A stretch of 63,050 nt of DNA, counting the filler, from Ministeria vibrans ATCC 50519 (taxonomy: Eukaryota; Protista; Filasterea): the NCBI GenBank assembly GCA_943704425.1. It is 5 parts of 5 records of this genome, joined end to end, with 100 filler letters (N's around TTAATTAATTAA, not from the genome) between each part and the next. Parts side by side here need not be neighbours in the genome. Positions count along the whole stretch, not along the records: positions 1 to 23,511 come from CALSCP010001664.1; 4 more parts are not named here. One strand, given 5' to 3'. The notes under the pieces were generated by a model. That model saw only the letters and a program-made list of their open reading frames with translations. It made no database searches and was not told the DNA's origin. Positions 1 to 63,050 of this stretch are shown here, piece by piece. The position numbers and the translations under genes were made by a program. Numbering within the stretch: the first letter of the stretch is position 1; each line of letters begins with the position of its first letter.

Positions 1-7
1 GATAAAG

Positions 8-25
8 AAAAAAAAAAAAAAAAAA
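8..25 (-). terminator. Pol III oligo-T terminator of tRNA-Tyr
   Basis: T-run on the minus strand immediately 3' of the discriminator base. Confidence 0.75.
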
Positions 26-108
26 TCCGAGAACGGAGAGTCGAACTCCGGACAGCTCGATAACTTTACGTCTACAGTCGAGCACTCTGCCAACTGAGTT
101 ATTCTCGG
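26..108 (-). tRNA. tRNA-Tyr(GUA) with a 10-nt intron (62-71)
   Basis: Minus strand folds as a cloverleaf: acceptor stem CCGAGAA/TTCTCGG plus discriminator A, D-arm ACTC-AGTTGGCA-GAGT, anticodon stem CTCGA/TCGAG with GTA at 75-73, intron ACGTAAAGTT after position 37, T-arm CGGAG-TTCGACT-CTCCG. 83 nt minus the intron gives 73 nt. Confidence 0.96.
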
Positions 109-385
109 GAGGAGAAGGCGAATTTCTGCTCACAACTCACTATTAATTTCTTCTTTTTCTTATTTTGTTATATAAGGTCCGCTTGCTTAGATTGAAAAGT
201 TTCAATGAGCCATCTCAAATCTGCATTAGTGATTACTTATTTTCCAAATCATTGATCCAAACAGAATAATAAGAAAATAATAAGACCAAACTTTCCTACG
301 CCCTTAAATACTCTTATCGAAAATATCATGTTCATTGCAACTCAGACTACTATACAAAGTATTCAACATAATATAAAAAATAAAA

Positions 386-3300
386 TCAGACAAAGGAAGC
401 AGAGAGATGTTCAAGGACGTCAGTGAGATCGCGCAGGGCAAGACCCTCGGCCACAAGCGTCTGCTTGAGCTCGGCCAAACGCACCTGCAACTGCGCAAAG
501 TCAAGTCGCGCGCGCGCATCAATGTTCCAACACGACAACATAATCTCATAAAAGTCCGCATGGCATCCCTTGGGCATCTGCAGCCGATTCCCGCTCCGCA
601 GAAGCGGCACAATGTCCTTGATCTCAATCGCGCGGTACGGTCGAACCGTTCCAAAAGTAGCAATTTCTACAACAAACAAAAAAAAAAAGGCGCGAAGGCA
701 TGAGCCAAGCGATTCAGCGCCGCCGTTGCTTTCGATAGCTTACCCCATAGTGTGATGCCATACGACCACACATCCGTCTTGGTGGAGAACTTGCGGAACT
801 CAAGGGACTCCAAAGCCATCCAGCGCACAGGCAGCTTGCCGCGCGTCTTGACCTTGTAGTAGTCACCGTCCGTCATGGCACGCGACAGTCCAAAGTCGGC
901 CACCTGTCACAAAGAGGTCAGTCAATCAGAGTCACATGGGTATATTAAGTTTGCACAAATCAAATCAATCATTAGTCGTCGTATCTGCTGTACCTTGAGG
1001 GTGAAGCGGTCGCCGACAAGGACATTGCGGGCGGCGAGATCACGATGGACAAAGAACTTTGATGCGAGATAGGCCATGCCAGCGGCAATTTGCTCGCCCA
1101 TGTAGCACTGCTCGGCGGCGGACACATCGACGCCGTCGGTGGTAGCACAGCAGCGCAGAAAGTTGCGTAGGTCGCCGTTGGGACAGAACTCGATGATGAT
1201 GAGCCAGGGCTCTTGGGGCATGCACACGCCAATGAGCCCCAGCACATTTGTGTGATTGAACTGCGCTTGGATTTGTGCCTCGGAGAGAAAGTCGCGCCGT
1301 TCGTTCTCGCGTGCGTCATCCTTGAGCGTCTTGATGGCCACAAAGTAGGGCGCAACCTTACCCCCCTCGCGCGTCTCACCCTTGAGCACACGCCCAAACT
1401 CACCCTTGCCCAGATCGCCCACAAACATAATCCAGTCGCGTGGGTAGTGCTTGTGCACCAGCTGATCCACAATGGGCGCGTACAGTCCATCGTCATAGTG
1501 ACTTCGTGGCGCCACATAATCCGTCTGCGTAACCGTACCCGCATCGGGCACAGCAGCAGGCGCGTCCGTGCCCGCCTCCACATCACGATCATGCTCGGCC
1601 GCTACCGCCTGTGCCATGTACTTGCTGAATCGCTCGGCGCCCGTAGCCACAATCGAGGTGCCCGCCTGAGCACGGTACGGGTTGAATCCGTCCGCGTCGG
1701 TGGCCTTGCGCTTCTGCAGCGACTCGTAAATGCTCGAACGATCGCCACTCTTGTGCATGCGCTCGTAGCCGTCGTAGTCGTCGTCCACATCGGCAACCTC
1801 CTCGTCGTGCAGTGCCATCGTGCCCCCCCCGTACATCCCCGTGTTGGTGTACATGGCGGAGGCGCCAACCTGCGGCTGCTCTCCGCTGGCACTGATGCTT
1901 TCGACACGCTGGGCCGGTGTCGCCTGGGCGACTGCGTCGGCCACGGCAGCCGCAGCGGGACGCTTCTTGGGTCGTGGCGCGGGAACAGGACGAGGAGCAG
2001 GAATGGGACGAGGTTGGGCTCGAGGTGCAGCAGCAACAGCAGCAGGAGCACTCGGCGGTGACATGGTGGACGAGTAGATTTGTTCGCCTTGGTCGTCCGT
2101 GGCGTTGACATAGTAGTGTTGTCCAGAGGTGGCAATAGTGGGATCGTCTGTGTTGGCATAGGTAATCGATTGACTTGACGCATACAATGGCGGTGCTGGC
2201 ATGTGGGCATAGGCAGGGACCACATCGAGTGTGGACTCGTCCGAGACAAGCGACTCTTTCATGGTGTTGGCGTAGGCTGCACTGGCCGCAGCGGGTATTG
2301 TCGTGTCCGCCGGCTCGTCCTCTTGCTTCTCCTCCGTGGCCTCGTACTGCGGTACGTCGACACTGACTTCGTACAGACGAGCGAGTTCTTCGCGATTCGT
2401 TGCCTGTCCTGTATCAACGAAGGTGGTGGCAGCAGCAGCGCTTGCGGCGGCGAGTGGATTCATTGTCATGCTCTGGTCTTGGGCAAAGAAGAAGTCAGGG
2501 TCGGCACGATCGCCTCCCACCGTAGGCCCTGGCATGAGCGGCGTGGGGTGATGACGCTTTTGCTGATGTGAGAGTGACACAACAGTAGAAGAAGGAGGTG
2601 GCGGAGGCTGATGGGCCATATACGGCGGAGCAGGTGCGACAGATGTCGTGCTGGGATTGGATGCGGCCATGATGCCTGAAAGAGGATAGGCCATGCCGTC
2701 GTTATCAAGACGAATACCAATAGGTTGCATGGCCTTGAGCTCAATCTCCTCTTCGGTCTGGCTCCGATCAAAGCGAACAGCCGAGTCCGACGAAATCATC
2801 AGGCCCAGACCGCCCGGCTGGCTTCCACCGCTCTCGCTTGACATGCCGCCGAGTCCAAACAAACCGGCCGGCTGCAAATGCTTACGTTGCGAGCCACCGC
2901 GACGACGGCGCACCACTACGACAACGATGACGATAATCAAGATGATGATGCCAATGGCAGCACCCGCGACAACACCCAACGACAGGCCACCCGACGAGTT
3001 GGGAGCGGTCGAGCCGGTCCCCGTGTTGTCCACACCAGAGAAGGGGCCGGCCGTACTAAAGTGGAGCACATCGCCTGCGATGCGCGAGCCATTGACCACG
3101 GTGTTGGTGGCCACCTGCCAGGTGTCGCTGGTCGGGTCACTCACATACAGAATGCCAAGACCTTGCGCCGAGAGTGAACTTGCGTCAACGGGCACATCGA
3201 TGCGTACGGGGACAAGCCAGGTGATGGCCGGCAAGAACACAAACATTTGGCCGGCACTCGAGGCGCCCTGCGGCACACGTGACATATCAACGCAACTACC

Positions 3301-6300
3301 ACCATGACGTACTTGCACAGTGACGGCTGAGGCGGACGCACCGCCGGGTACAGTCACAAAGACATCGCCGCGCGACGTGGAGAATGTGAGGCGAGACGTC
3401 ACGCCGGGTGTGGTAGTGCGTGAGGTGGTGGAGCCTTGAGCACATGACAGTGAGGGTGTGGCGCTTGCCGCTGCGTTGTTTGCGACAGTCGTTTCGGCCA
3501 CGATGACACGGGGTGCCGTGGTGACGGCTGCGTCCACAGGAGTTGCAGTCGACTCTTTGAGAAGCACGGTTGTTTCAAGCGCGGCAGCCGTTGCAGTCGT
3601 TTCCAGCGCAGCAACACCAACGACTGTGGTCTCGGCGGCGACAGCATCGACAGCTGTGGTGGTCTCAACAGCAACAGCGCCGACGGCTGTGGTTTCAGCA
3701 GCGGCGGCGCCAACGACTGTGGTTGCACCAGCAACGGCTTCGGCAGCTGTCGTCGCAACAGCAGCAGCGCCGACAACTGTCGTCTCGGCAGCAACAGCGC
3801 CGCGGACTGTGGTTGCCGTGGTCTCCGCAGCAGCGGCGCCAATGAATGTTGTTTCAGCAGCAACAGCTTCGACGTTTGTGGTTGCAGCAGCTACAGCGCC
3901 AATGGTTGCAGTCTCAGGAACAACAGCGCCGATGACTGTCGTGCTAGCAGCAGCAGCTCCGACAACTGTGGTCTCAACAGCACCGGCCGCAGCGACTGTG
4001 GTAACACCGACAACAGCGCCAATGCCTGTAGTCACCGCAGCAACAGGGCCAATGACGGTGGTCACAGCAGCGCCAGGATCGACGACACTAGTCTCAGCAG
4101 CAACGGCGCCAACAACAGTGGTTGCAGCAGCAGCAGCTTCAACAACTGTCGTCTCATCAGCAACAGCGCCAACGACTGTCGTCTCGACAGCAGCAACTGC
4201 GCCGATGACTGTAGTTTCCGCAGCAACAGCGCCAACAACCGTGGTTTCAACAGCAGCAGCTCCGATGACTGTCGTCTCACCAGCAGCGGCGCCAACAACC
4301 GTCGTCTCAGTAGCAACAACGGCAACGACTGTTGTCTCGACAGCAACAGCGGCAACGGCTGTCGTCTCGACTGCAGCAGCACCAATGACTGTGGTCTCCG
4401 CAGCGCCAGCGCCAAAAACTGTGGATTCCACGGCAACAGCACCAATGACTGTGGTCTCCGCAGCGCCAGCACCGACGACTGATGTCTCCGCAGCAACAGC
4501 GCCAACGACTGTTGTCTCAGCAGCGCCGGCGCCAACAATGGTTGTCTCAGCAGCAACGGCGCCAACAATGGTTGTCTCAGCAGCAACGGCGCCAACAATG
4601 GTTGTCTCCGCAGCAACGGCGCCAACAATGGTTGTCTCAGCAGCGCCAGCGCCAACAACTGTCGTCTCAGCAGCGCCAGCGCCAACGGCTGTCGTCTCCA
4701 CAGCGCCAGCGCCAACAACTGTCGTTTCCGCAGCAACAGCGCCAACAACTGTTGTCTCAGCAGCAACAGCGCCAACAAGTGTCGTCTCCACAGCAACAGC
4801 GCCAACAACTGTTGTCTCAGCAGCGCCAGCGCCAACAAATGTCGTCTCAGCAGCAACAACGCCAACGACTGTCGTCTCCGCAGCGCCAGCGCCAACGACT
4901 GTTGTCTCCGCAGCAACAGCGCCAACGACTGTTGTGTCAGCAGCAACAGCGCCAACAACTGTCGTCTCTGCAGCAACAGCGCCAACGAATGTTGTCTCCG
5001 CAGCAACAGCGCCAACAACTGTTGTCTCAGCAGCGCCAGCGCCAACAACTGTCGTCTCCGCAGCAACAGCGACGACAACTGTTGTCTCAGCAGCAACAGC
5101 GCCAACAACTGTCGTTTCCGCAGCAACAGCGCCAACAACTGTTGTCTCAGCAGCGCCAGCGCCAACAACTGTTGTCTCCGCAGCAACAGCGCCAACGACT
5201 GTTGTCTCAGCAGCGCCGGCGCCAACAATGGTTGTCTCAGCAGCAACGGCGCCAACAACTGTAGTCTCAGCAGCAACAGCGCCAGCAACTGTTGTCTCAG
5301 CAGCAACAGCGCCAACAATGGTTGTCTCAGCAGCGCCAGCGCCAACAACTGTCGTCTCAGCAGCGCCAGCGCCAACGGCTGTCGTCTCCACAGCGCCAGC
5401 GCCAACAACTGTCGTTTCCGCAGCAACAGCGCCAACAACTGTTGTCTCAGCAGCAACAGCGCCAACAACTGTCGTCTCTGCAGCAACAGCGCCGACAACT
5501 GTAGTCTCAGCAGCAACAGCGCCAGCAACTGTTGTCTCAGCAGCAACAACGCCAACGACTGTCGTCTCCGCAGCAACAGCGCCAACGACTGTTGTCTCAG
5601 CAGCAACAGCGCCAACAACTGTTGTCTCAGCAGCAACAGCGCCAACAACTGTCGTCTCTGCAGCAACAGCGCCAACGACTGTTGTCTCCGCAGCAACAGC
5701 GCCAACAACTGTTGTCTCAGCAGCGCCAGCGCCAACAACTGTCGTCTCCGCAGCAACAGCGACGACAACTGTTGTCTCAGCAGCAACAGCGCCAACAACT
5801 GTCGTCCNNNNNNNNNNNNNNNNNNNNNNNNNNNNNNNNNNNNNNNNNNNNNNNNNNNNNNNNNNNNNNNNNNNNNNNNNNNNNNNNNNNNNNNNNNNNN
5901 NNNAACAGCGCCAACAACTGTTGTCTCAGCAGCGCCAGCGCCAACAACTGTCGTCTCCGCAGCAACAGCGCCAACAACTGTTGTCTCAGCAGCAACAGCG
6001 CCAACAACTGTCGTTTCCGCAGCAACAGCGCCGACAACTGTAGTCTCAGCAGCAACAGCGCCAGCAACTGTCGTCTCCGCAGCAACAGCGCCAACGACTG
6101 TTGTCTCAGCAGCGCCAGCGCCAACAACTGTCGTCTCCGCAGCAACAGCGCCAACGACTGTTGTCTCAGCAGTGCCAGCGCCAACAACTGTTGTCTCAGC
6201 AGCGCCAGCGCCGACAACTGTTGTCTCAGCAGCGCCAGCGCCAACAACTGTAGTCTCCGCAGCAACAGCGCCAACGACTGTTGTCTCAGCAGTGCCAGCG

Positions 6301-7723
6301 CCAACAACTGTTGTCTCAGCAGCGCCAGCGCCAACAACTGTCGTCTCAGCAGCGCCAGCGCCAACAACTGTTGTCTCAGCAGCGCCAGCGCCAACAACTG
6401 TTGTCTCAGCAGCAACAACGCCAACGACTGTCGTCTCCGCAGCGCCAGCGCCAACAACTGTTGTCTCCGCAGCGCCAGCGCCAACGACTGTTGTCTCCGC
6501 AGCAACAGCGCCAACAACTGTCGTCTCCGCAGCAACAGCGCCAACAACTGTTGTCTCCGCAGCGCCAGCGCCAACAACGGTCGTCTCAGCAGAGCCAGCG
6601 CCAACAACAGTCGTCTCCGCAGCAACAGCGCCAACGACTGTTGTCTCAGCAGCGCCAGCGCCAACAACTGTTGTCTCCGCAGCGCCAGCGCCAACAACTG
6701 TTGTCTCAACAGAAACAGCGCCAAAAACTGTTGTCTCAGCAGCGCCAACACCAGCAACTGTGGTAGCGGCGGCAACAGCGCCAACAACTGTCGTCTCGAC
6801 AGCAGCAGCGCCAATGACTGTGGTCTCCGCAGCAACAGCGCCGGTGATTGTTGTCTCAGCAGCAACTGCACCGATGACTGTAGTTTCCGCAGCGCCAGCG
6901 CCAACGNNNNNNNTAGCGCCAAAAACTGTTGTCTCAGCAGCGCCAACACCAGCAACTGTGGTAGCAGCGGCAACAGCGCCAGCAACTGTCGTCTCCACAT
7001 CACCAGCCGCAGCGACTGTGGTGGCAGCGACAACAGCAGCAGCGACTGTAGTTTCGGCAGCAGCAGCAGCAACTGTGCTCTCAGCAGCAGCAGCGCCAAT
7101 GAGTGTAGTCTCAGCAGCGACACCACCCGCAATAGTAGACTCAACAGCGACACTACTCACAACAGTCGTCTCAGCGGCAACAGCAGCAGCGACTGTGGTT
7201 GCAGAGGTAACATGAGCTTGGACACCAGTCTCAACGGCTCTTGTCTCGACTGCAACTGCTCCAGATACACTGGTTTCAGCCGCTCCAGCGGGAGCGACAG
7301 TTGTCTCCTCTGTCACTTGTGCACTGACGGTCGTCGCAACAGCCACTGCGTCGATTGCAGTCGTCGCGTCTGGTTCCGCAGTCGTCCAGGCAACTACAGT
7401 GCCAGTGGGTACCACCATCGCCTCTGCCGTTGTGGGCTCAGCAGCCGCGACAGCAACAGTGCTCGTTGATGCAAATACAGCGGATGTTTCAAAGGACTCG
7501 CCAGGCAACGCACTAGCAGACGCACTGAGAATGGTTGTTTCATGCGAACATGGCTGGGCCGACTCGTCGTTAAACACAAACCTCCCGCCACCCACAAATA
7601 AGACGTCCTTTCCCGCGCCGAACGTCACCGAACCAATGTCAACAATGTGATGGACCGTCACGACAAGCGGAGTGCCAATTGGCTACGCATAAAGAGGAGA
7701 TTTCCCAATAAACACTCTGCGCA

Positions 7724-7766
<43 letters not shown>

Positions 7767-8092
7767 CACCCAAACCAAAAAAAAAGCACGTTTGACTTAC
7801 CTGTTGAATGAACACATCGTCGCCAGGACACGGTTCTCTAGGGTTCCAGTTTGAAGCGGTCGAAAAGTTTCCCTGGAAGAAGGAGGAAAGTGGGATTAGC
7901 AGTGATGGGGGGACACAGGAAATGCGTTGGAGGGCACAGCGGGGACAGGAGGGGCGCACGCGACCCGGGCACGCGACGAATACGTACACTGCTGGCTGCA
8001 ATCCACGACGAGACAAGCTCGCTCCCGCGCGTGCCGTGTAAGAGCAGCAGGACAATAAGGGCAACTCCCGTGAAGTGTCTCGTCGTTAACAT
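386..8092 (-). CDS. Receptor tyrosine kinase 1: signal peptide, amnionless/G8-like N-terminal motif, very long mucin-like stalk, ZU5-like domain (HFS), TM, Tyr-rich juxtamembrane region, TK domain
   Basis: Exons read by hand: 8092-7988, 7872-7801, 7682-994 (two assembly gaps inside), 903-744, 666-386, all GT-AG and phase-compatible. Signal peptide [20 protein letters not shown]; [24 protein letters not shown] followed by RRRR; kinase motifs [38 protein letters not shown]. Confidence 0.93.
3600..7260 (-). repeat. Coding 30-bp tandem repeat ([11 protein letters not shown] decapeptide), roughly 120 units plus gap
   Basis: + strand unit gccaacaactgttgtctcagcagcaacagc; homogeneous at about 4400-6900 and degenerate at both ends; N gaps at 5808-5903 and 6907-6913. 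Confidence 0.97.
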
Positions 8093-8270
8093 TGTGTGCC
8101 CCACGCGAGCGTCCTTCGTGCAAAGACGGGGTGCGTATCGATGTCTGCCAGGAGCGGAGCGGGGGTGCCACAAGCAATTGGATAAGAGATTAGTGTTAGT
8201 TTTAGGAAATTGCGATTGAATAAACACTGTTACAACTCACACTCTTTGACAAATCACATTAATTTTTACC

Positions 8271-10157
<1,887 letters not shown>

Positions 10158-10208
10158 TCGAACCCAAGGACAAGTATGATTACAACGTCGTTTACCTTTA
10201 CTACTTTG

Positions 10209-10866
10209 TTACATTCCAATGCGCCTTTGCTTGTCCCACAGCGCCCAATGCCGCCGCACCGCACTTGGATCTGCACGCGCAACAGAGTTAGAAAAGCACA
10301 CGACGCACCCCTCCCCCCCCCCCCCCCCCCCCTCCCCGGCGGGTCTCACGACGGCGTACCGGGATTCCCTGCGCCCCAGTTGGACAGAGTGCCGTGTGTG
10401 CGCGACGCCTCAGTCGCCTCAACCAGATTTCCTGCGCCGTCGACGTGAAAGACCTTCTTCAAGGGCCGCGCAGAGAGTGTTTCCCCAGCGGGTGCTTCGG
10501 GCCTGCGCTCGCTTGCAGTGCGTCGGCCGTATTTGCGGTTGGGCGACAGCATCTGCAGGAACGCCAGATATTCACGTCCACTCTGTTTCCCACAGCAGAA
10601 GAAAAGCACCGCGTCAAAACACACCCACCCACGCCCACACACAAGCGACACGCCGGTACCTTCAGTAGGGCCGGCACGTCGCGTTCAGGAGCATTCCGGT
10701 AGCGGGAAAATTCGGATCTGCGACGGCAAAAGCAATTTCAGTGGTGCGCGACAACAGACATCCGTCAGACGCACCGTATCCGATCAAGATGACTTTTCCT
10801 GTCCCCTTTAACAAGACACGACGTTTGTCGTATCAATTGCCGGTAGAGAGAAAGTGCCTCAGCCAT
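10209..10866 (-). CDS. LYR-motif (Complex1_LYR-like) mitochondrial protein, 144 aa, four exons
   Basis: Exons 10866-10775, 10717-10660, 10582-10360 and 10270-10209 are all GT-AG and phase-consistent. Product [18 protein letters not shown]...[12 protein letters not shown]...[16 protein letters not shown]...[16 protein letters not shown]... has the LYR tripeptide and the downstream IRxEF helix. Confidence 0.85.
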
Positions 10867-11139
10867 AAGAAAAATAAAAAAAACAAACGAAAGTGATATT
10901 GATCATATTTATTCATAATCCGATTCGCCCCGAACGTTACTCGCTACTCGCTCGTCAGCCATAAGAATTATCATTTATCATTTATCAGCTGATCCAGCTT
11001 TAATTCATAATTATCCACTGGGAAGATGGCGTACCGTCGTGATTGCCTCACTGGATAAGAGTCAAGAGATCATTTTGCTTCACTTGTTCTGACTTCTGAC
11101 TGAAGTCTGAACAATAACAATCTTCTTCACGCCTTTCTC

Positions 11140-11991
11140 ATGGCGACCATTCCAATCTCTTCCACGTGGAACAATGAAGCACATATCCCCGAAGGCGAGC
11201 GCGCGTTGCTTCACCTCTCAGCGGACAAGGAGAATCTTATTGTGAAGGTAAACATAAAGCAAAACTCACTGTGTGTCACTTCAACGCCACTTCTCAGATC
11301 GAAGCACCCTACTACGACGATCCAGCACCACAATGCCCTGCAGGTTCAATGAACAAACTGTGGGATTTCGAGGTTGTTGAGCTTTTCTTGATGGGCGACG
11401 ACGATCGCTATTTGGAACTCGAATTTGGTCCGCACGGTCACTATCTCGTACGGAGACGGGGTGATCATTGATCTGGCGCCTCACCCCACGCTCTGTTGAT
11501 TTTATGTCATTGGGGTGTTTGTTTCAGGTTCTTCTTCTTCACAAGACGCGCAATCTTCTGGTTGACCAACTCCCTCTTGCCAGCTACTCCGCAACCCTCT
11601 CGGACGACAGGAAAACATGGTCAGCCAAGGTATCTGCCTCACACTCATTAAGCACATGCATATAAACACCATAATTATATACTTGCATTCACACACATGT
11701 ATATTGTACACACTCATAAAGACACACACCTGCACCACTTAGGCGCTCGTCCCTTTGACGTTGATTCCTCCCGCCGAAGCACTCTCTTTCAACGCCTACT
11801 CCATCCACAGCCAAGACCCCTCTCGTGTCTACTGTGCGACCTTCCCGGCCACCCAGGGCGAATCCCAGCCCGATTTCCATCGTCTTCACTACTTCCAATC
11901 GCTGCCAGAGCCCTTCAATTCACACTTGAAGCACCGAATTCCCTCTGCCCAACTTTGGAACCTCTCGCCACCAGGGACGGGATCCTCATAA
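11140..11991 (+). CDS. UPF0462 / C4orf33-like protein (multi-exon)
   Basis: APYYDDPAP, LWDFEVVELFL, YLELEFGPHGHYL, FNAYSIH and PDFHRLHYFQ match my recollection of this family; GT-AG introns near 11248-11298, 11448-11527 and 11629-11742. Confidence 0.85.
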
Positions 11992-12100
11992 ACTTTTCTT
12001 AATAACATGCAAATACAACACATCTTTACTTCACTAGAAAAAAATAAAACACGCCAACAAAAAACTCTCTCACAATTCTCTCAAATGACAGTCGCGATCA

Positions 12101-14235
12101 TCAGAGTGCGGCAGCGTTCTTAAGACGCTTAGCCTCTTCCTTGGCCACGCGCTTCTCCTCCATACCCTCTTGCCGCACATACTCCTTGATATGCTTGTAC
12201 ACGTATGTCTTGGTCTTCCATGGCTTTGGCGCCCTATCACACACACACACACACACACACAATAATGTCAATTCTCAATTCTTTCTTAATATTATGTGGT
12301 TGCTCAGGTCATCTTACTTTGCTTTTGCGCGCGGCTCAATGAGATTTCTCTTCTGCAGACTCTTCAAGCGTGACACAAGCAGATTTCCCTCGGGAACCAA
12401 CTCACGGAAAGACGGGCGTAAATCCTCTGTGAGCTTTACCGGAACTTCCTCGTCGACAAACTCGTGTTTGCCCAGTCGCACAGTGCCCATCCGCTCCCGC
12501 TCGACACTGCGCCGCAGACGACGCGCCGCTCGCTCGTCCACCACCTCCCCTTTGTTCTTCAGGTCCCGCACCAGTCGCGTTGCTTTAAACACCTCTTGCA
12601 AACGCAGTGTTTTTCGCTTCTTCGCCTTCGCGCGTGACATTTCTCGTCCCGCTTTACGCGCCTTTTCTCGCTGTGCGCGTGTCTTGCGTTCTCCATCGCC
12701 CTTCTTCTTCGCCCCATCAATAGCACCAGCACCACCTTCCTCCTCATCATCATCCTCATCATCATCATCATCGCTGTTACTTCCACTGCCCTCCTCTTCC
12801 TCCCTCACCGCTCCTCCTACTGAGCCAAACGGTGTCTTGCCCAGCGCGCGTGTCGTGCTCTCCGCTGCCTGTGCTGCTGCCGTCTCCAGTCGCAGCTGCA
12901 ACTTCTCTCGCTTCTCACTTGACGTCAGGCGCTTCTCAGTCGACTTGGCCCGCATTGAGTTGCCAACACTGTCCGGATCGACAGACGTGTCGTTCATCGA
13001 GCGCGTTGCAAATGCCAGCGAATGGTCCTGCGCAAACGACATGAGCTCATTGCGCTGCTCTGCCTCACGCGCAACCATGTCCAGTGTGTTGGGTCCCTTA
13101 AGCATGTCCGTAAAGTGCGTCGAGACAGTCTTCTTGCGCTGGCGGCGCTCCTCCTCCTCCACAGCGGCGCGCAGGGTCGCCTGGTGCGCCTCGTACGACG
13201 GATTGTATGAGGCCCCCGAGGGCGCCACCTCCACCGCCGCAATCCGCGACCGCTTGCGTGCCACCGACGACGGCTTTTGGTAGCCCGTGCGTGTGTGCAG
13301 CGGCTCTGCAAACTCCGTCACCAACGTCTCGTCGTCGCCATTGAGATGCTGACACTTCTTGCGCATCGCCACCGCTTCGGCAATGTCACTGTCACGGACC
13401 GCGTCCACCCGCTCAAGAACCTCGCGTGTGTCCGCCGTCCACACGTCATAGTCCACAGTGGCACCACCAGCGGGCTTGGCTGCCTCGGGGTCGCGCGGCG
13501 TCTCCTCTGCGTCGCCCTTGTTCTCGCGCCGTCTTGCCGCCTCCTCGAGCTGCTTTTTGGTGTAACGCTCGCGGTTCTTCTCGCTCTTGGGCTGCTCCTT
13601 GACGAACGGTTTCACGCGGCTCTGAGGCTCCGACAAGTAGCGGTCGTGGAATGACTGTTTGGGTTCGGGGCGACGTCGTTTCCGTTGCGGCAGTGCCTCA
13701 GCCTCAGCCTCAACTTCAACTTCAACGTCAGTCGCGTCCTTCTTCGCCTTCCTTGTCGTCGCTGTCGCCTTTGTCTTCTTCTTTGCCAACGCGGCAGGGG
13801 CACGCTTGCCCGCTTCCCCAGCGGCACGCGACGTGTCCAGCACAAAGACGGGCTCGTCGTCGGGCTGCGTGCGTTCGCGCAGACGCGCATCCTCCAGCAG
13901 CCGCTCAACCTCCTCGCCAACTGCACTCTTGCGCCATTGCGACTTCTTGCTCACACCCCCCTTGCCCCGTCGCTTCTTCTCCACAGCCACTTGTGCCTTT
14001 CGATCAGAGGTCGCCTGACCATACAACAACGGAGAGAGAGAGAGAGAGAGACAGAGAGAAAAAAAAAAAAAGCGAGAGTGAGTTGCTAAGGGAAATTTGC
14101 ATTTTCCACGTGGACAAGACGAGCGCTGCTGCAATCGCCGCGTCTTGGGCACCATCACATTGTCGATGGTGCAGCAATGGATGTGCTGCGGATGCGACAT
14201 GCGGCGTGCTTCTTTTTTTTGTGGTGTACCGGCAT
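12101..14235 (-). CDS. NOP53: Ribosome biogenesis protein NOP53 (GLTSCR2/PICT1)
   Basis: KKSQWRK, VFVLD (arch-interacting-like motif), AVEVAPSGASYNPSYEAHQ, RLGKHEF, LVPEGNLLVSRLKSLQKRNLIEPR. Start inferred from a micro-exon ATGCCG|gt at 14235-14230; last exon about 12234-12101. Confidence 0.92.
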
Positions 14236-14650
14236 TGTTGGAAATAAGTGTGAATGAAAATTGAAATCACTAAATCAGTGAATAGAGTTTCAAAATCACA
14301 ATTATTGGTGTCACCCTTTCATTCGAGCTCAATGACCGAGATGGGAATAATGAGATCACTTACTTAATACTTTATACTAAAGACATTAAGACATTAGACA
14401 CTCTTGATACTTGTTTCAATGAGTTACAATGCTCCGACGTATTAATCAATCGTCAGACTCTCCATCTCAATCAAAACTCGCGGACCAATTACAACAACTG
14501 CAGATAGTGAATACCACCTTCCCGTCTGACGTTTTGGGGGCTTCTACTCACATGTATTCTTGAAATATAAACATTGCTTTCCCTTATTTGTATTGATAAT
14601 AATAATTATTATTCCTCATGATTGATTCCCTTGCAAGCTTGTTCTGCGCC

Positions 14651-15466
14651 TCACAGAATCGTCGAAGTGAGCTCCTCCAGCTCGGCACCAAGATGACGCA
14701 CGGATGAGCCCAACTGTACGTCGGCACTCATCATCTGCGCCAACAGCAAGTGCAGCTCTGTGAAGGTGGGACGCCGACGCGCGTCCATGTGCCAGCAGTG
14801 CATCATGAGATCGTAGAAGGCGTCAGGGCACCCGCGTGGCTTGGCCAGACGCTTGCCCTCGCGCAGATTGGACGCAAGATCACGCAGACCAATCGACTTG
14901 TAGGGACGCACCGTGCCAAAGGTCATCACTTCCCACATGACCACACCAAACGACCACACATCCGTCTTGCTCGAGAACTTGCGGAACTCCAGTGACTCCA
15001 ACGCCATCCAGCGCACAGGTAGCTTGCCGCGCGTCTTCACTCGGTAGTAGTCGTCGTTGCCCATGCGACGCGACAAACCAAAGTCCGCCACCTTGATCAC
15101 CGATCCCTGTCCCACCAGACAGTTACGAGCCGCCAACTGCAACAAACGAAAAGAAGGTAAGAAATATTATAACAATGGTATAAATAAGAGTGTTATAGTA
15201 TAACAATAAGAGTATTATTATTGTAGGTTCGATTGGTTTCGTACGTCACGATGGACAAAGGAGAGACTGGAGAGGTACACCATGCCCGATGCAATTTGCA
15301 TCAGCATGTTGAGCTGTTCGGCATAGCTCACGTTCAGTCCCTGGCACGTGACACACAGACGCAGGAAGTTGCGCAGGTCGCCATGAGGACAGTACTGTGA
15401 AAGAGGAGAGAAAAACAAAGACACCGAGCATGATCAACACAACAATAGAACGGGGTTTAAGATAAG

Positions 15467-15542
<76 letters not shown>

Positions 15543-18500
15543 GGGAGGGGGTCCGGAGGGCGGTTACCTCAATGATAATGAGACGAGGCTCGTCGCGAAT
15601 GCACACGCCGGTGAGACCAAGGACATTCTCGTGCTGGAAGGTGGCCAACAGACGCGCCTCAGACAAGTAATCCTCGCGCTCCTTCTCGTTGGCGTTGTCC
15701 TTGAGTGACTTGACGGCCACGTAGCGCGCATTCTTGCCCTCCTCATCCGTCGCCGCGGCCTTGAGTACCACTCCAAACTCGCCCTTGCCCAATTCCTCAA
15801 TAAAGTGCAAACGAGTACGGTCAAAGTGGAACGCGTCCAGCTTGTTCGCGTCCGACGTAAAGTCATAAATGTTGTTCTTGGCCGAGTTGTACTGCGAGTG
15901 CTCCTCATCCTCTTCGTCAATGGTCGTCTTCTTGCGACGCACCGTGCCATACTTGGCAAACTCTTCTTCCTCGCCGGCACCGCCACCACGAAAGGGGTTG
16001 TTCATGCGCGAGTCGCGACGCGACGAGCGCATAAACGTCTCGTAGACGGCGTCGCTGTTGCCGGCGCGCACCTGCTTCTCGTACGACTCGTAGTCGTCGT
16101 GTGTCTCGCTAATGGTCGTGTACTGCGCCGGCGCCGACTGCAACGTGCCATACTCGGCCTGTTCGGGACGCGCATAATGACCCGTGTTGACGTAGGCGGC
16201 GTCCACACCGGCGTTCACCGACGGCAGCCGTCCGTACTCGACATTGACGTACTTCGGGTCGTTGAGACTGTACACGTAGGCGGTATCCGACTCGCTGCGT
16301 ACCACGCTTCCATACGTCTGTGACAATTCGTCAAGGGCCGGTGGTCCGTTTGTGTCCGACGGGCCCAACACCGCGTATTTGGCCTCCTCGTCCTGTTGCG
16401 CAGTCGCGTACATCATCTCCTTGAACATATTCGCATACGATCCCTGGCCGGAGGTTTCGTCCTCGCTCACGCCATACAGCTCGCGCAGGTTCTCCATGTC
16501 CACACACTGGTCCTGTGCAACCGTGAGTGCCGCCGCCGAGTAGAATTCGGGATCCGCTTTCTCTGTCGGCATCATCTTGGCTCTGCGCGCCTCGTCCTCA
16601 TGTCCTTGTTGCTTCGCGTTGCTCTCCGCCATGCCAGGGTGTGGCTGCAAAAATTCCCACTGTCGCGGCTCAATCTCGGCCGTGTTGATCATGCCGCTCT
16701 GTTGCGAATCAAGCATTTCCTGCTGCAGGTGCATCTGCGACAGTTGCGCCGGTGCGTTACGACCGCTGTTCAGCTTGCCGCGACGTCTCAGCACAAGAAG
16801 ACTCACCACAATAAGCCCGACAATGATGGCGACCGCCGCAGCTGCAGCCAGGCCAACACCGCTGCCCGACGAACTCGCCGCACCACCACCTCCACCTCCG
16901 CTCTCCGGAGTCACACCGTTCGGATTGGTGACGCCGACAAAGGTGGTCACCGTGGAAAAGTGGCCAATGTGACCCTCGACATAGCCGTCGTCCAGGTTGA
17001 CCACAAGTCCAAAGACATGCTCCCAGCTGTCGCCGCCAGCGCCGTACATGATGGTGTAGTTCGAAATGGGGTCAGATGATGCGTACGTGCCAGTCTTGAG
17101 CGACAGGCGCACTTTGATGGCGGAGTCCCAGGTGCGTGGCGACGGTCGCAAGCGGTACCACTCTGACTTGCCTCCCACCGCACGCGAAGGAGCATGTGTG
17201 CGACACGCGGCGGGGTAGTCCTCAATCTGGAAAACTTCAGAAGTCGACGCAAAGCCAATGGGAACCACGAGTGAAATGCGACCGTCGGGCGAGGTGACAA
17301 CACCGCCCGACGAGGGCGTGACCACAGCCGAGACGAGCACCATCGTGTCACAACCAAATTCACACACGGCCACGTCGCCCACTACAAGCGTGTAGTTGTC
17401 CTGAGCACGACACTCGTAGCGGAACGTCGTGGGTCCTGTCGTACGGCCGTCAGTGGTGAAACCCGAGTTACACGTGTACGTGACGCGCTCGCCCGTGCGC
17501 ACCACACCCGCGGGCAACTGCGTTGCAATGTTACCCGTGATCAGAGGCGGGCTGATCGAGCACGCCATGGCCTGGCATGAGCCACTCACATTGAACGTGC
17601 CCGTTACCATGCAGTTTGCCGTGACGACAGTCCCGCCCGAGCGTGTACCGTCGACCGAGTAGCCGGCGGAGCATGTGTACGAGACCACCTCGCCAAATGT
17701 CACGTCGCCGGACGCGATGGACGCCGCTCCGGCATTGCTGAGGGTCGGTGCAACACCACAAGACACGGGCAAGCACGAAGGAAGAGCTCCACCGCTCACA
17801 TCGGTGTAGTCAGTGCCGTTGCACACCAGCGTAAAGAGCGAGGGCGTGTAACCCAATTCACAGGTGTAGTTGACCGTGTTGCCCACATGCGTGTTGATCT
17901 GAGCATTGATGATGGTAGGCGGATCGCCACACACTGTCGCCTGAGCAGCCACGGTCGTTTCAGCAGCAGCGGCTACGGCAGTTGTTTCGGCTGCAGGAGC
18001 AACTGTGGTCGCTAGGGGTTGACACGTCACAAATGCACTCAGCAGTCCGGTGGCGAGACAGCGCACTGTTTGAGATCCAGGCGGCGTCATGCCCGCATTG
18101 CAGGTACATTCGGCAGTCGTGTCGTAGGTGAGCGATGCGCGAGTACATAACGTATCAGCGAAGGAGACAGTGCACGTGATGGGCAAGCACTGCACAGTGT
18201 CGTTGTTGAACTGGCCAGTGGAAAGACACGTCCGTTGGAACGTGCCAGTGCCCGAAACGGAGCCGTCGATAGTGTGACCCGCGTCACACGTCACATCAAT
18301 CGCCTCATCCACAACAAAAGGGCCTGCGTGAGGTGGTGTGATGAATCCTTGAGCGGGAGACGACGGTAAGTCACAGGTCACCAATGACTCGCACAGTGCG
18401 TGCGCCGTAAAGGTTGCATTTGACTGGCACATGACCGTATAGTTGGATGCACCGGCGACACCGCCGACAGCGTAGTCCGCATCGCACGCGTATGTGACCT

Positions 18501-21500
18501 GTGCGCCCACAGCAACCTTGCTACCCACAGCGAGGCTGGGTGTAGTGAGAGCGGGTGCAGTGTCCACCGTGCACATGGCTACCGTGTTACACGGTTCGGC
18601 AACGGCACCGGCCGTCGCAAGACGAATGCGTGCATTGTTATAGAGCTGAATGCGCTTGCCGCTGCCAAGGGTCACACGATGCGCCGTGGCATTCATGTCG
18701 GTGGGCACTGACACGTTGACGGCACCCTGTGGCAACAGAATGATTGCGTTGTCGCCGGCGCACGGCTGTGCCGACCGATCCCAGTTGAAGTCGTCGACCC
18801 AACGTCCGTTTGCCGGACCCGACCAGTGCACCTCGAACATGTTGCATTCGGTGCCGGTGTAGCCCGCGGCACAGGTACACGACGGCTCCACGTTGCCATC
18901 GATGGCACGCACATCTGCGCACGTGCCGCCATTCTGACACGGGTTTGACAGACACGGGAGGGTGACAGGTGTCTCACACAGCACGCCGGTCGAAGTGAGG
19001 GGACAGGCGCACACAAACGACGTGAGACTCGTGGTACACACACCGCCTTCCTGACACGGCGACGAGGCACACTCGTCCACGGCCGAGGCACAGAATGGGC
19101 CAGAGAATCCCTGAGCACACGCACATGCGAACGAATCGATAAGGTCATCGCATGTGGCGCCATTCTGGCACGGCGACGAATTACACTCGAGTATGTTGGT
19201 GCCGCACAAGTCACCTTCGTAGCCAGCGACGCAAAAACACCCATACTGATTAACCGCGTCGGCACACGTGGCACCATTCTGGCAGGGAGACGACGCACAC
19301 TCATCCACGTCCACCTCACATAGTTCACCGCCGTACCCCACAACACATGTGCAATTAAACGAGAGATCGTCGCTTGCGTGGTCACACACGGCACCATTCT
19401 GACAGGGAGACGAGTAGCACGGGTTCCAGTCAATCTCACACGCGCCGCCAATAAAACCAAACACACACGAACAAGTGTACGAGCCCACGGCAGGTGTGGT
19501 GCAGCTGCCAGCATTCTGGCACGGCGACGAGGCACACTCGTCAATGTTGGATTCACAGTTGACTCCGGTGTACCCTGCCACGCAGGTGCAGGTGTAGGAG
19601 ATATGGCCGTCCGTACATGCTGCACCAGACTGGCAAGGATTGCTCTCGCAGTCGTCAATACTCACGTCGCACATCTTGCCTGTCCAACCGGGGGTACATG
19701 TGCACTTGAAATCATCTCCAGACAAATAGGTGCACGTTCCTTCGTTGGCACATGTGCCCTCGACAAGACACTTGTTTAGGACCTCTTCACACAAAGTGCC
19801 ATTGTAAAACGGAGGGCACGAGCAGTAAGCATACTGTGCAATGCCTGCGTTCAAGCAGGTGCCGTCGTGCAAACAGGGTTCGGCAGCACACAGATCAATG
19901 GTAGTCTCGCATGCCTGGCCCGTGTACAGACCGCCACAATCGCACACAAACACACTCGAGTCATTCTCATGTGCAGTGCATTCACCACGAACACAAGGGT
20001 TGGGCCAACAGGAAGCAGGTCGGTCGCAAAAGTAGCCACTGAGCGTGGGATCGGCACAAACGCACTCGCTGCTGCCTACAGGAAGCAACGGGTTGCGCTG
20101 ACACTCTTCGCACACCGTGACACCCTCACTCGACGAAAAGTAGCCAATAGGACACTGGAGGCACATTTCGGGGGAGTTGGCGCTCCAGTAGGTGCCCTTT
20201 GGACAGATATGACACGTTGAACTGGCGGTGGGAACATGCACAAGAGTAGAGACAAACGAACGCGACGTGTCTCCGCTGACAACCGCCATCATCGCACCGT
20301 CTGCTGCCACATGAACCAACGACAGTGAGCCCATCAGACTCTCACCAACAGTGGAACTTGACACGTACAACAGATTTGACGCAGACAGCGACGCCTGAAA
20401 GAGACCTGAAATGTTGACTTGTTGACCAAATGCTGTAGAATCCACCGAAAGTGATCCGCCCACCACCACATTGCTCAAGTCGGCGTTGAGAAGAATTGTT
20501 TCTAGGGTGCCATTGATCAAGATCGCTTGAGCACCAAGAGTGACAGTGTTGCTTGGGTTCAAAATAAATCTATTCAGCGATGAGTAGCGAGACATCTCGT
20601 CGAAGTGCTCAGTAATGTTAGAGCCACCGTCTGCAACCACAGTGGTGTTGCACGTTGGGCCGCTAAACTCGGCGAGACAGTCGCATGTAAAGGACACCCC
20701 GGCGTTCAACGTGCATGCTCCATTGTTTAGACAAGGCTCGCTGGCACACAAGTCGATGATCGACTCACATCCGTCTCCTGTCGTTCCGACAGGGCAGAGA
20801 CAAGTAAAATTGCCCGGACCTTCAAGGCAAATTGTATTGTTGGCGCACGGCGACGAAGCACACTCGACAATTTCCGACTCGCATTGTGCGCCGGTGTAGC
20901 CAGTGGTGCAGGTACACGTAAATGCAAGGTGAGCGTCCGAGCACACGCCACCATTGAGACAGGGTATCGAAGAGCAGTCGTTGATGCTAATATCACATAT
21001 GAAGCCCGTCCATCCAGCTGCACACGTACATTCGTATGCCACTTCCGCTCTGCTTGTGCAAACCCCCCCATTCTTGCATGGCGACCCCCGACACGATGAA
21101 GCCGCTTGGAGAGAACTTGTAACATAGGCAACCATAGAATATGCAACAACGCGCGAGTACGCCGATATCGGAGCACTCGTCGAGGTGTACTCAGCGACAA
21201 GTGAGCCGTCGGTAATATTAAGCAATAGTAGCAGACCAAGAGAATTGGTGTCATTGGTAAAGAGCGAGTCTGGATCACGACGAACGCCCGCAATCCAAGC
21301 AAATGGAGACGACACACTCTGCGAGTCAATGCTCACGTCCGCAAATGAATCGTTTCCCTCTAGATTCGTCAATACCAGAGTCACGTTGCCCTCTAACGTG
21401 ACAAAAAGTGCATATCCATCAAATTCGGGATGAAATAAACTGCCAGACATTGTCGTGTTGAACAGAGCTCCGGCAGATATGTTGAAGTCGTTTGCACGGG

Positions 21501-23511
21501 TAGAGCCCACAATAACAGCCGTTCCACTGGCGGCGATGGACACTGCATTTACTGTCGTGCTCTCACTCGAGGTAAATCGGCGTGTGGAAACAGTGTGCTC
21601 ACCTGTCTCTGTATCGAGAGTCGCCAAGAACACACTCACCGTGAGTGATGTCGTCATCCCTGCAACGTACAAAGACCCATCGTAAAGACTCATGGCGCTA
21701 ACAACTGCCTCGGCGCCCGAGCACACTCGCGTTTCAAAAACAACAGTTCCGCTCAGCAGATTCCACGCCAGAATCTCACCGGAAGAATCAGAAAGTTGGC
21801 CTGCCACCTCGTCGGACTTGGCGACGTTGGCAAAGTAAAGCACGTTGTTCTTTAGGATGGTGGGTACTGCAGGACGCATTGTCGTTGTGTTGGCAAAGCG
21901 AGGATATCGAAAAGGGACAGATGCCATGCTTACCAGACGTGCAGCATAAGCTTGATCATGTCCAATGCTATACGCTGTCAAATCCATGAACACCACAGCT
22001 TCGGCGAGCCCAATCGTTGCGTTGTCATTCTCCACGGCCCACGTTGATGCACTCGTAAAACGAGAATGCACCAACGCACTGGACACGTTAAAGGAACGCA
22101 CTTGCTTTGCGGTGGTGCTGATGGAAAGCATCGTGTCGTTGTCGAGCGATGCACCCAAGACCAATTCGAGCGTGTCCATATGCACGAAAAAAGGAACAAC
22201 ACTGAGAGTGCCCGAGAGACGAGAAAATGTCGACACATGAGCGGGCACACCAGCGACGCCGGAACTGGACACCACGGCTACCAAATCACCGTTCAGAGCG
22301 ATGTGACTGTGCTCGTAGCGCAGTATGGAAGTCAGGTTTGCCGTGAAAAGTGTCGCCAAAGACGACTCGGTTGCCTGACCAAACCAAAGGTGATCGCTTG
22401 AAGCCACCGCCACAAAGCCAGTATGATCCGAGACAACCGAAACTTGTTCGTTCGCACCGATGGTAGCATTGAACATCGTCGCTGCATGAAGTGAGACTGC
22501 GTTGACGGTGAGCAATGAAAGCCACATTTGGTGCGTGCTCGAGACACCCGCGAGCACGACCGTCGCACCGCCCACCGTAACTGCGCACGAGTCCACTCGA
22601 GCTTGGACAGGGCGGGGAAATCCAGCAAGCAAGGCAAGGCGTCCATCATTAACGCTGTGTGAAAAGGCGGCGACCGTCGAAAGCGATGTGTTTGAGGCGG
22701 AGACGAGAACAGTAAGACCGCTGCCAATACACATACGCAGGGAATCACCGTCGCCACCCAGGTTGTTCTCTTGGACTGCATCAACGACACGGTTTGATTC
22801 CACGTCAATCTCAAGCAAGAACAAGTTGAGAGTGGCAGTCAAATTTCCGCGCGTGAGCCCAGCAATGTACAACCGAGAGTCGTGTGTTGCAATGGCCGCG
22901 ATGGTGGTCTGATTCCTTTCAGATGTCCATAGCTCAAAATCAAAAAGTGACATAGCGGTCACAAAGCCATCACCGCAGGAAATAGTGTTGACAAAAGCAA
23001 CTGGAGAGACACATGTGCAGTCGATGGGCTGGCCACACTCAAGGACGGCAGTGCGGGTGAGGAGGGAGCTGCCCTGACAGTAGTCGAGTCCGCGACAGAC
23101 GTACACGCTCGTGTCATTCGTGTTCTGGTCGTCTGCACGAGCAAAGGGGTACGCTTTCAGAGTATGGTTGAGCCACAGAGAGCAAGAAAGACACGCTGAA
23201 GCACCGGGAGAAGCATACGAATTGATCGGGCAGGGCAAGCACTTGCTGAGTCCCGTTGTGTTGGCGAAGGATTGCGCTTCGCAAGGCACACAACTTGTTC
23301 CATTGCCGCTCGCGAGAAAGTGGCCGACTGAACAGGGCTCACAAGCTGTGTGGTTCTGAACGTGCCAGCGAAAGTCGGCAGGAGAGTAGCGACCTGCAAC
23401 GCACGACTGACAGGCGGAAGTGCCTGCGTCGTAGAACTTGCCAGCGACACAAGTGGTGCAAGCGGAAGCGCCCGGTTCGGAGACGAGCGGCGCAGGGCAG
23501 GCAAAGCACTC
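14651..23511 (-). CDS. Receptor tyrosine kinase 2 (5'-truncated at contig end, over 2800 aa): GCC2/GCC3-type Cys repeats, beta-rich regions, 14 EGF repeats, amnionless/G8-like motif, several sushi/CCP domains, ZU5-like domain (HFS), TM, TK domain
   Basis: Frame open from the contig edge 23511 to a donor near 15567; further exons about 15395-15246 and 15136-14651. Kinase motifs GKGEFG, VAVK, HRD|[25 protein letters not shown]; EGF consensus DECASSPCQNGATC; TM GLAAAAAVAIIVGLIVVSLLVL followed by RRR. Confidence 0.95.
15469..15540. repeat. (TG)n microsatellite in an RTK2 intron
   Basis: Directly visible. Confidence 0.97.
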
Positions 23512-23611
23512 NNNNNNNNNNNNNNNNNNNNNNNNNNNNNNNNNNNNNNNNNNNNTTAATTAATTAANNNNNNNNNNNNNNNNNNNNNNNNNNNNNNNNN
23601 NNNNNNNNNNN
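23512..23611. other. Artificial contig linker N44-TTAATTAATTAA-N44
   Basis: Identical 100-nt all-frame-stop cassette occurs four times; genes on both sides are cut off. Confidence 0.98.
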
Positions 23612-23617
23612 ATTATT

Positions 23618-23685
<68 letters not shown>
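23618..23685. repeat. (GTT)n microsatellite
   Basis: Directly visible. Confidence 0.95.
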
Positions 23686-23687
<2 letters not shown>

Positions 23688-23787
23688 TTATTGTTTTTTT
23701 TTTGTTTTTATGTTTAAAGTTTGAACATGTATGTCGCAGCGAAATATTAATAAGGGGTTCTCTTTTTTTTTCTACTGCGGTGCGTAG

Positions 23788-26700
23788 GACTGACACGAAC
23801 GATCTCTTTGCTTTGGATCGTCACTACGAGTGGACCAAGATGCCCATTTTTGCCGATTCTCACTTCACAGATCGATTGTAAGTTTTTTTCTCCTTTCCTA
23901 ACAGTGTATTATCATTATTGTGAATTTTAGTATTATTATTATTGTATTACTCTATCAATTTATTATTATTATTATTGTATTATTGTATTAATTTTATTAT
24001 TATTATTATTGTATTATTGTATTAATTTTATTATTATTATTATTGCATTATTAATTATTAATTAATTATTAATTATTATTATTATTATCACTAACATTCT
24101 GCTTTTTTTTGTCTTTTTCTTTTCCAATTTTGCTCTGCAGCCAGTTTGACCCGAACTTTTCACCGCTGCGCGCCCCTCGGTCGACGGATTTGACCGAATT
24201 CGACGACCCTGGCGCCAATCCCTTTGTCCTCTACACTCCACTCGACACCACTCCGCAATTCCCTCTTCAATTCGCCAGCTTCTTTCCTCTCTGTCGTGCC
24301 TCTCACATCTACTATCAATTTCCATCTGACGGTGCCAAACAGCATCGGAATAATGTGTACGAACAACCAAGGGGGCGGATCATACGTCTGATTCATAATA
24401 CTGACAATGTTGGTTTTTGTTGCAGGACCACCATGGCCCGGCGCCTGATTAACCGCTATGACGAGTACCACCCGCGTCGGTTCCCGCTCACTCTGCCCGA
24501 GTCCCACTGGAGTGACGAACTGTACCTACCCGGTTATGACAATCCATCGCCGGAACCCGAACAATGTCAACCACTTCCGCCGCAGCATACGATGCGGAGC
24601 AAGGATCTGCGTCGCAGCCGGTGGCTGGGAGAGGACTTGAAATACCAGAATGCGACGATTAAGGACTTACTGTGGACTGCGTCGCTTCCGAAGGTGCCAT
24701 ACCCCGACGGACTCAAGCTACCGCGACTGGACCACACTCTCGCGACCGATCCGGCGTGGGGCACGAAGCGGTTGACGCGTCGTGAACTGTCCAAAATGTC
24801 CTCGTGGGCCTGGCGACCCGACGGCCTCGAGCAACTCCTAAGACCGTCGGAGGTGGAGTTGCTCGAAATGGAGCGACCTTTGAGCGGGCACAAAGTCAAT
24901 GTGCCCACGGTTGAGTGGGAAGCGCTGTGTCGCATGGAGAAAGAGTTCATGAAGCGCTTACGACCCGTCAACGAGAAGATGGCGGGTGAATTTGTGACGG
25001 TTTCACTGGACTTTGACATCCACGGTCGCTACGAGTCCGTGGAAGACGCCGTTGATCGACAGCATGGCGTCAAACCGTGGCATCATGTGGTTAGCGAGAA
25101 AATCCCGCGGTACAAGAAGCCGCTGGTGCGTCACCCCAAGACGCGCCAGCTTGTTCTGCAAGAGTCGCTCGATCCCAAAACGACATTGCGCCACCTGTTG
25201 CGTCTGATGCGCTTGCAACTGGTCGAACGTGATGTTGCCGAGATAAAGGAGGCACTGCCACTCTCGCCGCTTGCCAAGGAGATGTCAGTGTCGGACTATT
25301 TGTTGTGGCGCGAGGAGGAGGCGTGGAACAACTCGGTGTACACCACGAGCGTCTTTGAGCAACGTTCGCCTTCCTTCTACGTCGAGCATCCCGTGCGCCA
25401 GGTGCTTGACGACTGGGAACGCGAGCAGGAGTTGTTTTGGGAGCAGAAGCGTCGTGATCTGGAACACGAGCACTTTCGCATTGGCGAGGCGGAGGCCAAG
25501 TACCGCGAGCGCGTCGAGCGGATGCACGAGGAGCGCATTGATATTGGCGAGAAGCTTCCCGATGCCCTTCCGAAATGGATTTGTACCATTTTGACGACGC
25601 GCGAGAGGGAGCCGCTTGGTCCGGGGCTTTTTGTGTTGCCATTCCTCATGGGCGCGCGCTACATGGGCTATCCGCTTACGTACCACGATCAGATGGGCTG
25701 GGGCATCAAGGTGCCGCGGCGCGAGTCGCGTCGCGTGGCACGACGCATTGGCTTTGCTCGCTACGAGTTTGATCCGCTTGTGCAAGTGAAGAAAATGCAG
25801 AGGAAGGTCGATGTGCTCAACATGATATTCCAGTGGCAGACGGACCCCGAGCGTCTGGATGGTGTGCGGCGCCACGACAGCCAGGAAGACTTCGACTTTA
25901 TCCGCATACGACACCCCGATGGACGTTCGACGAATGGCACGTGGCCGCGGGTCATGTCGCCGTTTGACAAGAGCTGCGAGACAATGTTTGCGTCGGGTGA
26001 TCTGACGGCGGACAGAACCGAGATGCGCGACCTTCTCGTCGAGTTGATTTCCTCGGGGGTGTACTGGTCGTCCATGGGCGATCGCATTCGCACTCAGCTT
26101 GTTGTGCCCATGTCGCCCTGTGGGCGCCACCCGGCTGTTTGGGACGATGCGGAACTGGGCGACGAGGGGTTTTTCTTGCCGGAGGGCGAGCACGAGCCGA
26201 AGCCTTTTGCGTACGCGAGTGAGTTCATGAATGATCCGCGCGTGGGCGGCGACGACAATGTCGGCGAGGGGTTTACACCGCGTGTCATGGAGGCGGGACC
26301 TTTTGAAGGAGTGGCCATTGAATGGGGTGCAATTCTTCCTGCGGTGCAAGCGGCGGGCACGGTGACGCGACGGGCCGTGGAAGCCACCTGGCTGACGGCG
26401 CCCAATGCCAACAGGCGCAGACACGGTACTGAGTTGAAGGCGCAGGTGATTGCGCCGCCGGGCTACCGCATTGTGGGTGCGGACGTGGACAGCGAGGAGC
26501 TGTGGATTGCGTCAATGTTGGGCGACGCGGCAACCACCAACATGCATGGGGGCACGGTTATTGGCTGGATGACGCTGATGGGTCGCAAGGAGGACGGTAC
26601 CGACATGCATTCGAATACGGCACGCGTCATGACGATCTCACGCGACCACGCCAAGGTCATCAACTACTCTCGCATTTACGGTGCGGGCGAGAAGGGCGCC

Positions 26701-27852
26701 GCTCTCAATTTGCTCCGATTCGATCCGGATTTGAGTATGAACGACGCGGAGGTGAAGGCAAAGCGCATTATGATGAGCACCAAGGGCATTCGCCTGGTGA
26801 AACTCTGGCCCGAGACAGCCGCTCTCTGTTTCCAACAGCCTATTGAGCATTTCAAGGACAAGTGGTTTGCCGAGATTGACATTGAGGAGATAGGTCAGGA
26901 GATGTTGAGCAAGGGCTATTGGTACCGCCAGACGTGGAGGGATCTTATTTGCGAGAAGACCTGGGTGGGCGGCAGCGAGTCGTACATGTTCTCGACGCTC
27001 GAAAAGATGGCACTCACCCCCTACACCTTTATGGAGACACCTGCGCTCGGTGTGCGCTGCTGCGACGGTCTGAATGGCTTCTCGCTGGCAACTGATCGTC
27101 GCTTTGACCGCACGCGTGTCAACTGGATTGTGCAGTCGTCGGGCGTCGACTACCTGCATCTGCTCATGTCGGCGTGTCGCTGGCTCTTTGACGAGTACAA
27201 CATTCGTGCGCGTCTTTGCTTCAGCATCCACGACGAGATTCGCTACCTGGTCGCTGAGGGCGATGCAGACCGGGCTGCGCTTGCCATGCACATTGGCAAT
27301 CTGCTGGTGCGCGCCTTCTTCTCTTACCGCGCCGGCCTCAACGACTTGCCACTGAGTGCCTCCTTCTTCAGCGGTGTCGACATCGACACGCATCTGCGCA
27401 AGGAAGTGCACCACACGTGCGTGACCCCGTCGAACCGTGTGCCCATCCCCGATGCTCTGTGCGTCGACGTGAGACAGGCACTCGAGCGCACGCGTGGCTG
27501 TCTTGGCAAGCGCACACGTCTGCCTCTTTATGAGCTCGCCTCCAAGCTGCCCTGTCCCGAGCATCTCGAGCAATTCTGCCACCCCAATCCGTTTCGGTAC
27601 ACTCCTCCGCGCATGTCTAAATTGCCCTACCCCGATCTCACCAAGGTACATACTAATTATTATTATTATTATTATTTTTATTACTACTATTATTCTTAAA
27701 CTGATTACTAATATTAATAATATTATTATTATTATAATTTTTTTTCTTCTTCTATTATTTTTCTTTTCTGGATTCAGTTACGACCGGATATGGTCCCGAC
27801 CAAAGTGACGGAGGGCAAGCCAGAGACGGAGCAGTACCTCCGCTACTTTTGA
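23788..27852 (+). CDS. POLG: Mitochondrial DNA polymerase gamma catalytic subunit (5'-truncated; exonuclease domain not in this contig)
   Basis: GTVTRRAVEATWLTA, motif A APPGYRIVGADVDSEELWIA, motif B RDHAKVINYSRIYGAG, WVGGSESYMF, TRVNWIVQSSGVDYLHLL, motif C SIHDEIRYLV, FFSGVDIDTHLRKEV. Exons about 23788-23877, 24141-27645, 27778-27852. Confidence 0.96.
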
Positions 27853-27960
27853 GATTGCAATTGCTGCGATCTCGGGAGCGGGGGGAGTTTGTATATACAA
27901 CAGCTGTTGTACAGAAAAATAAAACATATATGCAACGAGTTCATTGATCATTCTCATTAT

Positions 27961-30900
27961 TCATTGTTCTTCTTCGTGACACAACTGGATCTGTACAAAG
28001 CGAGCGATAGTGTCGTCGAGGGCCGAGTAGTGGACACAGCCAGACGCTATGGGAACGCCCTGGCGAGGCAGGGGGCGAGAAGTCTTTTTCGGGGACTCAC
28101 GGTCGCGCGAGGTGAGGAGGTTATCGCGCGCAGCCGCACGAAGGGACTCATACTCGTCGATGCTCATCCAGCAGTCGACTGCTCCTGAGTCTGAGCGGAT
28201 GTGCACAATAGACTGAGGATACGTCCGTGGTGGCGCTGCGCGAGTGTGGCATCGTTTCAATTCCCTCTGGGCGGCCGAGTGAGCTTGGGCAAGTGCGGTG
28301 TGTGCTGCTTCAAGACGGACTCTGCTAGCGCGCGTGGGCGGGTGCAGTAGATGCACGCTATAGCTTGTGCGATCCAATGGCACTGTTGAAGTCGGCGGCG
28401 CTGCTGCTAGCAATTGTTCTTGGCTCGCTTGCATGGCTGCAAGACGGCTGCGACGCCGACGCAAGAGCGCATTCCGTGAGGCTTCGCGCGCATTCTCTTG
28501 CGCTGCCAATTGCTCGGCATGTTGCCGCTCCACATCCACATGTGGCAGGCGACACTCAAGCTGCACAGTGGAGTGATAGCGCCCACATCGTCGACAGTAG
28601 ATAGAGCGTGAGTTGGGCGCGGCACTCGAAACAAGGGGGTCGCCATGGATGGAAGCCAGATGAAGTCCAGGCTGTTGGAGCGGTGGAGGAGACAACAACG
28701 TGTCGTGCAAAGTGGATTCCTCTGAGCGGTAGCGACTGCTGCGCTTTACTTGATCATGAATGCGAATGTAAAGAGTGGTGTCGTCTGGGGGGCATTCAAG
28801 TGCGCGTGTGAGGACGCGCTGAGAGTCGAGGCGATGGAGATGATGGTGTTGGGCAAGCGAACGAATGCGCGCAATGGTACCGACGTTATGCGCTAGCACT
28901 TGGGGTGCCTGAGTCGCAGTTTTCTGGTCGCGAGTGCGTGCTAGAGAAAATGCTGGCGAAAGACGGCCTTGAGAGAGCCACTGGCGTGAGCGACGACGGG
29001 AGTCGCGGGTATGAGGCTGGGAGGGCATGACGGAGGGCATGACGACACCCTGGAAGGGAGGCGGTAGTACGGCGGAGAGACGTACGGGAGCAGTGTCGCG
29101 GACGGACCCCCGCGAGTAGCCACGAATGGAGCCTGAGTGACTGTCGAGGGTGATGGGCAGGACGGGAGGTGATTGCAAGTCATGATCTGAGGCACGGCGA
29201 GTCAGTCGATGTGAGGGTGGCGATGTCTGCTCATGATGCAATTGTATATGGTCAGGCTGCAAGTCGTCGTTGGCATCGCGCAGTGCTGAGAGCCACTCAT
29301 GTTCAAAGACGGACGCACGACGACGCAACGCTGGAAGATGTGCTTGTCTGCGAATACACTCGTCACGAACATCCTGTGTTGAAGTTGGTGGTACCGCGGC
29401 CGGTACTGGCGCACATGATTCAGCACACGCAATCGTTTGCCGGTTTAAGCTTGCGGAATTTGCAACGCCAACACGGCGGGCACGCATACGCGATTCGCAA
29501 GCCGCATGGCGAATAGGCGCATTGCAGCTAGCAGACGACGATGCCAGCTCCCAGCGGCTGGTAATCATGGAGGAGATGCGAGCGCGTGTCTCTGGGTCAC
29601 GCGTATCGTCTGAGAGAGAGCGCTCTTGCTGCGTGTGGGCGTCCCAGTGCGCCCTGGCTGGGACCAAGGTAGTGATGACACCGGCCGGAACAGACGAGGT
29701 TTTATTAACGGTGGGATGGGGGGACGATAACGTTTCTGCTGCTGCCGCGAGCAAGTCCAGTCCGTCTTGAGTGCGAGAGACGGGTTTCATGATTGGAATG
29801 CGGCGGCGCGATGTGATTGGTGCAGTACTGGAGTGCCGGTGTACTGTCATGTGAGTCACTTTGTGCACCGAAGACGTTTCAAGGCAAGCGGAGGTGGCGG
29901 TGGTGTGTGCTGCTTCAACAATGAGTTGGCGGACGCGTGTGAGTTCGTCTTTGGTGGCGCAAGAGAGGTAGTGGGCAATGGCGTCGGCAATGGATGCAGC
30001 AGGATACCGGACAGTGCTGGAAGGGGCATTGAAGAGCGTGTGGTGGCAGAAGGGGAAACCGTGGCGGCGCTCGTAGTGGTCGAGAAAGGGAATGAGAGCT
30101 GAGCGGGAGTCGGAGGGACGCGTCGGAGTGAGCCAGGTGCTGCGAATGGTGTCGCGCGAGGCATTGAGCCAGGTGGATAGCGAGAAGAGCGTGTCGTCTT
30201 GGAGAAGTGCATCTGCTCTCACAATCAAGTCCCCAAGTGAGTTTGCTGCGCGAGACTCTTGGTGCATCTGCTGCGCAAAGGGCTCTTCTGCCGGGCCAAA
30301 CGGCAGTCCAAAGAGACGGCCGAGAAATGATGTGAAGGAAGGGAGTGACATTGTCCGGAGTTCGGTCGTTGACACACGCGATACGGGCGTTGAGAGAGAC
30401 GTGGGCATGGGATGCTGAGTGGATGCGATTGGAGCATAGATGGTGTAGCGTGTCAACTGACCCGAGCCTGCCTTTTGTGGCAATGCAAACACACTGGATT
30501 CCGTTTGGATGTGCGAAGTGTCGCGTGCTACGTGTCGCCGTGACGACGTCGACGTAGAAGGCGTTAATTCAGGGGGGTCATCAGCAAGAGCAACATAGTC
30601 ACGATGATCAATATCATGATCTGAGCCTGTCGTCGCAGCGCAATGAGCACGTTGACGTCGATTAGGTCTATCAGCGTCGGAAACATGATCAGGGGGCGAG
30701 GGCGTTGACATCGTTGAAGGTGATTTCGACGCAGTGCGTCTACGCATATGTCGTCTTGCAGTTGACAAGCTGGAGGGCGCACCAGGACCGTGCGGGAGAA
30801 GCCCAAGTGCTGGTGTGAGCTTTGGCGCAGAAGATGGTGTCGAATCGGCTAGAGGCAATGGCTTGACGTGCTGCTGGTGTTGCTGTTGGTCGAGAAGACG

Positions 30901-31050
30901 ACTCAAATGGCGCTCTTCAGCGGCACTCAAGCCGCCTTTTGAATTCCGTTGTTTGTTGCGCAACCATTTGATGCTGATGCCTATCTGGTCCACCTGATCG
31001 CCGAGAGTGCGTCGCGATCGGATCCATTCTATGTGAAGAACTATTATGAT
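27961..31050 (-). CDS. Hypothetical protein of about 1000+ aa, largely low-complexity, with a CxxC-H-C cluster; probably has additional 5' exons
   Basis: 3-kb uninterrupted ORF that extends upstream to an acceptor (cttgtag) near 31051; CRRCGRYHSTVQLEC near 28560-28600; no family recognised. Confidence 0.6.
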   Translation of the reverse strand: MIIVLHIEWIRSRRTLGDQVDQIGISIKWLRNKQRNSKGGLSAAEERHLSRLLDQQQHQQHVKPLPLADSTPSSAPKLTPALGLLPHGPGAPSSLSTARRHMRRRTASKSPSTMSTPSPPDHVSDADRPNRRQRAHCAATTGSDHDIDHRDYVALADDPPELTPSTSTSSRRHVARDTSHIQTESSVFALPQKAGSGQLTRYTIYAPIASTQHPMPTSLSTPVSRVSTTELRTMSLPSFTSFLGRLFGLPFGPAEEPFAQQMHQESRAANSLGDLIVRADALLQDDTLFSLSTWLNASRDTIRSTWLTPTRPSDSRSALIPFLDHYERRHGFPFCHHTLFNAPSSTVRYPAASIADAIAHYLSCATKDELTRVRQLIVEAAHTTATSACLETSSVHKVTHMTVHRHSSTAPITSRRRIPIMKPVSRTQDGLDLLAAAAETLSSPHPTVNKTSSVPAGVITTLVPARAHWDAHTQQERSLSDDTRDPETRARISSMITSRWELASSSASCNAPIRHAACESRMRARRVGVANSASLNRQTIACAESCAPVPAAVPPTSTQDVRDECIRRQAHLPALRRRASVFEHEWLSALRDANDDLQPDHIQLHHEQTSPPSHRLTRRASDHDLQSPPVLPITLDSHSGSIRGYSRGSVRDTAPVRLSAVLPPPFQGVVMPSVMPSQPHTRDSRRRSRQWLSQGRLSPAFSLARTRDQKTATQAPQVLAHNVGTIARIRSLAQHHHLHRLDSQRVLTRALECPPDDTTLYIRIHDQVKRSSRYRSEESTLHDTLLSPPPLQQPGLHLASIHGDPLVSSAAPNSRSIYCRRCGRYHSTVQLECRLPHVDVERQHAEQLAAQENAREASRNALLRRRRSRLAAMQASQEQLLAAAPPTSTVPLDRTSYSVHLLHPPTRASRVRLEAAHTALAQAHSAAQRELKRCHTRAAPPRTYPQSIVHIRSDSGAVDCWMSIDEYESLRAAARDNLLTSRDRESPKKTSRPLPRQGVPIASGCVHYSALDDTIARFVQIQLCHEEEQ

Positions 31051-31649
31051 CTACAAGTTTGTTGAACAGAGGGTTGAGCTGCATTACTACTGCATGTACC
31101 TTGAGTGGAGACACGTGGTGGAGCGATATCTGTCGCAGACGGGATACGGCGGTGGTGCGGAGGGGCAGGCAGAAGGGATTTGGGGTTCGCGCTGTTTACC
31201 TGAAGAAAGCAAGAGAGGGAATGCACAAGGGTGTTAGCCAGCAATAGGGGAATAGCTGTGGGGAATGAGCAATGCTGAGATTGACTTCGTACGCCGTACC
31301 GTCGTGTGCGTGCTGAGATCGTTGCTCGTTGTTGCCATGGAGACATGAAAGAGTTTGTGTACTGATTGAAGAAGCAAATGTCAATGAGCACAACTCACTC
31401 ACTGGCCACTTTTGAGGCTTCCACGAGCAACTGATTACTGAGCAAGCGGGCGGAGAGTAATGGAAAACGACACAGCGGCTGGAAAGAAAGTTTGTTATTT
31501 GAAGAAATTAGAAGAAGAATACAACCCATTTATTAATGATACAGTCACCACGCGAAGACACAGCCAGACCGCCTTGCAAACTCGACCGAAACTCAATTAG
31601 AAGAAGAAGAAGATTTGAAGAAATTAGAATTGTGATTGAAAAAATAATC

Positions 31650-32207
31650 ATGTCAAATAATTTTGTAATGTTGCGACTTTTTCAGCAATCACTGCGAACG
31701 ACTGTGCAGACGCGGTGGACGAGCACCTCTCCTGGCGGGGCGCCCATGTGGGAGCGTGCAGGGGATGAGCACAACGAGATCCGTGTCCCTCCAGTGGTGG
31801 TGCGTCTCTCACGCGTTTTTCTTTTTTTTTTTTTTACCTCACACTCTCTCTCTCTCTCTTTTTTTTTTGATTCGCAGCGCACTGGCGAGTCGGGGAGCAC
31901 GCTGAAGCGTCGACTGGTGTACCAAGTGAGAAAGCGAGGGATGCTTGAGAACTGTCTGCTGCTGTCGTCGTTTGCGGGGCGGTACATGAAGCAGATGAGC
32001 GACGAGGAGCTGAGGCAGTTTGATCGGCTGCTCGACGAGATGGACTGGGACATCTACTACTGGGCGACGGGCAAGCAGACGGTGCCGCAGGAGCACGACA
32101 CGCGCATCATGCAACTGCTGCGCGAGTACACCAAAAACACGGACAGGCAGATGATGAAGATGCCTGAGGTGGACGAGATGATGCGCGAGTGTGTCGGCGA
32201 CGCCTAA
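31650..32207 (+). CDS. SDHAF2: Succinate dehydrogenase assembly factor 2 (Sdh5)
   Basis: LKRRLVYQVRKRGMLENCLLLSSFA and DWDIYYWATG; Arg/Ser/Thr-rich presequence; one intron ending at 31877. Confidence 0.95.
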   Translation: MSNNFVMLRLFQQSLRTTVQTRWTSTSPGGAPMWERAGDEHNEIRVPPVVVRLSRVFLFFFFTSHSLSLSFFFDSQRTGESGSTLKRRLVYQVRKRGMLENCLLLSSFAGRYMKQMSDEELRQFDRLLDEMDWDIYYWATGKQTVPQEHDTRIMQLLREYTKNTDRQMMKMPEVDEMMRECVGDA

Positions 32208-32362
32208 CCTGGACGGACGAGCAGTGCGGCAAAGAGTGTAGAATATATCGAACGGAAATTGTGGGTGTAATGTGAAAGGAAAGGCCGTGACGGTTACAAT
32301 AAGAGAGAAGGAGAGAGAAAGAGAAGACAGCACCTCTCCAAGCGAATTTCGGGCGTCTATCT

Positions 32363-33111
32363 CTAGCGACGGTCGAGCTTGCCAACCTTGCGCTTTCCTG
32401 AGTACAAATGTTTGGGCTTGGGATCGACAATCTTGCGGTCGGACTCGCTGGCCTTGGCCAGCAAGTTGGGCTTGATTTGAGCGAGGTGGCCGAGACGCGT
32501 CGCGGTGATCTTGGCACGGACATTGCGCAGGCCCGAGAGGGAGCGGGGATCACGACTGCGACTGCGAGAGAGGGCCTTGTCGGAGCCCGGTGTGGGCAGA
32601 CGCGAGCCATCGTCGTCGACAGCACCGTCTTCGTGAAGATCGCCACGCTTACGCTTGCGACTGAGGGGCGTACGGGAGCGGGCGCGTCGCCCACGCGTGT
32701 CCAAGTCCATGTCGGCGGCGTCATCGGCGTTCATGCTCGTGTCCATGGCACGCACACGCCCAAAGTGCTCCTTGGCTTCCTTGCTGAGCTCAACACGCAC
32801 CAAATTTCGGGGGATCACAGGCTTGTTGCTTGTCTTCTTGTCGGCACGGCGTTGACGCAGCTCCGCCTGTCGTTCACGAATGGCCTTGGCGGTTTCGCGG
32901 ATCTGGGCCATGGTGCGGCGCTTGGACCCGCCCGGGTACGCCTCGCCGTCGTGGTCCAACGCCTCGTCCCCGTCCATCATGGCGTCGTCGTCCTCCTCCT
33001 CGTCGTCGCTCTCCTCCACGGCGTACTCGCCTTGGGCCTCGCGAAACTCCTCCTCTCGCTCCAGCTACAAAAATTATTAATAATATAATAAAAGTAATAA
33101 TAATAATAAAA

Positions 33112-33184
<73 letters not shown>

Positions 33185-35248
33185 CAATAATAATAATAAA
33201 AACAATAATAATAACAATAATAATAATAATAAAAGAAAGACTTGTTAGTACCTCTTCGAGACGTTCCAGGATTTCGGGATCGATAAAATCGGCAATGTTC
33301 TTGCCGTTCATGATTTCGGGAATGCGGTCGTAGCGGTACTGGTCGTCAACACCCTCCCAGTGAAGCCTGAGGTCGACCTGGTAGTCGGCGCCAAGAGCGC
33401 GCTGTCGGTCCTTGAGCGTCGGCAGACGCGGTGGCGCGTCCTCATCACCCTCGGGCTTGTCCGCAAACGCAGTACCGTATCGCATGGACGCAGCCGACTT
33501 GTGAGTGGCCACGGAAGTGGCAGCGGCCGAGACGGCACGGGTGCGGGCGGTGGGTGGAATGAAAGCGGGGCGGTCAACGTTGTCGCGACGCGCCGGCTCG
33601 GCCACGTGCAACTTGCCAATAAGTTCGTTCGCTTTGCGTGAGTTGAGCTTGAATTCAACGCGGTGGGCAAGCAGGCGGTCGCAAGCGGTGCTCTTTACGT
33701 CCATGACGCCGTCCTCGGTGACGGTCGACATAGACAGGACGGAGATGCCGTCGTCCTCGAGACCGGTTATAAGCGCACGCTTCTCAGGCTCAAGGTCGGC
33801 AAGTGGCATCACGTCGGTCTTGTTGGCGACGACCAACAGAGGCTTGTTGGCAAAGAGAGGACGAATGGAGCGGAACAGATTGACTTGTTCCTCGAGGGAA
33901 TGGCCGCACGACTCGGTCGGATCAATGAGGTAGAGCACAGCGGCACGCAAATGCGCCAGAGCCGTAATGCTCTGCATCTCAATCGTGTTCATCTCGTCGA
34001 GTGGGTGATCCAGCACACCGGGAGTGTCGATCACCTGGAAAAGAAGAAAGGAAAGAAAATGTGGGTATGAGGCAACACGAAAGCAAAAAACAAATAAAAA
34101 TTAATATTATTAATATTATTATTTTATAATAATAAAATAATAATAATTGTGAACGGTTTGAAAGTACCTGCCAGCGGAGGTAACGATGATCTGTGTGTCC
34201 GACAAAGAGGGATTTGGTGGTGAAGGCGTAGCTCTGGACGTCGACATCGGCACGCGTGACCTTGTTCATGAAGGAGCTCTTGCCAACGTTGGGGAAGCCG
34301 CACAGAATGAGAGTGCGTGTGTTAGGGTCGATGGCGGGCAGACGGCCGAGATGCTGGCGCACTTGCTCGAGGTACTGCAGCGATGAGTTTTGGCGCTTGA
34401 GCAAGGTGGCCATGCGGCCGAGCGCGGCCGTCTTGAGCTGTTTGCAGCGGTACAGGGAGTCGCCGTACTTCAAGAGACGGCAGTAGTCCTTGGAGATGTT
34501 GTCGACAAGGTGGAGTGCCGTGTTGAGCTGTCCGAGCGCCAGCTTGTAGTGATCGCGGTCGTAAAGAACGTTCATGAGATCCGCATAGAAGGGATGGATG
34601 TCGTCGAGCTTGGGGAAGCTTGTCACAATGGCCGACAGCTTGTCATGGCACGTCTGCTGGCAGAACTTCACCTTGCGGATGTAGAAGTTGCGGATGCGCG
34701 TGATCTTAAAGTCCTGCACACGAAAAAGGGCGCACAAGAGGGGAGGGGGGGTGTTTCAGTGAACTCAAATCAATGGGAGCGCAGGCGAAGCGAGAGAGAA
34801 AAAAACGCAATCCACGTGGGTCGATTTTCACGGCTGTCCAGTAATAAACTGGTCCCAGCGACTTCCCGAGACGCTACAAGAGGGTGGTTTCGGAGGGATG
34901 GATGGGAAACCGGCGAGAAATGGGGCGTGGCGAGGGCGCGCGAGGGGCGAAGGGAGACGCGACAATGCGGTGAGGCGAAAGGACAGGAGACACGCCCAGC
35001 GCGACCCGCATGGGCCCTTGGCCGCTTCGTGTGCGCGGCAGAGCACGGGTTGCGCGGTACCTTTCGAATGATAGTGGGTGTTTTGCGCTGTGTCTTGCTC
35101 AACACGATGTTGACAAATTCGTTCGCTGTCGGCACAACGGCGATCTACGCGAAGAATAGAGACGCAAGAGAAGGTTAGCAGGTGCTCCACAAAATGACGA
35201 GGGTTGTGGTGTTGGTGGGGATGCCTTTTTGAAGTTGTAGTGCGACAT
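32363..35248 (-). CDS. NOG1: Nucleolar GTP-binding protein 1
   Basis: MSHYNFKK|[77 protein letters not shown]; five introns. Confidence 0.97.
33076..33232. repeat. (AAT)n microsatellite in a NOG1 intron
   Basis: Directly visible. Confidence 0.95.
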
Positions 35249-35371
35249 GGCAAAGTGGAAAGAATTTTGATTTTTGATAATTGATTATTTCTAATAATTT
35301 TTGATTATAATTATTATTCATTTTCAGCCATTTTGCATTTTTTTTTCCTTCAACCTTCTTAGTTTTTTGCT

Positions 35372-37344
35372 ATGCCCCGAAAATTGCTCCCAACTAACGT
35401 TCGGCCTTTGCGCTACGATCTTGAACTGCGCGTCGACGTTGTCGAGTGTGTTTTCAGCGGACAAGTTGCGATTCACGTTGACATTTGCAGCGGATCGACG
35501 ATTGAACTGCATTCGCTGGAGACGGACCTTGGCGCTGTGCAGCTGGTAGGAGAGAGGGGCAGGGGGCAAGGGCACTGACGCGCATGCGCTGCTGTGGTAG
35601 GTGTGCGAGGGGGACGCGGCCGAGCTGGTGCCGACCGTCTCGACATGTCGCGAGGACGAGACGGTGACGCTGCACTTTGCACAGCCACTGCCGACAGGCG
35701 CAGCCACGCTGACGATGGCCTTTGCCGGGGCCCTCAAGGACAACCTGGTGGGTCTGTATCGCAGCGCGTACCCTGCCAAGGAGGACGAAGCGACGCGGTA
35801 CATGGCTGTGACGCAGTTTGAGGCGACGGTACAGTCATTGTGGTCTCTCCTTTTCTCTCTCGGGCTGTGCTTTGCACTCGTCCACTAATATCACTGTGTC
35901 TGTGACTCTCTCTCTCTCTCACTTTGTTCTTCTCTCTATCACTTTGTTCCTCGCTCTCTACTACTCTCTTTATCACTTTGTTTCTCTCTCATCACTTTGT
36001 TTTATCACTTTGTTCTTCTCTCTATCACTTTGTTCTTCTCTCTTTCACACTTAATGCATTGTCATTACCACGTCTTTGTTCTTTCACTTTTTACTTTCTA
36101 TCACTTTGTCTTTCTCCCTTCTCTTCATCACTTCGTTGATTTCTGCCTCTTTTGCTTCCATCACTGCGTTTTTCTCTGCCTCCTTTTCTCTATATCACTT
36201 TATTTATCTCTTCCTTCCTCTTTTTGTTTAGGATGCTCGGCGATGTTTCCCGTGCTTTGACGAGCCGGCGTTGAAGGCGATTTTCAACGTGACTGTGCAG
36301 CACGATGCAAGTCTGACGAGTCTCTCGAACATGCCCGTGGAAAAGGAAGAAGTTGTGTCGGACGGTCAGAAGCGTGTCACTTTTGCCGCGTCACCCGGTA
36401 GAACAACTTAAGAGCAGTTTTGTTTGCTAAATTTATGCCAATTTACCAGTGATGTCCACGTACCTGTTGGCGCTGCTTGTGGGTGAATTTGATCACATTG
36501 AGGCGACAACCCAGGCGGGCGTGACTGTGCGCTGCTACACGACGCCCGGCATGGCCCATCAGGCCAAGTTTGCCCTGGACGTTGCTGTTCGCTCCCTCGA
36601 CTATTTCAGCGAATATTTTGCGACACCCTATCCCCTTCGCAAGCTCGACATGGCTGCCATTTGTGATTTTGCAGCAGGTGCAATGGAAAACTGGGTATCT
36701 TTTTTTGAAAAATTGATATGACTCGATGCATAACAATTGAGTTATTTTTTTTTCTTTCGTATTGGAAGGGACTTGTGACGTACCGGGAAGTGGCAATTCT
36801 GGTGGACGAAGAGAACACCTCTGCGCACACGCGACAAGACGTGGCGGTGACGGTGGCACACGAGCTGGCGCACCAGTGGTTTGGCAATCTAGTCACGATG
36901 GAGTGGTGGACCGACTTGTGGCTCAACGAGGCCTTTGCCACTTGGGTCAGCTACCTTGCCGTCCAGGAGCTCTTTCCCGAGGTATTGCTATTCTGGTTGT
37001 GTGCAGCCAAGTTGTGCGTGTGTGTGCGTATGTTTATGTTTGATTGCATGTATATCTTCATAATTTATATTTCTCTCGAAGCTGTTTCTATCACGTTGTA
37101 CTATATTATTTCTCTCACACTTTTTCGTGGAGTGTGAATATATGTGCGTGTTTTTGTGAGCTTCGATTACACATTGTATATTAAGCCTCTTTGTTTGTAG
37201 TGGGAGCCATGGACGCAGTTTGTTGTGGATGACTTTATGGCGGGAATGTCACTGGACGCACTGCAGAACTCACATCCGATTGAAGTGGAAGTGTCGACTG
37301 CGGGCGAGGTCAACGAGATCTTTGATGCCATCTCCTACTGCAAA
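35372..37344 (+). CDS. NPEPPS: M1 family zinc aminopeptidase (puromycin-sensitive aminopeptidase-like), 3'-truncated
   Basis: [20 protein letters not shown]|[69 protein letters not shown]. Confidence 0.93.
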
Positions 37345-37414
37345 GTAATTGATTATTATTATTAATAGTCAGACCGGTGTAGCCGGCGAAACAGGTGCAC
37401 GAAAAGAAGTTGGA

Positions 37415-37514
37415 NNNNNNNNNNNNNNNNNNNNNNNNNNNNNNNNNNNNNNNNNNNNTTAATTAATTAANNNNNNNNNNNNNNNNNNNNNNNNNNNNNN
37501 NNNNNNNNNNNNNN
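37415..37514. other. Artificial contig linker
   Basis: N44-TTAATTAATTAA-N44. Confidence 0.98.
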
Positions 37515-37611
37515 CTAACCCTAACCCTAACCCTAACCCTAACCCTAACCCTAACCCTAACCCTAACCCTAACCCTAACCCTAACCCTAACCCTAACCCT
37601 AACCCTAACCC
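37515..37611. repeat. Telomeric repeat (CCCTAA) x16 at contig start
   Basis: Perfect CCCTAA array with the C-rich strand 5', the orientation expected for a left chromosome end. Confidence 0.97.
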
Positions 37612-37612
37612 G

Positions 37613-38518
37613 ATGTTTTTTCAAGGGGCGTATTTGCAATCAACATTTGCTGGCGAGACGGTACTGGCAATGAAGATTGACGAGGCTGGCGAGTTGGCTT
37701 GCAAAACAGTGTTATTAATGGTGGACACTTTGATTTTTCTTGGAAAGGATGAGCGTGCGGAAGAAATTGTGCGTTCGCGTATGAAGGTCGTCGCGAATGC
37801 GCAGGGAATGAAAAGTAAAGAATATGGGTCTCTGATGCTACAGCTTGGGAGGATTCAGACAAATTTGGTGCATGTTGATGGGCTCTCACTGAAGGATGCG
37901 TGGTCCTCGCTGTGTGCTGCGTGGAATATATTGAGGCACGAAGGCGAAAATTGCATGGATGTCGCGGATGTATTGCATCAAATGGGACGACTGCGCCTCC
38001 ACGAGAACGAGTATGACCATGCTGCGAAGGTACTTGAGGCCGCTCTAGTCATCTACAGCGAAAACGAAAATCTTCTACAAATCGGTGCTGTGAAGGATCT
38101 ACTTGGGCTTGCTTACGCAGGGAGCGGCAACATTATCGAAGCATCGCGCTGCTTCCAAGAATCGCTTGAATTTAATATAGGCCACTACGGGGAAAATCAA
38201 CCTGACACACTGGTAATCGTGAAGAAGCTTATTGACTGTTACTGGAAGGATGGTAACATTGACGACGGTCTTCGTATGCTTACCACTCTGCTGCAAAAAG
38301 AGGAAGCCGCCCTTGGTAAAGGGCACATTCGATCGGCAATGACACACTTCAGTATTGGCTATGCTCTTTTCCTCAAAGGCGAGAAAAGCTCTGCATTAAC
38401 ACCCTTCAACTCTGGACATGAAGTATGGCAGAAGACTCTTGGGGACAGTCATCCACACACCATAGTGGCGAAAACATTCATCAAAGAAATCAATTGCACC
38501 GCCCGAACCTCCGAATAA
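37613..38518 (+). CDS. Kinesin-light-chain-type TPR repeat protein, probably 5'-truncated by the telomere
   Basis: Repeated TPR helices: DVADVLHQMGRL...YDHAAKVLEAAL, LGLAYAGSGNIIEASRCFQESL, LGDSHPHT; intronless; ATG two bases after the telomere array. Confidence 0.75.
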   Translation: MFFQGAYLQSTFAGETVLAMKIDEAGELACKTVLLMVDTLIFLGKDERAEEIVRSRMKVVANAQGMKSKEYGSLMLQLGRIQTNLVHVDGLSLKDAWSSLCAAWNILRHEGENCMDVADVLHQMGRLRLHENEYDHAAKVLEAALVIYSENENLLQIGAVKDLLGLAYAGSGNIIEASRCFQESLEFNIGHYGENQPDTLVIVKKLIDCYWKDGNIDDGLRMLTTLLQKEEAALGKGHIRSAMTHFSIGYALFLKGEKSSALTPFNSGHEVWQKTLGDSHPHTIVAKTFIKEINCTARTSE

Positions 38519-38772
38519 CTTAATGGTCCGTTCTATGCTGCTCTCTCGCGCCACTGTAGCTCTTTGTATTATAATTTTTCTTCTATTAATTGTCCAAAGG
38601 GTTACGGATAGAACTCTGAAAAGTGCCAGAGCTAAAATTAGATACCCACAGCATCACCGTCGAAACTCAGTAAAAACGTGTTGAATTCGGTATTTCACTT
38701 GCACCCATACCTCTATAGTACCCAGGCCGCCAGCAACATGCACCTCCAATTTGTCGCCACGGACGGAGGCAG

Positions 38773-40680
38773 GTGGAGACGATAGCAACAGCAACCTCGG
38801 GCTGTGCTGGGCCGTCATGGTGGACGTCGCGACCACAGTCAGCACCGCAGGCGACGCGCGAGATGCTCGAGACGATTCGTGACTGTTTGAGCTCGGCCAG
38901 TCGCGAGGACCCTGGTGGGGTACTGCAGGCATTGGTGAGTGTTTCGGAGCGAGTGTCAACGGCGGTGCAGTGCTCTCTGAGCGGAACAGAGTTGTTTGTG
39001 AAAGCAGAGTCGCTGCGGAGACTGTACGAGCGAAAGCCGGCGATGGCAATGTACAAGACGGCGATCTCAAGGTGGGGCGAGACGGGAGACGCGGCACTGC
39101 GAGCACAAGCACTGACGCATCTGGGTCGGATTGCACGTGAGGTTGATTGCGAATATGATGAAGCTGCGAGGTTTCTGGAGCAGGCAAGGTTGCTTGTCGA
39201 GCAAATATTCGGCGCAGGAAGCGCAGATTTTGGGTGTTCTAGCGAGAGTGTGGAACGATCGGGGTGAGTATGGTCGTGCCATCGAGGTTGCCTGCGAGTA
39301 CGTGGAGGCATTACAGGAGAGCCGGCCCACAGACAACGGTGACGTGCAGCTAGAGATGTGGCTTGTAGCGTGTGGCGATGGACCGGTGTTCGCGTTTTTG
39401 CAGTTCCCACAGTGGATTGAGCAACTTGAGTGGGCAGTGGGACGAGACGAACGCGTGCATGTGCTGGCCATGTCGCGGTGTCACAGCGATCTTGTTTCGG
39501 CGTGTTTGGCGGCTGGATCATTCGGTCGCGCACAGCGCCTTGCCGACGAGAACAGCCAGCGAGTGGAGAAGGCGCTTGCATTTGAGAAGGTGCATGAGAT
39601 GCGGGCGGACATGCTGCTGGTGCGAGCGAGGGTGAGCAGAGCTACGGGGGACTTCTCTGGGCAGGCAGCGTTTGCCAAACAGGCGCTTTCGCATGCGCGT
39701 GAGGTGTTCGCTGACGAGTCACACATGTGCAAGTGCTCGAGGCGAAGTGTGAGTGTGCGGACGCTTGCGCTCTCAATGTGGGTGCTGGAGAGTATCGTGC
39801 GCGAATGGAGGCAGATAGATTGGGAACGTTGAAGAAGAGGATGGGAGGAGGACAGCTGGAGGATCGTGTTGTGGCGACGTATGAGCCGAGTTTTGCGCGA
39901 GCGATGGAGATTGGGGGAAAGGAGACGGTGCAGAAGATGGTTGGAGCGATGGGTTTTCTAGAAGGAAGCGCGATGGAAGTGGAGGTTCTGCGACTGTTGG
40001 TGATGGGGGAGAGGAAGAAGGCCGAGGGTATGGTGGATGAAGATGAGTTTGATGTCGCTCTTGGTGCGCTGTGTCAGCTCTCTGTGGTAGATGCGAGGGC
40101 CCAAGTCGTCTCGATGCATCAGTTGGTGCAGGATGTGTGCCGTGATGTGGCATTTGAGGAGGAGGAGGACAAGTGGAAGGTGTTGGAGGAGGTCGGGAGG
40201 ATGTTGAAGGCAGAGATTGGCAGTGACGAGAAGGTGTACAGTGACCGGGAGTGGAGTCGTCGCGTGGGAGTGCAGGGAATGCGAGTGCTGAAATGGACAG
40301 TAACGGAGATGGCGAGAAGAAAGAAGGCAGGCTCAGTGATTGAGTCGGTGGAAGAGGAGGGCGTCGTGTTACTGGGATCACATCTGAGCAGCATGTGGCG
40401 GAAGACAGGTCACTACAACGAAGCGATGCGTGCCGCCGAGAGTGCTCTGACCATCTGTGAGAAGTCTGTTGGTCCCGACCACCCATCCACAGGCGACACA
40501 TTGAACAACATGGCCGTGGTGTTCCGGGCACAGGGAGACTACACTCGTGCTCTTGAGTACTACGAGCGTGCTCTGACCATCTTTGAGAAGTCTCTTGGTG
40601 CCGACCACCCATCCACAGGCGAAACACTCTTCAACATGGCACGAGCCGAGAGAGAGGGTGAGCCAAGAGAGAGAGAGTGA
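38773..40680 (+). pseudogene. Degenerate TPR / NB-ARC-type winged-helix / TPR (NLR-like) gene
   Basis: Three overlapping ORFs linked by frameshifts near 39230 and 39730; ALGALCQLSVV...VSMHQLVQDV (MHxLV motif at 40114); 42-aa TPRs HPSTGDTLNNMAVVFRAQGDYTRALEYYERALTIFEKSLG; no P-loop seen; ends in a minisatellite. Confidence 0.7.
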
Positions 40681-40852
40681 GCCAAGAGAGAGAGAGTGAG
40701 CCAAGAGAGAGAGAGTGAGCCAAGAGAGAGAGAGTGAGCCAAGAGAGAGAGAGTGAGCCANNNNNNNNNNNNNNNNNNNNNNNNNNNNNNNNNNNNNNNN
40801 NNNNNNNNNNNNNNNNNNNNNNNNNNNNNNNNNNNNNNNNNNNNNNNNNNNN

Positions 40853-40897
<45 letters not shown>
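40660..40897. repeat. 19-bp minisatellite (gccaagagagagagagtga) and (GA)n flanking an assembly gap
   Basis: Directly visible. Confidence 0.93.
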
Positions 40898-40901
<4 letters not shown>

Positions 40902-41724
40902 ATAATTTCACTTTATTCTTTACGAACATGTCTTCTGATCTTGAGAAAATCAAGAACAGACTCTGACGAATCAAGGGCCGACACTCTAAACTGAAAAGAC
41001 AATCGCAGAGAATGCCACCAGTACAAACAGGGGAGAGAACGACGCAAGCGAAGCTGAGGGTAAGAATAACAACGAGGAAAAGGAGATAGCCATATACTTG
41101 TAGAGCAGAGCGTGCTTATCATTTTTACAGGACACCTAGAAGCACATGCGAGTGTTACTCTGTTTTGTGATCTTCTGTCTGTCCACGACGTGCCCGGGAC
41201 GATCGAACACTTCTTGAGGCGGAAATGGCACGCGCAAAAGCGGGCACGACTGCAGCTGATGTGGTGGCACTTGCGTTGCTTTGCGGGCGTTTCGGCTGCT
41301 GCGGGGTGACGTGGGGCCACTGGAATTTCGAATCCTGTGCCCACACTGCAGCTGTCTGGAGCCCACTCGCTTGCACGGCGAGTTGATTGCGCAGGGTAGT
41401 GTCGGCGCTTCGCAGAGAGTCCGACGCGGCCAGGCTCATGGTAAACTCGGCGAGTCGGCACTTCAGTTGCGGATCGTGAAGCGTGTCTGTCTGAGCACGC
41501 GAGAGTATCTGTGGTAGGAGCACCTTGCAAAAGTACAGCTCGTACTCTTCCGCAAAGTCCTTGAGTCCCAACTCAAAGTCGCCGTAAGAGACCACCAGCA
41601 TAATGGCATTCTCCAGAGGCGACACCCGCGCGTTGGGCAATTGCATTTTTTTGCATGCAAGCGGAGTGCTCTCCGACTCCAACAGACTGCGCACAACGTG
41701 GTTGAAAGACAATGGGAATAAACA

Positions 41725-42260
41725 ATGGAGCACGTACAAGAAAGGATCAAGATGGTCGGCACGGCGATGAAGATTTTGACATTCGCCGTCACCTGCTTTG
41801 CATTTGTGCACAAGGGCGGCGGGACGCGCGTTAGTTGGACACTGGAGCATTTCCTCGACACCGTCCTAGCGTACATGGGCCGAATTGAGTGGATACGCAA
41901 GGACAACGCATACTTCGCCGGACTTGCGAACGTATCTCGGAGAGTGGTGAAGTGCTCAGCTCGCTCGTACTCAAGATTTTTGAGAACGCGGATGACCGCA
42001 ACATGGAGCGAACGCATCTCACAGAGTTGCACAAGGCTGGGGTCTCAGTCGTGACTGTACTCGGCTCGAGTGTTTACAAGGGCAAGCCGTGTCTCGAGCT
42101 TGACGAAGGGAAATTCAGTCTCGCCGAGTGGCTCACGGATGCGCTCGCGGACGGCGAAGATCAAAGTGAAAGATCAAAGTGAAAGACCGCCTGAAATGGT
42201 GGCAGCGCTGGTGCCGGTGTTGTGCCAGTGCATGCGATGGGTTGTCTGGAAGTGGTGAGC
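41725..42260 (+). pseudogene. Possible degenerate protein-kinase-like fragment
   Basis: LVLKIFENADDRNMERTHLTELHKAGVSVVTVLG...PCLELDEGKFSLAEWL resembles kinase subdomains II-V; frameshifted; 13-bp tandem duplication (gatcaaagtgaaa) near 42159-42184; no HRD or DFG found. Confidence 0.35.
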
Positions 42261-42674
42261 TGCGTCTTGGCGTTTGCGGTGCGTGGGCAGGTCTGGATTG
42301 CCAGGAGGGTTGTATTTGAAGAGGCAGGCGTTAAGAGAGAAGTCGGCTTCGACCACAACAAAGTAGTCTGCTGCACAAAGGCTCACGGCGAGATTGCGCG
42401 TTGACACAGCGAGTTATCGATGAGATCCAGTCAAGTTGAACGACTTCTCCTCTCCTTTCCTGCCTGTGAAAGTGTTCCCGTCGGTGTAAAGTATGACAGG
42501 ACGTTGGACATGGGGTTCGGGGAGCCTTGGGTGGCGAATTGAAGTGGTCTCGGCAGAGATGAGATCCAGTCAAGTTGACGACTGTGAATGAAAAAAATGC
42601 ACAGTCCAGTTGCGAATATGGGGCGAATCTGAAAAAAAAACTTTTTCTAGCTCCCCTCGTCTTTCCCTCCTGCC

Positions 42675-43070
42675 ATGACCCACGTCTACCAACTCACTCC
42701 AGCCACGAACGGAGGACGCCTGAGCGCCACCCCGGTCGACAGGCGCGTTCTTTTGCAATCCAGAGTAGAGGCGGACGCGTTTCTGTTGACCTTGCGGCGT
42801 CGCGCTTGCCTTGGTTCAACACTCAAGTGCTTTGCTGGGATGAAGCTCGTGTCGCAGACTGTCCCTGGACTGCGCAGCAAGTTGATCTGTGGCGCCCGCG
42901 TCTACAGCGGCCGACTCTTTGGGTTGTTTGAGGAGGACCAGCAACTGTTCCTCTTCTGCGTCGACGCAGCCGGCAATGTCGTGTTTCCTGCATCGTTTCG
43001 GGCTGCGAGCGTGAGTGTGCTTGATGGTGTGGGGCTTGTGGAGGCGGCGCGGCGGCGCGTGATGGGTTAG
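42675..43070 (+). CDS. Hypothetical protein, 131 aa
   Basis: ATG-initiated ORF with protein-like composition; no motif recognised. Confidence 0.35.
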   Translation: MTHVYQLTPATNGGRLSATPVDRRVLLQSRVEADAFLLTLRRRACLGSTLKCFAGMKLVSQTVPGLRSKLICGARVYSGRLFGLFEEDQQLFLFCVDAAGNVVFPASFRAASVSVLDGVGLVEAARRRVMG

Positions 43071-43576
43071 GGTTCTTTTACTGTGAATCACCGCGACCGC
43101 CCAAAAGAACAGATGCTACGGGCTCCTCTTGTTCTCTGCACGAAAAGCGACACGTTCTGCGATGTTACCGACGCTGGACGACACATTCTCCAACTTGACC
43201 GACACTGGGCGATACAGCGGATACGCTAGCGACTGCGACTCCGAATAAGATGTCAAATACAACGACTTCCACAGATCTCGGATCCGTTTTCATTTTTCAA
43301 TTTTTTTACCCATTGTCGCAAACAATAGCCAGATTTGTCCTAACCAAGACCTGAGGTAAGCTTGAGGGTGCTTTTTCACTTTTATTTTGGGTGGAGTTTA
43401 AAATATTCGGCGCGTCTCCGGACGTCCACAATCGCCAGCACAATGAGCACTTTGCCCTGCAATCTGTAGGGGACGGATATAGTGCAGGGCCCGTTCAGTC
43501 CCGCTGTATTTAGTGTGATTTTGAAGAGCAGTCGTGGAAGAGAGGGCAGAAAGATAAACTCCATTTTTTGCAGATC

Positions 43577-45922
43577 ATGGCTCTTGCAACGTTCTCTGAA
43601 AAACATATCCGGCCGCTGCTGCAGCTCAATGACCAGCTGCGCAAGCTGTCCAGCGACGAAAAAGACATCAACGTGACGTCGATCGTCGCTGTTGGTGATC
43701 AGAGCCACGGCAAAACTTCGGCGCTAGAGGCGCTAAGTGGAGTTGATTTGCCGCGCGGCGAGGGCATCAAGACGCGAGTGCCGCTCGTGCTTATGCTTCG
43801 CACCTGCCCCACGAGCGAACAGGAGCATGCCCTCATCAAGGGCGATGGACTGGAAAAGCGCATCGAGCTGAGCGACATTGCGCACGAGGTTGAGGCGAGC
43901 ACTAAGTTACTCGCGGGCGATAGCAAAAACGTGGTGGACAAGCCGCTTGAGCTCACCGTGTTCCGCCACGAGCAAGACGACCTCACACTGATTGATCTGC
44001 CCGGTATGACACGCGTTGCCGTCGGCGGACAGAGCGAGGACATCGAGGAGACCATCACAAAGATGTACCGCCGCTACATGACGCCACCCGAGGCGGTGCT
44101 GCTCAACGTCGTCTCGGCCATGGTCGACGTGTCCACGAGCAAGTCACTGCAAATGTCGCGCGAGCTTGACGCCGCCGGCACCCGCACGCTGCTCTGTTTC
44201 ACTAAAGTCGACCAGCACGCCGAACCCGGCCTGCAGCACAAGATCCGCGACGCGTCCACCAACTTCAAGTGCCCTGTCTTCTGCGTGCGCAACCGCAACC
44301 AGGCCGAGAATGACGAGGCGCTGAGTCTTGACGAGGCACGCGAGCGTGAGCGTGTCTTCTTCGCGGGCCATGACGAGCTTGGCGAGCTCCCCGAAGACCA
44401 AGTGGGTGTCACAGCACTCTCACGCAAGCTAGTGGCGCTGCAGTCAGAGCGTATCCGCGAGACACTGTTCAACACACGTCCCAAGATCAAACAGCGTGTC
44501 ACCGACCTCGAAAAGGAACTCGCTGCGTTTGGTGAGCAGCCAGACTCTGAGTCGTCGGCGCGGGCCGTGTTTCGTGCGCGTCTGCAGGCGAGCACGCAAG
44601 CACTCGCGGCCGAGCTCGACGGGCGCACGCAGAGCACTGTTGTGGACGATGCGTTTGGTCACCAGGTGGGAGTGTTGTCGGCGACGCGCTCAAAGAAAGG
44701 CGTGTGGAAACCAATGTCCTATCCGAACGAAGTGAAGTACAATGGCAACACGATCCAGCTGCAGCTGGGGCGAAAAGTAGGCTTGTTTCTGGGGGAAGAG
44801 GAAGTAAATGTGAGTGTGACACTTGACAAGGGCACGTCGGCGCTGGAGCTCTCGATCCATGCCCATTCCGCGTACAACGGCAAAGCTGACGAGGTCTTCA
44901 AAGAATACCTTTTCGACGAAACTCGTTCCGAGTACGCATTGCCATTGACGTACAAAGGCGTCGGCTCTGTAGGCAAACTCCAGGTCACTATCACCGCCTT
45001 GAGCCACACAACCAAGACCGAAGCGAGCTCTGGTGCCATGCTCTGTGCCACTCTGGGCACATGCGACGAACAACTGTGCACCTCTCTTCGCACATGCCAC
45101 ACAAACCGCTTCTTCTTCTCCGGCGGCTTTCGCCGGCAAGTTCAGAGAGAGGTCTCGGCACGGCAGGGGGCCGCCGGTCTGCCTGGCACTGTCGTGCCGG
45201 AAGTACCGCTCGCTCTCATTCGCCAGCTGCAAGCACCACTCAAGGGCTACGTCCACGATCATGTTGCCCGCGTCAGCAAGGCAGTCGAGGCAGCCACCGC
45301 TCGTTTGGTTGTGAACTCGTTACAGGATATGCCTCAGTTGCACCGCATCGTCAGCAGCACTGTTGACGAGTTTATGGAGGCGCAGAGCGAGACAGCGAGA
45401 CAGCGCACAGCCGACCTGCTCGACTGGGAGTCCACTGTACTCACCAAGAACCACTACTTTATGGACACGGTGCAGAGCCTGCGCAAGCTTCTCCTTGAAA
45501 CGCCCGAGGATGATGAGGAAGATGATGCGCTGGAGGAATCTGACGAGGAAGATGAGGAAGTACCGGAGCGTTTTGCCTTCCTGCGCGATCAACTCGAGAC
45601 GCTTCGCGCAATGAGCAACGAAGATCAGCGCATCGTTGACCTGCAGATTGAGATTTACGCGTACTGGAAGACGATGCGGAAGCGCTTGATCGACTATGTG
45701 GCCCTTGCGACACGCACCTACATTGCACGGTGTCCCATCACCGACGGCCAATTGCGACGCGTCGTGGAGCAGGCGGTTGAGGACGCAGCTCAGAGAGACG
45801 GCTCGCTTGGCCTCATGACACTGATGAGCGCGCGACCTGAGCAGCGCCTCAAGTACGAGGGGTTGAAGCGACGACTGAAGAATCTCAATGAGGCTATGCG
45901 ACTGCTCAACGAGCACCGCTGA
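43577..45922 (+). CDS. Mx-like dynamin superfamily GTPase with an internal insertion
   Basis: G1 GDQSHGKTSALEALSG, LPRGEGIKTRVPL, G3 DLTLIDLPGMTRVAVGGQ, G4 TKVD, stalk TKNHYFMDTV, GED-like AYWKTMRKRLIDYVAL; coding region intronless; probable 5' UTR intron 43356-43573. Confidence 0.93.
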   Translation: MALATFSEKHIRPLLQLNDQLRKLSSDEKDINVTSIVAVGDQSHGKTSALEALSGVDLPRGEGIKTRVPLVLMLRTCPTSEQEHALIKGDGLEKRIELSDIAHEVEASTKLLAGDSKNVVDKPLELTVFRHEQDDLTLIDLPGMTRVAVGGQSEDIEETITKMYRRYMTPPEAVLLNVVSAMVDVSTSKSLQMSRELDAAGTRTLLCFTKVDQHAEPGLQHKIRDASTNFKCPVFCVRNRNQAENDEALSLDEARERERVFFAGHDELGELPEDQVGVTALSRKLVALQSERIRETLFNTRPKIKQRVTDLEKELAAFGEQPDSESSARAVFRARLQASTQALAAELDGRTQSTVVDDAFGHQVGVLSATRSKKGVWKPMSYPNEVKYNGNTIQLQLGRKVGLFLGEEEVNVSVTLDKGTSALELSIHAHSAYNGKADEVFKEYLFDETRSEYALPLTYKGVGSVGKLQVTITALSHTTKTEASSGAMLCATLGTCDEQLCTSLRTCHTNRFFFSGGFRRQVQREVSARQGAAGLPGTVVPEVPLALIRQLQAPLKGYVHDHVARVSKAVEAATARLVVNSLQDMPQLHRIVSSTVDEFMEAQSETARQRTADLLDWESTVLTKNHYFMDTVQSLRKLLLETPEDDEEDDALEESDEEDEEVPERFAFLRDQLETLRAMSNEDQRIVDLQIEIYAYWKTMRKRLIDYVALATRTYIARCPITDGQLRRVVEQAVEDAAQRDGSLGLMTLMSARPEQRLKYEGLKRRLKNLNEAMRLLNEHR

Positions 45923-46100
45923 ACAAAACGCGAGAGAGAGAGAGAGATAGGGAGAGAGAGACAATGTAGAGGGGATTTTGGGACTGCTCGTGCAATGCCA
46001 ACACCCGGCTGCTTTGAGGTTTATGTTTTGGTTCATTCTGATTTGATGCGCGCACACCCCTACACGGGTGCCTGAGGGGGTGGTGGAGGAGCATAAAACC

Positions 46101-47330
46101 CTAGTCGCTGCTGTCGCTCTCATTGCCGCTGCTGCCGCTCTCATTGTCGCTGCTATCGCTGCTGTCGCTCTCATTGTCGCTGCTGTCGCTGCTGTCGCTC
46201 TCATTGTCGCTGCTATCGCTGCTGTCGCTCTCATTGTCGCTGCTGTCGCTGCTGTCACTCTCATTGTCGCTGCTATCGCTGCTGTCGTTCTCATTGTCGC
46301 TGCTGTCGCTGCTGTCGCCCTCATTGTCGCTGCTATCGCTGCTGTCGCTCATATTGTCGCTGCTGCCGTCGCTGTCGCTACTGTCGCTGTCGCAGCCATT
46401 GTCGCCTTTGATGAAACTGCTGCAGCCCGAGGCCGCCATCTCGTCGTCGGTGATTGCGCCCTGGCGTCGCGGCCGTTTGCGTTGCGGCGGCACATGGTCG
46501 CTCTCGCTGTCGCCCTTATCGTTGGTGATTGCACGCTGGCGTCGTGGTCGTTTGCGACTCGGGGGAACGCCCTTGTCCGCGGTCGACGGGTGCTGCTGCG
46601 GCTGTTGGGCCACAACACTGCCCTGCCCGTCCCCTTCGTCGCCGTTGTCGTCATCGTCCTGGTCGCCCACAACACGGCCTGCGCTCGTGACCCAGTCGAG
46701 GGCGTGGAGCAGTGACGCGAGTGTGGCACCGGTGATGGGAATGCGCGGCACGAGAACGTTGAGGTTGGGGTTGCTGACAAAGACTGCGTGCGCCTCTTTG
46801 GTGAAGAGCGCGTCCTGGGAGACAAACACAAGGGTGCCAATGTTGATGTGTGTAGAGTCTGGCGCTTCCAATGCCGGCCTCACAAAGTCGCCATCAAACA
46901 CCCCGTAGAAGGTGCGCGTGGGCGCGTCGGCTGAGTCCTTGAGCACAGGGTAGACGGCGGCCGTGCTCGTTGGGGCAATCGCGTCGACTGGAAGCCACTC
47001 TGTGTCGCCCGTGACAGTTTCCGTGCGCACATGCGGGTAGGAGGTCGCGCGGTTGGGGGTGGTGGGAGGAGCATTGTCGCTCTCGGCATCACTGTCGCCA
47101 TAGTCGCCTGTGATAATGCGCACCCGATTGGTACTCGCGGTGCGCGGCGCGTCGATAGGTCCCGAGTCAGAGCCGGCGTGGGTGAAGTTGGTGGTGGGTG
47201 GGGGAGTGTCATCTCCGCTGCTGATATCGCGCGACGGGGTCGTGCTTGGAGATGGAGCGACTGTGCCAGTATGTTTCATAAGAATGCGCTTGCTTGAAGA
47301 TGGAGCGACTGAGTTAGTATTCTTGGACAT
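46101..47330 (-). CDS. Orphan 409-aa protein with two RKRPRR motifs and an acidic (DNESDSSDSS)n tail, copy 1
   Basis: ATG-initiated intronless ORF; short globular-looking core FYGVFDGDF...LVFVSQDALF...LHALDW; 30-bp coding repeat at about 46104-46400. Confidence 0.7.
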   Translation of the reverse strand: MSKNTNSVAPSSSKRILMKHTGTVAPSPSTTPSRDISSGDDTPPPTTNFTHAGSDSGPIDAPRTASTNRVRIITGDYGDSDAESDNAPPTTPNRATSYPHVRTETVTGDTEWLPVDAIAPTSTAAVYPVLKDSADAPTRTFYGVFDGDFVRPALEAPDSTHINIGTLVFVSQDALFTKEAHAVFVSNPNLNVLVPRIPITGATLASLLHALDWVTSAGRVVGDQDDDDNGDEGDGQGSVVAQQPQQHPSTADKGVPPSRKRPRRQRAITNDKGDSESDHVPPQRKRPRRQGAITDDEMAASGCSSFIKGDNGCDSDSSDSDGSSDNMSDSSDSSDNEGDSSDSSDNENDSSDSSDNESDSSDSSDNESDSSDSSDNESDSSDSSDNESDSSDSSDNESGSSGNESDSSD

Positions 47331-47415
47331 CTCCTTTAATCATTAATTCTAATAAATTGGAAATGTGTTCTTCTTCTAATCATTAATTCTTCTGTTTCAT
47401 TGTTCGCTGATCGCT
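47331..47415. promoter_or_regulatory. Candidate bidirectional promoter with two TAATCATTAATTCT copies
   Basis: 85-bp AT-rich gap between divergent ATGs; 14-mer at 47337-47350 and 47377-47390. Confidence 0.5.
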
Positions 47416-50093
47416 ATGGCGGCCAACGCAATGTACGCAGAAGTTGTCGCTGGCTACTTTGTGGACGAATGTCTTCGCTACGTGCGTGACAACACTCAAC
47501 ATGGCGCAGGCGGCCATCCCGTTTCTTCGCATGACCTAATGCAGAGACGACGACTACTGGTGGCTCACGCAACAGCGACTCTTCATCAAGGACCGCTTGC
47601 CCTCGTCGTGGACAGATGCGGGGCGGAGCACAGGGAGCGCATTGTGAGGTTTGCCATCGCACAGGTGAAAAAATATATATATCGCAATAGACCTATCCCT
47701 TGCAACTTACAAGAGAGCACAGCCTCCCCAGAACCCCAAGTCGAACCCCCACGAACAAGGAAACGAAAAAATATAGAAGAAAAAAAAATGAGTCACCTTT
47801 CTCCCTTCGCAGGGTTCTGTTGCACTTCATGCCGAAGACGTGTGCCGCAACACTGGCGTGCCTGATGAGCACATGCCTGCTGTGATGCACTATTTGGAAA
47901 CGCACGCGAAAGATGTCCTCATCAACGCGAACATTCCCGACGCCATTCTCTTCGCCATTCTGCCGGCGATCGAGAGGGTGGAAGCGTACTTTACGCCCGC
48001 TGGCTTGATCCCTCTCCCTGTGGGAATACCACCACCGATGCCTGCAGTCGCCATTCCCGATCTCACCCCTCTGCGTGACGTAATTTTTGCCGATGTTGTC
48101 AGCCAGTTTCGCCTCGCCTTCCCCGACCATGTTTTCCTCGCCCAACCGCCTGCACTGCCTTTCGTCACTCCTCCTGACCTCTGGGATTCGCTCTATTGCT
48201 TTCTTTGCGACGTTTCCTACGTTTGGAGCACGCATGCAAAGCTCGGCGAGTACTACACTCGAGCCTTCACCAGCGCAGCGCAGCGCACGGACACGTTGTT
48301 CTATCGTACAGTGCACAAGATGGCGTACATTTTGGGAGGTGGACTTTTTGTGCACAATGAACTTTCTCGTCCGTTGGTGACGGAAAGCCTGGTGACTGCC
48401 GTTGCCAATATTCCTAACGCGCCAAATGATGTATGCGTGCCCGCTCCGGCTCAGTCGACCGTCGAGCGCGTGCGGCACATCCGCAATAGGTCATGCGCCC
48501 ATCCCCATCTCGTGTTTGCACTGCCTGACCCGAATGTCGATCCTAATCCTGCCGAGCTATTGCCTGCTGCCCCTCACGACTTTGGTTCCGTGTTTGTTGG
48601 TCCCTCGCCAAGATTCTTCCTCGCACCCATCAATAATGGCAAGGTGCACGTCAATGTTGAGATGTCGGTTGCCGACGTGCTGTCCAACACCCCACAGGTC
48701 AGTCACGTATGTCTAATTAACTATGACAGAGATGTGATCTCGACTTCCTGTGTACATGCGCGCGTGTCTATTTCATACGTCACTACTGCTCTTTACTGAC
48801 GTAATGACATTGTTTGAATATGCTTCTTTTCACAGCTCTTTGCTGCGATCAACGCACTCAGCTCGCAGTTTCTCTATGACTTTGGCACAAAGTCGCTCTT
48901 TGATCCCACGCACATAACTGGCGATGTCGTGCGAGTGGACCCTGTGCAGATTGGATTCCCTCGTCTCGCACCCCAGTTTCAAACCGACCAGCAGGGCGTC
49001 ACCCCCGACTTCTGCCATTGCTACAACGCATGGCAGGACATCACGAGCGCCCAACTTGCCGCCAACACAGTTCTCCTATTGCTGCGGGGACCTGGCCATT
49101 CCAGTGCTAAGCATCTTTTGGTTGAAACCACGTACTTCACCGCCGTGACCATCATGTCAGCATTTGGGGTCGAAGGACGTGATCCAGACAAAGTGTTTCA
49201 CAGACACAGGCGCCCAAATAATGGGCGTATTTCCGCGAACATAAATTGCCGATTTGGCCCCTCACAAGTGGAGGTAAGAAACTTTAATAATATTAATAAT
49301 AATGATGAACAACAACTCTGCATGGCATTTTTTTCTGCATGTTGCGGTGTACAAAGCTTATTGCGTGAATGGTGTTGAATTGATCGCCAATGTATTCTCT
49401 CGCTTTTATGTTTAGACCATTCCTAACGGCAACTTTGGTGGCATTGTCATGCGACTCAAGCACATCCGCGACAAATTTGTCGGTCACCCGACTGGAGATT
49501 TCTACTTCAACTACCGCTCTTTCGATCCTCTCCAACCTGCAACCCAGGGGGTGCACGAGACCCATGCTGTGCAACGGCCTCTCTTCGACGACGCGGAAGG
49601 CAACGCTATTCTCCCAAATCCGCCAAGTGACGAAAACGCACTCGTACTTCTCACGTACCCCGAGGTGAAAGCTGTCTACGACTTGTGCACAGCGATGCTT
49701 CTGCAACTCCGCCCTCTCCTCCAACACAACTGCCCTCGATCCCGGGCGTCTGCGCCAGCCGTTGCGAACTGGGCCACTGTCGAGCCTGCTGTGCTCACTC
49801 ATGTCGAGATTCGCATGATTGTCACCCTCGATGCCGCGGTTTTCCACCCTCCTTACCACCCGCATCTCACCGTCACCATCACCGAGCAGGCCACAGGTGC
49901 ACAAAATGACCATTCGCTTGCAATCAACGCGTCTGGAGCCCTGGTGTACACGTCCTCGCCCACAATTCGTCTCCACTCGCAAAGAACTTTTGCGTTCTCC
50001 GTCGCGTCCCCGGTTGATCCCGCGAACCCTCTCCATACGTTCAACTACCACACTACAGGGTTCTTCCCCACCGAGCCCATTGATCTCCAATAA
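47416..50093 (+). CDS. Orphan four-exon gene A (about 750 aa)
   Basis: Exons about 47416-47664, 47813-48697, 48836-49273 and 49416-50093 joined by GT-AG introns in phase 0; no family recognised. Confidence 0.7.
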
Positions 50094-59962: not shown

Positions 59963-62951
59963 ACTACCGCTGTGCCTCAAATCAGCTGCCAGTCGATGGG
60001 CCAGTCAGAGGTACTAACAAAACGCTCAAACCGCTCTCTGTTTATCTCTTCCTCTCTCTCTCTTTAACTTTTTCTCTCTCTCTCTCTACTCTCTGTAGAT
60101 GGTCAACTTGGCCATCAACAAACTCATGGAACGAGGCTCGTCCTTGGCAGCAGGCCCTACGGCAGCACACAAGGCGTCTCGAAGGCGCTATCCCGCCGAG
60201 GAGAACGTCCTCACCTTTGGCCATCGGTTTCAGCGCGACTCGCGCGACAACATTCAAGGCGGCCTCAAAGACATCCCAGGGCTTATCCACACCGTGCCTA
60301 CCGCAGGTGTGACCACCGTCAAGGGAGCCTCCTGGGAGTTGCTGCTACAGCGCTGCGGTGACTATGCCATGCTCCACCTCCTCACCAACACCACCATCCT
60401 TGTGCCCGTGCAACACAGTCACAGCTGTTTCCTTCAGGTATGTGGCCCACCTCTCGCGTCGGCCGCTGTTGCAACCCCAGCGCTACGAGACCCCAGTGTA
60501 CACACTTTGCGTCTCAAACTACTCCCAAGACCCACCACGTCGAAGCACAAGAGGTCTAGGAAAAGTCGGAAGCGCAAGCACGAAAACATCCACCACGACG
60601 ACGACCAACCAAGTGCCCCCAAACGCCCCCGACTTGGCCCGGAAACCCAAATGTTCATGGTAGACTCGATCGTGGACGAAGAAGAGGAAGAGGAGCGTGA
60701 GACCCATGAGCAGCACAGAGACATCGAAATGGAGCGGCGCCCTTCTTCGACAGCCATACGAACGCGAAGACGGCGCGGTGGAAAGGCTGGACGACGTGCC
60801 ACGATGAAGCAGAAGAGGGAAGCAGTAAAGATCAAAGCAGCGAGATCAAAGGAGGAGGAGGAGAAGAAGAAAAAGGATGAGGAGACTAAAAAGGACAAAA
60901 CGAGAAGCTCAGGTTCGAACGCGATGCCCATTCCTCGACTGGTCAATCGAGTACGCATCTTCTACTCAGCCGGTCGTGAAGGACTTCCCTCGAACCACCC
61001 GATGTGTGTGTTTAGCAGTGCATCCAACCACAATGCTCGCCTCCTCCTTGCCAGCGTCTTTCTTCCGTCCACATACGCACGCCAACAGCGCACCACCCAC
61101 GCCACTGCCACAGCCACCTCCAAACTGCCTCGTCGCCCTCCGCTTCGTCTGCCCCGTTCCCTCCTCGCCGCCGTGCCTCTCTTTGCACGTCTTCTTGCAC
61201 GCCATACCAAGTGCGACTACCGTCGTCTTCTCAAGCACCACTGTCCACTCCCACACAGTCTCACTCGAACCACGCACTCGCAACAACCGCACACCCACAC
61301 CCAGTCTAATCACACCCAATTTTCTTCTCGTCCCGACTCGCAGCCCTTTGTCGAATCCTCTCCTCTTCTTCCTTCCTCCTCATCACACTCCATCCTTCCA
61401 CACTCCTCCTTTTGCTCCAACTCGTCATCCGCCGTCTCTCGCTCCACTCCCACTCTCATCGCCGAAATCACCCAAGCACGCGACCAACTGCACAACCCAA
61501 CACCCCACCTGCACACCACTGTCCCCGCCCCCATTCCCACTCCCACCGCCGCCGCAACCACTGCTCCATCTCATCGTCACCGTCGTCGCTTGAGCTATCA
61601 ACAGCTCATCGCGTCGCATCTCACATATCATCAAGTGACACGCTTTCTTCTTGCCTGCACCAACACACTCCTTCCACGCCCACTCATTGGCTGCGCGCAC
61701 AACCACAAAGTCTTCCACTCCCTTATTGCCTCCCTTGTGCGCATGCGTCGCTTTGAGCGACTTGGTGCCCAGCAGGTGCTCACCCACTGGCACACTCGCC
61801 ACCAGTGCATGCCCGCTCTCTCACCCTCCGGCCCAGGCAATAGCCGCAGTCACCACCGTGCTCAGGTGTGGATTCTCTGGCTTTTTAATGCGCTCCTTGT
61901 GCCCTTGCTGCGCCACTTTTTCTACGCCACTGAGAGTAGTGCCCACCGCAACCGCGTTTTTTACTACCGCAAACCCGTCTGGCACCGCATCGCCGCCCTC
62001 GGCCTGCGCCACGCCCACTCGCACCTCCTCACTCCAGTCTCTAAACGCCGTGCCCTCCGCATCCTCCAGTCCCGCCAGCTTGGCTTTTCTTTTCTCCGCT
62101 TCCTCCCCAAACGCTCCTCCCTTCGCACCATCATTAACATGGGCCGTCGTCCCACCCACTCCCGCTACCACACCCACTCCCGCAAACAACGCACCACCCC
62201 TCGTCGCGCTTCCTCCACATCCACCGAGGCCTTCTCTTCCATCAACAGTCTCCTTCGTGGCTGCTTCAACGTCCTCACGTACGAGAAGAACGTTGACACC
62301 GATCGAGTTCTTATCGGAAGGTACCACCTCTACTATCTACAGCACAAGGAAGAGAAAAGGGAAAAGTCGAGAGACATTGCTAATAATTGAAAAATATCTT
62401 CCTATTTACTAATAGTGCGGTCTTTGGACGCGACGAACTGTTCCCGCATCTCTCACCATTTATTCGGCACTGGCGGTCGCTGCGCAGCGAATCCACCGCA
62501 CCACCTCCGCTGTTTTTTGTCTCCGTCGACGTGTCGCGTGCGTTTGACACGATTGGCCAAGAGCGACTGCTGGGCATCCTCCAGCTGGTGTTGCAGCAGA
62601 ACGCGTACATGCTGCGTCGCTACTCGACGGTTGTGCACGCCGGGGGACGCCCTCGCGCCTCCTTTCGCACTCATGTCGCATCCGAGACGGACTATGACCC
62701 GTTTGAGCGCATTGCAGAGGGTCTCTGTGCCAGCAGCGCGAGCCGCAGTGGAACGGGCTGGGGTGTGAAGAAGTCAGTGCTGGCAGACCATGGGAAGCCT
62801 AATGTGCTCCATCGCGATGCACTCCTTGCCGATCTCCGTGAGCACCTGCTCAACAATCTTATTAAGATTGGGAAACAGTTTTACCGCACAAAACGCGGAA
62901 TTCCACAAGTAAGTGTGCGATCAAAATGAACAGCAGTGTGTCACAACGTTG

Positions 62952-62992
<41 letters not shown>

Positions 62993-63050
62993 TTGGTCTC
63001 AAAGGGCTCTGTGCTCTCCACTCTACTGTGCTCCTTCTTCTACGGCGACA
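59963..63050 (+). CDS. TERT: Telomerase reverse transcriptase (partial at both ends)
   Basis: TEN ENVLTFG and WELLLQRCGDYAMLHLL...FLQVCGPP; CP LLKHHCP; QFP QVTRFL...LIG; T motif FFYATE...VFYYRKPVW; motifs 1/2 LRFLPK...LRTIINM; motif A FFVSVDVSRAFDTI; motif B' GIPQ|GSVLSTLLCSFFYGD. Exons 59963-60010, 60099-62320, 62416-62908, 63006-end. Confidence 0.97.

What the first reader, a model, noticed from the sequence alone, without database searches (positions are those of the whole stretch)
3040..3400. RTK1 has an extracellular ZU5-like domain with an intact HFS autoproteolysis motif just before the TM helix
Seen: ...[16 protein letters not shown]...[18 protein letters not shown]...DTWQV...[14 protein letters not shown], with HFS at 3063-3055, about 25-30 aa before the TM. 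Established: ZU5 (PIDD1, UNC5CL), Nup98 and GAIN/GPS domains share an autoproteolytic fold that cleaves at HF|S or HL|T. Inference: a self-cleaving RTK whose huge mucin stalk stays non-covalently attached and could be pulled off, i.e. adhesion-GPCR-like mechanosensing wired to a tyrosine kinase. I do not know this architecture from animal RTKs.
Basis: partly seen in the sequence, partly recalled or inferred. Interest (0 to 1): 0.8.

Follow-up and report, generated by a model that had tools for sequence, protein, structure and literature searches.

The report
Self-cleaving-type ZU5 domain in RTK
A receptor tyrosine kinase of a unicellular animal-relative-like eukaryote carries, just outside the membrane, a ZU5-fold domain with the conserved His-Phe-Ser self-cleavage motif, and the same module sits before adhesion-type GPCRs in the same genome, which suggests (but does not prove) a shared break-away tether.

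Summary
HFS lies at 3063-3055 (minus strand). Its His is 26 residues before a 25-residue TM helix, which is followed by RRRR and a complete tyrosine-kinase domain.

The ZU5 reading is supported.
- The window domain alone misses Pfam ZU5. A profile of 29 paralogous copies from the same genome hits ankyrin ZU5 at E=4e-16, and Pfam ZU5 passes its cut-off on a few paralogs.
- An AlphaFold2 model (pLDDT 91.8) matches solved ZU5 domains best: VIA Z 12.7 for ankyrin, against 9.5 for GAIN and 9.2 for NLRP1 FIIND.

The genome holds at least 36 copies. The triplet is [H/S]-[F/L]-[S/T] in 28 of the 29 aligned copies, and its columns rank 5th, 4th and 2nd in conservation. At least 13 copies precede a TM plus tyrosine kinase, one of them a second RTK in this window. 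Five directly precede an adhesion-type 7TM, at the position where GAIN normally sits.

Cleavage itself is untested, and force sensing is inference. ZU5, GPS and Nup98 were already united as one autopeptidase superfamily in 2012. The new element is the receptor context. I rate it a new variant of a known kind, interest about 0.7.

The parts
8024..8092 (-). Candidate signal peptide ([23 protein letters not shown]) of RTK1, upstream of the long exon
   Evidence: Six-frame reading and coordinates. Its link to the long exon through one or more introns is inferred, not modelled.
3821..6905 (-). Thr/Ala/Val-rich stalk: 30-nt (10-aa, [10 protein letters not shown]-like) tandem repeat of about 103 copies, broken by assembly gaps at 5808-5903 and 6907-6913
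   Evidence: Tandem Repeats Finder, ORF translations, N runs. Copy number is uncertain because of the gaps. 'Mucin-like' is inferred from composition.
3037..3426 (-). Extracellular juxtamembrane ZU5-fold domain (all-beta sandwich, about 130 aa)
   Evidence: AF2 pLDDT 91.8, pTM 0.85. Foldseek top hits are ankyrin and UNC5b ZU5, prob 1.0, TM 0.61-0.69. VIA Z 12.7 to ankyrin ZU5. Family profile against ankyrin-2 ZU5 gives E=4e-16.
3055..3063 (-). His-Phe-Ser triplet, the predicted cis-autoproteolysis site (HF|S)
   Evidence: Among the most conserved columns of the paralog alignment. Same triplet class as PIDD, Nup98, GPS and NLRP1 (PMC3482391; bioRxiv 10.1101/2020.08.13.250241).
3037..3054 (-). 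Strand after the site (TAGPFS), predicted last beta-strand of the sandwich, which would stay with the membrane-bound fragment
   Evidence: DSSP strand 119-134 of the AF2 model runs through HFS into this stretch. The hydrophobic pattern is conserved in paralogs. Its role is inferred.
2911..2985 (-). Single transmembrane helix, followed by RRRR stop-transfer (2910-2899)
990..1434 (-). Tyrosine-kinase exon 1 (GxGxxG through HRDLAARN at 1047-1024)
   Evidence: Pfam PK_Tyr_Ser-Thr E=6e-40, coordinates. Exon ends are approximate.
742..903 (-). Tyrosine-kinase exon 2 (DFG at 903 onward, PVRWMALE at 831-808)
   Evidence: Frame reading, coordinates. Exon ends are approximate.
386..679 (-). Tyrosine-kinase exon 3 (C-lobe end)
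   Evidence: Pfam PK_Tyr_Ser-Thr positions 194-258, E=3e-12.
16924..17337 (-). Second copy of the same ZU5-like domain, in the neighbouring RTK2 (HFS at 16962-16954, TM at 16854-16789, DFG at 15091)
   Evidence: Profile search of the own genome, E=1.3e-36, translation. Pfam finds EGF x9, Sushi and PK_Tyr in ORF 15457-23289. Coordinates.

Best explanation
RTK1 is a type I receptor tyrosine kinase. From the outside in, it has a long Thr-rich repeat stalk, a ZU5-superfamily beta-sandwich about 130 aa long, a 23-residue linker, one TM helix and a complete tyrosine-kinase domain. The ZU5 domain keeps the catalytic triplet H-F-S at the turn before its last strand. The most likely mechanism is as follows. 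During folding in the ER, the Ser hydroxyl, activated by the -2 His, attacks the Phe carbonyl in an N-to-O acyl shift. The resulting ester is then hydrolysed. This would give a two-chain receptor. The stalk plus most of the ZU5 sandwich forms the N-terminal fragment. It would stay held non-covalently by the last strand (STAGPFS...), which belongs to the fragment carrying the TM and kinase. What is shown: the fold, the homology, the motif conservation, the topology, and the reuse of the module before adhesion-type 7TM domains. What is inferred: that cleavage occurs, that the fragments stay attached, and that loss of the N-terminal fragment (by force, ligand or shedding) changes kinase activity.
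For: Fold: AF2 pLDDT 91.8. Foldseek's top 12 hits are all ZU5 structures, prob 1.0. VIA Z is 12.7 (rmsd 2.9 A, 127 of 138 residues aligned) to ankyrin ZU5, against 9.5 for BAI3 GAIN, 9.2 for rat NLRP1 FIIND and 8.4 for CARD8.

Sequence: the 29-copy profile hits ankyrin-2 ZU5 at E=4e-16, and also ZO-1 and UNC5B. Pfam ZU5 passes its cut-off on paralog L014 (30.1 bits) and on six genomic copies.

Motif: [H/S]-[F/L]-[S/T] is present in 28 of the 29 aligned copies, at the 5th, 4th and 2nd most conserved columns. In the 1.84-billion-protein search, 219 domains taken from the best 150 hits gave HFS 85, SFS 37, HFT 19 and HLS 17.

Position: a TM follows within 5-20 residues in nearly all copies.

Analogy: five copies precede a Pfam 7tm_2 domain (E 1e-25 to 1e-28). 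An AF2 model of one of them has full-length inactive CD97 (GAIN plus 7TM) as its best PDB match, E=1.5e-16.

Precedent: in rat NLRP1, cleavage is at F968|S969. The Phe acts as a hydrophobic anchor, and the strand after the site holds the fragments together (bioRxiv 10.1101/2020.08.13.250241). The end of the VIA alignment (model 137 to chain 977) puts model S128 within one residue of S969.
Against: There is no experimental evidence of cleavage. Solved ZU5 domains of ankyrin, UNC5B and ZO-1, which are the best structural matches, are not known to self-cleave (my knowledge). The fold alone therefore does not imply proteolysis. The window copy does not reach Pfam ZU5 on its own. One paralog (EMG in place of HFS) shows the domain can persist without the motif. 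The N-terminal gene model is incomplete: there are two assembly gaps and the exons were not joined.
Confidence: 0.7

Rival explanations
1. The domain is a ZU5 fold that does not cleave. It would serve as a rigid juxtamembrane spacer or a ligand/partner-binding module, as in ankyrin or UNC5, and HFS would be conserved for structural reasons (Phe as core anchor).
For: The best structural and profile matches are non-cleaving ZU5 domains. One paralog lacks the motif.
Against: His and Ser are conserved as strongly as Phe. The allowed substitutions (SFS, HLS, HLT, TFS) are the triplets used by the self-cleaving relatives NLRP1, CARD8 and GPS, and Ser/Thr at +1 is present in 28 of 29 copies. Where His -2 is lost, a His appears in the LxPH motif in 5 of 6 copies. 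That pattern fits a need for a catalytic base rather than for packing.
Confidence: 0.2
2. The domain cleaves, but only as a constitutive maturation or 'safety-catch' step, as with the SEA domain of MUC1. The stalk would break off under stress to protect the membrane, or would simply be shed, without instructive control of the kinase.
For: The long Thr-rich repeat stalk resembles membrane mucins. The module occurs with many different ectodomains and also before single TMs where no kinase lies within the 1.5 kb read.
Against: Nothing found here argues against it. The recurrent pairing with signalling domains (at least 13 TK, 5 7TM) suggests a signalling role but does not prove one.
Confidence: 0.3
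3. The domain is a reduced GAIN/GPS domain (subdomain B only) rather than a ZU5 domain.
For: GAIN domains are the second-best structural class (Z 9.1-9.5). The position before adhesion-type 7TM domains in paralogs fits. One paralog has HLT, and several have a C-x-[TS] just before the triplet. ZU5 and GPS are regarded as homologous (PMC3482391).
Against: Pfam GPS does not hit this domain, although it does hit separate upstream GPS motifs in two of the same receptors. The profile finds ZU5 chains and no GAIN chain in the PDB at E<=1. There is no helical subdomain A and no GPS Cys/Trp pattern in the window copy. The Z-score is higher for ZU5.
Confidence: 0.05
4. HFS near the TM is a chance tripeptide in an unstructured linker.
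For: None beyond the low prior that any tripeptide carries meaning.
Against: There is a high-confidence fold, at least 36 paralogs carry the motif at the same column, and 14,892 database proteins match the profile.
Confidence: 0.01

Closest known systems
ZU5 domains of PIDD1 / UNC5CL (HF|S autoproteolysis)
   Same: Same fold family and the same H-F-S triplet at the C-terminal edge of the sandwich. Cis-cleavage is predicted to use a Ser nucleophile with His at -2.
   Different: Those domains are cytoplasmic and are followed by UPA and death domains. Here the domain is extracellular, stands alone, lies 23 residues from a TM helix, and is wired to a tyrosine kinase.
FIIND (ZU5-UPA) of NLRP1 and CARD8
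   Same: ZU5 sandwich cleaved at F|S. The strand after the site keeps the two fragments together, and release of the C-terminal fragment is the activation step (bioRxiv 10.1101/2020.08.13.250241). VIA Z is 9.2 and 8.4. Some paralogs here carry SFS, as NLRP1 does.
   Different: There is no UPA and no CARD. The compartment is extracellular. The window copy has His at -2, not a distal His like H942.
GAIN/GPS domain of adhesion GPCRs and polycystin-1
   Same: A juxtamembrane extracellular autoproteolytic beta-sandwich with H-[L/F]-[T/S] followed by a hydrophobic strand. Five paralogs put this domain exactly where GAIN sits, before a 7tm_2 domain, and their best PDB match is CD97 GAIN plus 7TM. Zhang et al. 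2012 (PMC3482391) regard GPS as homologous to ZU5.
   Different: There is no helical subdomain A, no GPS Cys/Trp signature and no Pfam GPS hit. The family is closer to ZU5 by profile and by Z-score. In RTK1 the partner is a single-pass kinase.
SEA domain of MUC1 and other membrane mucins
   Same: A self-cleaving module at the foot of a heavily repeated Thr-rich stalk, next to the TM, that yields a non-covalent heterodimer.
   Different: The fold is unrelated (alpha/beta SEA with G|SVVV). No SEA match appeared in the Pfam or fold searches.
Bacterial surface-protein and polymorphic-toxin ZU5 autopeptidases (Zhang et al. 2012, PMC3482391)
   Same: Extracellular ZU5 domains with HFS, SFS or HFT. 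Domains of this kind dominate the listed best 150 of the 14,892 profile hits.
   Different: Those proteins are not followed by a TM plus a signalling domain, and many have tandem ZU5 copies.

Membership tests
ZU5 domain / ZU5 superfamily | Beta-sandwich fold superposable on solved ZU5 domains | tested here: met
   VIA Z 12.7, rmsd 2.9 A, 127 of 138 residues aligned to ankyrin ZU5 (3f59). Foldseek prob 1.0, TMq 0.61-0.69.
ZU5 domain / ZU5 superfamily | Significant sequence match of the window copy itself to Pfam PF00791 | tested here: not met
   No ZU5 hit at E<=10 for window 3010-3471. Pfam's model finds only 6 of the at least 36 genomic copies.
ZU5 domain / ZU5 superfamily | Sequence homology through the family profile | tested here: met
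   The profile of 29 paralogs hits ankyrin-2, -1 and -3 ZU5 at E=4e-16 to 7e-9. Paralog L014 reaches Pfam ZU5 at 30.1 bits against a cut-off of 21. Related RTKs P0074 and P0108 score 24.7 and 21.7 bits.
Autoproteolytic ZU5 (PIDD / UNC5CL / FIIND type) | [H/S]-F-S triplet at the turn before the last strand | tested here: met
   HFS at 3063-3055, conserved in paralogs. DSSP strand 119-134 spans it.
Autoproteolytic ZU5 (PIDD / UNC5CL / FIIND type) | Actual cleavage at F|S that depends on Ser and His | not testable with these tools
   Needs protein expression and mutants.
Autoproteolytic ZU5 (PIDD / UNC5CL / FIIND type) | A following UPA domain (FIIND, PIDD, UNC5) | tested here: not met
   After HFS come one strand, a 23-residue linker and the TM. 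No UPA hit in Pfam.
GAIN/GPS domain | Pfam GPS motif with conserved Cys pairs and Trp | tested here: not met
   No GPS hit on this domain in any paralog. GPS is found only as a separate upstream motif in two 7TM paralogs. The window copy has one Cys and no C-x-C.
GAIN/GPS domain | Helical subdomain A preceding the sandwich | tested here: not met
   The AF2 model is all-beta. The domain is preceded directly by the repeat stalk, or by EGF/Sushi domains in paralogs.
GAIN/GPS domain | Position immediately N-terminal to a 7TM of the adhesion/secretin class | tested here: not met
   RTK1 has a single TM plus a kinase. The feature is met only by paralogs L020, L021, L024, L026 and L034.
Receptor tyrosine kinase | Single TM, extracellular N-terminal part, cytoplasmic kinase with TK-group signatures | tested here: met
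   TM at 2985-2911 followed by RRRR. Pfam PK_Tyr_Ser-Thr E=6e-40. [11 protein letters not shown] and PVRWMALE are present. The signal peptide is only a candidate.
SEA domain | Alpha/beta SEA fold with G|S[VI]VV site | tested here: not met
   The model is all-beta. No SEA match in Pfam or in Foldseek.

The most novel reading that the evidence does not exclude
The ZU5-HFS module is a general 'break-away tether' used in parallel with GAIN. In this lineage one self-cleaving juxtamembrane domain would couple ectodomain dissociation (by force or ligand) to both tyrosine-kinase and G-protein signalling. In the 7TM paralogs the exposed S-x-hydrophobic strand would act as a tethered agonist. In the RTKs, loss of the stalk fragment would permit dimerisation and activation. 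Tethered, cleavage-primed activation would then not be an invention specific to adhesion GPCRs.
Probability: 0.25. Interest if true: 0.9.

Novelty: new variant of a known kind. Interest (0 to 1): 0.7.

Why it matters
Self-cleaving juxtamembrane modules are known from adhesion GPCRs and polycystins (GAIN) and from mucins (SEA). As far as I know and could find, none is known from a receptor tyrosine kinase. Here one genome uses a single ZU5-type module in front of at least 13 tyrosine kinases and 5 adhesion-type GPCRs. That gives a natural experiment on whether cleavage-primed, dissociation-triggered activation can be moved between receptor classes. The genome also carries integrin-beta and T-box genes, as unicellular relatives of animals do, so the result bears on how the animal receptor toolkits were assembled. 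Pfam's ZU5 model detects only 6 of the at least 36 copies, and the precomputed annotation of the related RTK P0074 lists no ZU5. Domain-architecture surveys would therefore have missed this.

Tried and rejected
- Pfam and phmmer-vs-PDB on the window domain alone gave no ZU5 hit. The only matches were chance-level (DUF5766, MotY).
- A word-index protein search with the domain region of the 1489-aa ORF found nothing.
- The same search with a ZU5+7TM paralog found only three GPS-type adhesion GPCRs at 26% identity.
- With the related RTK P0074, full-length relatives were all unnamed Logan assemblies. Named hits covered only the kinase.
- The ESM Atlas look-up was uninformative. Best hits were unnamed prokaryotic clusters, and a ZU5 cluster scored only 0.77.
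- Cluster look-up and contig look-up gave SRA run numbers (SRR23272272, SRR33270664) but no organism names. No paper cites those runs.
For about ten single-TM copies the cytoplasmic domain therefore remains unseen.
- SEA, GAIN and a chance motif were considered and rejected, as set out under rivals.
- Model coordinates are not exposed, so I could not measure active-site geometry or test whether the LxPH histidine lies next to the scissile bond.
- Handling: the contig is not human-like.


Full report
**1. What is in the sequence**

HFS is at 3063-3055. A 25-residue hydrophobic helix lies at 2985-2911, and RRRR follows it. His is 26 residues before the helix.

Upstream lies a 30-nt (10-aa, [10 protein letters not shown]-like) tandem repeat of about 103 copies, at 3821-6905. 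Two assembly gaps interrupt it and shift the apparent frame. A candidate signal peptide lies at 8092-8024.

Downstream, the tyrosine-kinase domain is split over three exons:
- GxGxxG to HRDLAARN, about 1434-990
- DFG to PVRWMALE, about 903-742
- the C-lobe end, 679-386

Pfam PK_Tyr_Ser-Thr hits exon 1 at E=6e-40 and exon 3 at E=3e-12. Exon 2 was found by reading the frames. I searched the exons separately by reference and did not build or search a joined spliced model. The contig is not human-like.

**2. Is it a ZU5 domain?**

On its own, the window copy does not reach Pfam ZU5 and finds nothing meaningful in PDB sequences. The evidence comes through its family.

A protein search of the window's own 29.7-Mb genome found 13 paralogs. 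A profile search then found at least 36 copies. One lies in this window, in a second RTK (17337-16924, HFS at 16962-16954).

Several results tie the family to ZU5:
- Pfam ZU5 passes its cut-off on paralog L014 (30.1 bits against 21) and comes near it on two more.
- Genome-wide, Pfam's model finds only 6 copies.
- A profile of 29 copies (alignment A2) hits the ZU5 domains of ankyrin-2, -1 and -3 at E=4e-16 to 7e-9. It also hits ZO-1 and UNC5B, and no GAIN chain.
- AlphaFold2 with the 14-copy alignment gives pLDDT 91.8 and pTM 0.85, an all-beta sandwich.
- Foldseek's first twelve PDB hits are all ZU5 structures.
- VIA-align gives Z 12.7 to ankyrin ZU5 (rmsd 2.9 A, 127 residues). It gives 9.5 to BAI3 GAIN, 9.3 to CD97 GAIN, 9.2 to rat NLRP1 FIIND, 8.4 to CARD8 and 7.9 to UNC5b.

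The fold and the homology are therefore settled. GAIN is the next nearest class. That fits the published view that ZU5, GPS and the Nup98 autopeptidase form one superfamily (PMC3482391).

**3. Is the motif meaningful?**

In A2, mean column identity is 30%. The three motif columns are:

| Position | Residues across 29 copies | Conservation rank |
|---|---|---|
| +1 | S 27, T 1, G 1 | 2nd |
| -1 | F 24, L 4, M 1 | 4th |
| -2 | H 23, S 4, T 1, E 1 | 5th |

The triplets are HFS 19, SFS 4, HLS 3, HLT 1, TFS 1, and one degenerate EMG. These alternatives are the triplets used by self-cleaving relatives. NLRP1 and CARD8 carry the F|S site and GPS uses HL|T/S. The rat NLRP1 site F968|S969, its anchoring Phe and its catalytic His942 are described in bioRxiv 10.1101/2020.08.13.250241.

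The C-terminal ends of the VIA alignments place model Ser128 within one residue of rat NLRP1 S969. The same calculation places it on CD97 Ser531, but I give that cleavage site from memory. Both are only range-based checks.

There is a further hint of catalytic constraint. Copies without His at -2 nearly always have a His in the LxPH motif (5 of 6). Copies with His at -2 almost never do (1 of 23). The same trend holds in database hits (36 of 87 against 16 of 132). The SFS copies are probably one clade, so this is not independent evidence.

**4. Context in the genome**

In nearly every copy a TM helix follows within 5-20 residues.
- Twelve loci show a tyrosine-kinase N-lobe within the 1.5 kb downstream that I could read. 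With RTK1 that makes at least 13 RTKs.
- Five copies (L020, L021, L024, L026, L034) run straight into a Pfam 7tm_2 domain, E 1e-25 to 1e-28.
- An AF2 model of one of these (pLDDT 75.9) shows the sandwich, then HFS, then a strand, and three residues later TM1.
- Its best PDB match is full-length inactive CD97, covering both sandwich and 7TM (E=1.5e-16). Adhesion-GPCR 7TM structures follow.
- Two of these receptors also carry an ordinary Pfam GPS motif far upstream, separated from the ZU5 module by EGF repeats.

The same ZU5 module therefore occupies the GAIN position in adhesion-type GPCRs and the juxtamembrane position in RTKs.

**5. Distribution**

HMMER with the A2 profile against 1.84 billion representatives found 14,892 proteins at E<=1e-3. 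The listed top 150 are mostly multi-ZU5 proteins without a following TM and carry HFS, SFS, HFT or HLS. Of the few I scanned, two carry bacterial surface-type domains. That fits the bacterial surface autopeptidases described in PMC3482391.

A few hits are ZU5+TM+TK proteins from unnamed Logan assemblies. P0108 and P0074 pass Pfam ZU5 and have a full PK_Tyr domain. P0154 has HFS, a TM, RRRRR and a TK. P0049 is one of this genome's own paralogs.

Among the candidates the word search scored, no named proteome contained the full architecture. The precomputed Pfam list for P0074 omits ZU5.

The genome encodes integrin beta (3 copies) and T-box genes. Together with the many TKs and adhesion GPCRs, this suggests a filasterean-like unicellular holozoan. 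That is an inference, and the species is not identified.

**6. Literature**

The searches combined ZU5 with extracellular, autoproteolysis and RTK; with Capsaspora; and with choanoflagellate and tyrosine kinase. A further search covered RTK extracellular domains in filastereans. None returned a paper that describes this architecture. The 2025 eLife survey of GPCRs in the relatives of animals does not mention ZU5 and describes GAIN-7TM as the rule. The held library is incomplete, so this absence is only indicative.

**7. Mechanism**

Shown:
- a ZU5-family sandwich
- a conserved catalytic-type triplet at its last turn
- extracellular juxtamembrane placement
- coupling to signalling domains of two classes

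Inferred, by analogy with PIDD, Nup98, FIIND and GAIN:
- cis-autoproteolysis at HF|S through an N-to-O acyl shift
- non-covalent retention of the stalk fragment by the last strand
- a functional consequence when that fragment is lost

I put about 0.95 on the fold and homology, about 0.7 on cleavage, and about 0.25 on dissociation-triggered signalling. The main rivals are a non-cleaving structural ZU5, and cleavage that serves only maturation or shedding, as in SEA mucins.

**8. Verdict**

The structural interpretation is supported, and the mechanosensing idea is plausible but untested. The finding is a new variant of a known kind: a known autopeptidase superfamily in an undescribed receptor context, expanded in this lineage. 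Interest is about 0.7.

Noticed in passing
window 15457-23289 (-), ZU5-like domain 17337-16924: A second receptor tyrosine kinase (RTK2) with 9 EGF, Sushi, the same ZU5-like domain (HFS at 16962-16954), a TM at 16854-16789 and a TK. It lies about 8 kb from RTK1 on the same strand.
   Followed up: partly
L020, L021, L024, L026, L034 (own-genome contigs C2584, C2066, C572 x2, C1103): Adhesion-type GPCRs (Pfam 7tm_2) in which the ZU5-HFS domain, not GAIN, abuts TM1. The best fold match is full-length CD97 GAIN+7TM. After the site the sequence is S-[D/E/S]-[V/L]-x-[V/A]-[F/Y/W]-[Y/S], hydrophobic at +3 and +6 and usually at +7, which recalls the TxFAVLM tethered agonist.
   Followed up: partly
L003 (= L021) and L009 (= L026): These two 7TM receptors also carry a canonical Pfam GPS motif far upstream, separated from the ZU5 module by EGF repeats. 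One receptor could therefore have two self-cleavage sites.
   Followed up: no
alignment A2; columns of LxP(H) and of HFS: Covariation: copies with S or T instead of H at -2 have a His in the LxPH(G) motif (5 of 6), while copies with H at -2 do not (22 of 23). Database hits show the same trend. This may be an alternative catalytic base. Distances could not be measured.
   Followed up: partly
P0004, P0013, P0021, P0030 (metagenome / ENA proteins): Proteins with up to five tandem domains that hit Pfam ZU5 in their N-terminal half and end in a GPS-like C-G-x-T-[DNST]-H-[FL]-[TS]-x-[FWY]-[AS]-[IV]-x-[LKP] motif (most copies H-F-T-N-F-A-[IV]-L-L). Two of them also have weak Pfam GPS hits. They look like intermediates between ZU5 and GPS.
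   Followed up: partly
L031 / L040 (own-genome contig C1890): One open frame holds two ZU5-like domains in tandem. The first has lost the triplet (EMG) and is followed by more Thr-rich stalk rather than a TM.
   Followed up: no
window 3821-6905, gaps 5808-5903 and 6907-6913: The 30-nt repeat array of the stalk contains two runs of N. The apparent frame change across the first gap is an assembly artefact, so repeat number and protein length are uncertain.
   Followed up: partly
window 12314-14200 (-): An ORF of 628 aa with a Pfam Nop53 (60S biogenesis) match, E=1e-40, lies between the two RTK genes.
   Followed up: no
P0108, P0074, P0154 (Logan assemblies, e.g. SRR33270664): Short RTKs from other samples. 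P0108's ectodomain is little more than the ZU5-HFS domain. P0074 has a Thr/Ser/Pro/Val-rich stretch of about 95 aa ahead of the domain, and P0154 is N-terminally partial. These are minimal forms of the architecture. Organisms unknown.
   Followed up: partly
own genome, contigs C749, C376, C2390, C1301, C1244: Integrin-beta (3 hits) and T-box (at least 2 loci) genes are present. That is consistent with a filasterean-like holozoan. The species is not identified.
   Followed up: partly
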